Origin: a virus
Taxonomy: Duplodnaviria > Caudoviricetes
Length of the DNA: 56,541 nucleotides
Direction: 5' to 3' (one strand)
IMG/VR virus record: IMGVR_UViG_3300010354_000110
Coordinates: 1-56,541 of that record
Both the position numbers and the translations under genes were made by a program. Below the pieces are notes generated by a model. That model did not search any database. It had not been told where the DNA came from and saw only the letters and a list, made by a program, of their open reading frames with translations. This document shows positions 1-56,541 of this stretch, piece after piece; positions within the stretch are counted from its first letter, which is position 1, and every line of letters begins with the position of its first letter.

Positions 1-1
1 A

Positions 2-112
2 GCTGCAGAGTGGATTCTTGAGTTGCAGAAGATTATTCGTGTGATGTCAGACTACAGTCTGAAGGCAGAGCGGCAAATCAAAAACCTGCGGAAAAAGGTT
101 GCTGCGAAGTAG
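2..112 (+). CDS. 3' end of a hypothetical protein, truncated by the window edge
   Basis: Open frame from position 2 to TAG at 110-112 (AAEWILELQKIIRV...KKVAAK*). Confidence 0.5.
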   Translation, partial: AAEWILELQKIIRVMSDYSLKAERQIKNLRKKVAAK

Positions 113-442
113 ACACTGGAATACCTTACTGGTGGTGGTGCGATAGCCGACAGCGAGCATTCGTCTTGTCAGTGTGTAGCTAACTAGTACGTTGTGGCTG
201 AGCGTGAGTTGGGGCATGGTCCAATCTTTCCTGTCTGACCTCTCGGACAGTCAATCGGCCAAGAGAGGTTCTGAACACATGGGGTGTAAAATGCAGATCA
301 TGACATACTGCGGGTCTATGCTGGATGTGAGTATAGAAGATGTGACTACAGCATCTAGACTGTACAACTTGGGGGTTGTAGGCAGTCCTGTTGATGGTTT
401 TTTCTCGACTCTAATCCAAGTCCTTCTTCACGGATAACACAA

Positions 443-766
443 ATGACCAAAGACAAACTTAAAAAACTGATGGACTCTGGTGTATTGCAGGCGGCTCTGG
501 AAGACAAGCCGCTGCAGTATCGAGTTGATGCTGATAGTGGATGGTTTGATTTAGCAGGGTTCCCCGATCTCGATAGTGATGTTGAGTTCAGGGTACGCCC
601 TCAATTATACAGACCACGAGTAGTTCGCTACGGCGATTATACTGAACAGGAAAAGGAAAAGATCGGTACCTTTATAATTGTGCGTAAAGATGGTACCTGT
701 TATGAGGACTACTATAGAGACTGGACCATCCATGAGGACGCTACTGTTTTGATTATGCGAGATTAA
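443..766 (+). CDS. hypothetical phage protein
   Basis: 107-aa ORF with ATG start; first gene of a tightly packed operon. Confidence 0.7.
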   Translation: MTKDKLKKLMDSGVLQAALEDKPLQYRVDADSGWFDLAGFPDLDSDVEFRVRPQLYRPRVVRYGDYTEQEKEKIGTFIIVRKDGTCYEDYYRDWTIHEDATVLIMRD

Positions 767-768
767 AC

Positions 769-951
769 ATGCTTACTGAACCGATCATTAGCGAAGGTAT
801 TCGCTCTGACCACAGGACTAATAAACTCGACAGAGAAATCCAGCGACTTCTAAAGAAAGAGGTGCTGGACGATGCCGATCGGTTTACTTGGTTCTATCTA
901 ACTTCTCAACAGGAAAGCCATGACCAGTTCAACGGAGCCAGGTTCGACTAG
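769..951 (+). CDS. hypothetical protein
   Basis: 60-aa ORF abutting its neighbours. Confidence 0.55.
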   Translation: MLTEPIISEGIRSDHRTNKLDREIQRLLKKEVLDDADRFTWFYLTSQQESHDQFNGARFD

Positions 952-1378
952 TCGCTCTATCGATGAGCCTATCAAACTGCTGATGGCTGGCATGCTAAGG
1001 AATGCCTCAGACGACATCGATAAGTTCATTGCTAATTCAGATCGCGACTATTTTGCAAACACAAATCTGTCGAACAAACATGTCAGAGAATATCTAATCC
1101 CTGTTGTGTGCGTTATTGAGTGGCTAGCATCTGCTGATGACGCTTCAGCAACACTTATAACATTCAACAACGCCTGTGAGATGCTAGGGCTGTGCCCAGA
1201 AGCTACACAGGAACTGTTCCTCAAAAAGATCAGGGGCATATCAAATGCCGGACGTTCTGCAATCCGTCGCTACGTATCAGGAATTCTTTCAGACGATAAG
1301 CAGTTCAGGCAGTATCGTCTCTTTAGTCGGGGGCCGGGTAAAAATCCCTATCGCAGACATTGCGGCAAGCCTAAGTAA
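920..1378 (+). CDS. hypothetical phage protein
   Basis: 152-aa ORF containing WL...TFNNACEMLGLCP, a pattern common in phage hypotheticals. Confidence 0.6.
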   Translation: MTSSTEPGSTSRSIDEPIKLLMAGMLRNASDDIDKFIANSDRDYFANTNLSNKHVREYLIPVVCVIEWLASADDASATLITFNNACEMLGLCPEATQELFLKKIRGISNAGRSAIRRYVSGILSDDKQFRQYRLFSRGPGKNPYRRHCGKPK

Positions 1379-1832
1379 CATCAATCGCTTCAATGGGCAT
1401 ATGGGTCAGTACTCGGTTGCCCAGCATTCATGCCTAGTATGCGATTTACTAGGTGGTAGTTATACAGGACTGATGCACGACTCGTGGGAGAGTGTCATTG
1501 GTGATGTAGCGACTCCTGTTAAGAATGCACTCAATCTGCTAGGCAATGGGATTTGGCGTGAGTTTGAGAACAGCATGGCTAAACGGTTCGCTAATAACTG
1601 GCGATTTTGTTTTCCACTGCCTCAGGCTGTACATGATGCAGACCGTACGGCACTGAGGATCGAGGTTGCATCTCTTGCATCTAATGAGATGAAGACATCG
1701 TTGCGTAAGGCTGGGATCGAGCCGCTTTATGATCTTGAATGGATCATCCAGGAAGTATGGACTCCTGATAGGTCCTTTACTGAATTCATGAATCGCTACC
1801 AAACATATGGACCTACCGGGAGAGAAATTTAA
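1245..1832 (+). CDS. HD-domain phosphohydrolase (YfbR/5'-deoxynucleotidase-like)
   Basis: Motifs DIAASLSNINRFNGH, YSVAQHS, LMHDSWESVIGDVATPVK and VHDADR. Start uncertain. Confidence 0.85.
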   Translation: MPDVLQSVATYQEFFQTISSSGSIVSLVGGRVKIPIADIAASLSNINRFNGHMGQYSVAQHSCLVCDLLGGSYTGLMHDSWESVIGDVATPVKNALNLLGNGIWREFENSMAKRFANNWRFCFPLPQAVHDADRTALRIEVASLASNEMKTSLRKAGIEPLYDLEWIIQEVWTPDRSFTEFMNRYQTYGPTGREI

Positions 1833-2572
1833 TGATCGAACTATACAACGCCGACTGCTTGATTAAGCTGGCAGACATCCCAGATGCTTCGGTTGATATG
1901 GTTCTTGCTGATCCTCCTTATGGTACAACGGCTTGTAAGTGGGACTCGGTGATACCATTTGAACCGATGTGGTCTCATTTGAAGCGGATTACTAAACCGA
2001 ACTCAGCAATCGTGATGACGGCTAGTCAGCCGTTCACTTCCGCACTGATTATGAGCAACGCGGGGATGTTTAAGTATTGCTGGGTGTGGGAAAAGGAGCA
2101 GGGAAGTATGCCGATGAATGCACCTTACCAGCCAATCAAGGTTCATGAGGATATTGTGGTCTTTAGTCACGCTGCCGCCACCTTTTCTAAGAGGGGCAGT
2201 ATGAGTTACTACCCGCAAAAAGAAGTCGGAAGGCCATACAAGGCAACTCAACGTAAATCAGGCAATATTGTATTCCACAGTGACCCTTCTGGAGACCATT
2301 TTAAGGACAACAGTGGTGACAGATACCCCAGGTCTGTAATCAGGCACAACACGCAACGCGGTTTACACCCCACCCAAAAACCTGTCGACCTTATGGAGTA
2401 TCTAATCAAGACTTACACCAACGAAGGGGCTATAGTCCTTGATTTCACTATGGGTAGTGGAACAACTGGCGTAGCTTGCAAGCGTCTTGGTCGCTCATTC
2501 ATAGGGATTGAGAAGGATGAGAAGTATTTTGCAATCGCGAAGGAAAGGATCGACAATGCAGTCTGTGATTGA
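1832..2572 (+). CDS. DNA N6-adenine/N4-cytosine methyltransferase, beta class
   Basis: DPPY catalytic motif near the N-terminus; HPTQKP and LDFTMGSGTTG SAM-binding motif near the C-terminus. Confidence 0.93.
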   Translation: MIELYNADCLIKLADIPDASVDMVLADPPYGTTACKWDSVIPFEPMWSHLKRITKPNSAIVMTASQPFTSALIMSNAGMFKYCWVWEKEQGSMPMNAPYQPIKVHEDIVVFSHAAATFSKRGSMSYYPQKEVGRPYKATQRKSGNIVFHSDPSGDHFKDNSGDRYPRSVIRHNTQRGLHPTQKPVDLMEYLIKTYTNEGAIVLDFTMGSGTTGVACKRLGRSFIGIEKDEKYFAIAKERIDNAVCD

Positions 2573-3197
2573 TCTAGTAGCAATTCATGGCAAATTAGGA
2601 ACCGGCAAGGACACACTGGCCTCATTCCTTACTGACCACACACCATACAGTTTTGCTGATCCCTTGCGTAAGGGCTTGCTGGCCCTGAATCCGCTTGTTG
2701 ATACAGGAGATGAGCCGGAGTGGTTGCAGCACTTAGTTCACCGACATGGATGGGACGAAGCTAAGAAAATTCCGGATGTCAGACGGCTGATGCAGGTCTA
2801 TGGTACAGAGGCTGGTCGAGACATTCACGGTCAGGATTGCTGGGTAAATATTGCTGAGCGGTTTGTTGACACCAATCAGCGGGTTGTAATTAGGGATGTG
2901 CGATTTCACAATGAGATCGATGCAATCTATAGTTGGGAGTTCACCAAGCCCAAACTAAAGAGCCGTGTGGTCACTGTTAAGATTGTCGGTGAGTCTCGTA
3001 GAACTCACGAGCAGTCTGCTACTAAACACGCAAGTGAGGATGGACTAGCCGATTACCTGTTCGATTATATCCTCTTCAATGATGGTACAATCGATGATCT
3101 ACGGTGGGCTGCGTGCTACATTGTGGAGCGTAAACCACCTAAGAAACAGATGAAACTGATCTGTCACTCACGCACTATTTCCGAGGTTGTTGAATGA
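2556..3197 (+). CDS. deoxynucleoside monophosphate kinase
   Basis: P-loop GKLGTGKDT, SFADPLR, RRLMQVYGTE, DVRFHNE, HASE. Start moved to ATG 2556. Confidence 0.88.
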   Translation: MQSVIDLVAIHGKLGTGKDTLASFLTDHTPYSFADPLRKGLLALNPLVDTGDEPEWLQHLVHRHGWDEAKKIPDVRRLMQVYGTEAGRDIHGQDCWVNIAERFVDTNQRVVIRDVRFHNEIDAIYSWEFTKPKLKSRVVTVKIVGESRRTHEQSATKHASEDGLADYLFDYILFNDGTIDDLRWAACYIVERKPPKKQMKLICHSRTISEVVE

Positions 3198-4321
3198 CTC
3201 TTCATGAAGCAGTAGAAAAGTACGGCAGTAAGCGAGCTGCGGCAAAAGAACTGGGGATTCCATGGACCACGTTTAGGCGGCAATACAAGCAGGAAGTCAG
3301 CACTTCTGAGGTGGTTAATCAGCCTACAAACGAACTAGATGCTGCTGTACTTGCTGCTGGTTTTGATCTGGGAGACATTACCGGTGCATGGTTGAAATCA
3401 AAGACCGGCACAGTGCAGGTCAAGAAGAGGCGAAGTACAGAACCGAAGCAGTTGGGGGAGCACCTACAACATTACCTCAAAACCAGCCGCTCCCATGTGG
3501 TCCGTGGGACAGAGACTGTCTCAGAAAACTGCATGCTTGTTATCGGTCTCCATGATTTTCATCTGGGAAAATTGACATGGGATGTTGAGGTTGGGGAGGA
3601 TTACGATCTGGAGATTGCTTCGGCGGTCTACCGTCAGGCGGTTTCTGATACGTTGGGGTTCTTTGGGTCACCTTCAATAAATCGCATTGTGTTGCCGATT
3701 GGTAGTGATTTCTTTCATAGCAACAACTTCAAGAGTGAGACAGACTCCGGAACAAAGCTAGACTCAACAGACGACCGGATGTCTAAGGTGTTTGATTGTG
3801 GTGTAGCGGCTGTTGTGTCTGCAATTGATGATTGCGTGCAGATTGCTGATGTTCAGGTTGTCTGGATTCCTGGAAACCATGACCGTGAGAGTTCGTGGTA
3901 CTTGTCTCAGGTGCTGAGGCATCGCTATGAAGGAAATCCATATGTGACTATTGACCACAAGGACACTCCGAGAAAGTACGTTCGGTATGGCGATTCTTTG
4001 ATTGGGCTGACACACAAACCAAACAAACGATTGCCGCTTACAATGAGTATTGAGGCTGCTAAAGATTGGTCAGAAGTTCATACTAGGGAGTGGCTCGTGG
4101 GGCACTACCATACCCGGAGGGAAGAACGCTACATGGCCGCTAATGAAGAACTAGGCGTTGTTCAGCGTACTCTAGCAAGTCTGAGTACCTGTGACTCTTG
4201 GCATAACGAGAATATGTTCATTAACAACCTTCGTGCTGCTGAGTCGTTTCTGTACAGTTTTGATACTGGCTATGCTGGATCACGAATTGCGAAAGTGAGG
4301 AACGAATGGGGGCTGTTGTAG
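3194..4321 (+). CDS. calcineurin-like metallophosphoesterase with N-terminal HTH
   Basis: DFHLG, SDFFH, PGNHD, GHYH motifs; N-terminal GSKRAAAKELGIPWTTFRR HTH. Confidence 0.85.
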   Translation: MTLHEAVEKYGSKRAAAKELGIPWTTFRRQYKQEVSTSEVVNQPTNELDAAVLAAGFDLGDITGAWLKSKTGTVQVKKRRSTEPKQLGEHLQHYLKTSRSHVVRGTETVSENCMLVIGLHDFHLGKLTWDVEVGEDYDLEIASAVYRQAVSDTLGFFGSPSINRIVLPIGSDFFHSNNFKSETDSGTKLDSTDDRMSKVFDCGVAAVVSAIDDCVQIADVQVVWIPGNHDRESSWYLSQVLRHRYEGNPYVTIDHKDTPRKYVRYGDSLIGLTHKPNKRLPLTMSIEAAKDWSEVHTREWLVGHYHTRREERYMAANEELGVVQRTLASLSTCDSWHNENMFINNLRAAESFLYSFDTGYAGSRIAKVRNEWGLL

Positions 4322-4923
4322 ATTTGTTAGGGAGGCGGTTTGGCAGGCTGCTTGTTGTGGGTAGGGCTGAAAACAATAAGCACAATAAAGCCTGCTGGAC
4401 ATGCCTGTGTGATTGTGGTAGTACTACTGCAGTGGTTGGCGACTATCTTATAAAGGGGGATACGGCATCCTGCGGCTGTTTGTGGAAAGAGCGGGTTACC
4501 AAGCACGGTAAGTCTTATTCTCCTGAGTATGAGGTTTGGAAGAATATGATCCGGAGATGCACTAACCCTAACGCACAGGATTATCCCAACTATGGTGGTC
4601 GTGGCATAACCGTGTGCGAAGATTGGCTGAAGCTTGAGAACTTTTGCCGAGACATGGGACCTAGGCCAACAAGGTTGCATAGTTTAGAACGATCCGACAA
4701 CGACAAAGGTTACTGCAAAGAAAACTGTCGATGGGCAACTAAGAAAGAACAGAATAACAACAGGAGAAGTAGTCGTGTATTCACCTACAACGGTAAAACA
4801 CAGTCCTTGCAGTCCTGGGCTGATGCTCTTGAAATTTCTGTTAGTACTTTGTGGAGTAGGGTTAAGAATGGGTGGGACATCTCCAGAGTTTTGACAGAAC
4901 CTGTAAGTAACCCAAGAAAGTGA
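4306..4923 (+). CDS. HNH homing endonuclease
   Basis: DLLGRRFGRL..WTCLCDCG..SCGC, YGGRGI, HSLERSDNDKGYCKENCRWAT..EQNNNRR. Confidence 0.88.
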   Translation: MGAVVDLLGRRFGRLLVVGRAENNKHNKACWTCLCDCGSTTAVVGDYLIKGDTASCGCLWKERVTKHGKSYSPEYEVWKNMIRRCTNPNAQDYPNYGGRGITVCEDWLKLENFCRDMGPRPTRLHSLERSDNDKGYCKENCRWATKKEQNNNRRSSRVFTYNGKTQSLQSWADALEISVSTLWSRVKNGWDISRVLTEPVSNPRK

Positions 4924-4930
4924 GGTCTTA

Positions 4931-5620
4931 ATGGCAGACAATAAAGAACCTGACGACTATACTGGAACAACTAGTGCCGACGAGCGGCAGAGAGTGGCAG
5001 AAATAGTACGAAATGGACTAGCACAATGTTATCGCCGTGAGACTATTATCAGGCAGATTATTGAGTACTGTCCAAGACTCAGTCGTGCAGTTGCGAACGG
5101 CTGGATTAGTCGTATTCTCAAAGGCATTGCTAAGTCCGATGCACGCCTGATGACAGATGCGAATATCAACCGTGGTCTGTACATGCTCAGGCTTGAGCAG
5201 GCGTACGCACTGGCGGTTGAGCGGGGCGACATCAAACTTGCTCTTGCTGCCGCATCTGCATTGGCTGAGGCACAGGGCATTAAGTCTTCTGGTAATTCTC
5301 CTGCTAGTCGCAAACTTGTTCAGAACAATGTAGACAAGTCTACTACAAACATTCTCCATGTAACTCCAGAAGGTTTGGAGGACCTGAATGAACTGTCCGA
5401 AGCACAGATCAGACAGGCACTCAATCGTAAAGAAGTCACACCAAAGCAGGCAGAAGCCCTTGTGGCAGCATCAAACGGAGACTACAGCCTACTGGAACAA
5501 GCTGAGGAAGAAGAACCAGAAGTAATCGAAGACCCTCAGGCATACGAAGGGGTTGAAGATAGTAGCGTAGGCTATCCTAGTTACATGTACATGGACGATC
5601 CACTGGAAGAGGAGGGGTAA
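4931..5620 (+). CDS. putative terminase small subunit
   Basis: Helical protein with acidic tail, overlapping the TerL start. Called from position only. Confidence 0.5.
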   Translation: MADNKEPDDYTGTTSADERQRVAEIVRNGLAQCYRRETIIRQIIEYCPRLSRAVANGWISRILKGIAKSDARLMTDANINRGLYMLRLEQAYALAVERGDIKLALAAASALAEAQGIKSSGNSPASRKLVQNNVDKSTTNILHVTPEGLEDLNELSEAQIRQALNRKEVTPKQAEALVAASNGDYSLLEQAEEEEPEVIEDPQAYEGVEDSSVGYPSYMYMDDPLEEEG

Positions 5621-7122
5621 TGGCGAATCCTGACAGACTCACATTAGAACTCTATCGCAGATCGCCCGATGCATTCCGAGCCGACACGATTGTAGATACC
5701 AATCTCAATCGTGCTCGGCTTGGTGACATTATGACACCCGTACAGCAGCAAGACTTCACAGCACGCAATCCAACAATGCTCTGGGTTGCTCAGGTTCCGC
5801 TATTCCAGAAGGGTAAGCCTCCGCAGGATAGAGAGCGACCACAGGTCAGGCGGTTCTATAGTCAACGCTCTCGCGGTTACTCGAAGACATCTGACATTGC
5901 ACTTGACCTGCTGTGGCTGTTGATCTTCAGCAACTACCGTTTAGATGGTCAGATTGCGGCAGAAGATTTTGACCAAGCCGCACTGACTCTCAAGCAGGCT
6001 GCTAAGATCATTGATGCTAATCAGTGGATGGGCAACTTTCTTGAAATCCAGAAGAAAGCTATTATCAACCCAGCTACTAAAGGACAGTTCATCTGTCACA
6101 CCAGCGATGTGGCATCCTCGTTCGGCCAAACACCAGATGTGGTCTTTGCTGATGAGTGGTCACACTGGTCTGATGAGGAGTGGTGGTCGTCTATTTATTC
6201 TTCGTTCGGAAAAAAGAACAAGATGATGATTGTGGGCTGCAACGCCTGCAAGACTGATTCATGGCAGATTGAACTCAGAGAAGGGTTCATTAAGGACCCT
6301 CTCTGGTACACATCGATTCCCAAAGGTCCTGCACCTTGGTTCAGTGCCGAAGACCTTAACTCACAGAGATTGGCTATTCCTTACCTGGAATATCTGCGGC
6401 TGTGGGAGAATGTTGACTCAGCCTCTAGTGGCAAGTTCATTGAGAAGCAGTTTGTAGAGAAGTGTCGAGACGCCACACTGTTCAGACATGACTCAGGATC
6501 AGAGCACATTCCAACCTATGTGGTCAGTATTGACTATGCTGAGCGTAACGACCGAACTGCTATCACCGTCGGTCATCTCTACGACGGCACGTTCATCATT
6601 GACCGTATGGATGTGATTGATCCGGTGCTTAGAGAGAACGGAACAATCCTTGTTTCTGAAGTGCTAACTATTCTGGATGAGATTGATCGGGAATTTGGTC
6701 AGCATTCTGAACTGATCTTTATCTTTGATCGCCACCAGATGGCGCACGCGATTCAGGTGCTGCGTGCAGCAGGTAAGACAGTCGAGGAGTTTGAGTTCAA
6801 ATCGGGCATCGGCAATCACCAATGTGCCGTTCTGCTTCAGCAATACCTTATGGAAGGTAAAGTGAAGTGGTACCCAGGCTGCGGCGAGATTTACGATGAG
6901 AACGGCGATGTCTGGACTCCTCGTGGAGTTGACGATAACCTTGAAACAGAGTTAGAGTCGCTGCTGGTAAAGGGTAACTCTTCTCGTTGGAGATTCGATC
7001 ATACTAAGTCTGGTCATGATGACCGGTCTTTCACAGTGGCCGCTGCAATTAAGTACATCAACGACAGATTACTGGCAGAGGCTGAAACCGACTACTTTGA
7101 AAGTGAGGGATGGGATGTTTAA
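5620..7122 (+). CDS. terL: terminase large subunit
   Basis: Walker A-like RSRGYSKT, Walker B VVFADE, nuclease motifs SIDYA, FDRHQ and HDD. Confidence 0.88.
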   Translation: MANPDRLTLELYRRSPDAFRADTIVDTNLNRARLGDIMTPVQQQDFTARNPTMLWVAQVPLFQKGKPPQDRERPQVRRFYSQRSRGYSKTSDIALDLLWLLIFSNYRLDGQIAAEDFDQAALTLKQAAKIIDANQWMGNFLEIQKKAIINPATKGQFICHTSDVASSFGQTPDVVFADEWSHWSDEEWWSSIYSSFGKKNKMMIVGCNACKTDSWQIELREGFIKDPLWYTSIPKGPAPWFSAEDLNSQRLAIPYLEYLRLWENVDSASSGKFIEKQFVEKCRDATLFRHDSGSEHIPTYVVSIDYAERNDRTAITVGHLYDGTFIIDRMDVIDPVLRENGTILVSEVLTILDEIDREFGQHSELIFIFDRHQMAHAIQVLRAAGKTVEEFEFKSGIGNHQCAVLLQQYLMEGKVKWYPGCGEIYDENGDVWTPRGVDDNLETELESLLVKGNSSRWRFDHTKSGHDDRSFTVAAAIKYINDRLLAEAETDYFESEGWDV

Positions 7123-7876
7123 CTACCCGCCGTATAAACGGGGAGCGTTTATGCATGTCAATAAGGACCTGTCTATTGTTCCTTACTGGCTAGAATGCAA
7201 CGCTGCAGAAAAGGCATACAATCAGGCGAATAGTGCCTATCTTGCAGCAGAGGACCTATACTGCCGATCTCCTAAGGCAGCATGCAGCGAACTGAAAAAT
7301 AAGTTGCGTGAGCTAGTTACTCTCTCTGCTTCTAGTGTTAAGCCTGTAGATGTTTTTGAGATCGCAGAGAAAAAAGTTGAGCACGCTCTGACCACAGCGA
7401 GAGGTAATGTCGCCCTTTCCCAGAAGTATTTGGGGGAGGCTGCCATGGCTGTAGCCCCTATCTTTTTTACCTTTGACGAAGCGGCCTTTGATAAGATGGT
7501 TGCTGAGGTCTTTGGTAAAGATGATGCACTTGGAAAGACCCGCACAGAGGCTCTAAAGGCTCGCAATAAGGCTGGCTCAGAGTTCAAGGCTGCCATGCTT
7601 AAGTATGCCCCGTGTTTCTCTGATACCTCCTTTTTGACTGGCTGCGAGAAAGGCAGAGAATATCGTAGAGCCTACGAAGAGGCTACACGAGTGGTGTCTA
7701 CATGGCGAAACAGGGCAAAGCAGTTCGACACCCCAGTTACAATTGAGTGTCTGGCTATCCACACCCTGCCAGAAGACACGAATAAAGTGTGGGCAGAGGC
7801 GTATCGTGCCTTAGGTTTCGACTCGCTACAAAAGCGACCTACTTACCGTCCATTTCTGCATAAGGAGTTTGTATAA
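7115..7876 (+). CDS. hypothetical helical protein between terminase and portal
   Basis: Ala-rich ORF; ATG 7115 overlaps the terL stop. Confidence 0.65.
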   Translation: MFNYPPYKRGAFMHVNKDLSIVPYWLECNAAEKAYNQANSAYLAAEDLYCRSPKAACSELKNKLRELVTLSASSVKPVDVFEIAEKKVEHALTTARGNVALSQKYLGEAAMAVAPIFFTFDEAAFDKMVAEVFGKDDALGKTRTEALKARNKAGSEFKAAMLKYAPCFSDTSFLTGCEKGREYRRAYEEATRVVSTWRNRAKQFDTPVTIECLAIHTLPEDTNKVWAEAYRALGFDSLQKRPTYRPFLHKEFV

Positions 7877-9387
7877 TGGCTGATTCTGTAATTGCTGAGC
7901 AGTGGCCTCAAGGACTTGCACTGACAGAAGAGAACATCAACAAGATGGCTCAAAACCATCATTTATATTTCGTAAGTGATTCATACGCTTTACCGATTCT
8001 GCCGGACTTAGATGCCGCTAGTTGGACTCAAATAACAGCAGGTACGCAATCGGCACCGGCCATTCTGCGTGAGCAACTACGCGAACTGGCTATCAATGTG
8101 CCATCTGCTACTCGTGTATTGAATCTGTATAAGATTTACACGATTGGTGGTGGTGCTACCGTTATGGTTCGACCTAGCGATCCTGAGTTGAAGATTGTCA
8201 ATCAGGTTACAAAACGTGCGACTAATAAACTCCGTAATCAACTACGCCGAAATAGTCTGCACTTAGGCTTCGGTGAGATGGCTCGTCGTCTGTATCGAGA
8301 TGGTGAGTTGTTTATCCGACGCATTCATAATGACGACGGTAGCTATGACTACCGCTTTGTCGATCCTGAGAACGTATGTGACCAGGACGGAAACGAGAAC
8401 GGCGGTATCATTACTGATCCGTACGACACAGTGACTGTTCTTGGATACATCCTGTGCAAACAGAAGTTCGATGAGCAAGGCAATCCGGACGGCTATGAGA
8501 AGTATGCTGAAGTCCTACCCGAAGACATGCTGCATATTGCACTCGATGTTGATTCCACAGTAAAGCGTGGCGTGAGTCGCTTGCTTGGTTGCAAGACAGC
8601 ACTTCAGAGATATCGCTCACTGATTCTCAATGAAGTGACGCTTCGTGAGCGTCAGTCGGCAATCGTGATGGTGCGTAAGGTTGCTGGTGGTTCTGGTGCT
8701 GCTCGTAGTGTTCTTGATGCAGCTAAGACTCAGGTCAGTGAGCCTGTCGATGCTTATTCAGGGCAGGAACGCTATCGTGCTGGAACTGTAGCGACCACAA
8801 CCAAGGGTGTTGAGATCACATTCTCGCATCCCGACAACAACTTTAGCGATGCAGGCCCCCTGTTCTCGCTCCTTGATCGTGAAGTTGCTAAGGTCACTGG
8901 CTTCACCTTTGAGCAGATTTCCTGTAACACGACCGAAGGTTCGTTGGCGACTGCGATGGTTGCTGAAGGACCTACCTTCCAGATGATTGCAGAAGAACGG
9001 AACTTCCTGACTGCTCGGCTGGAGAAGTACTTCCTGTGGCTCCTGGAAGACTTCGGGCTGAATGATGACTATGTGGTCGATATTGACTATCCGCCAATCG
9101 CCACAGTTGATAAACTGAAGGTCGCACAGGCGTGCAACATTGGAGTGATGGCGAAGGCTATGTCCATCAAGGAAATGTCTCGTCAGCTTGGTCTTGATCC
9201 TGAACAACAGCGGACAGAGGTTGAGGCAGATTCTGAACTGACGTTCATCAATCCGAACTATGGGAATCAGAATCCCGGTGCTGCTGCCAAGGCTACCAGC
9301 AGTCGAGGCAATGCTGCGGCGGGGGGCACAAACCAAAACAGTGTGTCGTTTGGTTCTGCTGATCCAGGAAAACAAGGAACCAGATAG
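7876..9387 (+). CDS. portal protein
   Basis: 503 aa, downstream of terL; lambda-family portal-like motifs RRLYRDGELFIR, FVDPENV, MLHI, KRGVSRL. Confidence 0.8.
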   Translation: MADSVIAEQWPQGLALTEENINKMAQNHHLYFVSDSYALPILPDLDAASWTQITAGTQSAPAILREQLRELAINVPSATRVLNLYKIYTIGGGATVMVRPSDPELKIVNQVTKRATNKLRNQLRRNSLHLGFGEMARRLYRDGELFIRRIHNDDGSYDYRFVDPENVCDQDGNENGGIITDPYDTVTVLGYILCKQKFDEQGNPDGYEKYAEVLPEDMLHIALDVDSTVKRGVSRLLGCKTALQRYRSLILNEVTLRERQSAIVMVRKVAGGSGAARSVLDAAKTQVSEPVDAYSGQERYRAGTVATTTKGVEITFSHPDNNFSDAGPLFSLLDREVAKVTGFTFEQISCNTTEGSLATAMVAEGPTFQMIAEERNFLTARLEKYFLWLLEDFGLNDDYVVDIDYPPIATVDKLKVAQACNIGVMAKAMSIKEMSRQLGLDPEQQRTEVEADSELTFINPNYGNQNPGAAAKATSSRGNAAAGGTNQNSVSFGSADPGKQGTR

Positions 9388-9397
9388 CGGGTGTTCT

Positions 9398-10078
9398 ATG
9401 GCAAGAATGGACATGACTTCACAAGTATTCGGAAGGTTGACAGTAATCGCTGTTTCTACTGAAAAAGTAAAACAGAACAAGATATTCTGGGAGTGTTTAT
9501 GCGAATGTGGTAATGTTGTTGTCATCGATGGCTCCCACCTCCGTACAGGTAACACAAAGAGTTGCGGATGCTTTAAGATTGATAGGCTTAAAGCCGCAAA
9601 AACTGTACACGGCATGTGTAATACACCAACTTACTCAAGTTGGGAGCACATGCGGTGCCGCTGCAATAACCCTAATAGCAATTACTTTGCCGATTACGGT
9701 GGTCGCGGCATAACAGTCTGTGAGCGGTGGCTGAAGTTCGAGAACTTCTACAAGGACATGGGAGATAGGCCGTCACAAGGCCACACGCTAGGGCGTATTG
9801 ACAACAACGGACCCTATTCTCCAGAAAATTGTAGGTGGGAAACCGTAAGTCAGCAGCAGAGTAACAGGAGGAATACTCGATTCTTGACTTACAATGGAAA
9901 GACGCAAACACTCACCGAATGGTCCTTGGAGATAGGCATCCCTTACGGGACTCTCCGCTCTCGTATCGATCAGTATGGCTGGTCAGTTGAGGAGAGTCTG
10001 ACGACGCCCTTGATGAGGATTCGCAGGGCCGGTCCTGGCTCAGCCAATACTGGTAAGCAGGGATTTGCCAATCAGTAA
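9398..10078 (+). CDS. HNH homing endonuclease
   Basis: Same family motifs: WECLCECG, KSCGC, YGGRGI, HTLGRIDNNGPYSPENCRW. Confidence 0.87.
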   Translation: MARMDMTSQVFGRLTVIAVSTEKVKQNKIFWECLCECGNVVVIDGSHLRTGNTKSCGCFKIDRLKAAKTVHGMCNTPTYSSWEHMRCRCNNPNSNYFADYGGRGITVCERWLKFENFYKDMGDRPSQGHTLGRIDNNGPYSPENCRWETVSQQQSNRRNTRFLTYNGKTQTLTEWSLEIGIPYGTLRSRIDQYGWSVEESLTTPLMRIRRAGPGSANTGKQGFANQ

Positions 10079-10084
10079 TCTGAC

Positions 10085-10114
10085 TTGACAGACCTCGGCT
10101 GGTCTGTGTATCAT
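10085..10114 (+). promoter_or_regulatory. sigma70-like promoter with an inverted repeat across the spacer
   Basis: TTGACA-N18-TATCAT; ACAGACC/GGTCTGT inverted repeat at 10088-10107 overlaps the -35 box and spacer. Confidence 0.5.
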
Positions 10115-10116
10115 TT

Positions 10117-10155
10117 GCCCTGTACTCAGCGCTCCGCTGGGTGCAGGGCTTTTCT
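10117..10155 (+). terminator. rho-independent terminator
   Basis: GCCCTGTACTCAGCG-CTC-CGCTGGGTGCAGGGC followed by TTTTCT. Confidence 0.65.
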
Positions 10156-10157
10156 CA

Positions 10158-10376
10158 TTGGAGGACCACATGGCTAACAGCGACTGGCCTCGCATTGCCG
10201 ATCAAGAGCACATTGAGCATCGCTGGGTGTACTTCGCACCTGTTATTGGTCAGGTGATCGAAGACGACTGGCAGTTCCGTCTTCCATTGAAGACAGCTTT
10301 CGCCGAGTGTTATTTTTCGGTCGGTGACATTGTTGGAAAGCACGATCTAGAGTGCATCTGGAGGAAACAAGCGTGA
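10158..10376 (+). CDS. hypothetical protein
   Basis: Short ORF; GGAGG precedes the internal ATG (MANSDW...), which is the likely real start. Confidence 0.6.
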   Translation: MEDHMANSDWPRIADQEHIEHRWVYFAPVIGQVIEDDWQFRLPLKTAFAECYFSVGDIVGKHDLECIWRKQA

Positions 10377-11254
10377 GTTCAAAAGACCAATTCTCAGCAA
10401 AGATTCTTGCAGACTCAGTGAATATCTGTGGTAATAGGTTGACCACATGGGAGGTCACTTATCCTCGCATCATTCACTCTGAGATGCTTCGGCACCGCAT
10501 CATGTCCCGCAATGCTGCTAGTAGCCGAGCAGTTCCTATTGAGCGATTCATTGATGCTGTTGTTGATGCTCCTTTTGTGCCTCTGCACATCGGGGCTGCT
10601 CAGGGAGGAATGCAGGCATTCAATGAGGTACAGGGCGATGCTCGTCGTGAAGCGTTAGCAGTGATTGAATTTCACAGTACTGATGCTGTTCATATTGCCG
10701 ACACCCTGTCTAAGTTGGGCGTACACAAGCAGGTAGCTAACCGGTATCTTGAACCATTCCTGTTCATCACTGAGATTATCAGTACCACATCTTTCAAGCA
10801 TTTCGAGTTGCTGCGGGACCATCCTATGGCAGAGCCTCATATCCAGCATGTGGCTAGGCTGATGTCCAAGGTTCGATCTGAGAGTATTCCTGAGTTGTTG
10901 CAGGTTGGTCAGTGGCATCTACCGTTGGTTTACGAAGAAGACCGACACTTGTCACTAGAAGATCAGAAGAAGGTGTCAGTTGCTAGATGTGCTCGTGTGA
11001 GCTACGTTAGGCAGAATGAGATCAAAGACTATACCGATGATTTTGCTCTGTATGAGCGGCTGGTGGGCAGTGATCCCAAGCATGCTAGTCCTACAGAGCA
11101 TCAGGCTACCCCTTGGGTAAAGAACCTTGGTGTTCTAGGTGATCCTTTATGGGTTCCACTCCAATCAGGCAACTTCCTTGGTTGGAAGCAGCACCGGAAA
11201 GAGATCGAAGGCGAGTTCGTACCAGACGAGCCATATATAGGACCAACCCGATGA
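10373..11254 (+). CDS. thyX: FAD-dependent thymidylate synthase
   Basis: RHRxxSRNAASSR ThyX motif, HKQVANRYLEPF, ARCARVSY, HASPTEH. GGAGG precedes GTG 10373. Confidence 0.92.
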   Translation: MSSKDQFSAKILADSVNICGNRLTTWEVTYPRIIHSEMLRHRIMSRNAASSRAVPIERFIDAVVDAPFVPLHIGAAQGGMQAFNEVQGDARREALAVIEFHSTDAVHIADTLSKLGVHKQVANRYLEPFLFITEIISTTSFKHFELLRDHPMAEPHIQHVARLMSKVRSESIPELLQVGQWHLPLVYEEDRHLSLEDQKKVSVARCARVSYVRQNEIKDYTDDFALYERLVGSDPKHASPTEHQATPWVKNLGVLGDPLWVPLQSGNFLGWKQHRKEIEGEFVPDEPYIGPTR

Positions 11255-11838
11255 ACCAAACCCAACAAGAGAAGGCCAAGTATGAGCAGGTCTGGTCCCA
11301 TGACCAGTACCGCAAATTCTCTCCTGGTCTTGCTGCTATCACACAACAACCAATAACACAGCTGCTGGGCTATAGGACCACAGTTCTCGATGTTGGCTGT
11401 GGCAGTGGCAAGGCTGCACAGAGGCTGATCGAACTAGGCTACCAAGTATCTGGTTTCGATATTGCAGACAATTGCCTAGATCGGGATACAAAGGAAGCCT
11501 TTGGATTCCAGTTCTATCGGGGCTGCATCTGGGAAGACCTTGGTAAAGTTCCGAAACATCATGCAGTGTTTTGCACTGACTTGATGGAACATCTGCCTAC
11601 AGAGCGTGTACATGCCTCCTTAGCAGCGATGCGAGAAGCATGCACCTACGGAGTGTTTCTAGGGGTTGCCCTATTCAATGACGGCTTTGGCCCAAAACTA
11701 CTAGGCACACCCTTGCACCTCACTGTTAAGCCTTATCAGTGGTGGTTGGAAGAGATCGCTAAGGCAGGATTGACGGTTACCTACTTCGCAGTGGACACCA
11801 GAGGTCCTGGTTGGCTATACTGCTTTGCGACTAAGTAG
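11251..11838 (+). CDS. class I SAM-dependent methyltransferase
   Basis: VLDVGCGSG motif I, CTDLMEHL, LHLTVKPYQWW. Confidence 0.85.
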   Translation: MNQTQQEKAKYEQVWSHDQYRKFSPGLAAITQQPITQLLGYRTTVLDVGCGSGKAAQRLIELGYQVSGFDIADNCLDRDTKEAFGFQFYRGCIWEDLGKVPKHHAVFCTDLMEHLPTERVHASLAAMREACTYGVFLGVALFNDGFGPKLLGTPLHLTVKPYQWWLEEIAKAGLTVTYFAVDTRGPGWLYCFATK

Positions 11839-11856
11839 GGTTCTATTGGAGTTCTC

Positions 11857-12132
11857 GTGTTTGTTACTCGAATGTCACCTGATACTGAACTCAAAATCTA
11901 CAACCGCCAGACAGGCGAGTACGTAGGCACAGTTAAGGTATTGAGACCAAAGTGCGATGGCGGCAGGTCACAATTAGGCTTGGATTTCGACAAGAACCTA
12001 TACGCATTCGATTTCAAGCAGAGAGAACCTGTGGTCACTGTTGTCGATTCAATGTCATTTGGTGACCACAATCCCGACGATGAAGAGTGGAATGTTCCGA
12101 AAGAGGCTGGTAACCTCTATGACGATTACTAA
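11857..12132 (+). CDS. CsrA-like small beta protein (tentative)
   Basis: MFVTRM..ELKI..TVKVL..GRSQLGLDF resembles the CsrA strand pattern; GGAG RBS present. Confidence 0.4.
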   Translation: MFVTRMSPDTELKIYNRQTGEYVGTVKVLRPKCDGGRSQLGLDFDKNLYAFDFKQREPVVTVVDSMSFGDHNPDDEEWNVPKEAGNLYDDY

Positions 12133-12144
12133 GGAGACGTTGTT

Positions 12145-12627
12145 TTGTACTATATTGGATTTGATTTAAGTATTTCCTCAACAGGTGTGGCAGTTATCGA
12201 TGAACAAGGCTACTTAATCGAAACTATCGCAATCAAGACTAAGCCGGATGACTACCGTGGACCACAGGGGTTTGCTAATCGCTTGGTATTCATCACTGAC
12301 ATGCTGATGTCCGTATTGCGTGAATACCGGCCAGCTAAACTGGCAATCGAGCAGACCTTAACAGGTACGGCTGGGTACGGTGTCCAGGATAGAGCAAAGT
12401 TGATTGGTGTTCTTCAGTATCGAATAATTACTGAAGTTCCTGAGCACAACGATCCGTTGTACGTCTATCCGTCGTCATTGAAGAAGCTGGTCACTGGTAG
12501 TGGTAAGGCTGACAAGGCTGAAATGAAGAAGGCTATCGATAGTGTGTTTGGATACGATCTGGGCCTTGAGACAAGCGACGAGTATGACGCGGTGGGTCTT
12601 TGTCTGGTACGAGGTGAATGGCTATGA
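12145..12627 (+). CDS. ruvC: RuvC-like Holliday junction resolvase
   Basis: IGFDLSISSTG, LAIEQ, PSSLKKLVTGSGKADKAEM, DEYDA. Confidence 0.9.
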   Translation: MYYIGFDLSISSTGVAVIDEQGYLIETIAIKTKPDDYRGPQGFANRLVFITDMLMSVLREYRPAKLAIEQTLTGTAGYGVQDRAKLIGVLQYRIITEVPEHNDPLYVYPSSLKKLVTGSGKADKAEMKKAIDSVFGYDLGLETSDEYDAVGLCLVRGEWL

Positions 12628-13445
12628 GAATTAAAGCAGAAGAACGACTCGGCAAAGTATTCGGTAACTTAACAGCAATATCTATAGTATCAGTATCGAA
12701 GCATTCCAAAGTGCTTTGCAAATGTTCCTGCGGAAACGAGTGTGTAGTTTTCGTTGGGAGTTTAGTGTCTGGTCATACCAGATCGTGTGGGTGCCTTCAG
12801 AGACGGATTGAAGACCTTTCTGGTTCCGTGTTTGGTAGGCTTGTTGTCCGAGAATTCGCGTATATAAAGAACAACATCTCATACTGGACCTGTGTGTGCT
12901 CTTGTGGTACAGTCAAACCTGTCTGTAGGTCTGCCTTAGTAAGCGGGGCTACTGTATCCTGCGGGTGTTTCAGCAAAGAACTGGCAAAAGCACATATTGT
13001 TTCACTTAACACAACACACGGAATGGGGAATACACCGGAGCATCGTTCTTGGTGTTCCATGCTGTGCCGGTGCTTCAATACAAAAGATAAGTCTTGGCCT
13101 AGATATGGTGGTCGTGGCATTACTGTTTGCGAGGAGTGGCTGAAATTCGAGAACTTCTATGCAGATATGGGGGATAGGCCTGAAGGAATGAGCCTAGACC
13201 GTGTTGACAATGACGGACCTTACTGTAAGGAGAATTGCAGGTGGTCTACCATAGACCAGCAAAACAACAATAGAACAAATTATTGCAGATTTTTGATGTA
13301 CCGTGGAGAAGTAAGGACAGCGTCTCAATGGGCGAGAGCCATGGGCATATGTTTGGGCACGTTCTGGAACAGGCTCAAACGGGGCTGGTCTATTGAAGAT
13401 GCGTTAGAGACCCCACCAGGAGTAAAACGTGGACCTCGTATTTGA
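12618..13445 (+). CDS. HNH homing endonuclease with duplicated N-terminal CxCG/SCGC module
   Basis: Two FG.L..C.CSCG..SCGC repeats; SLDRVDNDGPYCKENCRW. Confidence 0.88.
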   Translation: MAMRIKAEERLGKVFGNLTAISIVSVSKHSKVLCKCSCGNECVVFVGSLVSGHTRSCGCLQRRIEDLSGSVFGRLVVREFAYIKNNISYWTCVCSCGTVKPVCRSALVSGATVSCGCFSKELAKAHIVSLNTTHGMGNTPEHRSWCSMLCRCFNTKDKSWPRYGGRGITVCEEWLKFENFYADMGDRPEGMSLDRVDNDGPYCKENCRWSTIDQQNNNRTNYCRFLMYRGEVRTASQWARAMGICLGTFWNRLKRGWSIEDALETPPGVKRGPRI

Positions 13446-15498
13446 CATCGAGACAGACGCCATTGATGCAAGCATTGTACACTGTATCGCCGTTAGGGAT
13501 TGTAACTCCGGGGCTGCTGTTTTGTACGGCCCTGATGCGATTCTTGCTGGGTTACAGCACATAAGTGAAGCAGACCGCCTGTTTGCCCACAACGGCCTGT
13601 CCTTTGACATCCCAGTACTCAATCGTCTCCTTAACTGGGAGCCTAAAGAGACCACAGAGGTCATTGATACCTTGATCTGGTCTAGGTTCCTATATTCAGA
13701 CCTAGCTAAGAACGATCTGAAGGCTTACGGAGACGATGAAGAGGCCGAGTTCAAAGCATTGATCGGCAAGCATTCGCTTGAAGCCTGGGGCAAACGCCTT
13801 GGGGTTCACAAGGTCGACTTCCAAGGTCCGTGGGAGGTATATACCCAAGAAATGGGTGACTACTGCCTTGCAGACACCGCAACCAACATGGCTATTGTTC
13901 GTCACTTCATGGGAATGAACTGTACGAACTTTACTGCATTGAAGATCGAACATGACTTTGCTTGCATCTGTAACAAGATGACTGAGACTGGTGTTTGCTT
14001 TGATGTTGAGAAGGCTAAGGCACTGCATGCTTCATTGAAGACCGATCTTGAAAGACTGACCACAGAGATCACTAGCGACATCCCGCCCACTGTGGTCCAG
14101 ATGAAGACTCCAGAGTACTATCTAGCTACTTGGCCTGATGGTACACAGCAGCAGTTCCCCACGAAAGGTGCTGCAGATGCTGCACGTAAGGTCTTGAAGT
14201 ATCGTCCTCGTGATTGCTCAATTACTGCTGGTCCAGTTGCTCAGAAGATTATCCCATTCAACCTGAACTCACGTCAACAGGTACGTGAGCTTCTATACCA
14301 ACGTCATGGGTGGCTGTCCCCTGCTCTGACTGAGACAGGTGAGAAGATGGTCGGTCAGTTATCAGGTGAAGAACTTGCTCGTGACTATGGCAAGCTGTCA
14401 GAAGAACTCTTGCGGGAGTGTCCTTTTGAGATTGGTAAGCAGTTAGCTGACTATTATCTGATAACCAAAATCAGCAGCTTCCTGCTCAGTGCGGATGAGG
14501 ATAAGGGTTGGCTGACGATGTGCGGTGATGGTAGGATTCACGGACGGATTATTACAATTGGGGCAAGTACCTTCCGTTGTACCCACAACAGTCCCAATGT
14601 TGCTCAGGTGCCTCATACAGCGGTAGGTAAGGACAAGCAGCCCCTATTCGGGCTACAAGGCCGCTACGGGGCAGATTGCCGCTCTCTGTTCATCGCTAGT
14701 CCTGGGTATGTGATGGTCGGTGCTGACCTGAGCGGGATCGAGGCTGTGATGTTGGGGCACTTCCTCTATCCCTACGATTCTGGAGAGTTTGCCAAACTGA
14801 TCGCAGCAGGAGACATCCACAGTCGGAATGCTCAGGCGATCCGTGACTTCGGGGGGTTTGCTATCAGTCGTGGTGACTCCAAGGGATGCTTCTATGCTTA
14901 CCTGTATTCTGCGGGTGACATGAAACTGGGCCAGGTGATGATCTCGACCACTCCGGACGCGGCTACCTACTACGCTGATAAGCGGGACTGGTTCCGGAGA
15001 AACCCAGGAGCAATTTCTTCCAAGGTGTGGTCAGACGCACTGAAGGCTCGTCGCTTGGCAACAGCAGAGGAAGCGGCACTCATCGACATTGGAGGCAGAG
15101 TACGTACATCCTTGGAGCAGGGTATTACGGGTCTGGCTGATCTAGGAACAGCCGTACAGACTGCCGCTAAGCGAGGCTATCTGAACGTCTTTGACAGACG
15201 GATTCCTATCAGGAACACGCGAGCAGCCCTCAACGCATTGTTACAAGGCTCAGCAGCCCTGATTAACAAGCAGTGGGTTGTTCTGACGGATCGGCGTTGT
15301 CGTGAGCAGGGTGTTGTGTATCGGCCACTAATGACAATTCACGATGAGTACGACGCTGAAATGCTACCGGAGTATGTTGAAGCATACTCTAAAATCTGCC
15401 TTCAGTCAATTGGTTTGGCTGGAGAGTACTACAAGATTCGCCTGCCGGTTACCGGTGAGGTTAAGCAAGGGGCCTCGTGGCTTGCAGTCCACGCTTAA
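13429..15498 (+). CDS. family A (T7-like) DNA polymerase with 3'-5' exonuclease domain
   Basis: Exo motifs FDIETD, AHNGLSFD, YCLAD; pol motifs PNVAQVP, GADLSGIE, RGDSKGCFYAYLY, LNALLQG, IHDE. Confidence 0.95.
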   Translation: MDLVFDIETDAIDASIVHCIAVRDCNSGAAVLYGPDAILAGLQHISEADRLFAHNGLSFDIPVLNRLLNWEPKETTEVIDTLIWSRFLYSDLAKNDLKAYGDDEEAEFKALIGKHSLEAWGKRLGVHKVDFQGPWEVYTQEMGDYCLADTATNMAIVRHFMGMNCTNFTALKIEHDFACICNKMTETGVCFDVEKAKALHASLKTDLERLTTEITSDIPPTVVQMKTPEYYLATWPDGTQQQFPTKGAADAARKVLKYRPRDCSITAGPVAQKIIPFNLNSRQQVRELLYQRHGWLSPALTETGEKMVGQLSGEELARDYGKLSEELLRECPFEIGKQLADYYLITKISSFLLSADEDKGWLTMCGDGRIHGRIITIGASTFRCTHNSPNVAQVPHTAVGKDKQPLFGLQGRYGADCRSLFIASPGYVMVGADLSGIEAVMLGHFLYPYDSGEFAKLIAAGDIHSRNAQAIRDFGGFAISRGDSKGCFYAYLYSAGDMKLGQVMISTTPDAATYYADKRDWFRRNPGAISSKVWSDALKARRLATAEEAALIDIGGRVRTSLEQGITGLADLGTAVQTAAKRGYLNVFDRRIPIRNTRAALNALLQGSAALINKQWVVLTDRRCREQGVVYRPLMTIHDEYDAEMLPEYVEAYSKICLQSIGLAGEYYKIRLPVTGEVKQGASWLAVHA

Positions 15499-15512
15499 AT
15501 AAGGGGTTTGTG

Positions 15513-16316
15513 ATGGCTGGTGTGTGTGTTAATTTGTTAGGGGAGACGTTCGGGCGTCTCCGAGTTGTGGGCGGTCCGTTTATAGAAGACGGCTGCACTT
15601 GGTGGCTATGTGCTTGTGATTGTGGGAATGAGACGAAAGTACGAGGAGGTTCTTTACGATCAGGGGCCACCAAATCTTGCGGGTGCTATGCTAGATCACA
15701 AACAGCGATAAGGAGCAAGACGCATGGAATGAGTAAGACTCCTGTATATCATACTTGGAGGTGCATGCTTTCTAGGTGTTACTATAAAAAAGATCGGTGC
15801 TATGCGATCTATGGAGGAAGGGGTATCGTTGTATGTGATCGCTGGAGAGAGTCGTTTGAAAACTTTTATGCAGATATGGGAGACAAGCCTTCTAGTAACC
15901 ACAGTCTAGACAGGATCGATTCAGATGGCAACTACTGTCAAGCCAACTGCCGCTGGGCAACACCGACAGAACAAGCTAACAACCGAAGAAACAGCATTCG
16001 TGTGTGTATAGACGGAGTATCTAAGTCTCTTGCCGACTGGGCCGAATTTTATGGGATACGGTTGAATACAATAGACACCCGTATTGCACGCGGGTGGTCT
16101 TATGAAGAGGCGGTATGCGGAAGACCACGAAAAAAGCGTGCTTGCCATACTAATCTTTATTTTGTAGATGGTGCCCATCTCAATGTAAAAGACGCAGCAA
16201 AAAAGTATGGTATGCCGCAATCAGCGGTGCGTGAAAGATTGAACCGTGGGTGGACGATTGAAGAAGCCCTGACAACACCTATTCAGGCGAAATTTAAGCC
16301 AAAAGGTCAACAATGA
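15513..16316 (+). CDS. HNH homing endonuclease with duplicated C-terminal HTH-like module
   Basis: HSLDRIDSDGNYCQANCRWAT; two R..RGW..EEA repeats. Confidence 0.88.
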   Translation: MAGVCVNLLGETFGRLRVVGGPFIEDGCTWWLCACDCGNETKVRGGSLRSGATKSCGCYARSQTAIRSKTHGMSKTPVYHTWRCMLSRCYYKKDRCYAIYGGRGIVVCDRWRESFENFYADMGDKPSSNHSLDRIDSDGNYCQANCRWATPTEQANNRRNSIRVCIDGVSKSLADWAEFYGIRLNTIDTRIARGWSYEEAVCGRPRKKRACHTNLYFVDGAHLNVKDAAKKYGMPQSAVRERLNRGWTIEEALTTPIQAKFKPKGQQ

Positions 16317-16906
16317 AACGATTGCTTGTTGCTTGTGAATACTCAGGACGTGTCAGAGAAGCCTTCCGCAAGAAGGGCTGGGATGCTTGGTCCTGTGATT
16401 TACTCCCATCAGAGGATGACTCACCATACCACATTGTCGGTGATGTTCTCTCTCTCTTAGACGATGGCTGGGACATGATGATTGCACACCCACCGTGTAC
16501 TAGGCTTGCTAACAGCGGAGTCAGGTGGCTGAATGAAAGGAATCTGTGGTCAGACTTGGATGAGGCTTGCGAGTTCTACCTAAAGTTCCGCAATGCACCG
16601 ATTACAAAGAAAGCTATTGAAAATCCCATCATGCACAAGTACGCTAAGGAGCGTATCGGCGAGTTACCCAGGCAGATCGTTCAGCCTTGGTGGTTCGGTG
16701 ATCCCTACTTCAAGGCTACAGGCTTTGAGTTACACGGTTTGCCTGACCTAATCCCAACCAACAGACTCGTACCGCCAGCGAAAGGAACACCAGAACACAA
16801 ACTGTGGTCTGCGTGTCACATGGCAAGTCCTGGTAAGGACAGATGGAAAGAACGGTCGAGAACCTACCAAGGCGTAGCAGACGCAATGGCAAATCAGTGG
16901 TCATGA
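16313..16906 (+). CDS. short DNA cytosine methyltransferase-like protein
   Basis: LLVACEYSG, WSCDL, IAHPPC (PC catalytic motif), IENP, RSRTYQGVADAMANQW. Confidence 0.75.
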   Translation: MKRLLVACEYSGRVREAFRKKGWDAWSCDLLPSEDDSPYHIVGDVLSLLDDGWDMMIAHPPCTRLANSGVRWLNERNLWSDLDEACEFYLKFRNAPITKKAIENPIMHKYAKERIGELPRQIVQPWWFGDPYFKATGFELHGLPDLIPTNRLVPPAKGTPEHKLWSACHMASPGKDRWKERSRTYQGVADAMANQWS

Positions 16907-17127
16907 AACCCAATGGAGAAGAACTGATGTGGGAATACACTACCTTCGTTACTCACTCACTGGAGACAGCAGCGTCTAATCTCAACTACAGTTATGAAGG
17001 TTGGGAACCGGTTCACCTGTCCGATAGACCCGTCCCAGTAAGCCCACCGGACAGGGGGTATGAGTACGGGACAGTGGTCCACGAGTTCACTGTACTGCTA
17101 AAGCGGAAAAGACCAGAACCTAAATGA
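16903..17127 (+). CDS. small hypothetical protein (DUF4177-like)
   Basis: WEY...LN..EGWE...LLKR pattern. Confidence 0.5.
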   Translation: MKPNGEELMWEYTTFVTHSLETAASNLNYSYEGWEPVHLSDRPVPVSPPDRGYEYGTVVHEFTVLLKRKRPEPK

Positions 17128-17169
17128 AGAAACCCCACTAGGATCACTCCTAGTGGGGTTCTTTTTTTG
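17128..17169. terminator. terminator between convergent blocks, probably bidirectional
   Basis: 13-bp stem AACCCCACTAGGA-TCAC-TCCTAGTGGGGTT, T-run downstream, A-rich upstream. Confidence 0.85.
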
Positions 17170-17172
17170 TAC

Positions 17173-17721
17173 CTAGCTCAGTCGATTTAACTCACCAGCA
17201 ATCACACCAAAGTCTTCCTTGACACTATCCAAGGTCATAGGCTTGTCAGGCACTTCATGCCACTTACGCTTACTGACCACTTCTGACCACACATCGCAAG
17301 CCAACTTGAATACTTTAGGACTCAGTAAGTTGAGTTCGTGGAGGATAGCCCCCACAGACCTCAGACGGGCGTTACAGAACGCCTGCTGGTCATCCATGCC
17401 ACGGATACGTTGCACACGCTTGACCTGACAGTGGAACAAACTTCCGATTGCAGCCGCCAAGCAGTCCCAGTGCGATCGCTCTCGACCTTCCAGCGGCATG
17501 TCAGATAGGCTTACGCCTGATCGGTAGCAGTAATCCATTAGGAAGATGCACATATCACCGATGGCATCGTCTTCGTCAGCAATAGTCTCTGCTACAAAGA
17601 ACTCACCGTATTCCTCAACCAGACCCATCAGAGGCACTAGGCACCCTAGTCCTTTCTGGCTGCCGAAATTGGCTACTGACCACTGTCCAACCGCGTTCTT
17701 CAAATCTTCCCAGTTATTCAT
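17173..17721 (-). CDS. MazG-like nucleotide pyrophosphohydrolase
   Basis: WSVANFG..LMGLVEEYGE..DAIGDMCIFL (EExGE...D..GD pattern). Confidence 0.7.
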   Translation of the reverse strand: MNNWEDLKNAVGQWSVANFGSQKGLGCLVPLMGLVEEYGEFFVAETIADEDDAIGDMCIFLMDYCYRSGVSLSDMPLEGRERSHWDCLAAAIGSLFHCQVKRVQRIRGMDDQQAFCNARLRSVGAILHELNLLSPKVFKLACDVWSEVVSKRKWHEVPDKPMTLDSVKEDFGVIAGELNRLS

Positions 17722-17899
17722 CAGCTTTCTCCTTTTTCCAAGTGAACACAACATTGCCATATTGGTTCAGAACATACTGACCGCAATTGTTGGCTACGGC
17801 TGAACACTCATAGTTGCTCCTGGTCCAGATAGAACCAACAAAGGCACCAATAATACAGCCAAGAACGGCACCAAGAAAAAAACCCTCGCCGTCACTCAC
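17714..17899 (-). CDS. small membrane protein
   Basis: Hydrophobic N-terminus FFLGAVLGCIIGAFVG. Confidence 0.6.
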   Translation of the reverse strand: MSDGEGFFLGAVLGCIIGAFVGSIWTRSNYECSAVANNCGQYVLNQYGNVVFTWKKEKADE

Positions 17900-18087
17900 A
17901 GCTCTGTCTCCTCTGGTTTGGTTTCTTGTTCACGGGTAGGTAGATAGCCCTGTGCTCTCTGCCAAGTCAACTCATAACGGTCCACCCAGAGCCGTCCGTT
18001 CGCATCAGTGCAGCACTCTTCGAGTGTCTGCCACTTACCTTCACCACGCCACTGCCCTGGACCAGGGACTTTGATCCATCTGGTCAT
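17896..18087 (-). CDS. hypothetical protein
   Basis: Start and stop overlap neighbouring genes. Confidence 0.55.
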   Translation of the reverse strand: MTRWIKVPGPGQWRGEGKWQTLEECCTDANGRLWVDRYELTWQRAQGYLPTREQETKPEETEL

Positions 18088-18590
18088 GTTGTCTCCTGAA
18101 CTTCAATGGGTTCTGCCTGTGTACCTACACACGCGAACTCGGCCATTTTCTTGTCATCGAAAGCGATAGCCGATCCACCAGGATACGGTACAATCCACCA
18201 CTTTCGAGAAGTCTTTACCGGCTGTGGTCTATATGGACTAGCCAGACTGACCACACCATGCCACTGCTCCCAGCCACGCTCAGTCAGCACCTCTACAAGA
18301 CCATCGCACATGAATGCCGGTCTGTTGTATAAGTACCTTTCATCTGCAGTGAGTTCCTTCCATATCTCCGTGTCCATTGGAAACTGGGCAATTTCTTGCT
18401 CAGACATCCTAACATGAACTTTGGAAATGTTAGGCACATTTTCAATGTACTCACCGCATAGTGGGGAAGCCTTCCTGTGCGACCAGTGTAGCCCGTTCCA
18501 GTAAATGTATTCACTAGGAAGAGGCTCACCAGTTCGCAAAGGTCTCCAGCCGAAGCTAGGCGTTTTGTCGATCATAGAAGTCCCGTACAT
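18084..18590 (-). CDS. hypothetical protein
   Basis: 168-aa Trp-rich ORF in operon. Confidence 0.6.
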   Translation of the reverse strand: MYGTSMIDKTPSFGWRPLRTGEPLPSEYIYWNGLHWSHRKASPLCGEYIENVPNISKVHVRMSEQEIAQFPMDTEIWKELTADERYLYNRPAFMCDGLVEVLTERGWEQWHGVVSLASPYRPQPVKTSRKWWIVPYPGGSAIAFDDKKMAEFACVGTQAEPIEVQETT

Positions 18591-18837
18591 TTCCTGAGAT
18601 GAAGTGGGTTACTGATGGGCTTTCATAGACCACAGTTGTGCCTGTAGACTTAACTACAGCTTTTGGTCTGAATGACTGCTCTTCATAGTACTCCTTCACC
18701 AGTTCCTGCACTCGACGCTTACTGAGAAGACTTTTCTCAGCCAGGTCTTTGGTATCCACTACTCCAGATTTGAGTAGCGATCGAACAAGTTCTCGGGACG
18801 TTGGGTCAGACATTGATCTCTCCTTAGAGGACTTCAC
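18556..18837 (-). CDS. HTH DNA-binding protein (putative)
   Basis: TKDLAEKSLLSKRRVQELVK HTH-like segment. Confidence 0.5.
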   Translation of the reverse strand: MKSSKERSMSDPTSRELVRSLLKSGVVDTKDLAEKSLLSKRRVQELVKEYYEEQSFRPKAVVKSTGTTVVYESPSVTHFISGNVRDFYDRQNA

Positions 18838-19573
18838 GGAAGTGGATGGTGCGGATGTAGTCTGGTAAGCGGCTGATCATTCTAGCCTCTTCGCTGGAGT
18901 AGAAAATGCACCCCAGCTCCTCTCCTGGGCCGTGTTTCCAAAGGTTGATCCAGATTTCACGAGGAGTCCTTGGTCCGTAGTGTTTAGCTAGAGCCTTCTC
19001 CCACACCTCAGTGAAGCGATCGTTTAGCAACTGTGCAAGCGAGCCAACTTCCTGTGGTCCATCAGCATCGAGCAGACGGTCATCGTAGTGCTGTGGTAGG
19101 TCTTCTGGGTAGAGTTCCAACTCGTCCTCTGCTAATCGGTCGATTTCGTAGTTGGCAAGCCACTTGCCACTAGCACGGAGACTGCCCGCAGTCTCGTATG
19201 GAACTGCCGCACCGAGAGACTTAGCAACGAGCACCGTGTATTTCCGATTCTCATCGCTAAAACCGGCATAAGAGAGGTCATGTGGGTTGATTACATACGC
19301 CACTTTACCAACACGGGAATCCGTGAGCACTTTGACCCGGTCCCCCCAGCGAAACTTGCACTGCGGATCGATCCAAGGCGGACGATCTTCGGTGGGTGTT
19401 GGGGCCGGGATTTGGAACAACTGCCCAGAGTTGATTTCAGCAGTGTGGACTTTAGCACCTGGGTGCAGCCCTTGTTCCCAGTCCTTGTCTGCGGGCATCT
19501 TCCACCGATACACAGCAGGCCTGACATCCCCAACCTTTGGGTGCCAATCAATCCACTCGACTTCATCGGACAT
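18824..19573 (-). CDS. hypothetical protein
   Basis: 249-aa ORF with AAGGAG RBS; KFRWGDRVKV SH3/KOW-like segment. Confidence 0.65.
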   Translation of the reverse strand: MSDEVEWIDWHPKVGDVRPAVYRWKMPADKDWEQGLHPGAKVHTAEINSGQLFQIPAPTPTEDRPPWIDPQCKFRWGDRVKVLTDSRVGKVAYVINPHDLSYAGFSDENRKYTVLVAKSLGAAVPYETAGSLRASGKWLANYEIDRLAEDELELYPEDLPQHYDDRLLDADGPQEVGSLAQLLNDRFTEVWEKALAKHYGPRTPREIWINLWKHGPGEELGCIFYSSEEARMISRLPDYIRTIHFREVL

Positions 19574-19630
19574 GTTGTTCTCCTTATGTTCAGACTGACT
19601 ACCTATATACCGCCGCCTAAGGTGGAAGGT

Positions 19631-20184
19631 TCAGTCTTTTTTGGAATATTCCATACGAATTGTCCATTCTCCATCAATCTGGCTGGTATATACCTCACGG
19701 AAACCTGCTGCCTGGAATAGCTGCAGACTCAGTGTGTCCTTATCGTTGACGTTGACCATCAGCTTTCCCATAGAATCAGAAGCCCAGCGGCTCGCCAGAC
19801 CGTCAACGACTTCCTGAAAATACAGGACCAGCTTCTCATGTCCAAGGGAGACATCCACAGTCATGTGGTCAATCATCTTTGAGCGATAGTGGACCACACC
19901 TTCTGCATCAGTTTCTACTCCATAGCGGAGTCCAACACAGACTCGATAGTTGCACCACTTCTCGTCAGGCATCGTGCCGTCTGCATTGGCCTCTCCCTCA
20001 TGATAGTGAACACTCTCATGGATGTCATCAGACCAGCAGTAAACGAACTGTTTACGTGAGCGAGCATACTCCTTCAGGTCCTCTGTGGTCCACACAGAAC
20101 CTACCAAAGAGATGCCACGTTCCAGTTCCAGATCACTGGCAAGTTTGATAGAGACATTTGAAGATTCAGTCAGTCGAGATGTCA
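19631..20184 (-). CDS. hypothetical protein, possibly degenerate GNAT fold
   Basis: C-terminal LMVNVNDKDTLSLQLFQAAGFRE resembles GNAT motif B. Confidence 0.4.
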
Positions 20185-20369
20185 TCAGCACTATCTTCTC
20201 CTGGTTGTTTGAAATCTGCATTGATATAGGTACGACAGGCCAGACACTTCATTCTGCGTCTGCCGCTATCTTCCCATGTATCATAGATCGTATAGAGCAG
20301 AGTTGATCCACAGTGGATACAATCCTGCTTATACGACTTCTGCTCAGGTTTGTGAAGTATCCGCATCAA
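20166..20369 (-). CDS. small zinc-ribbon protein
   Basis: CIHCG ... CLAC. Confidence 0.6.
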   Translation of the reverse strand: MMRILHKPEQKSYKQDCIHCGSTLLYTIYDTWEDSGRRRMKCLACRTYINADFKQPGEDSADDISTD

Positions 20370-20674
20370 TTTTGCTCGTTAGAGCCTCCCCAATAGGGTG
20401 GATCATCATCCTCATCATCATCTCCATTATCATCCCAGGCAGCCCAGAAGTCTTCCTCTGAAATACCTAGTTCTAATTTGTCAACCGCTTCCCGCACTGA
20501 TCGGATGATTGATCGGATTGCCGCTTCAGCATCCTGCCTATCGGCATCGGGATACTCGGTATCAAGGAGACTATCCAGCCTGATGACAGCATAGTCAAGC
20601 AACTCGGCTGTACGCTGTAGAGCATCTTGCGACACCATGTCAAGGATTTGTGCGAACTTGTCTTCTTCACTCAT
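20366..20674 (-). CDS. hypothetical acidic protein
   Basis: 102-aa ORF in operon. Confidence 0.6.
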   Translation of the reverse strand: MSEEDKFAQILDMVSQDALQRTAELLDYAVIRLDSLLDTEYPDADRQDAEAAIRSIIRSVREAVDKLELGISEEDFWAAWDDNGDDDEDDDPPYWGGSNEQN

Positions 20675-20918
20675 CTGAACCTGCCTGCACTTTCTTCAGT
20701 TTTGCGATGGTGTTGTCGTACATGTCACGATCTCGAACAGTCTGCTGAGCAAACTCATCTAGAATTTCAAGAATTACTTCTTGAATATCTACTGGTAAGG
20801 CTGGAAAACTCTCAGTGAGAAAGTTCAGAGTATCAGTGATGGACTGCCGATTTCTGCGTGTCTCTAAGGTGTACGCTTGCAGGTACAGCTTCATCAGTTC
20901 CGCTTCTTGATTATTCAT
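20667..20918 (-). CDS. hypothetical protein
   Basis: MNNQEAELMK... preceded by AAGGAG. Confidence 0.55.
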   Translation of the reverse strand: MNNQEAELMKLYLQAYTLETRRNRQSITDTLNFLTESFPALPVDIQEVILEILDEFAQQTVRDRDMYDNTIAKLKKVQAGSDE

Positions 20919-21123
20919 CTGACTCTCCTTGTGGTTGTGGTAACTGGCAATAGTAGATGGCTTCAGCTTTCTTGCTGACTTCATAGCCACCGTTCCAGTC
21001 CATGTCCATGATGAAGAACAGAAAGTCACGGACCAGTTCCGTGTACTTCATGTCCATTTCAGGGATGTTATCTTCGAGACTGTTAATCTCGTTGATTGCT
21101 TCTGTGATCTTAGACCAGTTCAT
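20911..21123 (-). CDS. hypothetical protein
   Basis: AAGGAG RBS; 70 aa. Confidence 0.6.
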   Translation of the reverse strand: MNWSKITEAINEINSLEDNIPEMDMKYTELVRDFLFFIMDMDWNGGYEVSKKAEAIYYCQLPQPQGESDE

Positions 21124-21132
21124 TGGGACTCC

Positions 21133-21714
21133 TTAGCAAGAACAAGAAAAGTACTTCGGTCGCCAGATACACTTCTCCCCAGTCGCATTCTCAATGTGGT
21201 CCCACATTTCGTATGGAATTGAGCCGTGAGCATCTCGACCTCTGAAGTATAGATACTCGTCATCGATCCTGTATGCCTCTGGATAGTAGTCCTCGTCAGC
21301 CGGTTCGATGTGCTTACCCGTTGCGGCTGCAATGACAATGTCATAGCCAGGGCAGTCTGCCTTTGCACAAAAATCCCGTAGCCAAGCCTCGGATTCTGCC
21401 TTGGTAGGTTTCGGCTTCGGTGCTAAGGCTTCATCTGTGAACGCCGGATGCTCCCGTACATGATGCACAGCGGTAACTGTGTTGGGATTCAGGCACACCC
21501 AAACAAGGTTGCCTTTACTGGCGTAGTTCATGAATGGATCACTCACCCCGATACAATCTGCTCGATCGCAAGTGACCACAGTGCCGTTATAGACTCGCAC
21601 CGGCACTCCCGGATCGATAAACTCACCGGCAGGCAATGAGATGACTGCAATGTGCAAAGCATCCCGTAGGTTTGGCTGAGAAGGCTTGTCGCCTAGATTG
21701 ACACTCTGGGACAC
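21133..21714 (-). CDS. conserved-looking phage hypothetical protein
   Basis: RDALHIAV, IGVSDPF, ends FSCSC; AGGAG RBS. Confidence 0.7.
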   Translation of the reverse strand: MSQSVNLGDKPSQPNLRDALHIAVISLPAGEFIDPGVPVRVYNGTVVTCDRADCIGVSDPFMNYASKGNLVWVCLNPNTVTAVHHVREHPAFTDEALAPKPKPTKAESEAWLRDFCAKADCPGYDIVIAAATGKHIEPADEDYYPEAYRIDDEYLYFRGRDAHGSIPYEMWDHIENATGEKCIWRPKYFSCSC

Positions 21715-21729
21715 GGTTACTCCTGTGGT

Positions 21730-22170
21730 CTAGTTGGACTGAGTTACAGGGAAGTCCTGTAACTGCATTTCGATGTCGAGGATGCTATCTGGATGGTTGC
21801 GGTAAACTGTTAGAGACGTTCCGAAAGTCCCGTCACTGGCTTGAGATAAAATATAAGTACCGTGCTTCCAGAAGATAGTTCCCGGAACACTGTTCACTTG
21901 GAAGCACCTGCCATCCGGCAGGTCCTTGATAGTGATCCTTGGCTCTGGCAGAGGGCCTAGGGCACGGACGAATGTGTACCTGTACGCATCCCCTGTCCGG
22001 TCTTTAGGGATGCTGCTTTCGACTCGGTACGCATCTTCCCCCTTTCTTTGTCTAACAAGCCATTCAGTATCTCCATATGCGACAATGCATGCAACACCTT
22101 CCGGCACATCTGCCAGTGTCTTGTATTGTTTTGGTTGCCGTTTACTGACCACAGGAGTCCAGAATTTCAT
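21730..22170 (-). CDS. hypothetical protein
   Basis: GGAGG RBS; internal TLADVPEG / TIKDLPDG repeat. Confidence 0.65.
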   Translation of the reverse strand: MKFWTPVVSKRQPKQYKTLADVPEGVACIVAYGDTEWLVRQRKGEDAYRVESSIPKDRTGDAYRYTFVRALGPLPEPRITIKDLPDGRCFQVNSVPGTIFWKHGTYILSQASDGTFGTSLTVYRNHPDSILDIEMQLQDFPVTQSN

Positions 22171-22364
22171 TGATCGCCTCCTTTGTTGTGTTTAGCTGCC
22201 AGGTACGCAAAGTGAAGTACTTCGTACACCTCAACAGCAAGATGTTGCCGGTCAACTGTGTCTTTAGACTGTTTTAGTGCTTCCACTTCGATCAGTTCTG
22301 TCAGTTTGATAGCAATCTGTTCTGCTCGTGGATCAAATCGTACTTGTACTGTCAGAACTACCAT
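22167..22364 (-). CDS. hypothetical protein
   Basis: Translationally coupled to neighbours. Confidence 0.55.
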   Translation of the reverse strand: MVVLTVQVRFDPRAEQIAIKLTELIEVEALKQSKDTVDRQHLAVEVYEVLHFAYLAAKHNKGGDQ

Positions 22365-22594
22365 CAGTTGCCTCCTGTGATATCGGAAATGTCGATGTTC
22401 ATGTCAGCAGCCGCAGCCTTACAGGCATCCAGAAGAAGTTGAGCAGCTATGACCACCACAGCAACTGCTTCCTTAGTAGTTCTTCCAGACAGCATGCTAT
22501 TAGCCATCATGAGATACGTGGCATCATTAGCAAGCAGTACTGCCTGCTGTACCAGTGGGGTCTGATAGATCGAGCGATCAACTGTGTTAGACAT
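22364..22594 (-). CDS. hypothetical protein
   Basis: 76-aa ORF coupled to the downstream gene. Confidence 0.55.
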   Translation of the reverse strand: MSNTVDRSIYQTPLVQQAVLLANDATYLMMANSMLSGRTTKEAVAVVVIAAQLLLDACKAAAADMNIDISDITGGN

Positions 22595-22654
22595 TACGGT
22601 TCCCTGTGAGTGTGTGGTCAGTAGACCACAGAGGTTAGAACTGGTGCTTTGCGG

Positions 22655-22873
22655 CTATTTAAACAAGATTGAGTCAGCGAATTTACGCAGGCCATTGATT
22701 GAGGTGTCAATGATCTCTGCAATATGCGATACTGCATCCTGTTTTGGAGCAGTTGGGGAGAGATTCCCAAGGTCTTCCACATCACTCATAATAGCGTGCA
22801 AGTGGAGCATCAATTCGTGCAGCCTTGCAAAGTCAGGCTTATTCTCAATGTAACGGTCAGAAACATCCGGCAT
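22655..22873 (-). CDS. hypothetical protein
   Basis: 72-aa helical ORF, first gene of the leftward block. Confidence 0.5.
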   Translation of the reverse strand: MPDVSDRYIENKPDFARLHELMLHLHAIMSDVEDLGNLSPTAPKQDAVSHIAEIIDTSINGLRKFADSILFK

Positions 22874-23014
22874 CGGAGCACCATTGAACTTCCTGTGGTC
22901 AGTACAGGCGACATCACCTGTTCAGTCCAACCACAACACCAATAGACCGCAGACCAGTCCTGATAGTTCCAGCCTTTCTGGACCACTTTCCAGAGATTGT
23001 CCAAAATAGTCTAT

Positions 23015-23110
23015 AATCGCATAGGATCGATTTTGAGACCTCCATTTTCCAGGATGACCCATAGGTCAAGTTGGCAATCCAAATGCCTCCTAGGGCCATT
23101 CTGTGCGACT
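23015..23110. repeat. dispersed ~95-bp imperfect palindrome, copy A
   Basis: Ends TCGCATAGGAT ... ATTCTGTGCGA; aligns by eye with copies at 26585, 35670 and 50843. Confidence 0.6.
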
Positions 23111-23883
23111 ACAGAGCATTTTAAAGGCCTGTTTGCAGTACAATTTGATATTGGAAATGCCCATATGGACCACAAGGTAAAATCGGGTCCTATTTGCAGA
23201 TATGTCGGAATGTTCCGACATATCGATATAGTGTATTAGTGTAGTAATACACCTACTAAGTACACTCTACCTTGCATATATGGACCACAGTGATTACCCA
23301 TATACCTATCAAATCTAAGTAATAGGAGTAGCTAAATATGAGTAATGGTAAGCCAGGTACTATCTAAGCCAGGTGGTCAGATAAGGTAGGGTTATTGGTG
23401 GTGGGTGGTGGTGATAGATGGTGGTGGGTGATGATAGATGATGTATGTGTGATGTTCGGTCCGGCCCTACGGGGGGAGGGGGAAATCAAGCGGAAAGCCG
23501 GGTGCAGCAACGATTTACGCTCCCCAGGCGTCACGCATCGTTCCTTGGGAGACGGTATCAGTCAGTTAGTTCGGCCTAGTTCGACCATCGGCAAAGCCAA
23601 GATCGGCGAGCGGTTGACCTCATTCCAAGTCGGCGAGCAAGCGAGAATCCAGGCTTCCCGCCATATTGACAGGATAGGTCATCTGCCAAAATGGCAGGGT
23701 CGGAATTTCCCCCATACCAGAAACCACTTCCAAGGTAACGGTTTAAGAAAATCGAAAATCCTCCTGGATTTTTCCGATACTGATATTCCTTTCCGCTTCT
23801 GTGGTCGATACCTTATTGTAGTTGGTTGTGGTGTTGAGTCGATGGGCGACTCAGCCACTAGCGGCCCCGAAGGGAGTAGACAA

Positions 23884-24087
23884 ATGGACAACGGCAAACG
23901 ATATTATGTGCTTGATCGATCCGTGCGAGAATTCGCAGGAACGATCCTGGAATGTGACCTACTTCAGAATTGGCGAAACATTCGCGACACGGATGACGCT
24001 CCAGTCCAAGAGTGGGTAACGTACGCCGAACTAGGCGATGAACTAACCGACAGTACACACTGCGTTCGTGTAATCCGCACCAGATAA
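23884..24087 (+). CDS. hypothetical early protein
   Basis: GGGAG RBS before ATG 23884 (MDNGKRYY...); the longer ORF start is unlikely. Confidence 0.55.
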   Translation: MDNGKRYYVLDRSVREFAGTILECDLLQNWRNIRDTDDAPVQEWVTYAELGDELTDSTHCVRVIRTR

Positions 24088-24104
24088 TCAGAGGGAACCA
24101 GACC

Positions 24105-24251
24105 ATGCTCTGCTGCCTTTGCTTCGGAATCCTGGAAGCCATGCTGGCAATCCTTGCCGCATGTGGTCCGATATGCGCTTGTATCTGTCGATTGTGTCGA
24201 CGTAAGCCGCACAATCCCAATTCCTGTCCCTGTTCTCACTTGAGAGATTAA
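24105..24251 (+). CDS. small Cys-rich hydrophobic protein (48 aa, not in ORF track)
   Basis: MLCCLCFGILEAMLAILAACGPICACICRLCRRKPHNPNSCPCSHLRD*, with GAGGG upstream. Confidence 0.45.
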   Translation: MLCCLCFGILEAMLAILAACGPICACICRLCRRKPHNPNSCPCSHLRD

Positions 24252-24287
24252 CTGACTCTCCCTTCACCACTCAAAAGGAACCTCACC

Positions 24288-25994
24288 ATGTGCCAAAAAT
24301 GCATCACCCTCCCTGTCCCTGTTGAATACCACGAAGAAATCAGGGAATATCAGTTTTCGGACCTGCCAGAAATAACCGATGACGGCATGGAAGAAATCAG
24401 CAGCCATCTTGCTCGCTGGTGTGGTCCAATATCGACCACACCGCCTCCCACTGATCTAACTTTGGATAGGGTATTCGGAGATTTAATCGCGAACAGCAAT
24501 ATTCGGTTTTGGGTTGAAAACGGATATATACAGTATCCCCCCGCTGAACCTGATTATTACACACAGGCAATGGGGGGCAATTGGACGTTTGACGGACTGT
24601 ATGGGGATACCGCCGACAAGCGTAGGGAAAACATCAAAGCAAGAGCGAAAATAGTAGTAAGAAAGGCCGCCGACTTGCACGCATGGCAGAATCCCCGCTT
24701 TGATACCGCCACCCTCAATTGGGACGCTATCGGTACGGATATCAAAAATAAGGCGGGATCGATCGGTAAGCGTGTCTCCAAAGAGGTAAAGCGCGTATCC
24801 GGCAGTTTTCTCCCCGATACCCTGATTGAATCCCTCAACAATCTTGTCGACCAATACCGATCGACAGACAAAAATCCCCGCATCAGTTTCGATCAGGGAT
24901 TCGCTGACGGTAAGGCCAGGGACTACTGCAATTCTGGTTCCTGCTGGTGGGAAGGTTATTCTGCCGGTAGGAAAGCATTCGCCGAAAATGGTGGATATGC
25001 TGCCCGATTGTGGCAGGACGATAAACCTATTTCCAGGATTTTTATCATTCCTCACACTGTTCAAGGGCACGATTGTCACGTCATTTTCAACGCATACGGG
25101 GATTGGAGGCTGAATCAATGGGCCGAAACGCTGGCGAAAATTTGGGGCATGGAGTCGAAGGAAATCAGCCTGAGGAACGTATCGGACAGGATGTATATAA
25201 ACGGGCATGATGGGTATCTACTATCCCCTGTCTCCCTGTCTGTTTCTCGCGTGACTCTGCAGTGTGAATGCGGGCAAGCATGCCGAAACTGCGGAGGAAC
25301 ATGCAATGAAGAAGAACTCCACTGGTCAGAAAACGGGCATGGTCCGTATTGCTGCGATTGCATCCCCTGGTCAAGTTGCGACCGTTGCGGGGGAGAATGC
25401 TGGGAAGGTTCCGACGATATGGTAACCGTTGACGGGAATACATACTGCTGTGAATCTTGTGCCAATCGTTCTGGATACTACCTATGTTACCATTGTGACG
25501 AATGGTATTCTGAGGATGACGTAGGCGAAGATTGTTCTGGGTATCTTTGCTGTGACGATTGTTCCACCGGTGAAACATGCCACCATTGCGAAAATCGTAT
25601 TGCTGGGGGGAGATACGGGGACGATTATGTGACCACACAGGAGGGGAACTGCTTCTGTGACAATTGCCAGTCTGAAGTATCTCAGTGTCCACACTGTGAC
25701 GAATGGCATGAAACAGGGGAAGATACCTGCCCCAATTGCGAGGATATCCCGTTACCGATTGAAGCGGACGTTGACGCCAGCGGAATTGTGTGCCCTACGT
25801 TTATCTCTCCAGATTTCATCTGCCATACTGCCGAACATCCTGGAATCGGTTTCCGGGATTTCTGTGATGGCGCTCCGTTGCAGGTTCGGCCAGTAGAATC
25901 TGCTATCGACGAATGGCACAAACCGAATCACGGACGGATTGTCAATTCACCATTGGCAATTCTTGCAATCGATCTTTGCCTGTCCGGATTCTAA
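24288..25994 (+). CDS. hypothetical protein with multi-CxxC zinc-finger array; paralog of 30144..31550
   Basis: ARDYCNSGSCWW, IFNAYG, YING, followed by many CxxC motifs. Confidence 0.75.
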   Translation: MCQKCITLPVPVEYHEEIREYQFSDLPEITDDGMEEISSHLARWCGPISTTPPPTDLTLDRVFGDLIANSNIRFWVENGYIQYPPAEPDYYTQAMGGNWTFDGLYGDTADKRRENIKARAKIVVRKAADLHAWQNPRFDTATLNWDAIGTDIKNKAGSIGKRVSKEVKRVSGSFLPDTLIESLNNLVDQYRSTDKNPRISFDQGFADGKARDYCNSGSCWWEGYSAGRKAFAENGGYAARLWQDDKPISRIFIIPHTVQGHDCHVIFNAYGDWRLNQWAETLAKIWGMESKEISLRNVSDRMYINGHDGYLLSPVSLSVSRVTLQCECGQACRNCGGTCNEEELHWSENGHGPYCCDCIPWSSCDRCGGECWEGSDDMVTVDGNTYCCESCANRSGYYLCYHCDEWYSEDDVGEDCSGYLCCDDCSTGETCHHCENRIAGGRYGDDYVTTQEGNCFCDNCQSEVSQCPHCDEWHETGEDTCPNCEDIPLPIEADVDASGIVCPTFISPDFICHTAEHPGIGFRDFCDGAPLQVRPVESAIDEWHKPNHGRIVNSPLAILAIDLCLSGF

Positions 25995-26042
25995 TCCCCC
26001 CTGTTCCCTCCCTTCCCGTCCCTTTTCCCTTAAGGAAAGAGC

Positions 26043-26486
26043 ATGCCCACACTAACCGCACTCTACCGCGATTGTTTCGCTCCCGTGTCTGCATTCATTG
26101 CCCGTAGATATCCGATGCTTGATTCTGAAGATATCGCACAATCGGCATTCGTGAAATACTGGAAAAGATTCCCCGATGGGGATTGTGGAGAACGGGAACC
26201 CTTCAGGGTTCTCTTGTACCTTGCCAGATTGTGCGCCGTGAATGCTGTCCGCAAGGCCACTCGGTTCAAACGCTCTGAACAATTGCGAAGGGACACAGCA
26301 GTAGATGCCGCATGTGGTCCCGCTGCTGTCGATCCAATAAACTTGGATGAGCTGCCTCCCGATTTGCAATCTCTTGCCGGTGATTTACTTGCTGGCAATA
26401 CTTGTGAATCCCTTTGGGGTAAGTATGGGGGACAATATCGCTGTCGCCAACTGTTCCGCCAACTTCGGGATTGTCTAGTTCGATAG
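26043..26486 (+). CDS. ECF sigma factor-like protein
   Basis: LY....V.AFIARR..DSEDIAQSAFVKYW...F..LLYLAR..AVNAVRK resembles sigma70 region 2. Confidence 0.65.
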   Translation: MPTLTALYRDCFAPVSAFIARRYPMLDSEDIAQSAFVKYWKRFPDGDCGEREPFRVLLYLARLCAVNAVRKATRFKRSEQLRRDTAVDAACGPAAVDPINLDELPPDLQSLAGDLLAGNTCESLWGKYGGQYRCRQLFRQLRDCLVR

Positions 26487-26518
26487 GCTGCAGTCTACTC
26501 ATTTCCCTACCGTTCCCT

Positions 26519-26554
26519 GCCCCTCGTGTCCTTGGACATTTGAGGGGCTTTTTT
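26519..26554 (+). terminator. rho-independent terminator
   Basis: GCCCCTC..TGTCC/GGACA..GAGGGGC followed by TTTTTT. Confidence 0.75.
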
Positions 26555-26584
26555 GCTTTACAGATACCCTCCAAAACGTCACCA

Positions 26585-26681
26585 AATCGCACAGAATGCC
26601 CCAGGAAGCCCGCAAACCCCCTTGGACGTACTTTACCATTACCCTGGAATCAGAGGGCTTCTAAAGCGATCCTATCGCGTT
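26585..26681. repeat. dispersed ~95-bp imperfect palindrome, copy B
   Basis: AATCGCACAGAATG ... GGACGTACTTT ... CGATCCTATCGCGTT. Confidence 0.6.
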
Positions 26682-26721
26682 AGAGGCGTTTTTGACAATC
26701 TTGGAAAAGTTCCCCGAATCG

Positions 26722-26759
26722 TCTACAGCGATAGGTCGAAAAAGCGATATTAGGGCAGA
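26722..26759 (+). promoter_or_regulatory. repeated promoter-like motif, copy 1
   Basis: TCTACA-N17-CGATATTAGGGCAGA; identical spacing in the copy at 28464-28501. Confidence 0.5.
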
Positions 26760-26793
26760 GTTTGACAATCCGACAACCGACTAGGAATGCAAC

Positions 26794-27015
26794 ATGACAG
26801 CCAGCGAATTGCAGTCATTGACTCGGGGGGACCGTGTCCAATGGGTCCGCCAAAATCAACAGGTGACCGGAACAGTGACAACACGATCAGGGCGCTATAT
26901 CTGTATCCATTGGGATGATGGGTACACAGCTAAGACCCCTATACTGTCCGCTGATGATTGGTGGCAGTTTGTCAAAAGAGTGGAAGAGGTTATTAACCCT
27001 CCCGCAAAGGTTTGA
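26794..27015 (+). CDS. small SH3-like hypothetical protein
   Basis: LTRGDRVQW..GTV..IHWDDG; AGGA RBS. Confidence 0.6.
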   Translation: MTASELQSLTRGDRVQWVRQNQQVTGTVTTRSGRYICIHWDDGYTAKTPILSADDWWQFVKRVEEVINPPAKV

Positions 27016-27049
27016 TACCCCCCGTACTATCATTCGGCCCCATCGTCTA

Positions 27050-27080
27050 ATGGTTCCCCAGAGTATCCATACACTCCCGT
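27050..27080 (+). repeat. 31-bp exact direct repeat, copy 1
   Basis: ATGGTTCCCCAGAGTATCCATACACTCCCGT, identical at 27544-27574. Confidence 0.9.
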
Positions 27081-27137
27081 CTAATTCCCTCCCTCACACT
27101 CCCCCGGCTGCCATCACTCTCCCCAAAAGATTCAACC

Positions 27138-27251
27138 ATGAACGCCACAACCAAAATCACCATCTTGATTGCCATCATCGGCTTATCGCCTGCCCTTTGT
27201 TGGCTGGCATTCGCCATTCCCTCACTCTATCGTGCGATTGTTCGCCGATAG
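27138..27251 (+). CDS. small single-TM protein (37 aa, not in ORF track)
   Basis: MNATTKITILIAIIGLSPALCWLAFAIPSLYRAIVRR*. Confidence 0.45.
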   Translation: MNATTKITILIAIIGLSPALCWLAFAIPSLYRAIVRR

Positions 27252-27287
27252 TCTCCACATCCCTCGTCACAATCGAAAGGTTAGACC

Positions 27288-27581
27288 ATGTCTGCAATCG
27301 TCCCCGGAGTTTACCAATTCACTACTTCAGCCGGAATTGTCCAATTCGTCCTCAAGCGAGGACAGCGAGACAAATGGTGTAGTTCCGAATTAGAGGAACA
27401 CTGGCAATGCAGTGCGATAGCTGATGGGTTAGCTACGCTCAATAAGTTGTATGTGACCACAACCGACAGCAGCTACGACCCACCACTGTGGATCGATGAC
27501 AACGCTCCGGGCTGGGTAAAAATCAGCCTGGCAGATGGCTACTATGGTTCCCCAGAGTATCCATACACTCCCGTTAACTGA
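27288..27581 (+). CDS. hypothetical protein
   Basis: AAGG RBS; ends within direct repeat copy 2. Confidence 0.6.
   Translation: MSAIVPGVYQFTTSAGIVQFVLKRGQRDKWCSSELEEHWQCSAIADGLATLNKLYVTTTDSSYDPPLWIDDNAPGWVKISLADGYYGSPEYPYTPVN
27544..27574 (+). repeat. 31-bp exact direct repeat, copy 2
   Basis: Identical to 27050-27080. Confidence 0.9.
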
Positions 27582-27605
27582 CTCACAAGCCTACCTGCCA
27601 AGGAG

Positions 27606-28073
27606 TTGACAATGATCGACCACACAACCCTCGAAACTGCCTACAAGGCCTATTCCAAGTGGGTCACCAGTTACGCCTGTAAATTGTACAGGACTGACCC
27701 AGACCGCATGGTGTCCGATACTTGGTCCAGGGTCTGGTTTGCCCGTGAAAGGCTGGACAGGATCGATCCCGGTCTGCTCAAGGTGATAATGATGGGGCTT
27801 TTCCGGGACTACTTGCGAGATGCAAGGAATGAGCAGAGACGTTTGGAAAAGTGGTCCCGGACCCCGCATCATGGCAGGGAACCTGCAAAACTCCCTGAAA
27901 TTGACCCAGACGCACTACCGGAAGGGGATCGGAGTTTGTATCTTCGGTTGCAGGAGTATGCAAACTCCACGATGTCCTTAGAGGACACACGCATCCCACA
28001 CTCCACTTTGTTCGGGTTCCGCAGACGCATGCGGAAAAGATTCAACAGAACACCACAGGAAACAGAATCATGA
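27606..28073 (+). CDS. second ECF sigma factor-like protein
   Basis: AY..Y...V.SYA.KL..D.D.MVSDTWSRVW...LLKVI...FRDYLR region-2-like pattern. Confidence 0.55.
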   Translation: MTMIDHTTLETAYKAYSKWVTSYACKLYRTDPDRMVSDTWSRVWFARERLDRIDPGLLKVIMMGLFRDYLRDARNEQRRLEKWSRTPHHGREPAKLPEIDPDALPEGDRSLYLRLQEYANSTMSLEDTRIPHSTLFGFRRRMRKRFNRTPQETES

Positions 28074-28384
28074 GCAAGCACACACCGGGACCGTGGGTCA
28101 TCTCTGGAGATGAAATCAACACTGCGGATGGACAGACGAAAATCGCCGAAGTAATCGGGGGAGATGGACGACGTTTTCAGGATGAGGAAGACAACACCGA
28201 ATGTCTTGCCGATGCCCGTCTAATTGCTGCCGCCCCTGACTTGCTGGAAGCATTGGAAGCTGCGATGGAGCTTGGGGCATACCGAGGGGATCGTATGCCA
28301 CTCAAGGCAGTGAAGCCGATTTTCGTTCGGATGGAAGCGGCAATCAACAAAGCCAAGGGAATCAAACGACACCACATCCCCTAA
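28070..28384 (+). CDS. common phage hypothetical protein
   Basis: MSKHTPGPW ... ADARLIAAAPDLLEAL family pattern. Confidence 0.75.
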   Translation: MSKHTPGPWVISGDEINTADGQTKIAEVIGGDGRRFQDEEDNTECLADARLIAAAPDLLEALEAAMELGAYRGDRMPLKAVKPIFVRMEAAINKAKGIKRHHIP

Positions 28385-28463
28385 CTCTCGAACAACGCCT
28401 AAGTACCAGCCATATCGCGTTGAGCCTGTTCCTTCCCACTCCTAATAAATCTGGTCAGAAAGT

Positions 28464-28501
28464 TCTACACCAAGGCCAGAAAAAAGCGATACTATGGCAG
28501 A
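28464..28501 (+). promoter_or_regulatory. repeated promoter-like motif, copy 2
   Basis: TCTACA-N17-CGATACTATGGCAGA. Confidence 0.5.
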
Positions 28502-28529
28502 CACTGACAACCAACAACAAGGTGACAAG

Positions 28530-29567
28530 ATGACCACGACCACGACGGAACACAGGCTTTCCAGGGACATGCTGGAGCGTCTCATCAAGAGATGTACCAT
28601 GTCGATCGATGATTATGTTGCAGAGTTCACTGCACTCGGAGCGAACATCGCACACACAAAAGACGGTCCGGTAATGCACCTGGATCGGGGTTGTCCAGTC
28701 ATCGGTGTAGCTCACATGGACCATGTGAAGTTCTGGAGCAAGCCGAAGATCGTCAAAGAGAAGAAAGAAATCTGGTGCCCGCAGCTAGATGACCGGCTGG
28801 GTATCTGGGTGCTGCTGGACCTGCTGCCGCACTTTGGAGTGCAGACCGATATCCTGTTGACTGATTCTGAGGAATGTGGTCGCTCTACCGCCAAGGATTT
28901 CAACACTGACAAGAAATTCAACTGGATGTACCAGTTTGATCGTCGGGGCACGGATACCGTGCTTTACGGTTACGACTCAGACGAGAATCGAGCACGATTG
29001 GAGGCACACGATCTGACCACAGGGTGGGGATCATTCAGTGACATCTGTTCGCTTGAGCATCTCGGTTGCAGTGGCTGGAACGTAGGCACAGGCTATTACA
29101 ACGAACACTCAGACAACTGCCATGCCAAGCTACAGGAAACGTACTTTCAGGCCTTGAAGTTCGCTCAGTTCTTCAACGAACACAAGGATACACACATCCC
29201 TGTCCCCGCTCGACCTAAGCGTAGGTCGTATGGCTACGGAAGCTATTACACCGGCTGGGATGACATCTACACCAGCAAATATGACGATGTCCTCAGTCGT
29301 GTTACTGACTCTGTTGCTGAAGCTGAGCGTAACGCTCGGTGGAAGTGTGAAGTATGTCATGACATGAACATGGCTGATTGGTCGTGCTGTCATACCTGCT
29401 GGGAAGCCCGTACAGCCACTATCTACGATGACTGGTGTTGTGCGGCCTGTTACGACCTCAACCACTACGATAACGCACGGTGTCACGGCTGTCACACTTC
29501 CTATGAAGAGTCAGAGGCAATCTGGGATGAGCAGCAGAAGAAGCAGGAAGGGGGCCATGATGACTGA
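28530..29567 (+). CDS. M20/M28-like zinc peptidase with two C-terminal RanBP2-type zinc fingers
   Basis: AHMDHV, LDDRLG, SEECG, FDRRG, FSDI, GYYNEH; two W-x-C-x2-C-x3-N-x6-C-x2-C motifs. Start may be 28494. Confidence 0.8.
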   Translation: MTTTTTEHRLSRDMLERLIKRCTMSIDDYVAEFTALGANIAHTKDGPVMHLDRGCPVIGVAHMDHVKFWSKPKIVKEKKEIWCPQLDDRLGIWVLLDLLPHFGVQTDILLTDSEECGRSTAKDFNTDKKFNWMYQFDRRGTDTVLYGYDSDENRARLEAHDLTTGWGSFSDICSLEHLGCSGWNVGTGYYNEHSDNCHAKLQETYFQALKFAQFFNEHKDTHIPVPARPKRRSYGYGSYYTGWDDIYTSKYDDVLSRVTDSVAEAERNARWKCEVCHDMNMADWSCCHTCWEARTATIYDDWCCAACYDLNHYDNARCHGCHTSYEESEAIWDEQQKKQEGGHDD

Positions 29568-29844
29568 TCCAGTCTATCCAGCAACAATCCACATCTTCCA
29601 CTCCCGTCGTGATACATACGGCAATGTTTACTGGTCAATGCTGTATGTCGACCACATGACAGGCAAGAGAGTTTACGGCACTGTCAGCGGGGGCAGGTCG
29701 AACATCGTACACGCTTTCCCAGACTGCTATCATTGTGATACAGAACTGGGAATCAGAGAATACAACAAGACAACCAAGGACTGGGGTTATGCGGGGTGTA
29801 CCCGCGATGAACTTCAGACCTATGTTCAGAAAGGTCTGCAATGA
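29560..29844 (+). CDS. hypothetical protein
   Basis: MTDPVYP...RRDTYGNVYW; start overlaps the upstream stop. Confidence 0.55.
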   Translation: MTDPVYPATIHIFHSRRDTYGNVYWSMLYVDHMTGKRVYGTVSGGRSNIVHAFPDCYHCDTELGIREYNKTTKDWGYAGCTRDELQTYVQKGLQ

Positions 29845-30113
29845 TCCCTCAGACAATGCCTAAACTGCATCCTGGTGCTCAGTCAATCCTGAGCATGTTG
29901 GCCGGATTGACGCAATACTGTGCTGCCTACAAGGCAGAACTCGGTTCTGAAGTCGGCACTGATTACGTGCTAGGTCCTGCAGTACTGGACATCGCCCAAG
30001 GACTGCGGGCATTGCTCAATGGACCAACTGGAAGTGCCGAATGCGGTAAGATTGATGCGATGATTCTTTCGCTGCTCCGATCTGCCAACTTCCCCGAAGA
30101 ATACATCAACTAA
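29841..30113 (+). CDS. hypothetical protein
   Basis: ATGA overlap; 90 aa. Confidence 0.6.
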   Translation: MIPQTMPKLHPGAQSILSMLAGLTQYCAAYKAELGSEVGTDYVLGPAVLDIAQGLRALLNGPTGSAECGKIDAMILSLLRSANFPEEYIN

Positions 30114-30143
30114 CCACACCTTCCCAGTTTATGGAGAGTCATC

Positions 30144-31550
30144 GTGTCCAGTGTTTTCGATGCAAGCCGCTACCACACCGACAAAAGGCCCTACAAGGTT
30201 ACCGGTGGTACCATCTCTTCAGCAGGTTTACGGCTTGTTGAGGACTATCTGAATTTCATGAATGATTGCACGATCGATCTACGCCAAACGGTTAAGTCCT
30301 ATGGTGTATGGATCGGAATGCACAAAGCAGATATTGATGCTGCACAGTCCACAACGGCAATCACAAATATTGTTGATCGCGTTCGAGGCAGTTCGCGGTT
30401 CTATTCTGGGTTGTGGTTAATGCCCGCTAGCGGGCATTGTTTGGGCCAATACAAAGAGAATGCTAAGGCTTATCTCAATAAGCTGGTGTCATTTTTCGCT
30501 GATGTGCTGGAATTCCGCTCTACTGTGAAAGGCATGCCCTATCTGCAAAGCATCGAGCAGTATATCGGGTCTGACTGGCTGGTCACTGGGAAAGGCGACT
30601 ATGTTGGAACATTCCCGAAGCGGGTTGCTAAGTGGCTGTTCAAACGACACGGAGTGAAGCTCAGTGCTTCACATCTCCAGACTATCGGTAACTTGGTTTC
30701 TGACCACGTATCCAAAGACTCTGCGGATATCTACTTGGCGTTCGACCAGGAGTATACGGAAGGCTCTGAGGCCAGGGACTACTGCCATCACGACTCCTGC
30801 TGGTGGGGAGAAGGTCGCAAAGGTCTGCGGGAAGGTTTCGTGAAAGAGGGTGGCTGGGCTATTCGGCAGTTTGATGGGTATACACCCACCAGCCGCTGCT
30901 GGATCGTCTGGGATAAGGAGCATAGTTGCTATGTCTTGTTCAATGCCTACGGAAAAACGGACTTGGCTAACTTCTCACGCAATCTCTCGACGGCTTGGGG
31001 ACTGTCGTACTCACAGGCAAGCCTGTATCCGGACAGGGACGAGTACTTCATCAATAGCGATAAGTGCTACGTGATTGCTGACCCTGTAACCGCAGAGAAA
31101 TTGGCAGGCACAGAACTCTATGTGAGTTGGCACAAGCCTATCAAGCCTCTGATTCAATGTCATTGCTGTTGCGAGCATTTTCCAGAAGATGAGGCAGACA
31201 CCGCTCGATCTGCTGACGGTATTGTTCAGGTATGTCCTGACTGCCTACCGTCGCACACACATACCTGCAATCGCTGCTACAACAGATTTGTTGATGATGC
31301 GATGTCCAGCACCCGTCAGGGGTATTGCATTGCGTGCTCTGATTATGTCAACCCTTGCCGCTGCTGCAACAGTCAGCTTACTGAGCAGACCTATTGCGAA
31401 TCTTGTGTGCGGGTGTATAATCTGATAGACGTGTATGAGATCGACTGGGAATCCATGACCTATCGATTCATTCCTGCACAGATTCCTCCGCATGTGCTGA
31501 ACTCTGGTGGTTCAGTAAGTACAGCACCACAAACCACAGTGGTAGGGTGA
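30144..31550 (+). CDS. hypothetical protein with CxxC array; paralog of 24288..25994
   Basis: ARDYCHHDSCWW, LFNAYG, FINSD, then CxxC repeats; GGAG RBS. Confidence 0.75.
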   Translation: MSSVFDASRYHTDKRPYKVTGGTISSAGLRLVEDYLNFMNDCTIDLRQTVKSYGVWIGMHKADIDAAQSTTAITNIVDRVRGSSRFYSGLWLMPASGHCLGQYKENAKAYLNKLVSFFADVLEFRSTVKGMPYLQSIEQYIGSDWLVTGKGDYVGTFPKRVAKWLFKRHGVKLSASHLQTIGNLVSDHVSKDSADIYLAFDQEYTEGSEARDYCHHDSCWWGEGRKGLREGFVKEGGWAIRQFDGYTPTSRCWIVWDKEHSCYVLFNAYGKTDLANFSRNLSTAWGLSYSQASLYPDRDEYFINSDKCYVIADPVTAEKLAGTELYVSWHKPIKPLIQCHCCCEHFPEDEADTARSADGIVQVCPDCLPSHTHTCNRCYNRFVDDAMSSTRQGYCIACSDYVNPCRCCNSQLTEQTYCESCVRVYNLIDVYEIDWESMTYRFIPAQIPPHVLNSGGSVSTAPQTTVVG

Positions 31551-31553
31551 ACT

Positions 31554-31787
31554 ATGCAGCAATACATCCTGATTCCTGAGATACCAGTAATCATCAGGAA
31601 GATTGCACCAGATGGTCATCATTGTGCATACTGGGAACAGGGGCATAGTGCGGCGAACAGAGCACGCATCTGGTGCGATCGCCTGACCAATGGGGAAAGT
31701 CGTGAAGCTATCTTGACCTGGAGCACACACAACATCTACAACGGACCGTCCATCAACCTCACCTTCAAGGAGAACTCAAATGGCTGA
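31554..31787 (+). CDS. hypothetical protein; paralog of 52937..53158
   Basis: MQQYILIPE..IIRKIAPDG.H.AY. Confidence 0.65.
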   Translation: MQQYILIPEIPVIIRKIAPDGHHCAYWEQGHSAANRARIWCDRLTNGESREAILTWSTHNIYNGPSINLTFKENSNG

Positions 31788-32055
31788 TCGTCTTCCACAA
31801 ATTCCTGCTGCCCAGTTTGTCGCTAAGTGGCAGGAAAAGGGTCCAGATTACTTTGTTGATCTGGGCTACAACCCAGCAGCTACAAATGCACGGGCAAGTA
31901 AGCTGCGTAAGGCAGGTGTGCCTCTCAAGAAGTGGCCGGCACCGCCACGCAAACCCCGCTCAGGGCTGGATATCGAAGCCTTGAAAGAAATTGCTGAAAA
32001 GGCCCTCAGTGATTCCGCTGAGTCTCTCGATGCTCAAGGAGATTCTGATGTTTGA
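31780..32055 (+). CDS. small basic, possibly DNA-binding protein
   Basis: FVAKWQ..LG....ARASKLRKAGVPLKK; AAGGAG RBS. Confidence 0.6.
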   Translation: MADRLPQIPAAQFVAKWQEKGPDYFVDLGYNPAATNARASKLRKAGVPLKKWPAPPRKPRSGLDIEALKEIAEKALSDSAESLDAQGDSDV

Positions 32056-32239
32056 GTTCTTCTCAGAGGACAAACTCGGTCGCAAGATCAGTCGTCTCAT
32101 TTCCAAGGCTGAACGTGAAGGCTACGATGACGATCCGGTCTTCGTCGATATGATAGAGAAACTCTATCAGAAGCGTGCAGAGATGTACGCCAGCAGAGGC
32201 TACTCTACCCCCATCCCATCATCCGACTTAGGTCAGTAG
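32048..32239 (+). CDS. hypothetical protein
   Basis: MFEFFSED... with AAGGAG RBS. Confidence 0.55.
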   Translation: MFEFFSEDKLGRKISRLISKAEREGYDDDPVFVDMIEKLYQKRAEMYASRGYSTPIPSSDLGQ

Positions 32240-32253
32240 TCGAAAGGTTCGTC

Positions 32254-32646
32254 ATGCTTACTGTTGCTGTTCCGCTTCTTGTCGCTGCGGCGATCTGTGT
32301 GGTCCGTTCTGCACGGACCACAGATGTCAGTGCATCTCTGAATCAGCAGTTTCTGGACGATTTTCAGAAGTTGCTTAACAAGGAGCGGGGCAGCATCAGC
32401 CCTCATCCCATGGTGTATCGCTATCTTTGGTGGGACATGCCAGAAAACTACGAGTCAGTTAATCGGCTTGTCGCCAAGGGGTATTGGAGGGAGGGCTTCA
32501 ACTTCACCAATGGCAAAGACAATATCTGGTTCGATTACAGTCATGCTGTAGGCTGGACTGCATATCGAAAAGACAGCAAGGGCAGGCAGTCATCCTTGTG
32601 GCTGCCCGCTAGGTTTCCTCAGCACTTCAGCACCTTCTTGGGTTAA
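32254..32646 (+). CDS. hypothetical protein with N-terminal hydrophobic segment
   Basis: MLTVAVPLLVAAAICVV signal/anchor. Confidence 0.6.
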   Translation: MLTVAVPLLVAAAICVVRSARTTDVSASLNQQFLDDFQKLLNKERGSISPHPMVYRYLWWDMPENYESVNRLVAKGYWREGFNFTNGKDNIWFDYSHAVGWTAYRKDSKGRQSSLWLPARFPQHFSTFLG

Positions 32647-32649
32647 GTC

Positions 32650-32856
32650 ATGCACATAGAGCCTATCATCGTGACGAACGGTTCAATCTCATACAGGGGA
32701 CTGATTAAACCTAACGGACAGTGGGCATACTTCATGTCTCCGAAGCAATTTGACCGAGTACTATCTGAAGGAGTAGAACGGCTTTCTTCTCATTACTGGG
32801 AGTCGTGTGCTCCTGGTGCATCTTGGAAAATCGTACGCCTCAAGAGGATCGAGTAA
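32650..32856 (+). CDS. small protein, tandem paralog 1
   Basis: Ends WKIVRLKRIE. Confidence 0.6.
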   Translation: MHIEPIIVTNGSISYRGLIKPNGQWAYFMSPKQFDRVLSEGVERLSSHYWESCAPGASWKIVRLKRIE

Positions 32857-32997
32857 ATGTCAGAACATCGTGTACCTGTCCTGCTGATAGCAAGGAATGG
32901 AGTGAGCTACCATGGTTTCAAGTGGGGGGAGCACTACTACGGATATGTGAGCAACCCAGGAAACTTCCGAATTGTCCAATTGACAAGGATTGACTAA
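32857..32997 (+). CDS. small protein, tandem paralog 2 (46 aa, not in ORF track)
   Basis: MSEHRVPVLL...SYHG...FRIVQLTRID*; abuts both neighbours. Confidence 0.6.
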   Translation: MSEHRVPVLLIARNGVSYHGFKWGEHYYGYVSNPGNFRIVQLTRID

Positions 32998-33215
32998 TGC
33001 CCGAGAAAATTCCTGTTGTGCTTAAATTTTCGGGGAGTCAGGGCGATACGCTGTATGGGGCCATGGACCCAGTGTCTAATACAGTCGCTGTTGGCTCTTA
33101 CCCTGGTGCAATAGAAGACCACCTTGCCAGAGTGTCGTACAGGGTTGTAACCTACACTGCCAACTTCCTGACATCGCTAGGGTGGCGTATTCTGCCCCTA
33201 ACAAGGATCGACTGA
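32997..33215 (+). CDS. small protein, tandem paralog 3
   Basis: MPEKIPVVL...LYG...WRILPLTRID*. Confidence 0.6.
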   Translation: MPEKIPVVLKFSGSQGDTLYGAMDPVSNTVAVGSYPGAIEDHLARVSYRVVTYTANFLTSLGWRILPLTRID

Positions 33216-33907
33216 TGAACACTGTCATTGCCTACATGCGTGTCTCAACTGACAAGCAAGACTCTATCGATACTCAGCAGGCAGCAATCAAACGCTACTG
33301 CGAGTACAACAACCTGACAATCGTTGGGGAGTACGTAGAGTCTCAGTCAGCATCGACCGTTGATAGACCACAGTTGCAGGCAGCACTTGCCAGACTAGGC
33401 ACGGACTGCTCAGGACTCGTGGTGTACAAGGCTGACCGGCTGAGTAGATCGCTCAAGGACTTACTTACCCTTCTGGACACCTACTTCAAGACACACAAGC
33501 TCCATGCTGTGGTCGATAAACTCGACACATCAACAGCAATGGGGACTGCCTTCGCTCAGTTGACTGGTGTGTTTTCTGAACTTGAACGATCAACCTTGAT
33601 CGAGCGTACAAGGGCAGGACTTAGGCACAGGAAGGAATCAGGCATGACCTACTGCCGTAGGCTGTATGGGTATGCCGGTGCCTCTGGTAAGGAACTGGAA
33701 GCAATACCAGCAGAGCAGAGAGTACTGAAGCAGATTCTGGAGAAAAGACGACAGCAGTGGTCTTTCCAGAAGATTGCCGACTGGTTAAACTCTCAGAACA
33801 TTCCTGCCCCTAACAGCGGCAAGCAGCACAAGGATAAGCCGGTCTCTGGTGACTGGCATAAGGGAACAGTTCACAGGATTTGCGAGAGGGCATTGGTGAG
33901 TCAATGA
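33215..33907 (+). CDS. serine recombinase (resolvase family with short recombinase domain)
   Basis: AYMRVSTDKQ catalytic Ser motif, RPQL, DRLSRS, DTSTAMG, FSELERSTLIERTRAG; TGATG overlap at the start. Confidence 0.92.
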   Translation: MNTVIAYMRVSTDKQDSIDTQQAAIKRYCEYNNLTIVGEYVESQSASTVDRPQLQAALARLGTDCSGLVVYKADRLSRSLKDLLTLLDTYFKTHKLHAVVDKLDTSTAMGTAFAQLTGVFSELERSTLIERTRAGLRHRKESGMTYCRRLYGYAGASGKELEAIPAEQRVLKQILEKRRQQWSFQKIADWLNSQNIPAPNSGKQHKDKPVSGDWHKGTVHRICERALVSQ

Positions 33908-33913
33908 GTACGC

Positions 33914-33988
33914 TTCCCTGTAGCTCAATCGGTTAGAGCAGCGAACTCATAATTCGTTGACAGAGGTTCGCGAATCCTCTCGGGGAAA
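33914..33988 (+). tRNA. tRNA with CAT anticodon (Met or Ile2), 9-nt T-loop, no encoded CCA
   Basis: Acceptor TTCCCTG/CGGGGAA, D arm GCTC..GAGC, anticodon arm GCGAA-CTCATAA-TTCGT, T arm AGAGG-TTCGCGAAT-CCTCT. Confidence 0.8.
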
Positions 33989-34015
33989 TGCTGTCCGATG
34001 TTCGGATGGTTGCCA

Positions 34016-34096
34016 GCGGCTTGGTCCGGTAGGGTCTGGCGTGGCAAGGTTTGGTGAGGCTGGCTAAGGTCTGGCCGGGTAAGGGGTCTAACGACC
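34016..34096 (+). ncRNA. NN-GGY pentamer array 1 (14 units) with terminal hairpin; candidate guide RNA
   Basis: GC-GGC TT-GGT CC-GGT AG-GGT CT-GGC GT-GGC AA-GGT TT-GGT GA-GGC TG-GCT AA-GGT CT-GGC CG-GGT AA-GGG, then hairpin GGTC-TAAC-GACC. Confidence 0.75.
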
Positions 34097-34109
34097 ATTC
34101 ACAGGAGAG

Positions 34110-34766
34110 ATGACAATGCGAAAATTCGACTTCGTTCTCACAGGCTTCATGCCTCTGCTCATGCACGCCGATGATATCGATGGTGCAGATGAATTGGAGG
34201 CATGGCGGAAGAATCCAAGAAACAAGAACATCAGTAAGGCTGGTGATGATCGCTCACCAGCATGGACATGGCAGACCTACCTATACCACCACAAGGGGTG
34301 TGTGGTCATGCCCAGCGAAAACATCATGGCAGCCCTGCGAACAGCCGGTGCCCAGCTGATTCTCAAGAAGCAGAAGACCTTCAAGGAAGTGTCTCAAAGC
34401 GGTCTGCTGATTGAGGGTGAGTGCTGCAATTTCTACAACGCCGGAAAGGCTGTCAGCTACGACCAGATTCAAGCCTTCCGAGATGAGCCTTGGCAGACCC
34501 ACATCCAGAAGGTTGAGTCGATGGGCTTCACGTTGTTCAAGAAGCGTGCTCGGGTGGGGACATCAAAGCACATCCGGGTGCGGCCTAAGTTCGATTCGTG
34601 GTCAGTCACCGGTACGATCATGGTGTTGAAGGAAGAAATCACACAGCCAATTCTGGAGCAGTTGTTCCAGTTGGCCGGTCGTGCTGGTCTGTGCGATTGG
34701 CGACCTGGTTGTAAGACACCAGGACCATACGGACAATTTGAGGCATCGCTGACCGAAGTCAAATAG
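34110..34766 (+). CDS. stand-alone Cas7/RAMP-like protein flanked by NN-GGY arrays
   Basis: N-terminal strand FVLTGFMPLLMH; VVMPSENIMAALR (cf. Cas7 IPGSSlKGalR); RVRPKF; C-terminal Gly-rich loop GLCDWRPGCKTPGPYGQF. AGGAG RBS. Confidence 0.7.
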   Translation: MTMRKFDFVLTGFMPLLMHADDIDGADELEAWRKNPRNKNISKAGDDRSPAWTWQTYLYHHKGCVVMPSENIMAALRTAGAQLILKKQKTFKEVSQSGLLIEGECCNFYNAGKAVSYDQIQAFRDEPWQTHIQKVESMGFTLFKKRARVGTSKHIRVRPKFDSWSVTGTIMVLKEEITQPILEQLFQLAGRAGLCDWRPGCKTPGPYGQFEASLTEVK

Positions 34767-34770
34767 TGTT

Positions 34771-34846
34771 GCGGTAAGGTCAGGCTTGGCTTGGCACGGC
34801 GAGGCGCGGTGCGGCGAGGTTTGGTCCGGCAAGGGAGCGTAAGCTC
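34771..34846 (+). ncRNA. NN-GGY pentamer array 2 (13 units) with terminal hairpin; candidate guide RNA
   Basis: GC-GGT AA-GGT CA-GGC TT-GGC TT-GGC AC-GGC GA-GGC GC-GGT GC-GGC GA-GGT TT-GGT CC-GGC AA-GGG, then hairpin GAGC-GTAA-GCTC. Confidence 0.78.
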
Positions 34847-34866
34847 ATTTCACACAAGGAGACAGC

Positions 34867-35355
34867 ATGTTCAAACACGATCCAGAGATTGCTGCCAAGG
34901 TAGAAAGCCTCTACCAAATGGCAAGAGGAATGCAGAGAGGGGATACCCTCCTGTGGTCACAGATCGAATCACATCTCCAGATGACTCGCAATGAGCCACG
35001 GATGCGGTACATTGTTGCAAAGTGGCGGAAACGCCTGCTGACACAGGACAAGATTGAAACATGGAAAGAGCCTAATGTTGGAATCAGGCTCTTGCACGAT
35101 GGTGAGTGTATCAGTGTTGTTGCTGTCAAACGCAACAAGTTCGCTTCACGACATCATACCAAGATTCTTAAGGCAATGGGTGTTGCCCGCAATGAGCAAC
35201 TCAGCGACAATGAGCGGTTGATGAAGATTGCCATTACTGACCACAGCAGGGAGGCAAGGTCTTCTGCCCGTCGTGCTGCCAAGGCCGGGAATGTTTCTTC
35301 TGACCGTCAGAAACTGCTTGCTATCATCCAACAGGACCGGCCATGTTCACAGTAA
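34867..35355 (+). CDS. basic hypothetical protein, possible accessory of the RAMP/array locus
   Basis: AAGGAG RBS directly after array 2; Arg/Lys-rich with a possible winged-helix N-terminus. Confidence 0.7.
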   Translation: MFKHDPEIAAKVESLYQMARGMQRGDTLLWSQIESHLQMTRNEPRMRYIVAKWRKRLLTQDKIETWKEPNVGIRLLHDGECISVVAVKRNKFASRHHTKILKAMGVARNEQLSDNERLMKIAITDHSREARSSARRAAKAGNVSSDRQKLLAIIQQDRPCSQ

Positions 35356-35480
35356 TCATCGATTTCGGCAGGTCTAAACAGGAAGTCACTGTTCAGACTT
35401 ACAAAGATGCTCTGGATAGGGCAAAGTTCGAGCGTGAACGATATCCAGAAGCAACTGTGTCCATTGAACCTGCGTTTTGA
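35343..35480 (+). CDS. small hypothetical protein (45 aa, not in ORF track)
   Basis: MFTVIIDFGRSKQ...PAF*; overlaps the upstream stop; AGGA RBS. Confidence 0.45.
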   Translation: MFTVIIDFGRSKQEVTVQTYKDALDRAKFERERYPEATVSIEPAF

Positions 35481-35492
35481 GGAGAAACTCCC

Positions 35493-35666
35493 ATGAAGAT
35501 TCTTGCCCAGATTGACCATGCCGGTGAAATCTACTGGCTACTTGTCAGCGCTTTTGGCTGCCTGCAGGTCATTGAGTTTTCTGTGGACACCATCTATGTC
35601 AGGTCAATGGACTACATGGAAAAGTGCGAGCCAGAAGTGCTCTTTGATCTGACCAGCAAACTGTAG
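35493..35666 (+). CDS. small hypothetical protein (57 aa, not in ORF track)
   Basis: GAGGAG RBS; MKILAQIDHAGEIYW... Confidence 0.5.
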   Translation: MKILAQIDHAGEIYWLLVSAFGCLQVIEFSVDTIYVRSMDYMEKCEPEVLFDLTSKL

Positions 35667-35669
35667 CTG

Positions 35670-35769
35670 TAACGCTCTAGGATCGCTTCTGTGACCTCCG
35701 GATTATCTGGACATACTTTGGGTCATGTTGACCCATTCCAGGGCTTCCTGAGCGATGCTAGGGGCCTTA
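35670..35769. repeat. dispersed ~95-bp imperfect palindrome, copy C
   Basis: TAACGCTCTAGGATCGCTT ... GGACATACTTT ... GGGCTTCCTGAGCGATGCTAG. Confidence 0.55.
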
Positions 35770-35903
35770 AAACGCATTTTGGAAGGTGTTTTCTGGTCAT
35801 TTCTAGGTGTCACTGTCTGACCACAGAGAAATCAATGCATTCTGCCGAATACTGCTGTCATGTTGGCGGTAGTATTCTGACCACACGACACAGAGAAAGG
35901 TGA

Positions 35904-36773
35904 ATGATGGCTCAAATTGGAGTCCCGCGAAAGTACGAGGACGGGCAGTGGCGTCATCCGTGGGTTCCGGCGGTGGGGGACACCAGGCCGGAGGGGATGG
36001 AGATGCTTTGCAAAGTGTCTGGTGGTGGATTCACATGGGAAGCCGTGCCCGTACTCGCACCTATCAGCAGGGAGCGTGTCTACCGCATCCCCGCCGACTA
36101 CATCCCGCCCGATGGCTGGAGGTGCCTGGAGTGGGACGAGGTTGTGCAGGATGGAGATCGATGGACTCACAACGCCGGAGGCCATGCAATCAAACGCGGT
36201 GAGCGTTTACATAACACCAGATTCGGAGCCAAGGCATCGGAGGCGATTAATGGTCTGAAGGGAGGAGGCTACATCATCCGGAAGGAAGTGCCATGCAAGA
36301 GCGATGCGAGCGATGTCCCAAGTGCGAAGGGAGTGGCGAGTACGTCAGTCAGTATGGAAGTAGACAAGGATGCAAACTGCGATGCAGATGCAAAGCCGGT
36401 CGCGTGGCAGTTCCGGAAAGAGCCGATTCCGGTGGAAACGGAACTGGTAGTTCTGAGAGTCGGTGCGGAGATTCAAGCAGGCGATGAATTCTGGAACGGA
36501 TCACGCTGGCGTCATGTTGACTCGCTCGATCATGGACAGTCAGTAGGCGTGAAGTGCCCAGTCTGCCGCCCGCGTCCGATTCCCCAGACGTGGACGATCG
36601 ACACGATTCCGGATGGGCGGTGCTTTGAGTGTTGTGGTTACACCGGCGTGTTTTGGAAAGACCTGTCTGGCTGTTTCTGGCGACTCGACGCGGCGCAGGT
36701 TTCAAAGGGCTGGCACCCGTCAAAGCAGATCACACCAGTAGACATCGTGGCCGAACTGGGAGAAGTGAAGTGA
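35904..36773 (+). CDS. mosaic hypothetical protein
   Basis: 289 aa; two W..L...E..Q.GD.W modules; TIDTIPDGRCF module shared with 21730..22170. Confidence 0.65.
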   Translation: MMAQIGVPRKYEDGQWRHPWVPAVGDTRPEGMEMLCKVSGGGFTWEAVPVLAPISRERVYRIPADYIPPDGWRCLEWDEVVQDGDRWTHNAGGHAIKRGERLHNTRFGAKASEAINGLKGGGYIIRKEVPCKSDASDVPSAKGVASTSVSMEVDKDANCDADAKPVAWQFRKEPIPVETELVVLRVGAEIQAGDEFWNGSRWRHVDSLDHGQSVGVKCPVCRPRPIPQTWTIDTIPDGRCFECCGYTGVFWKDLSGCFWRLDAAQVSKGWHPSKQITPVDIVAELGEVK

Positions 36774-36967
36774 ACAGCAAGGAACTGATTGCGGCTGCGA
36801 AAAGGGCTATGAACTATGACGACATTGATGATTCTGTGGTGGACTCTCTTGCCCGCTGCATCCTCGCCACAGTTGCGAAGATTCATAGAACCAATTTTTG
36901 TCATAGAACCGAATTTTGGATGACCTGCGAGCAGCGACGCCGCAAGATGATCCGGGAGAAAAGATGA
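36770..36967 (+). CDS. hypothetical protein, possibly chimeric
   Basis: GTG start overlapping the previous stop; contains an 18-bp tandem duplication. Confidence 0.4.
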   Translation: MNSKELIAAAKRAMNYDDIDDSVVDSLARCILATVAKIHRTNFCHRTEFWMTCEQRRRKMIREKR

Positions 36968-37170
36968 TGATCGAAAAAGGCGAGTGTATTGTTCTCGTTT
37001 GCATTGTTGGGTTAGCAGCTTTCAGTGCTGGACTGGGCGTTGCTATCTGGGGAAATCATCTAGAAGCTGTTGATGCGGGCGTTGCAGAGTGGCGAGTAAA
37101 TCCCAAGACGGGAAGTTGTGAGTTTGTCTGGCTGCCGTGCAAAGAGGGTGATACCGCTGACTTTCGCTAA
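36964..37170 (+). CDS. small membrane protein
   Basis: Hydrophobic segment then EAVDAGVAEW...FVW; resembles 17714..17899. Confidence 0.55.
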   Translation: MMIEKGECIVLVCIVGLAAFSAGLGVAIWGNHLEAVDAGVAEWRVNPKTGSCEFVWLPCKEGDTADFR

Positions 37171-37190
37171 AAGGGAAAGACTGTAAACGC

Positions 37191-37230
37191 AAAAACACCC
37201 CACTTACCAATTACGGTAAGTGGGGTGTTC
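37191..37230. terminator. terminator between convergent blocks
   Basis: 15-bp stem AACACCCCACTTACC-AATTAC-GGTAAGTGGGGTGTT with an A-run on the left. Confidence 0.8.
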
Positions 37231-37234
37231 GCAT

Positions 37235-38080
37235 TTAATCCAGCAAGAACTGCGGTGGTCTATTGGAGTCTAGATCGTAGTACCTAACAGGCGGTTTATT
37301 GCCTGCGTTGTACCACTGCTTGATTGTCTCACCATCAACTAGACCACCTCTGCGACAGGCAGTAACGTACTCAGTAGGAACCTTCAACTCAGAAGCTGCA
37401 AAGTGGTCCTGCCTCTCTTTGCCCCTGACGACCACATAGTTGTGCTTATGCCAGTAGGTGTTTGAAGGGATGTAACCCTTACGAGTGTCTCTGGTTTTCA
37501 GCACATGGGCATTGGAAGGCCTCTCTCCTACGTCTTCCAAGAACTTACCGAAGGACTTCCTCCAGGGTGGATGTGTATCATCGAACTCAAGGATACCCTC
37601 CCAGACTCGGTACTCTTTAGGATGTGTGGTCCTGTTAGCCACAGCAGCAAAGAGCCTGAAGTCGTCTTCTAGGATTCGATAATCCTGTCTAGCCGGAACA
37701 TGAGTGAGGTCCAGCGGCTCCGCAGAAAAGACAGGCCAAGGATAGTACCTAGCCGCGTGGTCAGGGTGGTAATTGCAGTGCCGACAAGACCACGGTAGTT
37801 CTCGCATCCTGAAATGTTTGAACTTACCGAGTATGGTTGCCTTGTAGAAGTTAAAATTCACTCTAACATAGCGACCACACTTACACCGCATAAGCCATCC
37901 GATCGCTCTATTGGTGCGATTAACTATCACAGCAACAAAGGACATCATGCCGATCTGGAAGTCTTCTGGATGTGCCTGAGCATCGTTGCTGAGCGTCGTG
38001 CCTTCTGTATACGACCTGTTTGGCTCAGACCACTGACCATCTATCAGTTCAAGTAGACCACCATCTGCAATCGACGGCAT
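37235..38080 (-). CDS. degenerate HNH-family-derived protein
   Basis: WLMRCKCG, HPKEYRVWEGI, WRKSFGKFLEDVGERPS..HVL..RD..KGYIPSNTYW; catalytic tail altered. Confidence 0.6.
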   Translation of the reverse strand: MPSIADGGLLELIDGQWSEPNRSYTEGTTLSNDAQAHPEDFQIGMMSFVAVIVNRTNRAIGWLMRCKCGRYVRVNFNFYKATILGKFKHFRMRELPWSCRHCNYHPDHAARYYPWPVFSAEPLDLTHVPARQDYRILEDDFRLFAAVANRTTHPKEYRVWEGILEFDDTHPPWRKSFGKFLEDVGERPSNAHVLKTRDTRKGYIPSNTYWHKHNYVVVRGKERQDHFAASELKVPTEYVTACRRGGLVDGETIKQWYNAGNKPPVRYYDLDSNRPPQFLLD

Positions 38081-38511
38081 CAGGCATATTCCTCAACAAA
38101 GCAATCCAGCGTCAAGGTACACCGCTGATAGTTTTCTCCGATCTGACCGGTGTCCTGGGTCCTGATCTTTCTAACAGTCAGACGACCAATCTCAGTGTCA
38201 CCTGCAAGGTTCATCAGAGCCAAGGACAGCCTGTCAAAGACTGAGTAGATTTGAGAAGCCAGTGTTTGATGCTCATAGAGTTTATCCTGACCACGAGCAT
38301 ATGCCTGACCGATCAAGGTACAATCGAACGTAGGCGGATTAGAGCCGATATTCTGATTGAGGCTTGATAGCCATACCTGTGCCCATGCTGACTTATCATC
38401 ATCTTGAGGATCGAACTTGGATGGATCGCTCAGAACAGCATCATCAGGCATCTGATCGAGCAGATACTGAAGAACATTGTTCGATACGATCTCAGCAGTA
38501 ATGTCAGGCAT
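38080..38511 (-). CDS. putative tail terminator/completion protein
   Basis: ~143 aa acidic protein with a helix-strand pattern like tail-terminator proteins (FDP..AWAQVW..LIGQAY..LASQIYSVFD). Confidence 0.4.
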   Translation of the reverse strand: MPDITAEIVSNNVLQYLLDQMPDDAVLSDPSKFDPQDDDKSAWAQVWLSSLNQNIGSNPPTFDCTLIGQAYARGQDKLYEHQTLASQIYSVFDRLSLALMNLAGDTEIGRLTVRKIRTQDTGQIGENYQRCTLTLDCFVEEYA

Positions 38512-39049
38512 TCTTAATCCCTTCCTCAAATCTAAGAGCAGCTACCAGTCCAGTCATTCCAAATTTCTTGGACATGGTAGGTATACTCTCGATATAGGCC
38601 AATCTTCCGTCCACAAGTTTGAACGCAGTCCTCACAGCACGCTGATCGTCAACAGCGGAACACCACTCAGCCCTGACTCTAGCACGGTCTGCTTCTGCTA
38701 CAGCATTTAGCCAACCTAGGCCAAAAGCATCCTGCTCTGATAACCCCGTCTCATGTACAAACTGTCGATTAACCCAGTTCACGTTCCCCACTGCGTCTGC
38801 CCGAAAGAAGGCATACGGAATAAGGTTAGACGACACTCGATTAACAGCGATGAGGTAATCCACAGCATCATAGATCGCCTCAACGCGATCTTTGAGACTG
38901 GAGCCCCCATTAGTTTCAAACTGGCTGGCTAAGGAGGAGAGGATCGTAAAGGCTCTCCATCCTCTCACACAGAGACTGAAAAACCAAGTTACAGCCGGAA
39001 TCAGTAAAGTAGTTAGAATTGTAACTGCAGTTGTCGTATCAAGGGACAT
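38504..39049 (-). CDS. membrane-anchored PAS-domain protein
   Basis: N-terminal TM, NGGSSLKDRV, PAS motif FRADAVGNVNWVN..TGLS..G.GWLNAVAEADRARV..EW. Confidence 0.78.
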   Translation of the reverse strand: MSLDTTTAVTILTTLLIPAVTWFFSLCVRGWRAFTILSSLASQFETNGGSSLKDRVEAIYDAVDYLIAVNRVSSNLIPYAFFRADAVGNVNWVNRQFVHETGLSEQDAFGLGWLNAVAEADRARVRAEWCSAVDDQRAVRTAFKLVDGRLAYIESIPTMSKKFGMTGLVAALRFEEGIKNA

Positions 39050-39080
39050 TTGGTGTTATGGTCCAGTGGGGTGAATCGGA

Positions 39081-39236
39081 TTATTTAGGACGCTGAGCAA
39101 TGCGATCATCAGGTATTCGACACCTGCAATCACCATCACAACAACGACCACAGCGGGAGTACCGACACTCGTCAACGATGTCGGATGCCCCACATTCAGG
39201 GCAACGAGAGGGTTTAAGGCTACAGTCTGTTCTCAT
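39081..39236 (-). CDS. small Cys-rich protein (51 aa, not in ORF track)
   Basis: MRTDCSLKPSRCPECG...RCGRCCDGDCRC...; ATG overlaps the HNH stop. Confidence 0.5.
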   Translation of the reverse strand: MRTDCSLKPSRCPECGASDIVDECRYSRCGRCCDGDCRCRIPDDRIAQRPK

Positions 39237-40027
39237 GTGTTCCTCTTGGAGGGTTGTGTGAGGGCACGCTCGATTTCCCAGCCGCTATCGAGTCTACTTC
39301 GTAGTGTGTTATAAGAGATGCCAAGAGCCTCTGACCACTGTTTAATTGTCCGCACTTGACCATCAAACGCAACAAATCGACTGGTCCTCTTGTTGTTATT
39401 CTGCTCTTCGCTTGTTGCCCAACGACAGTTCTCTCTGCAATAGCTGCCGTTTACATCGATTCTATCTAGTGTATGGTCAGACGATGGCTTATCTCCCATG
39501 TCCTTGTAGAAGTTCTCGAAAGAGAGCCACTCTTCGCAGACAACAATACCACGACCACCATAGTTTTTATAGCGATCTCTATTACTATTGGTGCATCGTT
39601 GGATCATCGAGTTCCACACCCCGTATATCGGAGTCCCCGCTTTGCCGTGCTTTGTGCTGGAGCAACCGCATGACACAGTGCCACCGGTTTTTAGACTGGT
39701 CCCGCTGACAGAGACAACAGAGCCACAAGAACAGGAGCACCTCCAAAAAGCACGACCGTTTTTCCCTGAGTGTGAAAAACCGACAACAGACAGTCGACCG
39801 AAGCACCTACCAGTCAGGTCGTCGATAAACAACCTCTTACGGGGCGATGCTTTAAGACACCCACAAGACTTTGTACTGCCTCGTTTTAGACAGTTGCCTG
39901 CAACAACCACGGATTTACCACAGGAGCAGAGACACTCCCAACAAGAATGCCTATCCGGTCTTTTATGAGAAAAGCCGACAACAACTAGCCGAGTAAAGAC
40001 CTTGCCGGTCAGATCATAACGAGGCAT
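39233..40027 (-). CDS. HNH homing endonuclease
   Basis: Two DLTG..F.RL..W.C.CSCG..SCGC modules; HTLDRIDVNGSYCRENCRWAT. Confidence 0.88.
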   Translation of the reverse strand: MPRYDLTGKVFTRLVVVGFSHKRPDRHSCWECLCSCGKSVVVAGNCLKRGSTKSCGCLKASPRKRLFIDDLTGRCFGRLSVVGFSHSGKNGRAFWRCSCSCGSVVSVSGTSLKTGGTVSCGCSSTKHGKAGTPIYGVWNSMIQRCTNSNRDRYKNYGGRGIVVCEEWLSFENFYKDMGDKPSSDHTLDRIDVNGSYCRENCRWATSEEQNNNKRTSRFVAFDGQVRTIKQWSEALGISYNTLRSRLDSGWEIERALTQPSKRNT

Positions 40028-40208
40028 TGTGTTCCCCGTATGTGAGTTTTTCGGTTTCATCCTTGTATCTCTGTGCGTCCATGTACAGGCCCGACCAGAC
40101 TTGCTGCCAGAGTTCCTCACGTAGACTACCTACGACAAGTCGAAGACGGGCAAGCTCATCTTCAAGACGATTCACATTGATTACAGACTCAACACTGCTG
40201 CTTGTCAT
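40014..40208 (-). CDS. hypothetical protein
   Basis: AGGAG RBS; coiled-coil-like. Confidence 0.55.
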   Translation of the reverse strand: MTSSSVESVINVNRLEDELARLRLVVGSLREELWQQVWSGLYMDAQRYKDETEKLTYGEHNASL

Positions 40209-40228
40209 AGTTGCTCCTGAATTAAGAC

Positions 40229-40957
40229 CTACTTCTCGATCGAAGAATCTACAAACCGCTTAACAGCTAAGTGGCCTGTAAAGACACCAACACTCCCTTG
40301 ACTCACTGTAGGAAAGCCAACAACAATCCCTACTAGATCGCCCTGAGCATCTAGTACAGCCCCGCCAGACATCCCTGGTGCAACGCTTTCAGGGACGCGA
40401 TGGAAGGCGTCCAGGGACTCTGATCCCTCATCTGTCCAGAGCGAGGCTGCGGGCAGTGTGGTCAGTTTGTCGCAAGCCTTGTACCCAACTACACGCAGCA
40501 CATCATCCTTTTTAGGGGCAGTCTGTGATACACAAACCAATTGCAGGTCAGCCGAAGAAGAGAAAGTAAGCAGACTGATGTCTGAGTACTTACTTACATA
40601 CTTCAACCGACAGGGCTTCCACTTACCATCGGCCTGAATTTCAAGGTAATGATCGGCTGGATAGCTGTTCCACTGCTTTTCCGTCTTGGTGAGTTGTGTG
40701 GAACCTTGAGTGACCACATGGGCTGCACTAAGTGCTGTGTAGTCTGTGTTACCGTTCGGTGTGGCTTTGGCACCTACAAGCACGCAGGACCCGCAAGAGA
40801 TTTGCACTGGTGTGCATGGTATTCCTTTGGGGCAGCGTCCTTGCTGCATCACGCGAACCTTCAGTACAGGACCGACCTGTTCGGAGAACTCTTCGATCTT
40901 GTCCTGAGCAAAACACTGACCACATAAGGCCAGCAAGATTAGCAGATGCTTAATCAT
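40229..40957 (-). CDS. secreted trypsin-like serine protease
   Basis: Signal peptide; triad motifs SAAHVV, DISLL, PGMSGGAV. Confidence 0.85.
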   Translation of the reverse strand: MIKHLLILLALCGQCFAQDKIEEFSEQVGPVLKVRVMQQGRCPKGIPCTPVQISCGSCVLVGAKATPNGNTDYTALSAAHVVTQGSTQLTKTEKQWNSYPADHYLEIQADGKWKPCRLKYVSKYSDISLLTFSSSADLQLVCVSQTAPKKDDVLRVVGYKACDKLTTLPAASLWTDEGSESLDAFHRVPESVAPGMSGGAVLDAQGDLVGIVVGFPTVSQGSVGVFTGHLAVKRFVDSSIEK

Positions 40958-41766
40958 TTCACCACCCTAATCCCCGGAATGACATAGAAAGCGTGATTGT
41001 TGAAGGTCTGAGCAAAGTGATCCCAGACCAACCATGTCCGTCCTTGATTACCCCAACTTATTCCCCAACTGTTCGTCATCTGAAAGACTTCCGTGCCTTT
41101 CGAGATACGCATGTCAGAAATCAGGACCGCATGATTACCAGGTCCGTTAGCTAAAGGCATGATGCCTGTGCCACGGAAGTTAATCACTCGGCTATCCGCA
41201 TGGATAGCGGCAATCCCCATCCAACCAGCAGCGATAGCAGACCGCCATGCCTGCTTAGTCTTGCACCGATATGCCTGCAGTCCCTTAGTTTTAGCAGCCT
41301 CTGCATCAGCAACCTTGGTATTGTACTGACTGCGGAAGATATAGTTGTAAGGCACTGTGGTCCGTGATGGAGCACCGTACTTACCAACAGCAACTAGACC
41401 GTCCTCAAGTTGAGAACCGTTATCTCGGTTGTCGTTTGTAAGTGAGTACACATATGCCCCGCTTAAAACTAAACCATCAGCAACCCCTGTAAGGCATCTT
41501 GTCGCAGTCAGTGCGTTTGCCGCAGCCCAGCCCCCGCAACTACTAAAGGAACCTTGATTATTCCCGTAGGCAGCAAACGGAAGGAGTTTGGTAATATCCC
41601 GACGATTCGGATTAGAGATAAGCATGTGTATCTCATTATCGTCATAGATCGGATACTCCGGGTTACCCTCAAGGGGTGGGAAAGCGGACACGAAGTTCGG
41701 TGGGAGTGTCAAAGACCCCGGTCGAATAATCTGACCAGTGTCTTCCATCCTGAATTCTTCAAACAC
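40954..41766 (-). CDS. papain-like C1 cysteine peptidase
   Basis: NQGSFSSCGGWA, GNHAV, NSWGISWGNQG. Confidence 0.88.
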   Translation of the reverse strand: MFEEFRMEDTGQIIRPGSLTLPPNFVSAFPPLEGNPEYPIYDDNEIHMLISNPNRRDITKLLPFAAYGNNQGSFSSCGGWAAANALTATRCLTGVADGLVLSGAYVYSLTNDNRDNGSQLEDGLVAVGKYGAPSRTTVPYNYIFRSQYNTKVADAEAAKTKGLQAYRCKTKQAWRSAIAAGWMGIAAIHADSRVINFRGTGIMPLANGPGNHAVLISDMRISKGTEVFQMTNSWGISWGNQGRTWLVWDHFAQTFNNHAFYVIPGIRVVK

Positions 41767-42379
41767 AGTTCCTCCTTACCCGTTCAACAACAGGCTCAGT
41801 TAGCGTTCGGTAATCAGACCAACCTCTGCAAAGACGTGCCCGAAGTGTTCCAACCTTTACACCAAGTTCGTCAGCCCACTCTGCTGTTGTTCTAGTCACA
41901 CCATTAAGTGTAAGTAGCCTATTCGAAGAAATGTTGTTAGACTGCTCTTTCCGCGTCTCCCATCTGCAATTCTCTTTGCAGTAGCCAGAGGTGCCGTCTC
42001 TTCGACCAATTGAGTGGTCCTTAGAAGGCCTGTCGCCCATATCACGGTAGAAGTTCTCAAACTTCAACCAGTCTTCACAGACAGTGATACCAGCACCACC
42101 ATACCGGCTGTAACTACCGTGCTTCGGATTAAAGCACCGGTAAAGCATACTCTGCCAACTACAATATGTCAAGGTAGAGCACATGCCGTGTTTGGTTCTG
42201 GTGTCTAGTGCAAGGCATCCGCAGGATCGTGTATGGCCTTTAAGAAGCGACACTGAGCGAACAACACACAGGGCACCGCAAGAGCAGACGCACTCCCATT
42301 TAGCCCCATAACCAGGAACCGCAGACACCACACTCAACCTGCCAAAACACATACCAGACAGGTCTTTCTTGGCACCCAT
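41759..42379 (-). CDS. HNH homing endonuclease
   Basis: DLSGMCFGRL, WECVCSCG, SCGC, YGGAGI, YCKENCRWET. Confidence 0.85.
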   Translation of the reverse strand: MGAKKDLSGMCFGRLSVVSAVPGYGAKWECVCSCGALCVVRSVSLLKGHTRSCGCLALDTRTKHGMCSTLTYCSWQSMLYRCFNPKHGSYSRYGGAGITVCEDWLKFENFYRDMGDRPSKDHSIGRRDGTSGYCKENCRWETRKEQSNNISSNRLLTLNGVTRTTAEWADELGVKVGTLRARLCRGWSDYRTLTEPVVERVRRNCV

Positions 42380-42380
42380 A

Positions 42381-43346
42381 CTAACCCCCTGTATGTTTCT
42401 TGACCACAGAAATCAAAGCCTCTGTGGTTAACGGGAGTGGCTGAGCCTTAATGAATTTCATAGATGCTTTCTCATACAGGAGCAGAGATGGAATCTCTGT
42501 ACCTGCACCGTCCGCCTTAACCTTCTTAGCCAGGTCAGTATCATCTAAAGCATTCACGAAACGCCACTCACTGCCGTCGCTCTTAAAGCTATCCCATACA
42601 TCCGTAGCAGTCAGGATAGATGCAGCAGATGCTGAGATATTCTTGTCATACAGGACGAACAGGGATACAGGACCTTTGACCGGTGCCGGTTTGTTATCAT
42701 CAACAACCGGAGGCGGCTGTGGTCCTTGGTTACAAGTGATTCGCAGAGTAACCTGCTTCTGCTGTTCAAAGTCAGTCAGTGCGAAGTCAATCCACTGACC
42801 GTCTTCAAGGTAACCAAAATACTCTGTACCATCTGTACTAGCCAGGAGATGCACAGGACCATTCTTTGATGCCTGCCAAGCTACCTTGCCCTTGGCGTTC
42901 TTAGGACTTACCCGAAACATCTGCCCTGCTTCTACTGACCCAGTAATGGGCTTACCCTGCTCATCAGTAACACTGATTGCAAGTTCGCCAGTACCCTTAT
43001 CTGGAGCTACAGGCACAGGTGAAACTGGCTTAGTCTCGTCTTTAACGACCACAGCAGGCGATGGCTTACTCTCATCCTTGGGCTTAGGCAGCAACTTAGG
43101 CAGTACTGTTTCAAGGGTCTTGGCAAATAGGTTAGCCATTTCCTCTTGAGTGATCGGTGCTGGCGTAGTCGATCCGTCAGGAGCAACAACATCCGGCTTG
43201 TTGATTACCGAGTTGAGGTCTTTTGCCAAGTTGGAATTGAACAACCCAACAAGAGCAACAATGACCACAACAGGCCACTTCATTGCTTGAATCTTGGTCC
43301 ACCAGTCGGCTGGACCGCTTGCAGGCTTAGGAGCCTCTTGAGTCAT
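42381..43346 (-). CDS. membrane-anchored Pro-rich extracytoplasmic protein
   Basis: TM WPVVVIVALVGLF, Pro-rich linkers, a beta domain and a thioredoxin-like C-terminal pattern. Confidence 0.65.
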   Translation of the reverse strand: MTQEAPKPASGPADWWTKIQAMKWPVVVIVALVGLFNSNLAKDLNSVINKPDVVAPDGSTTPAPITQEEMANLFAKTLETVLPKLLPKPKDESKPSPAVVVKDETKPVSPVPVAPDKGTGELAISVTDEQGKPITGSVEAGQMFRVSPKNAKGKVAWQASKNGPVHLLASTDGTEYFGYLEDGQWIDFALTDFEQQKQVTLRITCNQGPQPPPVVDDNKPAPVKGPVSLFVLYDKNISASAASILTATDVWDSFKSDGSEWRFVNALDDTDLAKKVKADGAGTEIPSLLLYEKASMKFIKAQPLPLTTEALISVVKKHTGG

Positions 43347-43359
43347 AATGTCCTCAGGG

Positions 43360-43743
43360 TTAGATGTGGAGTTTGACGAAACTCGTGACAGCATCGTCAT
43401 CTTGTTCCAAAGATTCATCGATCACCGAATTGGCTAGTGCTTCTGCTTGGTCACGAGACAGGGACCGATCTTCACGCATGATCCGAGCTGTCATTCGACG
43501 ACGCAGACGACGTGGTTGACGTTCGTTCTGGTCAGCAACGGATGCACGAACCTGACCAGGATCAGGCTGGTCATCACCGGTAAAGCACTTAATCAGGATA
43601 GGAAGGACCAACTGTACAATTTTGAGCACTGTGACAGTATCAAGTCCAACCTTGCCATCAGCTACTGCACGAGCAGCTACCCGCTGCTCCACCGACGGCT
43701 TAACGACACTATCACTCTCGATTGAAAAGTCTTCAGTTTCCAC
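43360..43743 (-). CDS. hypothetical protein
   Basis: AGGAG RBS; amphipathic segment VLKIVQLVLPILIKC. Confidence 0.6.
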   Translation of the reverse strand: METEDFSIESDSVVKPSVEQRVAARAVADGKVGLDTVTVLKIVQLVLPILIKCFTGDDQPDPGQVRASVADQNERQPRRLRRRMTARIMREDRSLSRDQAEALANSVIDESLEQDDDAVTSFVKLHI

Positions 43744-43990
43744 TTACATCTCCTTTGTTGTTAATGAACTTTCTTCGCAGGATTTCGGCCCCCATAGTTG
43801 CTGCTGCAACTACAAACACTGTCCGATCACCAAAATCCATTTGTGCTACATGCTGAAGAATAAATACTCCAGCCTGTGCTGCCAACACAGTCAGCCCCAC
43901 CCGCAACGAGCGGAGCACATCTGTGTTATTGAGTTCTCCAGCGGTAGAACCGCTAGGCGTTGAGGACATCATTTGCTTGATTGTGGTCAT
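43733..43990 (-). CDS. putative holin (2 TM)
   Basis: 85 aa, two hydrophobic segments, basic C-terminus. Confidence 0.45.
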   Translation of the reverse strand: MTTIKQMMSSTPSGSTAGELNNTDVLRSLRVGLTVLAAQAGVFILQHVAQMDFGDRTVFVVAAATMGAEILRRKFINNKGDVSGN

Positions 43991-43993
43991 TGT

Positions 43994-45784
43994 TTACCCC
44001 ACTAAGGTCTGACGCTCTGGAACGAACTTAACAGGAACCTGCTGGTTCAAAATACCCCTATTCCGGTTCTTTAAGCAGATCAGATTGTAAACATCCTTGC
44101 TGTAGTTGTCGGGATCGACCTGACTAGGCCAAACACAAGCAACAATCACATCAGCCGACTGCTCAATCATCCCTGACGTTCTTAGATCGCCCATCTGAGG
44201 TATCACTACACCACGAATTCGTGGGTCTTGTCTCCGAAGTTGGGCCAGAACAACAAGAGCAACATCGAGTTCTTTTGCCAACTGAGCTAGAACCTTGATA
44301 GACTCACTGACACGGTCAAAGTCCGAACCTTTCCCAAGGATAAGCTCGATATAATCAACTGCAATCAGTGTAGCACCTTTCTCAGCGTAGTGCCGAATCT
44401 CACGGACCACATCAGTTAGCGTCTGGTTGCCACCGCGACTGAAGTAGATTGGTGCTTTGCTTGCGATGTCTGCATCAGCGATCTCGTGAAGTTGTTTAGC
44501 AACATCTGGGTTTCTCCACTCAGTTTTTGGGATGTCTGTGAGACGCTGCAGATGGCGGACCATTATTTGTGATTCCGTCATCTCCAGACTGATGAAGGCA
44601 CATGTCGTACCCTGCTTAGCTGCAGAGTCGAGTACATGCCATGCAGTCATCGTCTTACCCTGACTAGGACGACCAGCAACAACAACCAACTCACCACGAT
44701 CAAGACCACCACCTAATGATGCATTCAATCCAGCGATACCGGTGGTAATCAATCTGTCCTCTCCACTGACCACAGATTCAATAGCTGAGTGCAGAAGTAC
44801 TCCCAATCGATCGCTGGTGACTGCGTCCTTGCGTCCCTGAGGTTTCAGATTGCCGTAAGCATAGCGAACAGTATCTGAAATCCATTGTGGTCTAGTCAGA
44901 CCCTTCTCATAAGAGTTCTGAGCACACCAGTACCGCAAAGCTGCTTCCACTTCTGGAGTGGGCACATAGTTCCGGATCATCTCAGTGCATAGAGCAAAGC
45001 AGATGTCTGATCGACTTCTCTGACCTGACATCCCCGACACATCACCCATCCACCGCTTCAGCAGTAGCTCACCTTCAGGTGCCTCCATGAGAGCAAGCAC
45101 ACGAGCAGGCATCCCTGTCGTCTCATAGGCTCCTACATCACCCATAGAGCGTTCAGACTGCTCGGCTGTATCCCACCAACACTTAGCTTCCAGTTGAGCC
45201 TTGGTGACCTTCTGGATGCCTTTCATGAAGGCAATAGGCTCTGCTTCAGTCAAGTCTGGATTCAAGAACACAGACTTGCCAGCCAAAGGATAACGAATCA
45301 AGTTACCCAAGGGCTTCTCTGTGGTCAACTTCGCCTGACGGGGATAGATTTCAATGGCTTCAAGTTCAAAGTCATTGACTGCCCCTGTTGCAAAGATGCG
45401 GGCTTCCGTGCCATCAATCGGTTCATCGAAGAAGACCCAGACATGCACTCCAGTACCTGACCAGGATCGTTCAAGATAAGAAGGAAAGCCAGACTCTAGC
45501 AAGAACTGCTGAAACTTCTGGCCTTCCTGGATCGCCTCGGGTCTGTTCGACCCGTGGTTGTCAACATCGATCGCTATGCAATTGACCTTGGACTGTTCGG
45601 TCAACAAATAGAAGCCACAGCAGTTCCCATTTGTGTGCCTTTCGATGAACTTGTCAACAGGTACAGGACCATTGAGTTTAAGAGGTCTGAATGTCTGGCC
45701 TGCTGGCTGGTATGCAATATGGTTGTGACGGCCACGAAAGGTACTCAGAAGTAGTTCTGCAACTTCAACCGTCAACATCAGCAT
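43994..45784 (-). CDS. AEP-family primase fused to DnaB-like helicase
   Basis: AEP motifs AIDVD and SWSGTGVHVW; helicase motifs AGRPSQGKT, ISLEM, VDYIELI, LAQL, DLRTSGMIEQSAD, KNRN. Confidence 0.9.
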   Translation of the reverse strand: MLMLTVEVAELLLSTFRGRHNHIAYQPAGQTFRPLKLNGPVPVDKFIERHTNGNCCGFYLLTEQSKVNCIAIDVDNHGSNRPEAIQEGQKFQQFLLESGFPSYLERSWSGTGVHVWVFFDEPIDGTEARIFATGAVNDFELEAIEIYPRQAKLTTEKPLGNLIRYPLAGKSVFLNPDLTEAEPIAFMKGIQKVTKAQLEAKCWWDTAEQSERSMGDVGAYETTGMPARVLALMEAPEGELLLKRWMGDVSGMSGQRSRSDICFALCTEMIRNYVPTPEVEAALRYWCAQNSYEKGLTRPQWISDTVRYAYGNLKPQGRKDAVTSDRLGVLLHSAIESVVSGEDRLITTGIAGLNASLGGGLDRGELVVVAGRPSQGKTMTAWHVLDSAAKQGTTCAFISLEMTESQIMVRHLQRLTDIPKTEWRNPDVAKQLHEIADADIASKAPIYFSRGGNQTLTDVVREIRHYAEKGATLIAVDYIELILGKGSDFDRVSESIKVLAQLAKELDVALVVLAQLRRQDPRIRGVVIPQMGDLRTSGMIEQSADVIVACVWPSQVDPDNYSKDVYNLICLKNRNRGILNQQVPVKFVPERQTLVG

Positions 45785-45995
45785 CCTCTTTGTACTTATC
45801 CATCACATCAAGAGACTTCTTACCCTCAGACGCAAGTGTGGTCTTCAGGTACTTCACTATTCGCTTTACCAGAGCATCATCACTCTCCCCGCACTGCACA
45901 TCTAGGCAGACAATAAAGTCCCTGAAATGCAGTCCGATAGAGTGGTGATTAGTCGTAGCGTTTAGTTTCGTTTTGTCATTGTAGTCTTTTGGCAT
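45765..45995 (-). CDS. hypothetical protein
   Basis: Coupled ORF with AGGAG RBS. Confidence 0.55.
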   Translation of the reverse strand: MPKDYNDKTKLNATTNHHSIGLHFRDFIVCLDVQCGESDDALVKRIVKYLKTTLASEGKKSLDVMDKYKEDADVDG

Positions 45996-46294
45996 TACTG
46001 CACTCCTGTGTAGTCAGCAGCACAGAAACCAGCAGACTGGAAAGCTGCCACAGCTTCTTCTCGACCAACATCGTAACCACGACTAAGCAGGTCATCATTA
46101 ACCCGCTTCCACTCAGCAAACCTGTCTGGAGACAGCAATATCAGATTCAGCTTACCAAAGCGACAGGACTTATCGGACTCGCTGTGGTCCCACAGGGTAT
46201 CTTCATCGATCCCATCAAGGCAGACAACAAGGTCAATATCAGAGTTCTTATGAGGAACTCCGTAGGCATAGCTGCCGGTGATGAATGCGTTCAT
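45995..46294 (-). CDS. minimal nucleotidyltransferase (Pol-beta superfamily)
   Basis: FITGSYAYG....SDIDLVV (hG[GS]...D.D signature). Confidence 0.8.
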   Translation of the reverse strand: MNAFITGSYAYGVPHKNSDIDLVVCLDGIDEDTLWDHSESDKSCRFGKLNLILLSPDRFAEWKRVNDDLLSRGYDVGREEAVAAFQSAGFCAADYTGVQ

Positions 46295-46322
46295 GCTGCT
46301 CCTATAGGTTAGAACTCACAGG

Positions 46323-46431
46323 CCCCTCAGGCTGGATTTGAACCAACAAGTTACTCTCAGATTATTGACCGGTCTGATCTGATTTCACGGCAGTTTGTAT
46401 CCTGCTGCGTTTACCGTTTCGCCACTGGGGG
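46323..46431 (-). ncRNA. tRNA-Leu-like element with irregular anticodon loop and ~40-nt variable arm
   Basis: CCCCCAG/CTGAGGG acceptor, TGGCGAAACGGTAAACGC D arm, GCAG-GATACAAA-CTGC, T arm GTTGG-TTCAAAT-CCAGC. Confidence 0.6.
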
Positions 46432-46438
46432 AGGCACG

Positions 46439-46537
46439 TCCAACGTGGCCGGAATTGCACCGACTAACAGGCCCCAAGTTGCATTTACTAACCCTGGTAT
46501 GCACACCCATGTGTCACTGTCCACACCGCACGTTGGA
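46439..46537 (-). ncRNA. tRNA-like RNA, family member 1
   Basis: TCCAACGTG/CACGTTGGA closing stem, GTGTG-GACAGTGA-CACAT arm, GTCGG-TGCAATT-CCGGC T-like arm. Confidence 0.65.
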
Positions 46538-46609
46538 AGATAAGAACGGGCAGGGCCTATCATTGAACACAAAGGACCAATGAGGAAGGGGTCACTGCCC
46601 TAGACCAAC

Positions 46610-46798
46610 CTAGTCCCGCCAATCGCCGCGGGGATCGAGTTGACCTTCTGTGCCAAAGAAGTCCTCTCCCAGCAAAGAATCCAACGCGACCTGCATGACT
46701 TCTGCCGCTTCTTTTTTCTGAGCATACTCAATAGTATCGAGATAGTCAGCAAACTTACGCAGAACCTTGACAACATTTCGACCAGTGCATTTAGGCTG
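46610..46798 (-). CDS. hypothetical protein
   Basis: LRKFADYLD...LDSLLGEDFFGTEGQLDPRGDWRD; probable start MSQPKC at about 46804. Confidence 0.55.
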   Translation of the reverse strand, partial: QPKCTGRNVVKVLRKFADYLDTIEYAQKKEAAEVMQVALDSLLGEDFFGTEGQLDPRGDWRD

Positions 46799-46928
46799 GG
46801 ACATACTAGACCTACGATAGAACAAAGAAAGAAAGAAACCGACACGGCACGTCGTGAGCGTGCGGATGCTTGGCAACACCCAGACCACATCTGTCTCGTG
46901 TCAGTCTGTCCCGAAGGACAGTACCGCC

Positions 46929-47408
46929 TTAGAAGTCCGCGACTGGCTCAGGAGCAGGAGCAGTCGCCTTGGGCTTCAGGCCAAACATAGCCCGCAACTT
47001 GAGTTTGTCAGTCTCAGTTGCAGGTTTCGCAATTGGATTGCGATTGCTGCGGGGAGTGGAGATATTGAAGCGATCAAACTCCTCTCCCTTGTCATTAGTA
47101 CTGACTCCGCAGTAAACCGGAACAACCTTACCAATCAGTGTCCCGGTCTCAACTGCAGTCAGCCAGTCGTCTGAATCGAGGACAGCAAGCTGATCCACGA
47201 CCACACCGGCTTCAAGAGACTTCTGAGACAGACTCATGAAGATGTCTACCACAGAACTACCGTCAACGGTGATCTTGACACCTTGTGGGTCGGTACGCTC
47301 CAGAAGCTGTACACTCAGGTTCAAACACGGATTGTCATTCTTCGTGTTACCCAAGTCAGCAGCCAAGATACGTGCAGTATATGCACCATTTTGATACTTA
47401 CGAGCCAT
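46929..47408 (-). CDS. putative single-stranded DNA-binding protein (DUF669-like)
   Basis: G.Y.ARI..ADLG.TK..NPCL; acidic-aromatic C-terminus ADF; downstream of a Sak4-like ATPase. Confidence 0.6.
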   Translation of the reverse strand: MARKYQNGAYTARILAADLGNTKNDNPCLNLSVQLLERTDPQGVKITVDGSSVVDIFMSLSQKSLEAGVVVDQLAVLDSDDWLTAVETGTLIGKVVPVYCGVSTNDKGEEFDRFNISTPRSNRNPIAKPATETDKLKLRAMFGLKPKATAPAPEPVADF

Positions 47409-48283
47409 TACTTCGATTCTCCCTTGGAAGTGTTAGAAGCCTTTGCTTGAGCCACAGCGGCTGAGAAGAAAGCGAATGCTTCTTTAGCGGACTTACCCAT
47501 TGAGATGGGTTCTGGGGGCAGTCCCCAGCGATTCTTTGCGGTTGCATTTGGTGACGGGTGGAAAACAATCTCTCGAATGTCTTCACTGAGTGCTCGGTTG
47601 CCCTTATCGGACTTCACCACAACAGGACGCTGTCGCATCCAACCGATACACCCAACATCACGATGCAGAACCTTGAGCAACTCTGTGTGAAGATCAAGAT
47701 CGATTCGATGGAACTCTTCACCGATTTCACCAGCAGGGTTCTTGTCCTTAACGAGTGCTGAATGTCCAAGCAGAATTACCCGCATAGGCTTCCCATCACA
47801 CCCGTTACGCTCAAGAATCTTGCGTACATCCGTGAGCCACTCAGAGAACTGGGATACGCAGGAGCGAAATCCCTGACCATTGTAACCCATGAACTTACGT
47901 TCTGCTGCCTCTTTTGTGCTGTTGTCAGACTTTGCCGACTGTTCAATGCACATCTCGGCTAAATTCAACTGAAACCCACCAAGGTTCTCGAACACAACTG
48001 TCTGACAGTCCACGGGAGTATCAGGGTTAGCCAGTGCCTTAGTCACTTCCCGAAGGTCTGCCCATGTGGTCGTCTCGATAGGAGCGATATCACTGACAAC
48101 CGTACCAGCACGGACTAGATCAGCATAACCACCGTCACGACCATCAGTCACGAACAATGGCTTAGGAAACTGAGAAGCGAAGGATGTCTTCCCATTCCCT
48201 GGCGAGCCGTAGACGACTAGAAGTTCCTTTTGGTCTGGGTTGACTGCCTTCCGCAAGCGGTCCAGAATACTTGCTGCTGCCAT
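47408..48283 (-). CDS. Sak4-like (AAA_24) ATPase/recombinase
   Basis: VYGSPGNGKTSFA, ILLGH, AKNRWGLP. Confidence 0.85.
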   Translation of the reverse strand: MAAASILDRLRKAVNPDQKELLVVYGSPGNGKTSFASQFPKPLFVTDGRDGGYADLVRAGTVVSDIAPIETTTWADLREVTKALANPDTPVDCQTVVFENLGGFQLNLAEMCIEQSAKSDNSTKEAAERKFMGYNGQGFRSCVSQFSEWLTDVRKILERNGCDGKPMRVILLGHSALVKDKNPAGEIGEEFHRIDLDLHTELLKVLHRDVGCIGWMRQRPVVVKSDKGNRALSEDIREIVFHPSPNATAKNRWGLPPEPISMGKSAKEAFAFFSAAVAQAKASNTSKGESK

Positions 48284-48369
48284 TGATGCTCCTGATTAGA
48301 GGGTTAAGGAAAACCGGGATGCCAGTCACCACTCTGGACATCCCGGACAGTCTCACAACTGTGAGGCAA

Positions 48370-48399
48370 ATGGTAGCATAACCACTTGCCATTTGTCAA
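48370..48399 (-). promoter_or_regulatory. sigma70-like promoter
   Basis: TTGACA-N18-TACCAT with TGn extended -10, on the minus strand. Confidence 0.55.
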
Positions 48400-49445
48400 G
48401 TCTCGGTCTTCTGAGGCTTTTCCAAGGGCAGGACAATTGGATCAACCAATCTGTCCGCTAGAAGAATCTCACGACCGGCGTGACACAGTGTACCAAGGTT
48501 CTGAGCCTTTGTCTTAACCTTGACCACAGGTTCAATCGGCTGTTCGCCGTAGCGATACAACCACTTCTGCCTGCAAAACTGAAAGATAGCCTCTTGACTC
48601 GGTGTTACCCCAAGTTCTGGCTTACCATCAGCCACTAACTGTCGCGGTTTGTACAATGTCGCAGCATTGCACTGATCGCTGCACAGCGGGTGGAATTCGC
48701 ACAAAGACCCGTAGTGGAGGCAGGCCCGAAGGTTCCTGTACGAACTAGAAGGATCACCTCCTCTCAAACGAGTTTGTTCCATCTGCGACTGCACCCAATG
48801 GGTTTTGTAGACGAACTCCAACAGTTGCTTTTCATTTCGACGGAAAAACCTCCTCTGAAAGCGATCTGGGTACTGTTCGTACCACGACATCAATCGCCGC
48901 CCATACAGCACAGGCGACTCTTTTTCATCACTAGGCACTTCCCTAGAAACCGGCCAGCCTGCGTACGTACCGAGGTCGTTAATCTCAGTCATAGCAGCCT
49001 TGGTCAGTTTCTTTGGCTCAATTCCAGGCTTCTGGACCACATCCCACTCCAGCCCCGCATCACTAAATCCAGCGGCATATAGCACGAACTGGTATTGTGT
49101 GAGTTGCGGATTGGTCAGTAGTTCTGTCCAGTAGTCATTACTGACGTACCCGGCAGTCTTCATGTCTGTTGCATGAATCTCTCCATTACGTTCAATAATG
49201 GAGTCAATGATTCCACCAATGTATCTCGGCTGCTGTGGTCGCAGGTCTTCTGGTAGATCATCAGGTACAGGCAGTTCAATGCAGAAAGGCACTTCTATCC
49301 CGCGAACCTTTATGTCTGCATCCTCACGCTCATACTTCATCCAGTAGCCGTACATGATAGCACGAGCAGTTTCTACGTCCCAATGATCGGCTCCTTCGTC
49401 TGCCTGCTTGTCATAGAAGTCATTCAGTTTTGCGATGAGATTAAT
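48396..49445 (-). CDS. PD-(D/E)xK (Cas4/RecB-like) exonuclease, circularly permuted, probable ATT start
   Basis: IEVPF, GIIDSI, DMKT, QLTQY, C..C.F..LC. The frame is open 30 codons upstream of ATG 49355 to an ATT with AGGAGG 7 nt before it. Confidence 0.8.
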   Translation of the reverse strand: MNLIAKLNDFYDKQADEGADHWDVETARAIMYGYWMKYEREDADIKVRGIEVPFCIELPVPDDLPEDLRPQQPRYIGGIIDSIIERNGEIHATDMKTAGYVSNDYWTELLTNPQLTQYQFVLYAAGFSDAGLEWDVVQKPGIEPKKLTKAAMTEINDLGTYAGWPVSREVPSDEKESPVLYGRRLMSWYEQYPDRFQRRFFRRNEKQLLEFVYKTHWVQSQMEQTRLRGGDPSSSYRNLRACLHYGSLCEFHPLCSDQCNAATLYKPRQLVADGKPELGVTPSQEAIFQFCRQKWLYRYGEQPIEPVVKVKTKAQNLGTLCHAGREILLADRLVDPIVLPLEKPQKTET

Positions 49446-49446
49446 T

Positions 49447-50073
49447 CTAACGCCTCCTAACTGATGTAGTTAGTGTATCAGGAATCGACCACCCAAGACT
49501 CAACCGCCGTCGTATCACACTCACGCTTATGCCTAGTAGCCTAGACCACTGTGTTATGGTCCTTGTCTCGCCGTTGAAAGATAGGAGCTTGCTAGACCGT
49601 TTGTTGTTCTCTTGCTCATCTTTAGTAGCCCAACGACAGTTATCTTTGCAGTAGTTGCCATTATTATCGATACGGTCGAGACTGTGCTTCTCTGATGGCC
49701 TGTCTCCCATATCTGCGTAGAACTGTTCAAAGGATGACCACTCAGGGCAGACTGTGATGCCACGACCGCCATAGTTCTTGTAGCACTCAAGCGACTCGGC
49801 TCCGCACCTACGACGCATAGCATGCCACGCATCATATTCCGGAGTTCCACGCTTCCCGTGTTTTGTCGTAGCCAGTTTTGCTCGCTCTATCCGCATACAA
49901 CCGCATGATTGTGTATGATTGGTCTTAAGACTTGTACCAAAAGCCGTTGTACACCCACCACAATTACACACGCACTCCCATCTGGTGCTTCCGCAACGAC
50001 TATTCTCAACCCGCCTAACAACAGTCAGTCTCCCAAATACCTGTCCAGTCAGGTCCAGTGCTTTCCTACCCAT
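49447..50073 (-). CDS. HNH homing endonuclease
   Basis: DLTGQVFGRL, SCGC, YGGRGI, HSLDRIDNNGNYCKDNCRWAT. Confidence 0.9.
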   Translation of the reverse strand: MGRKALDLTGQVFGRLTVVRRVENSRCGSTRWECVCNCGGCTTAFGTSLKTNHTQSCGCMRIERAKLATTKHGKRGTPEYDAWHAMRRRCGAESLECYKNYGGRGITVCPEWSSFEQFYADMGDRPSEKHSLDRIDNNGNYCKDNCRWATKDEQENNKRSSKLLSFNGETRTITQWSRLLGISVSVIRRRLSLGWSIPDTLTTSVRRR

Positions 50074-50086
50074 CTCAACCCCCTAA

Positions 50087-50281
50087 CTAGGTCCAACACA
50101 ACAGAAGAAAAGGACCAACACCGAAACTGTGCCAAGGACCATCATACCAGTCCTTATGATATCCCCAACTCCAGGCGGACAGTCCGTGGACTCCCTTGCA
50201 AGGAAACAGGTGAAGGGCTACATCGCGTGTGTAAACAGTACCGAGTCCCGCGTGTTTCCAGAAGAAAGAGAACCTAACCAT
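50087..50281 (-). CDS. hypothetical protein
   Basis: AGGAG RBS; WGYHKDWYDGPWHSFGVGP. Confidence 0.55.
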   Translation of the reverse strand: MVRFSFFWKHAGLGTVYTRDVALHLFPCKGVHGLSAWSWGYHKDWYDGPWHSFGVGPFLLLCWT

Positions 50282-50282
50282 A

Positions 50283-50510
50283 TCACTCTCCTGTTACACT
50301 AACCCCATCCCAGGTCAGTGGAGCAAGCTCCTGCACTGTCACATCAAACTGCTGCTCCTCTTGCAACAAATCAACCTCACCTTGCAACTTAGCATAGGCA
50401 GGCAGGACCATATTGACAAACTGCGAATGGAACTGGCACATCGAAACACAGCCTGGATGTGCTGGAAAGATACTCACAACGTAGTCAAGAATCTCTTTCT
50501 CTGTGTTCAT
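50283..50510 (-). CDS. hypothetical protein
   Basis: 75-aa ORF in operon. Confidence 0.5.
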   Translation of the reverse strand: MNTEKEILDYVVSIFPAHPGCVSMCQFHSQFVNMVLPAYAKLQGEVDLLQEEQQFDVTVQELAPLTWDGVSVTGE

Positions 50511-50769
50511 TTCCCGTCATCCTTTCAAGGGTTTGTAGTAGCAACCATAGATCAGTCAGGCACTCTCTGTGGTCGCTATGAGCCAAAGACCAGCAAGCCC
50601 ATCTTGCCTGTTCTTTCTCTTCATCTGTGGTCTGATTTGATCTGATGATATGGATGTATGGAGCGATCACTCCGAAGAACTCGATCATCAGAGTTTCTTC
50701 AACCAATCGAACAACTTGAGAATCAGTACTGTACAGACAGTCAGTACACCGCAGTACAGAAACATCCAC
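50485..50769 (-). CDS. hypothetical protein
   Basis: 94-aa ORF; start uncertain. Confidence 0.45.
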   Translation of the reverse strand: MDVSVLRCTDCLYSTDSQVVRLVEETLMIEFFGVIAPYIHIIRSNQTTDEEKEQARWACWSLAHSDHRECLTDLWLLLQTLERMTGNEHRERDS

Positions 50770-50842
50770 GCCGACGTTGTGGAAGTGAACTCAGTAAAAC
50801 TCTGCCAGAATCTGTCCACAGAACACCTCTCAAAATGCTTCC

Positions 50843-50941
50843 AAATCGCACAGGATCGCGTATGGAGCCTTCAAACGGGTCAGGACGTACTTTGAGTCGT
50901 CCTGAGAATTTGAAGCCCGTATAGGGCATCCTATGCGTTTG
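50843..50941. repeat. dispersed ~95-bp imperfect palindrome, copy D
   Basis: AAATCGCACAGGATCG ... CAGGACGTACTTTGAGTCGTCCTG ... CATCCTATGCGTTTG. Confidence 0.6.
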
Positions 50942-50944
50942 CAG

Positions 50945-51142
50945 CTAGTTTGTGGTCACTCGAAGTTCTGAACAGGCAGCGTCCCATAAGGTAGCTGCGG
51001 GCTGATCTGGCCTTTTGAACTTGTTGAATGCATCCCGCTCACCACACAGTTGAAAGTACTGGATAGTTAGGATGATGCCAACAAAGCAAAGAAACACGAC
51101 AGCAGCACTACCATCAGAACCAGAGCCACGACGAAACTGCAT
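50945..51142 (-). CDS. small membrane protein
   Basis: GGAG RBS before MQFRRG; TM AAVVFLCFVGIILTI. Confidence 0.6.
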   Translation of the reverse strand: MQFRRGSGSDGSAAVVFLCFVGIILTIQYFQLCGERDAFNKFKRPDQPAATLWDAACSELRVTTN

Positions 51143-51169
51143 GGTGCACTCCAAAAGTGTTATGTGAAA

Positions 51170-51288
51170 TTGACGTGGCCGGAATCGAACCGGCTTGGAA
51201 CACCTATTGGCCGCAACCCGTGCCGTTTCCGCTTGGGCTGTAGGTTCCGCCGTCATCGCTGCGTGTCACCGTCCACGCCGCACGTCAA
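51170..51288 (-). ncRNA. tRNA-like RNA, family member 2
   Basis: TTGACGTG/CACGTCAA closing stem, GCGTG-GACGGTGA-CACGC arm, GCCGG-TTCGATT-CCGGC T arm. Confidence 0.68.
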
Positions 51289-51367
51289 CGCCGGTCTATC
51301 CCGGCTGTCTGCTGAACACGCCATTACTGACGCATTCGTTACGACACCTACACATGGTAGATACGTA

Positions 51368-51438
51368 TGTTCTCTGATGGGAGTCGAACCCATCACGAAG
51401 ATGATTTGTTCACCCTCGCAGTATCCGGCTAGAGAACA
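51368..51438 (-). ncRNA. D-armless tRNA-like element
   Basis: TGTTCTCT/AGAGAACA stem, 10-bp hairpin, GATGGG-TTCGACT-CCCATC T arm. Confidence 0.55.
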
Positions 51439-51569
51439 CCCAGCAGATTTCCGCCTATCGCGATTACCTACTCTCGTCAGAATAGGCAGGCTTCCCGACT
51501 GCTGGATTAGACTCCCCAAAATTGCACTCGGTCCTAGGCATGCCCGTTACCGGTCGTGTGGGGAGTTCA

Positions 51570-51645
51570 TGGTGGAGGCCAGATTTGAACTGGCGATCTT
51601 CAGCTAATGAGGCTGACGGGGACGACCAGACTCCCCTACTCCACT
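51570..51645 (-). tRNA. tRNA-Met(CAT), initiator-like
   Basis: AGTGGAG/CTCCACC with 1:72 mismatch, GGGG..CCCC D stem, TCAGC-CTCATTA-GCTGA, AGATC variable loop, GCCAG-TTCAAAT-CTGGC. Confidence 0.82.
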
Positions 51646-51681
51646 GCATTTGCGAAGGATAGCACAACCTGCTGGCGGTTG

Positions 51682-51912
51682 TCAAGTGTAGCCAAAGAGA
51701 CGCCAGAACCAGTTCGGCTTTTGGTAAGTACCGAACCATTGTAATGATTCTGTTGTAACTGGTAGACAGGGGAAGCCATGTATGCGGTATTGTACATACA
51801 AACCATCCTCAGAGACATCACTGATAACAGCATTGCTGTACGATACAAAACCATACATGTCCTTGTGCTTAATCCGCCAGTGTTGGCCGATCTGCGGTGC
51901 TGTTGCATCCAT
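51682..51912 (-). CDS. hypothetical protein
   Basis: PQIGQHWR... SH3-like; coupled to the upstream gene. Confidence 0.55.
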   Translation of the reverse strand: MDATAPQIGQHWRIKHKDMYGFVSYSNAVISDVSEDGLYVQYRIHGFPCLPVTTESLQWFGTYQKPNWFWRLFGYT

Positions 51913-52940
51913 CAGGCAACCCCTCCATCGACTCGGCGGTACATCCCGACCACCTGATAATCAGGTTCAGTGTGTTCATGGACATACTCCAGTTCAGACA
52001 GTCTGACCACAGGGAAGAAGCCATCTAGTCTGCTTTTGTGGCCGCTGTCCCTCAGCAGTGAGACCCGGACTCCAAGATTGTCCAAGTTTCGTCTAGCTCC
52101 GATCAGACGACCCGAAGTCACACGGTAATGATGGTCTGAACGGATATTGTCTTTCAGCTTTGTGTTAGCAGAACCAGAACTGTACATCGTAGGTGTGGTC
52201 ATTCGACTCAGCATCGAAATGAGTTCATCCACTACTGCCTCACACGCCTCTTTCTGACTGTCGTTCATCTCTGAAGGTGGTGTATCTTTGCAAACTTTAG
52301 CATGAGCAACGCAGGACAACGCTTCCATGCTGGAGTTCACGTTGCAGGCCAGAGAGAACGGCATGTCTGCACCAACCAGTTTGAGTTGCTGATTGATGTA
52401 ATCTACCTGCTCATCAGACAAAGCAGTGTAAAGATCAGCACCGTGCAACAGGATGTCACGATAACCCAATTTGATTGCGATGTCAACCGCCTGCAACATC
52501 GAATCGCGGGTGTCAATCACAGGACCCAGTGTGAACAGCTCACCATTGCTTGCTCGCTTCTGTGGATCAAAGAAGACCACAGATGGGCACTCTGCTAAGG
52601 TAGCTGTGCCGTCCCTTAGCAGCTCACCTGCACGATTTGATGGGGCAAACTTGATGGTTCTGGGATCGTAGAACACAACCTGATCGAACCTTGCTGGATT
52701 GTCGTAACCGGTCCAGTAAGTAGGGAAGAGTCGAGCATTTGTTCCTGTAGGCCTATGCCCGCAGTTCACTGAAAGACTTGCCGACCCCTTGGATAATAAA
52801 ATACTCTGAACACTGTCCCAGGTGGCTGACGGTCCTCCAAGAAGGATAACGATAGACTGCCTTTTAGCTGATGAGCACAGGCCAAGCAGACCATCTGCGT
52901 CTCGCTTAAAACCGTCTGGTAGAAGGCGGTGAAAGATCAT
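51912..52940 (-). CDS. DUF115/MAF-family glycosyltransferase-like protein
   Basis: VILLGGPSA, LSVN, AVDIAIKLGYRDILLHGADL. Confidence 0.65.
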   Translation of the reverse strand: MIFHRLLPDGFKRDADGLLGLCSSAKRQSIVILLGGPSATWDSVQSILLSKGSASLSVNCGHRPTGTNARLFPTYWTGYDNPARFDQVVFYDPRTIKFAPSNRAGELLRDGTATLAECPSVVFFDPQKRASNGELFTLGPVIDTRDSMLQAVDIAIKLGYRDILLHGADLYTALSDEQVDYINQQLKLVGADMPFSLACNVNSSMEALSCVAHAKVCKDTPPSEMNDSQKEACEAVVDELISMLSRMTTPTMYSSGSANTKLKDNIRSDHHYRVTSGRLIGARRNLDNLGVRVSLLRDSGHKSRLDGFFPVVRLSELEYVHEHTEPDYQVVGMYRRVDGGVA

Positions 52941-53158
52941 GCTGGCTCCTTGAAGATCACTGGATGGTATCCGACCGGCCCTTGCCTGAATATATCCCAG
53001 ATCAGAGAAGACTCAGGACGATCACCGGAGCGGAGTTCTTCTACGCAGCGTCTGGGTCCTGAGGTGGCACCAAGCCCGAAGTAAGCTGCGTGTCGTCCGT
53101 CAGGGGCAATCTTACGCACTATGCAGCCTAGTTCTGGTATGACAATGTACTGTTGCAC
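52937..53158 (-). CDS. hypothetical protein; paralog of 31554..31787
   Basis: MQQYIVIPELGCIVRKIAPDGRHAAYF; AGGAG RBS. Confidence 0.65.
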   Translation of the reverse strand: MQQYIVIPELGCIVRKIAPDGRHAAYFGLGATSGPRRCVEELRSGDRPESSLIWDIFRQGPVGYHPVIFKEPA

Positions 53159-53190
53159 ATGATCTCCTGATTCTGTTCGCTGAGAATCAC

Positions 53191-53219
53191 AGGATAACGA
53201 AAGGCCGGGGGCTTGTCAA
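53191..53219 (-). promoter_or_regulatory. sigma70-like promoter
   Basis: TTGACA-N17-TATCCT on the minus strand, upstream of the RBS and gene at 53158. Confidence 0.65.
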
Positions 53220-53362
53220 CTGATCTGCCTACAGACTGAGGTTGTTGAGCCAATCTTCAAACCCCTCCACTTTATCCATATCATCTCTTCCCATGAATGC
53301 AACCGCGAACGCGGTATTAGTCGAGAAGTCTCCAAAGGCAAACACCAAGAAGAGGTCAAGAC

Positions 53363-53560
53363 TCATGTTGATTCCTTGATAAAGACACCGAAAAGTGTGA
53401 AGCAGCCCACAGCAACGATGGAACAAACAACAGAGGCTGTTGCGGCCCTGTTGTCTCGCACCTTCTCGGCAGCCCCGTTGATGTTGCCGTCTTCTTCAGC
53501 ATAGCCTAATGCACAGACCGTGTAAAGACCTGCACACACAAGAGCAGCGATTTGAATCAT
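53363..53560 (-). CDS. small two-TM membrane protein
   Basis: MIQIAALVCAGLYTVCALG ... SVVCSIVAVGCFTLFGVFI. Confidence 0.5.
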   Translation of the reverse strand: MIQIAALVCAGLYTVCALGYAEEDGNINGAAEKVRDNRAATASVVCSIVAVGCFTLFGVFIKEST

Positions 53561-54114
53561 CGCTGGGACTTTGTATCGATAGGTACGCGATCTTTGCATG
53601 TTGTGCACGGCACAGCCCTCGGAGATTGTTTGCCTGTGTCCAGGTTGACCTTGCCCTTGCCAGCAATCTCCCGACTGGCAACTGAGCACTCACAATCAAA
53701 GAGGCGACAACGAAAGATAGGCACTTGTGGCTTTCCTGTCAAGGCTTGGCAAGGAGCACACCCGGCCAGTCGAACTGGCTCGAATGAGCGGTGGACACAA
53801 GAATACCGCAGTTCCAGGTCAATGTTCGTCAGATTTTTTCCAAAAGACAGAAGAACCGACAGAATCCTGCCCTTTTGCATGGTGGTGTACTCCTTGGACA
53901 GCCTCTCAGTCAAGGCGGCTGAAGGGGACTCAAGGACCACTGTGGTCGCATGATTCTCACAGACTGACCACAGGGTGTCATCAATCTTCCCGATGATGCA
54001 GTCATAGTGGACAGACCAGTCTGGTTCGGTATCGACAGAGAACACCCTACCGTACCTCTTCAACTCTGTTGCGATAAAGTCAATGCTTTTCGAGTTAATC
54101 TCCAGAATTCTCAT
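53557..54114 (-). CDS. hypothetical protein with Cys-rich C-terminal domain
   Basis: CVHR..GCAPC..FRCRLFDCEC..CTTC; GGAG RBS before MRILEIN. Confidence 0.6.
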   Translation of the reverse strand: MRILEINSKSIDFIATELKRYGRVFSVDTEPDWSVHYDCIIGKIDDTLWSVCENHATTVVLESPSAALTERLSKEYTTMQKGRILSVLLSFGKNLTNIDLELRYSCVHRSFEPVRLAGCAPCQALTGKPQVPIFRCRLFDCECSVASREIAGKGKVNLDTGKQSPRAVPCTTCKDRVPIDTKSQR

Positions 54115-54298
54115 TGACTTCTCCAGACCATCCAATAGGTGTTCCTGAAACCTGCCCAAAAACAAACAGCAACTCCTGCTGAGAAAGTCCACTGGTTTCA
54201 GAGAACTCTTCAACTACTGGAATGCGATTCAATCTGTTTCTGTGCTGTGCAATTCGATCTCGGTCTTGTTGATCCATGATTTCCCTTAACAGTGCCAC
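54095..54298 (-). CDS. hypothetical protein
   Basis: Fills the gap between coupled genes. Confidence 0.5.
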   Translation of the reverse strand: MALLREIMDQQDRDRIAQHRNRLNRIPVVEEFSETSGLSQQELLFVFGQVSGTPIGWSGEVNENSGD

Positions 54299-55221
54299 AC
54301 TGGGCGACCAACCAGTTTCTCAATAGCAGCAGACTGCACCGCATCGGACTCCAGCATTGCAATGGAATGGTCGAGACCCCGTGGCACAGATGCCATAAGC
54401 CCTCTGCAAATTTTCGCCTTGTGTTGTACAATAGAGTCAAAAGTCCTGCTGCCGTCTGCATGCATTTTCAGGTCAACATTCACTCCGTATCGCTCCAACC
54501 AGCGAACAGTCTCATATCGCCACTTCTCCCGTCTTCCGGTTGCAATCATTACCCGTGATCTTCGTGGCAAGCACTTAGGCTTAACTGATCTAATCCAGTC
54601 TAGGTATCTCGGACCGTCATCATCACACTCAGCAGGACAATCCTCACAGATCAGTCCGTCCATGTCCCAAACGATCCTTCCACTGTACGTGCTGTTACCA
54701 ACATTCCATTCAAGGACATGGGGATTATTGAGATACTGTGCGAAGTGGTCAGCTTTAACAGCGGCTTTGGGATGCTGATAAACAGCACATGTACTGACCT
54801 TTTCACAGTATTTGCCAACAATGCTCAGTGACTTCTGCATAGAATCGCCACTGCATACTGTGTCGTCGATCAATACTGTCTTACCAAGAGCAGTTGATCT
54901 ACCTTTAAGACGGAATCCATGACCAGCATGAACAATATCTCCGGTAGATTGCCGAAGAATATACAATGGAAGATGAAGCATCTGAGCAATCGTAGCCGCA
55001 GGTGCAAGTCCTGATCTAGCCACACCGACCACAGAGTCGTATCCTGCGAGTTCTGGTACAAGACTCAGGGAATCCTGAATGAGTTCCTGAGTAGTGATCC
55101 ATTGCCGCCTGGATAGTGATACAGTCGGGTGATTGTCCACCGATTCTTCCTCTCCTCGGAGTCTTTTACGGTGAGACCTGATTCTCTCCATTGCCTGCTT
55201 ATCAGTTGTTGGTGTAGACAT
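54286..55221 (-). CDS. phosphoribosyltransferase fused to a HAD-like domain
   Basis: VVGVARSGL and VLIDDTVCSGDSM (PRPP-binding loop); WDMDGLIC, IATGR, MLESD (HAD motifs). Confidence 0.82.
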   Translation of the reverse strand: MSTPTTDKQAMERIRSHRKRLRGEEESVDNHPTVSLSRRQWITTQELIQDSLSLVPELAGYDSVVGVARSGLAPAATIAQMLHLPLYILRQSTGDIVHAGHGFRLKGRSTALGKTVLIDDTVCSGDSMQKSLSIVGKYCEKVSTCAVYQHPKAAVKADHFAQYLNNPHVLEWNVGNSTYSGRIVWDMDGLICEDCPAECDDDGPRYLDWIRSVKPKCLPRRSRVMIATGRREKWRYETVRWLERYGVNVDLKMHADGSRTFDSIVQHKAKICRGLMASVPRGLDHSIAMLESDAVQSAAIEKLVGRPVWHC

Positions 55222-56428
55222 CGAGGATAACATTTCCAGAACCAGAACAAAGAGGAGCGATGAATGCTGACGATGTATAGGTGGCAGTATCTGCTACGTT
55301 GTCTGTGACATCACATGTAAGTGAAACAGTCTGAGTGTCATCAATGATACCGCCTCCCATTGTGATCTTTACTCTTCGAGAGAGGTTTCCGCTATCGCAG
55401 AAGTACCACACTTCTAGAAGGAAGCAAGAAGACCCGAGCGGATCACCAATCGAACCATAGAACCAACTATTACCTGAGTCATAGGTAATATTGAAGTCTC
55501 CATTAAGACAGGGGCAATCTCCAGTGACAGTTCCAAACAACGCTGAAGCGTTTACCGTAGCCCCACCATCGCAAGAGTTAGCAAGACAGACAGGGAAGCA
55601 GGTGTATGCTGGGCATGCTGGCGGAGTCGTGGTGTCGCACGAAGTGACTCGAATAATCGATACTGGATAATCCGGTACTCCATAACGAGAACTGAGCAGC
55701 ATGGTGTAATCATCTGAAGCCCATGCACCATCGTTATAATCTACTACCAGTGTTCCAGATACATATATTCCAGCAGTGGTCCGAAGAAAAGCAAATAGAG
55801 TCACCTTGTCTGTATATATATTGTAGGTCCACCTGATGGCAGCACCCAGTCCAGCATAAGGATAGCATTCTGCTCCACAAAGCAAAGTTCCTGTTGACCG
55901 AGTAATAGCACCAGTGTAATCCCTGAGTTCATAGAACACCTCTGTCAAGGGCCACTCAGGAAACGGCGACTGCGGATCAGCACAGACCTCGATAGTATAA
56001 GTGACTCCAGAAAGAGTGAACACAATGGGTGATAGGTACCATGTACTGAGGTCTAGCCCATTAACAGTGTGATTAACTGGAGGAACGTAGTTGCCATCTC
56101 CGTCAAACGTAGAATATAGTTCCAGTGAAAGTGATACTGTACCATCAGACTGGATTCCCCAGTTGATTCTAAATGATGGAAGCCTATCGACAAGACCCCC
56201 GGTATCGCAAATAGCCAGACTACCAACAAGGCCGCACGCGTTGGTGTGAAAGTACGGAGAATCAAAGTAATCGCAGTCAGTGTCCGGATCAGCTCGTTGT
56301 GCGTATGCAGATATTTTGTGAGACCATGTGCTCACTTCCAATGTCAAGCAACAGATATTCACTGTCCCGTCTGCACATGTGTACGCCTTAGGCTCACAAC
56401 AGCAGTTCTTATTGTTCCAGCCAGACAT
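55202..56428 (-). CDS. Cys-rich, acidic, beta-rich protein; putative virion/tail protein
   Basis: 408 aa, starts NCCCE, Thr/Ser/Gly/Cys-rich. Confidence 0.55.
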   Translation of the reverse strand: MSGWNNKNCCCEPKAYTCADGTVNICCLTLEVSTWSHKISAYAQRADPDTDCDYFDSPYFHTNACGLVGSLAICDTGGLVDRLPSFRINWGIQSDGTVSLSLELYSTFDGDGNYVPPVNHTVNGLDLSTWYLSPIVFTLSGVTYTIEVCADPQSPFPEWPLTEVFYELRDYTGAITRSTGTLLCGAECYPYAGLGAAIRWTYNIYTDKVTLFAFLRTTAGIYVSGTLVVDYNDGAWASDDYTMLLSSRYGVPDYPVSIIRVTSCDTTTPPACPAYTCFPVCLANSCDGGATVNASALFGTVTGDCPCLNGDFNITYDSGNSWFYGSIGDPLGSSCFLLEVWYFCDSGNLSRRVKITMGGGIIDDTQTVSLTCDVTDNVADTATYTSSAFIAPLCSGSGNVILDVYTNN

Positions 56429-56437
56429 AGTACACCT

Positions 56438-56541
56438 TTAAGGACAAGAAAGACCTGTCATAAACCACTTACAGCCATCCACATCATGGTCAGCGTACCG
56501 ACGCATGAACACAGCTATTCCAGTTCTTCCTACAACCTCTG
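56438..56541 (-). CDS. 3' end of a gene truncated by the window edge
   Basis: EVVGRTGIAVFMRRYADHDVDGCKWFMTGLSCP*. Confidence 0.5.
   Translation of the reverse strand, partial: EVVGRTGIAVFMRRYADHDVDGCKWFMTGLSCP

Follow-up and report, generated by a model that had tools for sequence, protein, structure and literature searches.

The locus studied here lies in a 56.5-kb stretch of viral DNA (hereafter the window; positions 1 to 56,541 of virus record IMGVR_UViG_3300010354_000110), which has a GC content of 49.5% and also carries terminase, portal and replication genes. The window amounts to about 55% of the phage genome. The names used below are those of the CRISPR-related VIPR system (Viral Interference Programmable Repeat; first described in 2026, bioRxiv 10.64898/2026.04.26.720920,.720927; 2026.10.15.759431; hereafter the VIPR papers), whose guides are termed vrRNAs. 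All elements lie on the + strand, in the order tRNA-Met, vrRNA1, vipr, vrRNA2 and vap1-like gene:

33914..33988, + strand: tRNA-Met (anticodon CAT), found by ARAGORN and the Rfam tRNA model
33989..34015, + strand: leader from the tRNA to guide 1, with a 9-bp hairpin (about 33990–34010, MFE fold) and the units ATGGT and TGCCA
34016..34085, + strand: vrRNA1 repeat tract, 14 NN-GGY units that include a degenerate one and close with AAGGG (direct reading and register scan)
34085..34102, + strand: vrRNA1 3' tail, a hairpin and then ATTCAC, abutting the vipr RBS
34110..34766, + strand: vipr, a Cas7-like RAMP gene; ORF of 218 aa from 34110, likely start ATG 34116 (216 aa)
34771..34835, + strand: vrRNA2 repeat tract, 12 perfect NN-GGY units and AAGGG (direct reading and register scan)
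34835..34853, + strand: vrRNA2 3' tail, a hairpin and then ATTTCAC, abutting the vap RBS
34867..35355, + strand: vap1-like gene, 162 aa (family in related loci; hhalign to SUSP1 Vap1)

A preliminary description of this DNA had reported two arrays with a 5-nt period (14 and 13 units) around the 218-aa ORF, and both were seen on the + strand. Its statement that GGY is constant holds for array 2, with its 12 perfect units (NN read-out: GC AA CA TT TT AC GA GC GC GA TT CC AA), but was slightly overstated for array 1, in which nine perfect units are followed by the degenerate TGGCT (34061–34065), three perfect units and AAGGG (NN read-out: GC TT CC AG CT GT AA TT GA TG AA CT CG AA). Direct rereading bore out the shared shape: NN=GC opens both arrays, and the closing AAGGG is followed by a hairpin of 4 bp with a 4-nt loop (GGUC-UAAC-GACC at 34085–34096 and GAGC-GUAA-GCUC at 34835–34846), ATT(T)CAC and an AGGAG-type RBS. 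The register scan also agreed that such arrays occur nowhere else: no further run of five or more NN-GGY units was present on either strand of the whole window, the longest being of 4 and 3 units, and by arithmetic about 3e-9 runs of nine consecutive units would be expected by chance in 2 × 56.5 kb (unit probability about 0.03). A GT-rich pseudo-array at 23373–23422 was rejected as a vrRNA, with 6 of 10 units matching and no tail. According to the VIPR papers, vrRNAs have 9–16 YNNGG/GGY-NN units, at least four being needed for calling; with 14 and 13 units on the vipr strand, both arrays count as vrRNA genes.

The probable start of vipr is ATG 34116 (216 aa), as the RBS directly adjoins 34110 and most homologs have 215–216 aa. 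The earlier proposal of a Cas7/RAMP-like protein was upheld by fold comparison, which revealed an RRM core, a thumb hairpin and a glycine-rich loop. The best structural matches were the RNA-targeting Csm3 and type VII Cas7, at sequence identities of just 8–16%, and the protein is homologous to characterised Vipr: by sequence, it matched the solved SUSP1 Vipr chain (24% identity). Neither Pfam nor PADLOC gave a match for it. In SUSP1, residues H17, R138, D177, W178 and R179 read G1, G2 and Y3 of the repeat (paper 720927, section 5); they align to H19, R158, D196, W197 and R198 of the window protein, each of which was invariant in 34 family sequences. SUSP1 E71 and M72 further align to E70 and N71, respectively.

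The gene is not solo, as had been thought, since a conserved accessory gene (34867–35355) comes next. Members of its family occurred in 73 of 117 related loci, in 65 of these 73 downstream of vipr, and hhalign of the family profile against SUSP1 Vap1 gave a probability of 96.5% (E 8e-10, 90 columns). The predicted structure (pLDDT 93.1) comprises an N-terminal winged-helix-like domain and a long helical hairpin; its fold matches were weak (best E 0.077) and mostly to winged-helix regulators, with nothing at E ≤ 1e-3 by Foldseek. The protein matched nothing in Pfam or PADLOC, its family profile found nothing significant among PDB sequences, a word-based homolog search returned two relatives only, and an atlas search returned unnamed viral clusters only. 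The reported absence of cas1/2/3/5/6 and of a CRISPR array stood: no cas gene was detected among the 54 window ORFs scanned against PADLOC, and repeat searches of the window found no CRISPR-type interspaced repeats. The sole CRISPR-labelled PADLOC match was that of the phage primase-helicase to a PrimPol model. Of the features of class 1 CRISPR-Cas, the repeat-spacer array, cas1/2, Cas5/6 and large subunit are missing here, and the Cas7-like fold is all that is held in common.

The wider clade comprises 1,568 representative clusters (E ≤ 1e-3) from many bacterial phyla. The search for flanking arrays beside homologs, put forward in the preliminary description, had a positive outcome: arrays adjoined homologs in all 14 viral loci, in 17 of the 23 loci from genomes and in 104 of 118 sources taken together. 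Every array shared the strand of vipr, none being on the opposite strand in 117 loci. In a control with shuffled related loci, one array of at least six units appeared in 740 shuffles, and the array caller recovered the published SUSP1 vrRNAs (one upstream and three downstream). Over 275 unique arrays, N1 and N2 had entropies of 1.96 and 2.00 bits, compared with 0.15 and 0.17 for the two G positions and 0.67 for Y, and NN varied against a fixed GGY, also as proposed, even between loci with 95–97% Vipr identity. A guide lay between vipr and vap in 60 of 65 clade loci, while an array after vap, absent in the window, was present in 40 of the 59 relatives whose flanks were long enough to show one. 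RRGGG with a hairpin tail followed 218 of the 275 arrays. The covariation score of the tail hairpin was 0.376 versus 0.137 when shuffled (0/500 reached 0.376) and at most 0.156 with slid partners; folded singly, the window's two tails did not outdo their shuffled versions (z 0.04 and −1.02), so support for the hairpin comes from covariation across the family and not from single-sequence folding.

We consider the locus a genuine VIPR system of an uncultured tailed freshwater phage, of the published kind and probably nearest to type II, with a probability of about 0.88. The match to VIPR proposed in the preliminary description was correct, in that the system is published and the protein matches the solved SUSP1 chain. 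The type II assignment is tentative, being suggested by remote vap1 homology only. Like type II VIPR (SUSP1, NC_028808.2; Pseudomonas fulva prophage), the locus combines a RAMP with identical GGY-reading residues, pentamer guides of 12–14 units that share the strand of vipr and have a structured 3' tail, and a vap1-family gene, and it is phage-borne without a nuclease, CRISPR array or self-target. It differs from SUSP1 in that Vipr identity is just 24%, Vap1 homology is visible by profile comparison only, a guide separates vipr and vap (these abut in SUSP1), and the tail is a short hairpin of 4–5 bp after RRGGG instead of a long pseudoknot. Such a tail is nearer that of the Pseudomonas phage LESphi2 locus and fits the P. 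fulva complexes, which lack the pseudoknot (VIPR papers). The tRNA-Met directly upstream and the freshwater setting also depart from type II VIPR as described. With Csm3 (type III-A) and Cas7 (type VII), the protein shares the three fold elements named above and, by analogy with what the VIPR papers describe, fixed-period guide polymerisation with bases flipped out at intervals; unlike in Cas7 systems, the period is 5 nt, with three bases sequestered and two read, and the locus is phage-borne without a CRISPR array or cas genes.

In the proposed mechanism, the block would be transcribed rightwards and both guides cut out, the upstream tRNA and the 3' hairpin tails possibly helping to define or protect guide ends. 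A consensus scan for promoters and terminators gave nothing notable, with four sites versus 2.2 expected and no terminators. Vipr protomers may then polymerise along each guide, one per pentamer as the SUSP1 cryo-EM would imply, holding GG and the pyrimidine through H19, R158, D196, W197 and R198 and leaving the NN pairs exposed. In that cryo-EM, each GGY is shared between two neighbouring protomers, and one target base is skipped for every two that are read (VIPR papers); the earlier suggestion of one protomer per GGY, displayed NN and a gapped target agrees with this description. By homology, the 13–14 exposed NN pairs would read double-stranded DNA, skipping one base per two read, over a footprint of about 38–41 bp, and would block transcription without cutting, because neither Vipr nor the Vap-like protein has a nuclease domain. 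The winged-helix Vap1-like protein would presumably assist, as SUSP1 Vap1 does, and the targets may, by analogy, be competing mobile elements in the host. SUSP1 Vipr is reported to bind dsDNA, to target either strand and to form an R-loop triplex, and vrRNA transcripts and their co-purification have been demonstrated for SUSP1 and P. fulva (VIPR papers).

Within the 56.5-kb window, no self-target was found, the best matches (19/28 and 17/26) lying within the shuffled-guide range; other VIPR loci likewise have no self-target (VIPR papers). The viral collection was scanned six times with exact, 9-unit, 1-nt-skip windows of both guides, which force 18 bases per pattern, and nine loci were obtained that fall into three independent sequence groups. 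All were rejected: L119 (21/26, only 3/8 unforced bases; a tape-measure-like ORF of a high-GC phage), L120–L123 (four identical copies, 22/26, 80-aa ORF, GC 41%) and L124–L127 (19–21/26, terminase-like genes, GC 27–32%). The eight matches of L120–L127 are in codon register and encode HLFT[DE]AA[DE]F. We judged the viral matches to be chance, given three independent events against a rough 1–2 chance matches per scan, extension beyond the forced bases at chance level and GC contents unlike the window's. Neither guide matched any of 398 genomes from the order of the closest cellular carrier with up to three mismatches, and guide 2 had no match in the three genomes holding L016, L017 and L034. At a threshold of at least 85%, 281 family guides gave seven real versus six shuffled matches in 510 kb (window and related loci). 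As for NN composition, codon positions 1–2 fit best among the registers and barely beat a uniform model.

Sequence comparisons show that a 139-nt deletion at 34830|34831 produced the window's vrRNA2 by fusion, since in relatives its tail belongs to a second downstream guide. An independent DNA contig (run X4) has 139 extra letters exactly at this junction, and the same 139 nt are missing relative to loci L039 and L040. The fusion joins a complete repeat tract, in register, to a complete tail, and the guide body recurs in L040, where a single NN pair is changed and C and T are exchanged at two Y positions. In L039, whose Vipr is 97% identical, vrRNA1 differs from the window's in NN content and unit number; between loci of 95–97% identity, guides are swapped while leader and tail are conserved. 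The clade offers natural evidence of guide turnover, in cassette swaps, a guide-fusing deletion of 139 nt and covarying hairpin tails, and is relevant to the question of how VIPR renews its guides when it has no acquisition machine of the Cas1–Cas2 type.

The lack of a mobile-element target in the viral collection would also be expected if the guides silenced host genes in a host takeover or tuned the phage's own programme; the preliminary description, too, had named host genes as possible targets. We regard this as unlikely: published targets map to satellites or prophages (18/20 for SUSP1 and 48/66 for P. fulva; VIPR papers), the part of the genome in the window (about 55%) contains no self-target, and the turnover of guides between near-identical phages is more readily explained by an arms race than by housekeeping control. 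It is less probable still that the locus is decaying or partly disabled, with orphaned guides and a system that no longer acts. Either guide could be impaired, guide 1 by its degenerate unit TGGCT and guide 2 by the deletion fusion relative to L039/L040 and the X4 contig; moreover, the array that 40 of 59 relatives carry after vap is missing and the searches found no target. Against decay, both vipr and vap are intact and retain every key residue, the in-register fusion retains a whole tract and a whole tail, and the discovery paper calls internal vrRNA degeneracy frequent (VIPR papers).

That the filament reads RNA, as type III and type VII Cas7 of similar fold do, is suggested by the RNA-targeting best structural matches; the reported dsDNA binding, either-strand targeting and R-loop triplex of SUSP1, the GGY-reading residues common to it and the window Vipr, and a locus in which no catalytic or effector partner was found make this very improbable. 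We give least credence of all to the arrays being DNA-level repeats (sites for protein binding or recombination, or structural DNA rich in G) and not RNA genes. In the one RNA-library run (X24), contigs covered parts of a relative's vipr and vap and none covered the arrays, which, with contigs only and hypervariable guides, carries no weight either way; the strict strand bias, the compensatory changes in the 3' hairpin and the published SUSP1 and P. fulva transcripts and co-purification all speak for RNA. A VIPR system directed at competing mobile elements remains our preferred reading. As such, the locus is a well-resolved case from the environment of a newly described class of RNA-guided DNA binding that is thought to be older than CRISPR, and it leaves the published picture of how VIPR works unchanged.

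The tRNA-Met scores 61.6 bits on the Rfam tRNA model (gathering score 29) and ends 27 nt 5' of the vrRNA1 repeat tract, the same arrangement being present in L039; it is possibly co-transcribed with guide 1 and may serve as a processing signal. L039 and L040 also have the layout vrRNA, tRNA-like cloverleaf, vrRNA; the 'tRNA-Ala' called there by ARAGORN was unconfirmed by Rfam at E ≤ 0.1, so we term it tRNA-like only, and Rfam found no ribozymes at the same threshold. We tentatively suggest, at somewhat less than even odds, that in this phage lineage guides are punctuated by tRNA elements and released by host RNase P and RNase Z. If true, vrRNAs would have a third way to mature, in addition to staggered and hammerhead-interspersed arrays. 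The latter are described for VIPR types I and V in the legend of fig. S19 of 720920; here too, a self-contained RNA element beside or between guides could define guide ends, but it is a tRNA (window, L039) or tRNA-like cloverleaf (L039, L040), a candidate RNase P/Z substrate, and not a hammerhead. The word 'tRNA' is absent from the main texts of three VIPR papers, and 'tRNA-like' from a fourth preprint. Just as speculatively, each guide may double as the 5' leader of an mRNA, that of vipr or of vap, so that guide and protein would be supplied together. The short hairpin tail and the linkage to tRNA are compact solutions found in nature, from which engineered vrRNA expression might borrow. The leader units ATGGT and TGCCA (from 34006) are kept in L039, where the leader shows one difference (T/C in the ATGGT unit) against many in the repeat tract that follows.

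The locus is supported as a further predicted VIPR (Viral Interference Programmable Repeat) system. VIPR systems were reported in bioRxiv 10.64898/2026.04.26.720920 and its companions 720927 and 2026.10.15.759431, and a language-model survey (10.64898/2026.10.21.760802) recovered 99 VIPR-like array clusters. Their defining features were found here wherever they could be tested, and the resemblance drawn in the preliminary description is supported. The elements of the locus are as follows.

34016-34085: array 1 (guide 1), 14 units, comprising nine perfect NN-GGY units, one degenerate, three perfect and a terminal AAGGG
34110-34766 (+): vipr, the Cas7-like gene
34771-34835: array 2 (guide 2), 12 perfect NN-GGY units, then AAGGG
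34867-35355: vap1-like gene, 162 aa, downstream of vipr

Direct reading of 33700-35700 and a scan of all 5-nt registers on both strands recovered the two flanking arrays of 5-nt period, with 14 and 13 units, as first described. Both begin with GC-GGY and end in AAGGG, and each is followed by a hairpin of 4 bp and a loop of 4 nt (GGUC-UAAC-GACC in array 1, GAGC-GUAA-GCUC in array 2), ATTCAC or ATTTCAC, and the AGGAG-type ribosome-binding site of the following gene; this shared architecture had been described correctly. The claim that GGY is constant does not strictly hold in array 1, which has the degenerate unit TGGCT (34061-34065). The longest NN-GGY run elsewhere in the window was four units, and shuffles of related loci gave an array of at least six units once in 740. 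Neither cas genes (among 54 ORFs) nor CRISPR-like repeats were found in the window, and the absences noted earlier were thus upheld. A GT-rich tract at 23373-23443 (+), in which 6 of 10 pentamers fit NN-GGY, was rejected as a vrRNA (the pentamer guide RNA) because it lacks the RRGGG-hairpin tail and extends into the beginning of an ORF; its TRF periods are 20-23.

The Vipr family is large: a word-based search returned 964 proteins at E ≤ 1e-3, and an exhaustive profile search returned 1,568 representative clusters at E ≤ 1e-3, 242 of them at E ≤ 1e-30. We fetched 14 viral loci, 80 metagenome loci, and 23 loci of named genomes or MAGs that represent many phyla. Same-strand arrays of at least six units adjoin vipr in all 14 viral loci and in 17 of the 23 genome loci, the other six being short, partial or very distant matches. 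With the window included, arrays of at least eight units were found on the vipr strand in 104 of 118 sources and on the opposite strand in none. As a positive control, the array caller recovered the layout of the Escherichia phage SUSP1, published as one vrRNA upstream and three downstream (bioRxiv 10.64898/2026.04.26.720920). Over 275 unique arrays, entropy was 1.96 and 2.00 bits at the N positions, 0.15 and 0.17 bits at the G positions, and 0.67 bits at Y (C 85%, T 14%). The expectations that homologs carry adjacent arrays, and that NN varies among them with GGY conserved, were both borne out.

Close relatives give the most stringent test, and their guides differ as well. In the related loci L039 and L040, the closest to the window, Vipr is 97% and 95% identical to that of the window, respectively. 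Upstream of vipr, L039 retains the tail, the ribosome-binding site, the leader with a single substitution, and the tRNA with a single substitution plus a gap of 2 nt, whereas its guide has 13 repeat-register units against 15 in the window (two leader units counted in both) and a different NN content. L040 shares the body of guide 2, altered at one NN (AC to AT) and by two C/T exchanges at Y; L039 carries another guide at this position. In contigs of independent freshwater runs, most differences from the window fall within array 1. A Vipr homolog with 29.5% identity occurs in LESphi2, a cultured P. aeruginosa phage (OQ594955.1, 2900-7478), with three upstream GGY-NN arrays, AAGGG-hairpin tails and a vap-like neighbor; the genes of this locus are all annotated as hypothetical, and it adjoins genes annotated as CI repressor and sigma factor.

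Contrary to the initial view of vipr as a solo gene, a second gene of a conserved family follows it. The 162-aa product had no Pfam match and only two word-sharing relatives; tblastn located the gene behind vipr in 8 of the 14 viral loci, and a profile iterated locally detected the family in 73 of 117 loci (65 downstream of vipr, 8 upstream). BLASTP against SUSP1 Vap1 was not significant (E 0.18), whereas hhalign of a 29-sequence profile matched it over 90 columns with 96.5% probability (E 8e-10); the LESphi2 neighbor gene matched the profile at 80.7% (E 1.3e-5). This remote homology points to a possible placement in type II. The predicted model (pLDDT 93.1) has an N-terminal H-E-H-H-E-E domain plus a long helical hairpin. 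Foldseek gave no matches at E ≤ 1e-3, and its weak rows were mostly winged-helix DNA-binding regulators, which would fit the description of Vap proteins as 'WH-like' or 'HTH-like' (fig. S21 legend, bioRxiv 10.64898/2026.04.26.720920). In SUSP1, vipr and vap1 are both reported to be needed while natural infection proceeds (bioRxiv 2026.10.15.759431).

The locus departs modestly from the published systems: a guide lies between the two genes, the hairpin tail is short and covaries, a tRNA is linked to the locus, and two guides have fused naturally. In SUSP1, vipr and vap1 abut, whereas 60 of 65 loci in this clade have a guide between vipr and vap. Of 93 loci, 59 have a guide whose end lies no more than 120 nt upstream of vipr, and in 40 of 59 there is a guide after vap; in the window the first two positions are filled and the last is empty. 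Repeat tracts of the clade end in RRGGG (AAGGG in 133 of 275 arrays), and a 4-5-bp hairpin follows in 218 of 275. Support for this hairpin is comparative, because single-sequence folds of the window's own tails could not be distinguished from shuffles. We aligned 74 junctions (two from the window and a single one from each other locus used), picked by the NNGGG junction and not by pairing. Pairing cells amounted to 74.1%, against 58.4% in shuffles (0 of 500 reached the observed value), and the covariation score was 0.376, compared with 0.137 in shuffles (none of 500 as high) and no more than 0.156 with slid partners; four of the five pairs changed on both sides. The tails of SUSP1 are much longer and form a pseudoknot (bioRxiv 10.64898/2026.04.26.720920; 720927), whereas LESphi2 tails resemble those of the window's clade. 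The structural paper (720927) describes the Pseudomonas fulva complexes as having no pseudoknot.

A stretch of exactly 139 nt that L039 and L040 possess is missing from the window, where it would separate the final GGC of guide 2 from the AAGGG tail. In these relatives, the piece contains the tail that belongs to the first guide, a tRNA-like element and the second guide's body; by this sequence comparison, vrRNA2 of the window therefore joins the body of one guide to the tail of the next. In sequencing run X4, an independent DNA contig has 139 additional letters exactly at 34830|34831. The window lacks the following element because of this deletion.

L039 2887-2959 and L040 797-869: tRNA-like element between two downstream guides, called 'tRNA-Ala(GGC)' by ARAGORN

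The element folds as a cloverleaf with a canonical GTTCGAATC T-loop (MFE −36.1 kcal/mol, z −3.3). Alanine identity expects a G3:U70 pair, which by reading is missing from the acceptor stem, and Rfam does not report the element at E ≤ 0.1; we therefore call it tRNA-like. Upstream, a tRNA-Met (CAT) ends 27 nt before array 1, as in L039. The other 58 loci scanned contained no tRNA, bar one odd ARAGORN call in L010. The main texts of 720920, 720927 and 2026.10.15.759431 do not contain 'tRNA', nor does that of 10.64898/2026.10.21.760802 contain 'tRNA-like'. Another tRNA-Met (CAT) gene, at 51570-51645 (-), is distant from the VIPR locus.

Targets were sought by replacing each GGY with one wildcard (methods sections 26 and 27, bioRxiv 10.64898/2026.04.26.720920). 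The best matches in the window, 19/28 and 17/26, were within the range of unit-shuffled guides, and there is therefore no self-target, as in other VIPR loci described in that preprint. Six exact scans of the viral collection with 9-unit windows of the guides returned 0, 1, 0, 0, 8 and 0 loci. On extension, the match in L119 reaches 21/26, but no more than 3 of the 8 unforced bases agree; the eight loci comprise four identical copies (22/26) and a related set of four terminase-like genes from low-GC phages (19-21/26), and every one of them matches in codon register and encodes HLFT[DE]AA[DE]F. We rejected all of these as targets, since extension was at chance level, GC was very different, and roughly one to two chance matches are expected per scan for 18 specified bases. 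L124-L127, the four terminase-like loci, share the peptide HLFTEAADF (~993-1026 of each), and its codon positions 1-2 match nine consecutive guide 2 units, which we judged to be due to chance. Cross-targeting inside the family was at the null level (7 vs 6), and neither guide matched with three or fewer mismatches in any of 398 genomes from the order that includes the Planctomycetaceae MAG (63% identity) that is the closest cellular carrier. Family-wide NN composition correlated with codon positions 1-2, sense plus antisense (r 0.55; other registers 0.26 and 0.06), a fit barely better than a uniform model; this is a weak hint, consistent with wobble-skipping.

One of the 24 listed runs was an RNA library. 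Its contigs, 90-99% alike, span 34472-34716 (vipr), 34838-35020 and 35173-35323 (vap), and a further one runs from the vap end into the next small ORF (35323-35398); all lie outside the arrays, and presence in an RNA library is no proof of transcription.

The window, an IMG/VR virus record with an estimated completeness of 55%, encodes terminase, portal, DNA polymerase I, primase-helicase, thymidylate synthase, methyltransferase and HNH endonucleases. Directly upstream of the tRNA-vrRNA1-vipr block lies a small serine recombinase (33182-33907, +; Pfam Resolvase N-terminal domain, E 1.3e-34, plus Recombinase domain), whose region in L039 has ~80% DNA identity. Three consecutive small ORFs at 32650-33215 (+; 68, 46 and 72 aa), ending in …IVRLKRIE, …IVQLTRID and …ILPLTRID, look like tandem paralogs. 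In a 468-aa protein (30144-31550, +) with no PHROG match at E ≤ 0.01, CxxC-type cysteine pairs crowd the C-terminal third. The HNH-family genes are scattered at 15477-16316 (+; directly after the DNA polymerase gene), 37235-38080 (-) and 39233-40120 (-), and may be homing endonucleases.

Follow-up and report, generated by a model that had tools for sequence, protein, structure and literature searches.

The window, a stretch of 56,541 nucleotides from an IMG/VR virus contig (IMGVR_UViG_3300010354_000110) that is 55% complete according to CheckV, carries genes for a terminase, a portal protein, DNA polymerase I and a primase-helicase, and therefore belongs to a tailed phage. The 24 runs that contain it are aquatic and freshwater metagenomes, none of them recorded as RNA. 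A compact module lies on its + strand, beginning with a tRNA-Met gene (anticodon CAT, 33914-33988; called by ARAGORN and matched by Rfam RF00005 at 61.6 bits). Directly 3' of this gene is a first repeat array, array 1 (34016-34096), which comprises repeat units (34016-34080), the pentamer AAGGG (34081-34085) and a hairpin (34085-34096). A gene encoding a 218-aa protein (34110-34766) separates it from array 2, whose repeat tract spans 34771-34835 and whose hairpin, GAGC-GTAA-GCTC, spans 34835-34846. The module ends with a gene for a 162-aa protein (34867-35355) that starts with ATG at 34867 and is preceded by a Shine-Dalgarno-like AAGGAGA, read from the sequence at 34856-34862, 10 nt past the hairpin; no array lies 3' of this gene in the window. 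A promoter and terminator scan of 32900-36000 gave four promoter-like sites, against 2.1 expected, and no terminators, an uninformative result. Rfam detected nothing besides the tRNA between 33000 and 36000.

A short serine recombinase gene (33182-33907), with a resolvase N-terminal domain at 1.3e-34 and a partial Recombinase domain, is located directly 5' of the tRNA-Met gene and the module. A second tRNA-Met gene is found on the minus strand at 51570-51645. Between the first tRNA-Met gene and array 1, which starts 27 nt past it, a 9-bp hairpin occupies about 33990-34010. The tRNA-Met may supply the processed 5' side of the array 1 RNA; a tRNA next to arrays is not general in the clade, with any tRNA call in three of 82 loci. 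Where a gene comes after an array, an A/T-rich 'TTTCACA'-like stretch is seen between the hairpin and the GGAG ribosome-binding site, both in the window (34847-34866 and 34097-34109) and in several relatives.

The 218-aa protein was assigned to no Pfam, NCBIfam or PADLOC family. It matches phrog_4652, a group of unknown function, at 2.4e-20, and is a member of a large unnamed family, as 964 proteins were recovered at E ≤0.001 among 1053 candidates. Its sole match among PDB sequences is 36pp_D, the 'SUSP1 Vipr protein', at E 4.1e-7 with the single protein and 7.4e-11 with a profile derived from a 35-sequence alignment; the likeness is weak and confined mostly to the C-terminal 60 residues. An AF2 model computed with the 35-sequence alignment (pLDDT 89.6, pTM 0.85) was compared with the PDB using Foldseek. 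Chains of Csm3 and type VII Cas7 ranked highest (best E 3.8e-6), with a total of 83 matches at E ≤0.001, and the model therefore exhibits a RAMP fold, which bears out the RAMP gene call made in a preliminary description of this DNA. In SUSP1 Vipr, residues H17, R138, D177, W178 and R179 hold the G1, G2 and Y3 bases of the repeat (10.64898/2026.04.26.720927). These residues align by HMMER to H19, R158, D196, W197 and R198 of the window protein, all five of which are invariant across 35 family members. Judged by these sequence comparisons, the 218-aa protein is a Vipr homologue. Phage-database homologues were limited to one in Pseudomonas phage LESphi2 and one in Gordonia phage Trine, each sharing 29.5% identity with it.

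VIPR, for Viral Interference Programmable Repeat, is described as a CRISPR-like system of phages, first reported in 2026, in which RNA guides the silencing of DNA; it is built around a phage-borne minimal RAMP protein of about 20 kDa, Vipr, together with a small accessory gene, vap (10.64898/2026.04.26.720920). The vipr gene is flanked by vrRNAs, each made up of 9-16 YNNGG units, in which GGY is invariant and NN hypervariable, and a constant structured tail (10.64898/2026.04.26.720920). The NN pairs read double-stranded DNA by a '1 nt skip rule', whereby every third target base is skipped (10.64898/2026.04.26.720920), and the mechanism is summarized as filament formation, the 1-nt skip and silencing (10.64898/2026.04.26.720920, 10.64898/2026.04.26.720927). 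Two further preprints deal with competition (10.64898/2026.10.15.759431) and with a language-model survey (10.64898/2026.10.21.760802). The exemplars tested are the type II system of Escherichia phage SUSP1 and a Pseudomonas fulva prophage (10.64898/2026.04.26.720920, 10.64898/2026.04.26.720927, 10.64898/2026.10.15.759431).

Array 2 conforms closely to this description. Direct reading of 34771-34830 gives the units GCGGT, AAGGT, CAGGC, TTGGC, TTGGC, ACGGC, GAGGC, GCGGT, GCGGC, GAGGT, TTGGT and CCGGC, followed by AAGGG at 34831-34835, that is, the 12 perfect NN-GGY units plus AA-GGG that the preliminary description had noticed, with exactly the NN series it gave (GC, AA, CA, TT, TT, AC, GA, GC, GC, GA, TT, CC, AA). 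Its placement of the array 5 nt after the stop codon of the RAMP gene is likewise correct: the TAG occupies 34764-34766, TGTT lies between, and the array starts with the fifth base. In the published YNNGG register all 13 units of array 2 are perfect (34770-34834), its size being 13 units when the terminal NNGGG is counted. The first G of the hairpin GAGC-GTAA-GCTC is the last G of AAGGG. Array 1 is organized in the same manner, with 13 NN-GGY units (one degenerate, TGGCT), AAGGG and a tail hairpin, GGTC-TAAC-GACC. The pattern (GGYNN)x4+GGY, allowing at most one mismatch, occurs 19 times in the window against 0.05 occurrences expected from shuffles, and all 19 matches are on the + strand and confined to the two arrays. 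When no mismatch is allowed, the whole 56.5-kb record holds 13 forward matches, no reverse matches and none for the backwards control. The repeat tract folds no better than shuffled controls (z -1.2 and -0.3), and this lack of a fold of its own is as expected of a guide held by protein.

The two arrays differ in order, as previously claimed, and are not a simple duplication; the best ungapped offsets of their NN series give 5/14, 7/20 and 9/26 identical letters. The compensatory stem change that had been proposed between their hairpins is also present, two of the four pairs differing on both sides, and is one instance of a general covariation among relatives (see below). Unrelated NN series, free NN positions and the Vipr homologue encoded between the arrays together support the earlier suggestion of two different guides flanking the RAMP gene. 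The dinucleotide code with one skipped base that was predicted from the letters (AAnCAnTTn...) is the published 1-nt-skip rule.

Arrays of this kind were sought in 80 IMG/VR loci encoding relatives of the 218-aa protein (40-67% identity). To call an array, five or more in-register NN-GGY units had to be perfect, while isolated two-of-three units were accepted. All 80 loci contain arrays; within 414 kb, 395 arrays are on the strand of the gene and one is on the other, and none lies inside vipr. An array starts less than 120 nt past vipr, the position of array 2, in 62 of the 76 loci with enough flank, and one ends less than 200 nt before vipr in 48 of 77. The NN dinucleotides carry 3.93 of 4 bits of entropy (4428 units); the GGY columns are fixed by the array calling itself and are uninformative on conservation. 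An independent view of the variability came from near relatives on contigs of four runs, which are freshwater or fungus metagenomes. For array 1, the best-supported rows of two runs list 22 differences, 15 at NN, five C/T exchanges at Y and two at G, one of which adjoins alignment gaps. Among the listed differences, these 22 fall within about 70 nt of array 1, compared with at most about 28 in the next 468 nt of vipr on the same contig. At array 2, relatives from two runs carry 183 letters between 34766 and 34798, and those from one run have 139 letters inserted at 34830/34831, which would fit the gain or loss of entire guide modules.

In the related loci, NNGGG directly follows 210 of the 395 arrays, and arrays with this tail have a median of 13 units, the terminal unit counted, with 73% having 9-16 units (n=199). 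A stem of at least 4 bp is found in 178 of 191 unique 30-nt tails, against 69 of 191 after shuffling. These stems mostly begin at the last G and enclose a loop of 3-4 nt, and the 58 distinct stem sequences among them show that the hairpin covaries. In the terminal unit, the NN pair shows a bias, being AA in 96 of 191 tails, GA in 34 and AT in 27, which places the terminal AA-GGG with the tail more than with the guide. At the other end, GC is enriched only about twofold in the first unit (17% vs 9%), and the first unit GC of array 2 may well be read.

These comparisons bear on whether the tract acts as RNA at all. A protein-coding stretch is conceivable in that short ORFs overlap the tract (34791-34994 on the + strand and 34602-34832 on the minus strand), DNA iterons have also been considered, and the GG spacing formally suits a two-tier G-quadruplex motif (G2N3, GG-N3-GG). 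All three readings are highly improbable. The arrays vary by whole 5-nt units and stand outside genes, the inserted 139 or 183 letters of relatives fall at array 2 itself, the strand bias of 395 to 1 and the covarying stems point to a transcribed strand, and the relatives of the neighboring protein bind exactly such an RNA repeat. Translation of the region as part of a conserved protein, which the preliminary description had named as the finding that would speak against a guide, is thus not what the relatives show: their unit numbers differ, insertions occur and no array lies inside vipr. The region is regarded as non-coding because the 5-nt units vary in number between relatives and reading frames are not kept.

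Taken together, 34771-34835 and the hairpin extending to 34846 represent, with a probability of about 0.9, the guide and the tail segments of a VIPR RNA, designated vrRNA2, with array 1 corresponding to vrRNA1. The locus is very probably a further example of the known VIPR kind and no new system.

The 162-aa gene that follows vrRNA2 is, from sequence comparison, probably vap, the vipr-accessory protein gene. By tblastn, 23 of 82 loci contain a relative; each of these adjoins vipr, and all but one are downstream of it. A 22-sequence profile of the protein has hhalign matches to the Trine ORF that follows the arrays (96.2%, E 2.4e-9) and to LESphi2 P21_8 (90.5%, E 1.3e-6). A word-indexed homologue search with the protein found two homologues only, and its profile found nothing meaningful among PDB sequences. 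In the AF2 model (pLDDT 90.8), long helices come after an N-terminal helix-strand-helix-helix-hairpin unit, for which Foldseek yields weak matches to winged-helix DNA-binding proteins of the OmpR, ArsR, MarR and GntR types (E 0.05-0.1), with none at E ≤0.001. Some vap genes are described as winged-helix-like (10.64898/2026.04.26.720920), a description with which the weak winged-helix likeness of the 162-aa protein agrees.

The proximity of vrRNA2 to this gene raises the possibility that the array acts also, or instead, in cis as a vap leader, such that Vipr polymerizing on the repeat would control vap translation or cleavage of the transcript in a TRAP-like manner and couple Vap output to the amount of Vipr. 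In the trp leader RNA of Bacillus, TRAP recognizes 11 G/UAG triplets separated by spacers of 2-3 nt. The resemblance lies in the conserved triplets with two free bases between them, the one oligomer subunit per triplet and the position in a 5' leader; unlike Vipr, a RAMP protein, TRAP is a beta-sandwich, and its spacers carry no information, whereas those of the window do. A TRAP-like or CsrA-like leader and a G-quadruplex were the first ideas considered for array 2 and were dropped once the protein matched Vipr. The geometry of the locus would suit a leader, as only 20 nt separate the end of the hairpin (34846) from the vap ATG (34867), with the Shine-Dalgarno-like sequence between. Between vipr and vap, no site resembling a terminator was found, and the array is therefore probably on the vap mRNA. 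The position right after vipr recurs in the 62 of 76 related loci mentioned above, and arrays lie between vipr and vap in 22 of the 23 loci with a vap homologue, namely all those in which vap is downstream. However, many relatives have arrays after vap or only upstream of vipr, hypervariable NN pairs and a variable number of arrays suit guides better than a fixed operator, and the published work treats the arrays as trans-acting guides. A role as vap leader is considered unlikely.

The two phage-database homologues of the window protein display related organizations. In LESphi2 (OQ594955, L001), three unannotated NN-GGC arrays, each ending with RAGGG and a hairpin, are present at about 2585-2900, between a 'sigma factor' gene and the gene for the hypothetical protein P21_9, that is, 5' of the vipr homologue. 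P21_9 is a Vipr homologue and P21_8 is encoded by a vap-like gene; LESphi2, a prophage of a clinical isolate, therefore carries an unannotated VIPR system. Trine has two arrays 3' of its vipr homologue. In this phage (MH271318, L002), three 46-nt tRNA-like minihelices flank the two GGC-NN arrays at 3567-3842; each comprises an acceptor-like stem and a T-arm with GGTTCGACTCC, and ARAGORN calls one of them a defective tRNA. The arrangement resembles a tRNA-punctuated vrRNA array, which RNase P/Z would be likely to process. Trine CDS 40 as deposited (3573-4376) starts inside the minihelix and array region. An in-frame ATG at 3870, with GAGAGGA upstream, would give a 168-aa protein that matches the vap-like profile, and the annotated start is probably about 99 codons too early. 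In the loci of LESphi2 and Trine, Rfam returned nothing. Some related loci (L055 3163-3362; L042 2324-2468 and 3169-3303; L038 3296-3420 and 3944-4073) also contain 25-40 units in unbroken succession. Such runs greatly exceed the 9-16 units reported per single vrRNA and may be tail-less concatenated or staggered arrays.

Targets of vrRNA2 were sought with the gapped search that the preliminary description had proposed, which gave no significant target in the viral, metagenome and genome collections. Within the window there was no self-target with three or fewer mismatches, the best score being 15/22; published VIPR systems are likewise reported to show no self-targeting (10.64898/2026.04.26.720920). 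The exact 11-unit pattern of array 2 had no match in the viral, metagenome or genome contig collections. A 9-unit seed matched 8, 40 and 43 stretches in these collections, respectively, and the 91 seed matches extend to at most 23/26, as predicted for chance extension. With three spaced 8-unit seeds, 24, 66 and 19 stretches were found in viral contigs, the best being 21/22 in two records, L168 and L095. The L168 match is inside a Cellvibrionales MAG gene for a beta-ketoacyl synthase (PF00109/PF02801); the L095 match lies outside any ORF of at least 80 aa. Both were dropped as candidates, as about 4-5 matches of 21/22 are expected by chance in 596 Gb by our estimate. The large collections were scanned by exact seeds, a procedure that misses targets with scattered mismatches.

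Smaller sets were compared as well. In the window and 82 VIPR loci (0.97 Mb, both strands), the best array 2 score was 18/26, a value reached by 73 of 100 shuffled guides. For 50 of the 80 related phages the entire record was scanned, and array 2 had no match there with three or fewer mismatches (≥19/22). Read in codon register, the array 2 guide corresponds to [A][K/N][H/Q][F/L][F/L]T[D/E]AA[D/E][F/L]P, and its other strand to G[K/N]SAASV[K/N][K/N][C/W][F/L]; at the peptide level, nothing within four residues of the array 1 or the array 2 guide was found in the six frames of the window and the 82 loci. The masked exact pattern of array 1 was absent from the viral contigs. When the array 1 guide was scored against the same 0.97 Mb, positions 87-127 of L060, on the minus strand, agreed at 22 of 28 informative positions, where 100 shuffled guides reached at most 20. 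L060 is a 36.8-kb IMG/VR record with terminal repeats, and the site is about 500 nt upstream of an XRE-like HTH ORF (609-866). Six of the nine units on the 5' side contain the mismatches, and the agreement, 79%, stays below the published 80% line. The site is thus a weak lead to an array 1 target in a related phage.

The lack of a significant match for array 2 in the collections searched, and of a peptide-level match in the window and 82 loci, would also be compatible with a vrRNA2 that has no current target and persists as a decayed guide, a decoy or a spare. The array itself gives little sign of decay, as it retains 12 perfect GGY units out of 12 and an intact tail, which implies that it is either under selection or young. 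Moreover, the blank result is weak evidence, given that exact seeds miss scattered mismatches and that phages of this habitat are thinly sampled. A targetless vrRNA2 is considered rather improbable.

Several properties are shared with the VIPR systems already tested: a RAMP protein of about 200 aa that stands alone and retains the GGY-contact residues; same-strand flanking arrays of 9-16 YNNGG units with free NN and a constant structured 3' tail; a small downstream gene, here a probable vap, whose product weakly resembles winged-helix domains; a phage carrier; and no self-targeting. Sequence similarity between the window protein and SUSP1 Vipr is, in contrast, weak (E 4e-7). The SUSP1 clade has a pseudoknot tail, of which the window clade shows no trace; its tail is a hairpin of 4-5 bp that begins with the last G of NNGGG. 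SUSP1 places one vrRNA upstream of its genes and three downstream; in the window, one precedes vipr and the second is set between vipr and vap. Unlike in SUSP1, vrRNA1 of the window lies directly after a tRNA gene.

The comparison extends to class 1 CRISPR backbones, in which Cas7/Csm3 proteins assemble on the crRNA. Common to both are the RAMP fold, one protomer per RNA segment and a thumb that breaks pairing periodically. The period is 5 nt in VIPR (three hidden, two read) and 6 nt in class 1 CRISPR (five read), and the VIPR guide is a tandem repeat as opposed to a CRISPR spacer. Tandem Repeats Finder detected no CRISPR-like repeat-spacer array in the window, and the PADLOC, NCBIfam and Pfam Cas families had no match to the three proteins of the locus.

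By analogy to the family, the following course of events may be envisaged. The + strand would be transcribed through tRNA-Met, vrRNA1, vipr, vrRNA2 and vap, and an RNA of about 80 nt, reaching from the vipr stop codon to the hairpin, would be cut out. One Vipr protomer would presumably bind each 5-nt unit, hiding GGY and presenting NN, such that about 12-13 protomers form a helical filament. The terminal AA-GGG and the hairpin would serve as the constant tail, outside the guide. The filament is predicted to read, on either strand of double-stranded DNA, the series AAx-CAx-TTx-TTx-ACx-GAx-GCx-GCx-GAx-TTx-CC, perhaps with GCx in front, the third base (x) being skipped. Binding would block transcription of a gene in a competing phage, satellite or prophage, and vrRNA1, with its unrelated NN series, would be directed to a different target. 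Given the bare hairpin tail and the weak similarity to SUSP1 Vipr, we infer the exact rule (skip length and protomer number) for the window clade from the family.

A more elaborate arrangement, in which the guides are built into the operon mRNA of the window clade as a tRNA-punctuated, self-regulating array, is a tentative idea that we consider doubtful. Under the tRNA-punctuated part of this idea, vrRNA1 would be freed from behind the tRNA, and the Trine arrays would be cut out at the minihelices by host RNase P/Z. Under the self-regulating part, vrRNA2 would double as the vap leader, and the loading of Vipr onto its own guide would set Vap output. Arrays of this type were not found in the main texts of two VIPR preprints (10.64898/2026.04.26.720920, 10.64898/2026.10.15.759431), neither of which contains the word 'tRNA'.

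VIPR is a very recent discovery and has been proposed as an ancestor of CRISPR effectors. The present locus changes no concept; it adds a clean and complete example, with two guides, vipr and a probable vap, from an uncultivated freshwater tailed phage, and is of value for annotation, phrog_4652 corresponding to Vipr. In a clade far from SUSP1 and with a simpler hairpin tail, both the GGY/NN rule and the contact residues are preserved, and the locus may thus offer a compact candidate system for probing the generality of the 1-nt-skip rule.

Follow-up and report, generated by a model that had tools for sequence, protein, structure and literature searches.

Phages commonly carry tRNA genes, which tend to be interpreted solely as aids to codon usage or against nucleases. 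In the engineered "tRNA scaffold" of Ponchon and Dardel, a foreign RNA reportedly replaces the anticodon arm while the acceptor, D, and T arms are kept, and the resulting RNA is said to be processed and stabilised by the cell as if it were a tRNA. The t-elements of plant mitochondria are degenerate tRNA-like folds between genes that serve as cutting sites for RNase P and RNase Z; we know of no exchangeable cassettes in them. YrlA, or bacterial Y RNA, carries a tRNA-like module in a non-coding RNA and occurs in phages too, its RNA ends exiting via the anticodon-side helix that binds Ro60.

Here we describe two elements, A and B, on the minus strand of the IMG/VR record IMGVR_UViG_3300010354_000110 (the whole stretch of 56,541 nucleotides is referred to as the window). 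Read from sequence, they appear to represent a conserved tRNA frame that would be unable to decode and whose interior is swapped between phages. Related loci are referred to by handles such as L254 or G002.

Two tRNA-like elements around unrelated middles

Element A spans positions 46536-46440 (97 nt) and element B positions 51288-51170 (119 nt). Each is closed by a helix of 8 bp and, after a CG linker, has a D hairpin of 5 bp, a middle, and a T arm of 5 bp, as follows (RNA sense, minus strand):

A: CCAACGTG / CG / GTGTG-GACAGTGA-CACAT / 44-nt middle / GTCGG-TGCAATT-CCGGC / CACGTTGG
46536-46529 and 46528-46527, minus: A acceptor 5' strand and linker
46526-46522 / 46521-46514 / 46513-46509, minus: A D stem, loop, and stem
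46465..46508, minus: A cargo cassette, 44 nt, type 1
46464-46460 / 46459-46453 / 46452-46448, minus: A T stem, loop, and stem
46447-46440, minus: A acceptor 3' strand
B: TTGACGTG / CG / GCGTG-GACGGTGA-CACGC / 66-nt middle / GCCGG-TTCGATT-CCGGC / CACGTCAA
51288-51281 and 51280-51279, minus: B acceptor 5' strand and linker
51278-51274 / 51273-51266 / 51265-51261, minus: B D stem, loop, and stem
51195..51260, minus: B cargo cassette, 66 nt
51194-51190 / 51189-51183 / 51182-51178, minus: B T stem, loop, and stem
51177-51170, minus: B acceptor 3' strand

These coordinates agree to within 1 nt with those of an initial annotation of the window, and the arrangement it had described, tRNA-like arms around unrelated middles, is real. 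Compared directly by sequence, the two elements agree at 21 of 28 positions of the 5' module and at 19 of 25 of the 3' module. The compensatory changes reported in two stems were found at acceptor pairs 1-3 and D pair 2, which are altered on both sides, and G.U is replaced by G-C at D pair 1 and T pair 2. The T loop of A, TGCAATT, has a G at the U55 position. The absence of a canonical anticodon arm was likewise borne out, as constrained and free folds gave one to three unrelated hairpins.

The 21-nt 5' motif common to A and B occurs exactly twice in the record, both times on the minus strand, and a backwards control gave 0 occurrences. The T-loop motif GGTNCRANTCC occurs five times against 0.77 expected (five or more in 0 of 100 shuffles), with four of the five sites on the minus strand, in A, B, and two other tRNA-like elements. 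Because both motif counts exceed their controls, chance is ruled out for A and B. Whole-element folds were no stabler than those of shuffles (z -0.57 for A and -0.64 for B), so the support for the fold is comparative, not thermodynamic.

ARAGORN at default settings and Rfam at gathering scores called two tRNA-Met genes only, and neither A nor B was called a tRNA or tmRNA. At E<=10, Rfam had no match on A, and its matches on B were confined to T-arm fragments of tmRNA models, in keeping with the description of the elements as "not a standard tRNA" (RF00005, gathering score 29 bits). No Rfam family matched these elements in the window or in 11 related loci, and the comparison with tRNA, YrlA, and tmRNA that the initial annotation had proposed gave no full match to a known family. 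It is very improbable that A and B are working tRNAs with an intron or extra arm that is removed or tolerated. With introns allowed and thresholds lowered, ARAGORN reads B as a tRNA-Pro(ggg) with a 34-nt intron and A as a tRNA-Gln(ttg) with a 25-nt intron. However, the A call needs a threshold that yields 38 calls in the window, mostly inside genes, the intron models are inconsistent, the proposed anticodon stems contain mismatches, and the orthologs of A and B have no conserved exon-like sequence beside the D arm or the T arm. Nor was an RNA ligase or splicing enzyme found in the scanned frames; the other proteins sought as phage-encoded partners of the elements, SmpB, Ro60, reverse transcriptase, and CCA enzyme, were also absent from the 56 reading frames scanned in this record, which is 55% complete.

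A chassis conserved with covariation across phages

The elements had been taken for a two-member family, which proved wrong: at least 14 distinct members were gathered from viral and metagenome contigs of unrelated phages, and two further RNAs, elements C and D, lie in the same clusters as A and B. In a 7-member alignment of the chassis, 95.2% of 126 stem cells are paired (28-38% in slid controls) and both sides have changed in 7 of 18 pairs. Extending the alignment to 14 members gave 98.3% of 242 stem cells paired (slid controls 27-38%) and 30 cells with both sides changed, the invariant stem positions in this family alignment being partly imposed by the search patterns used to collect members. 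For each alignment, the covariation score was reached by 0 of 500 shuffles, upholding the claim of a covarying tRNA-like frame of acceptor helix, D hairpin, and T arm. A matching 5' strand and D hairpin are present in 20 of 24 viral stretches retrieved by the 3' pattern alone. Our covariance model R1 scores A at 84.5 bits and B at 103.6 bits.

The arms are kept in the A orthologs L022_A, G002_A, L249_A, and L254_A and in the B orthologs L011_B and L026_B, the latter two with a compensated D stem (GCGGG/CCCGC). Over the family, the chassis comprises an acceptor-type helix of 7 or 8 bp, a 2-nt linker, a 5-bp D hairpin with a 7-8-nt D loop, and a 5-bp T arm. An eighth acceptor pair is formed in 12 of 13 scorable members (U-A in seven, C-G in five, one mismatch). 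All five C-G cases come from orthologs of a single locus, and ordinary tRNA-Pro genes likewise have U-1/A73; the pair may simply be U-1 opposite A73. The middle can be as short as 9 nt, in a 61-nt member (L028/L148), and nine viral contigs carry a related 79-nt class between the genes for prohead protease and major capsid protein. The chassis is conserved with covariation across phages with differing proteins.

The clusters that hold A and B contain the following further features:

46323..46431, minus: element C, located 8 nt downstream of A; a tRNA-Leu-like RNA that has a long arm and an additional hairpin
51369..51437, minus: element D, a 69-nt tRNA-like RNA without D and anticodon arms
51440..51566, minus: structured leader with helices P-I and P-II, between tRNA-Met and element D, in B's transcription unit
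51570..51645, minus: tRNA-Met (CAT), a true tRNA (ARAGORN and Rfam, 51.4 bits), first gene of the B cluster
51656..51685, minus: predicted sigma70-like promoter (TTGACA, 18 nt, TATCCT, with TG; 10 of 12 positions in a consensus scan)

Element C belongs to the non-coding RNA cluster of A but has a separate chassis. It matches Rfam tRNA at 31.7 bits with a 49-nt insertion, the intron models from ARAGORN -i are inconsistent, and its long arm and acceptor show compensatory changes in four orthologs. The leader, another unnamed structured RNA, is 78-92% identical in four phages, and RNAalifold on the whole 51572-51296 alignment found 12 of 69 pairs compensated. The predicted promoter precedes the cluster of tRNA-Met, leader, element D, and B, and visual inspection showed the same TTGACA...TATCAT ahead of the leader in L007 and L008. 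Between the A and B clusters is an HNH endonuclease gene.

Element D has a weak tRNA-Sec match (18.9 bits), and its orthologous position is occupied by a real tRNA in L007 and L009 (Rfam tRNA, 42.4 and 50.7 bits). The interior at this locus is replaced in the window and L008, the acceptor and T arm are the same in all four, and the window and L008 differ by compensatory changes in the T stem. A real tRNA turned anticodon-less is what would be expected if A and B were functionless relics, that is, one-time tRNA genes that lost their interior to insertions and recombination. Stray T-arm-like hairpins in the cassettes of G002_A, L003:9237-9336, and L011_B point the same way, as do the standing of phage tRNA regions as recombination hot spots and the HNH endonuclease gene between the clusters. 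We nevertheless consider this quite unlikely, as compensatory changes keep three stems in 14 members from unrelated phages, and the RNA clusters outconserve the neighbouring coding DNA, both between the window and L254 (98.2% and 90.1% versus 79.6%) and between L249 and G002 (97.8% versus 88.4%).

Exchangeable cassettes and their possible role

The variable middle of the initial annotation turned out to be a cassette exchanged between phage backgrounds: the 14 members hold 13 unrelated middles of 9-112 nt, without a match elsewhere in 1.64 Mb of fetched loci. The B cassette is unlike every other cargo and the same 1.64 Mb. The A cassette is identical in L254 at 44 of 44 positions, and the A element is 98.2% identical over 114 nt, while the flanking DNA of the window and L254 is 79.6% identical over 2373 nt. 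In L022, G002, and L249, the position of the A cassette is occupied by unrelated sequence. L254 and L249 have common flanks around cassettes, D loops, and T loops that differ; the window and G002 have a common upstream flank and different cassettes. The D-loop and T-loop types travel together, GACAG-type with TGCAATT in four of four cases and GTGNGAA with TTCAAAT in four of four. Cassettes are unrelated between orthologs and reassorted between phage backgrounds, and the swapped unit runs from D loop to T loop, with the arms as common flanks. The two changes in the arms versus none in the cassette between the window and L254 fit recent transfer or constraint equally.

The reading of the middles as structured cargo found no support, since cassette folding does not surpass that of dinucleotide shuffles (mean z -0.18 over 12 cargos, range -1.95 to +1.82) and the A cassette folds worse than 299 of 300 shuffles. 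A guide or antisense role, suggested initially, received no general support: in a shuffle test, complementarity to the phage's own genome was at chance for seven of eight cargos. The B cassette contains a 14-nt exact stretch complementary to the minus-strand mRNA at 54132-54145, which was equalled in 1 of 200 shuffles and is marginal after eight tests.

Expression data came from contigs assembled from RNA libraries, in which DNA may be present, and point weakly to A and B being expressed. The A arms are matched by contigs of three libraries at depths of 25.5, 18.6, and 5.9, with neighbouring bins at 0-1.3, and the same three contig sets match both arms and skip the A cassette at 46465..46508. 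The leader region, 51436-51622, has the highest depth in the RNA-library contigs (198.6 in X22), and the B cassette itself is absent from those examined.

A and B are intergenic and co-oriented in tRNA/non-coding RNA clusters directly upstream of ribosome-binding sites, with their ends 24-28 nt before start codons. B stops 27 nt short of the ATG at 51142, which has a GGAG, and for the A ortholog of L003 the distance to such an ATG is about 24 nt. Such a position would suit elements in which only the arms matter, acting like t-elements as tRNA-like punctuation at which RNase P and RNase Z separate tRNAs, leader, and mRNAs. The cuts would give the neighbouring RNAs defined, protected ends, and the middle would be filler that drifts or is exchanged through recombination. 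The 79-nt class between the protease and capsid genes, the 9-nt middle of the 61-nt member, and cassettes without a structure signal and without targets in the phage are all consistent with this reading, which we nonetheless regard as somewhat unlikely. Although phage genomes are usually under pressure to stay small, 12 of 14 members retain filler of 40-110 nt. The A cassette is unchanged in L254 against flanks of 79.6% identity, and the true tRNAs in the same clusters could already provide places to cut.

Our best explanation, held tentatively and at somewhat less than an even chance, is that A and B are genes for anticodon-less, tRNA-like RNAs, each combining a constant phage-family chassis, pre-tRNA-like processing, and an exchangeable RNA cassette. 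The chassis would provide the acceptor/T minihelix and the elbow of a tRNA, and the cassette (9-112 nt) would take the place of the anticodon arm and variable loop. The primary transcript would be cut by host tRNA-processing enzymes, as these enzymes need only the minihelix and elbow, probably RNase P at the 5' side, and RNase Z or exonucleases at the 3' side together with CCA addition. The product would be a stable, L-shaped particle like that of the engineered tRNA scaffold, and its cassette may be the allele-specific working part that binds a host RNA or protein, with no decoding of codons.

A broader proposal, about which we are more doubtful, is that phages carry a natural tRNA-scaffold system: a host-processed, non-decoding chassis whose effector cassettes are swapped by recombination in the arms and serve as allele-specific anti-host tools, with tRNA genes and carriers interconverting. 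Candidate roles for the cassettes would then include antitoxin- or guide-RNA mimics, sponges for defence proteins, and regulators of host mRNAs, and true tRNA genes, as at the element D locus, might be convertible into carriers and back.

Active inserts would give phages a modular route for expressing small RNAs and trading them. Were the frame alone active, the elements would represent tRNA-like punctuation of phage transcripts or mimicry of the partners of tRNA or tmRNA. Either way, these are genes that annotation pipelines miss and that a covariance model with a free insert would detect in metagenomes.

Comparison with known tRNA-like systems

A and B resemble tRNA (RF00005) in their acceptor helix, 2-nt linker, D hairpin, and T arm with a TTCGATT-type loop, and their genes sit among true tRNA genes. 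The nearest canonical type is tRNA-Pro, matched by R1 in two bacterial genomes (three hits, 24-31 bits). Unlike tRNA, they have neither an anticodon arm with its 7-nt loop nor a variable loop, but unrelated inserts of 44 and 66 nt, and their D stem is 5 bp. tRNA-Sec and allo-tRNAs, which are 8-bp acceptor types (PMC5389517), offer a likeness in the possible 8-bp acceptor with a 5-bp T stem and in the extended D stem; A and B differ in having no anticodon arm, and Rfam tRNA-Sec gave no match at E<=10.

The tRNA-like domain of tmRNA also lacks an anticodon arm, but A and B measure 97-119 nt versus about 390 nt for tmRNA, and ARAGORN -m found neither a tag reading frame nor pseudoknots in them. 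The T arm and 3' acceptor strand of B match the 3' end of Chloroflexi/Anaerolineae tmRNAs in 24 of 25 positions, and sister viral elements (the L014 class, L023, L027, L030, and L038) retain the tmRNA helix GGGCGTG/CACGTCC with G3.U70 and A73; CCA is encoded in L012 and L023. Together with the conservation of the chassis over unrelated phages, these likenesses would fit A and B acting as decoys or sponges that capture a host factor recognising the acceptor, T arm, and elbow of tRNA or of the tmRNA tRNA-like domain, the chassis being the active part. A tRNA-directed defence nuclease, a modifying toxin, or SmpB would be candidates, and loss of the anticodon arm would avoid translation. We consider such a role improbable. 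A and B have A3-U70 rather than G3.U70, the alanine identity pair, and, unlike tmRNA, they close their D hairpin. The tmRNA models match only the T arm of B (cyano_tmRNA, 21.4 bits against a gathering score of 70; tmRNA_permuted, 16.7 bits). Because the best canonical look-alikes of R1 in bacterial genomes are tRNA-Pro genes, the likeness to tmRNA may be generic, and a decoy role leaves the long exchangeable cassettes unexplained.

From YrlA, A and B differ in that their ends form the acceptor helix, with no Rfam match and no Ro60-like frame among those scanned. They share with t-elements the intergenic position and tRNA-like fold, cutting by RNase P and RNase Z being putative in A and B. The TMERs of murine gammaherpesvirus 68, which are viral tRNA-like RNAs, likewise have a virus-encoded, non-decoding tRNA-like frame that yields other small RNAs; they belong to a eukaryotic virus and have pre-miRNA hairpins as cargo downstream of the tRNA-like part instead of within it. 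The engineered tRNA scaffold is a laboratory design, whereas the arrangement in A and B is natural, its processing and stability being putative; should the inserts prove active, A and B would correspond in nature to this laboratory means of making stable RNAs.

Anticodon-less tRNA-like genes and their RNA neighbors

Elements A and B, two anticodon-less tRNA-like RNA genes, lie within one base of where the initial annotation had placed them. Their coordinates and those of the neighboring features discussed here are as follows.

Features of the A and B regions (window coordinates unless a contig is named)
46536-46440, minus: element A, 97 nt
46323-46431, minus: element C, tRNA-Leu-like
51288-51170, minus: element B, 119 nt
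51369-51437, minus: element D; relatives at L009:5483-5556 and L007:5673-5745
51440-51566, continuing to 51300, minus: leader, conserved and structured; Rfam match absent
51570-51645, minus: tRNA-Met
43994-45784, minus: primase-helicase

In each of A and B, an 8-bp closing helix is followed by a CG linker and by a hairpin of 5 bp whose loop is 8 nt long. The middle, 44 nt in A and 66 nt in B, comes next, and then a 5-bp stem capped by a T-type loop of 7 nt, which directly adjoins the closing helix at its 3' strand. We refer to the conserved arms as the chassis and to the variable middle as the cassette. The compensatory changes reported in the initial annotation were confirmed: three closing-helix pairs and one D-stem pair are altered on both sides between A and B, and two additional pairs are G.U in one element and G-C in the other. 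Within the record there are exactly two copies of the shared 21-nt 5' motif (and 0 when it is written backwards), and the T-loop motif occurs five times in the window against 0.77 expected. The fifth T-loop match is at 55001-55011 (plus strand), within a 315-aa frame. The view that these are not standard tRNAs also held, as ARAGORN and Rfam at curated thresholds find two tRNA-Met genes only. At E<=10 in Rfam, A had no match of any kind, and B matched two tmRNA models through its T arm only, far under their thresholds. The folding energy of the whole elements was not better than that of shuffles (z -0.57 and -0.64), and the case for A and B therefore rests on comparison with related sequences.

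The window is the entire IMG/VR virus record (56,541 bases; completeness estimate 55%). A and B are located in the minus-strand replication and recombination module of the phage, which also encodes the primase-helicase, a Sak4-like annealing protein, a PD-(D/E)XK exonuclease, and an HNH endonuclease; portal, terminase, family A DNA polymerase, DNA methylase, RuvC, ThyX, and a serine recombinase are encoded elsewhere in the window. No RNA ligase, SmpB, Ro60, reverse transcriptase, or CCA enzyme was found among the 56 window frames scanned. No close cultured phage was found: megablast of 45500-52500 against phage records gave no match, a distant search against cultured phages matched the tRNA-Met part alone, and the cultured-phage relatives of the helicase are distant (<60% identity). 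DNA runs labeled as aquatic or freshwater metagenomes contain the window, most of it in two runs and small shares in others, and a contig from a different sample (run X2) is identical across 46291-46794. A link to an attP site and integrase was considered and rejected: no tyrosine integrase was found, the serine recombinase lies elsewhere, and A and B carry both acceptor strands and so are not attachment-site fragments.

Element C begins 8 nt downstream of A and matches the Rfam tRNA model at 31.7 bits with a 49-nt insertion. Its D region, closely similar to that of bacterial tRNA-Leu, is followed on the 3' side of the D arm by an extra 4-bp hairpin with an 8-nt loop. Across four phages, the long-arm stem of C is compensated (CAGAT/ATCTG, CAGAC/GTCTG, CAGGT/GCCTG, and CAGGC/GCCTG), as is its acceptor, with a single C x A mismatch in the copy from the window. 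Directly 3' of C, in the window and in the related contig G002, lies a gene for a 99-aa minimal nucleotidyltransferase (45995-46294, minus; NTP_transf_2, E 3.4e-06) that could be a lone MNT-type antitoxin-like gene; a link between C and this gene was dropped because it fails in the metagenome contigs L254 and L249, where the gene does not directly follow C. L254 lacks the 96-aa frame upstream of A (46600-46890, minus), as do RNA-library contigs from two runs (joints 46542>46832 and 46590>46836); the frame is thus an insertion specific to the lineage of the window.

In the B cluster, the order is tRNA-Met, leader, D, two hairpins 3' of D, and B last, with a TTGACA-18-TATCCT site upstream; the start codon of a small gene follows 27 nt past the end of B. 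RNAalifold across the cluster found 12 of 69 pairs compensated. The upstream TGGCGTG was tried as an alternative acceptor strand of B and rejected as part of a separate conserved hairpin. The tRNA-Met may be initiator-like, because A1 stands opposite C72, a non-standard first pair flagged in the Rfam alignment; its CCA is not encoded. The leader comprises an 8-bp helix enclosing a variable interior, a 9-bp helix enclosing a 10-bp hairpin with a GACG loop (7 pairs compensated in L009), and the invariant self-complementary ATCGCGAT. At the position of D, the related contigs L007 and L009 have a real tRNA (42.4 and 50.7 bits, respectively), while the window and L008 have other sequence where its D and anticodon arms would be, together with compensatory change in the T stem. 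All four keep the same acceptor and T arm. D shows the same behavior as A and B, its interior replaced and its outer arms retained. We consider the alternative that A and B are relic tRNAs very improbable. The tRNA of L009 has a CUA anticodon within an 8-nt loop and could be an amber suppressor.

A covarying chassis shared by fourteen members

The initial annotation described a family of two, which proved too few, as we found 14 distinct members. Relatives of the window were reached through the helicase and a 342-aa protein (51912-52940), in which they are 74-80% identical. Orthologs of A are present in L003/L022 and in G002 (the same contig as L160), and orthologs of B in L009/L011 and L007/L026, all with the same arms. 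A pattern scan of viral contigs for the T arm plus 3' strand returned 24 stretches, of which 20 have a fully complementary 5' strand at a tRNA-like distance and four resemble chance coding matches. Two of the members found in this way, L012 and L029, belong to phages with other neighboring genes and also have the CG linker and the GYGTG...CACRC hairpin, neither of which the search pattern required. Scanning for the 5' motif was far less specific. Among viral contigs it matched six loci, the four new ones giving 0 matches to R1, a covariance model of the chassis built on seven members; an exact scan of viral contigs for a 23-nt shared 5' motif gave no match. In metagenomes, five of 67 distinct matches were judged by eye to be full members (L212, L221, L249, L250, and L254), L189 is a variant, L209 is cut off, and the remainder resemble GC-rich coding DNA; an automatic script passed seven of the 67, and L226 and L258 were discounted. 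With R1, A reaches 84.5 bits and B reaches 103.6 bits; the model has four matches in the related contig G001, three in G002, one each in G004 and G005, and none in G003.

Across the 14 members, 98.3% of the 242 cells in the stems are paired, compared with 27-38% in a slid-partner control. Seven of 18 pairs are altered on both sides (30 cells), and the covariation score was reached by 0 of 500 shuffles. Five inner closing-helix pairs and three T-stem pairs never vary, an invariance that the search patterns partly built in. Of the 13 members that could be scored, 12 have the eighth closing-helix pair. However, the copies in which it is C-G are all orthologs of a single locus, and the facing U-1 and A73 also occur at ordinary tRNA-Pro genes, so we give the length of this helix as 7 or 8 bp.

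Two further arrangements were seen in these contigs. L029:10150-10592 (minus; within G005, classed as a provirus) holds a tandem array of chassis-type elements, each starting with ATGGACGTG; in the second copy a 9-nt loop stands where the T loop would be, and another copy, the third, starts at ~10160. A third chassis-type element of G001, at L003:9237-9336 (plus; R1 20 bits), adjoins a tRNA-Thr; its 9-bp closing helix is bulged, and its D loop carries an inserted T-loop-like hairpin.

The middle as an exchangeable cassette

Among the 14 members there are 13 different middles, 9-112 nt long, and no likeness could be detected between any two of them or between them and the rest of the 1.64 Mb of fetched DNA; an exact-pattern scan with a 20-nt piece of the cassette of A likewise gave no match. 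The earlier description of a variable insert on a tRNA-like frame therefore stands, while the antisense or guide role suggested for it found no general support: seven of the eight cargos tested against their own phage genome matched it no better than chance. The cassette of B has one exact 14-nt complementary match, which is marginal (reached by 1 of 200 shuffles, with eight cargos tested). It lies between the cassette (51195-51260, minus) and 54132-54145, in the mRNA of a 218-aa frame (53557-54213, minus), 68-81 nt past the start of that frame.

All-against-all blast of the cassettes gave a single match, between the window and L254. Their flanking coding DNA is 79.6% identical over 2373 nt, while identity reaches 98.2% over 114 nt for the A elements and 44 of 44 positions for the cassettes; of the two differences between the A elements, one is in the D loop and the other changes U.G to U-A in the T stem. 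Conversely, L254 and L249 have in common the upstream flank and a conserved 175-nt downstream spacer and differ in cassette, D loop, and T loop, and the window and G002 have another upstream flank in common with different cassettes. Judged from these alignments, the differences between cassettes are not simple drift. The D-loop and T-loop types are coupled. A GACAG-type D loop goes with a TGCAATT T loop in four of four cases, drawn from the loci of A and B and from a third one, and a GTGNGAA D loop with a TTCAAAT T loop in four of four. Because the loop types travel together and are swapped with the cassette, the exchanged unit spans D loop to T loop, with the acceptor strands and outer stems as its common flanks.

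The 175-nt spacer lies between A and C at ~860-1030 of L160 (G002; minus) and in L254 and L249, and is not in the window. It is nearly identical in the three relatives (97.8% between L249 and G002, C included) and has several hairpins, one with a loop/stem swap (TGCCAGCGGCA vs TGCCGCTGGCA). The spacer could represent a further non-coding RNA or a very small gene.

We tentatively favor, at somewhat short of even confidence, a reading of A and B as tRNA-like RNAs that combine a chassis with a cassette. In this view, the specific function would lie in the cassette, which is inherited in the form of discrete alleles and moves between phages. Three observations count against this: the cassettes are not unusually structured (mean z -0.18, not significant), seven of eight match their own phage no better than chance, and the identity between the window and L254 could reflect a recent transfer. 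The main rival holds that the arms alone matter, as punctuation marks, and that the middle is filler; we consider it unlikely.

Expression, proposed processing, and likeness to known RNAs

Contigs of related phages from three river metatranscriptome runs match both arms of A and not its cassette; one loose end is similar to the L249 cassette. The depth of the bin that contains A and part of C was 20.7, 6.95, and 2.12, with neighboring bins at 0-1.3, and the leader bin reached 198.6 in run X22, the highest among the RNA-library contigs. Adapter-bearing contig ends coincide at 51542, in the leader, in two runs. This coverage is only a hint of transcription, as the contigs are assembled and the libraries may hold DNA; in the RNA-library runs X22-X24, uncovered stretches and the missing B cassette do not count as evidence of absence. 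The conserved frame provides the very features that RNase P, RNase Z, and the CCA enzyme need. On the chassis-plus-cassette reading, the RNAs would be excised from the cluster transcript in the manner of pre-tRNAs and last as stable L-shaped particles unable to decode. The analysis demonstrates the chassis with its covariation, the reassortment of cassettes, and the genomic position of the elements; their processing and stability, and any cassette activity, we infer.

In terms of tRNA, the frame of A and B corresponds to the acceptor/T minihelix together with the D/T elbow, and the top canonical scores with R1 across five bacterial genomes belong to three tRNA-Pro genes (24-31 bits). We consider it scarcely credible that A and B are intron-bearing tRNAs. 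With introns allowed, ARAGORN needs a lowered threshold before it calls B Pro(ggg), and it calls A Gln(ttg) only when set so loosely that the window receives 38 calls. We rejected this explanation because the orthologs have no exon-like sequence in common. A low-threshold ARAGORN call of tRNA-SeC at 32464-32549, in what resembles coding DNA, did not recur when the stretch was run in excised form.

The likeness to tmRNA is closest on the 3' side, where the T arm and 3' strand of B are identical at 24 of 25 positions to the 3' end of Chloroflexi (Anaerolineae) tmRNA. A sister class in viral contigs retains the GGGCGTG/CACGTCC helix of Chloroflexi-type tmRNA, with G3.U70 and A73.

Sister subclass of 79 nt
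L014:5759-5841, with L015, L017, L019, L021, L024, L025, L031, and L033: nine viral contigs

This subclass starts 10 nt past the stop of the prohead protease, lies ~90 nt upstream of the major capsid gene, and has a Chloroflexi-type tmRNA T arm with a long hairpin in place of the D and anticodon arms. As to the host, the tmRNA likeness points to Chloroflexi, yet a 61-nt member is found in a scaffold labeled Enterococcus. A and B lack G3.U70 and a tag frame and have a closed D hairpin, and are therefore not tmRNAs. A mini-tmRNA was likewise rejected: ARAGORN makes no tmRNA call, Rfam gives T-arm fragments only, and a tag frame sought by eye in B, L012, and L250 was not convincing in any of them. 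These likenesses to tRNA and tmRNA would also suit a decoy for a tRNA- or tmRNA-binding host factor, a role that we consider improbable.

No Rfam family covers A or B, and the part of the literature accessible to full-text search gave no account of phage RNAs of this type, tRNA-like but with an insert and no anticodon. Pseudo-tRNAs and non-coding RNAs of tRNA-like form are already known kinds; the new aspect is the exchangeable interior inside a conserved, non-decoding chassis.
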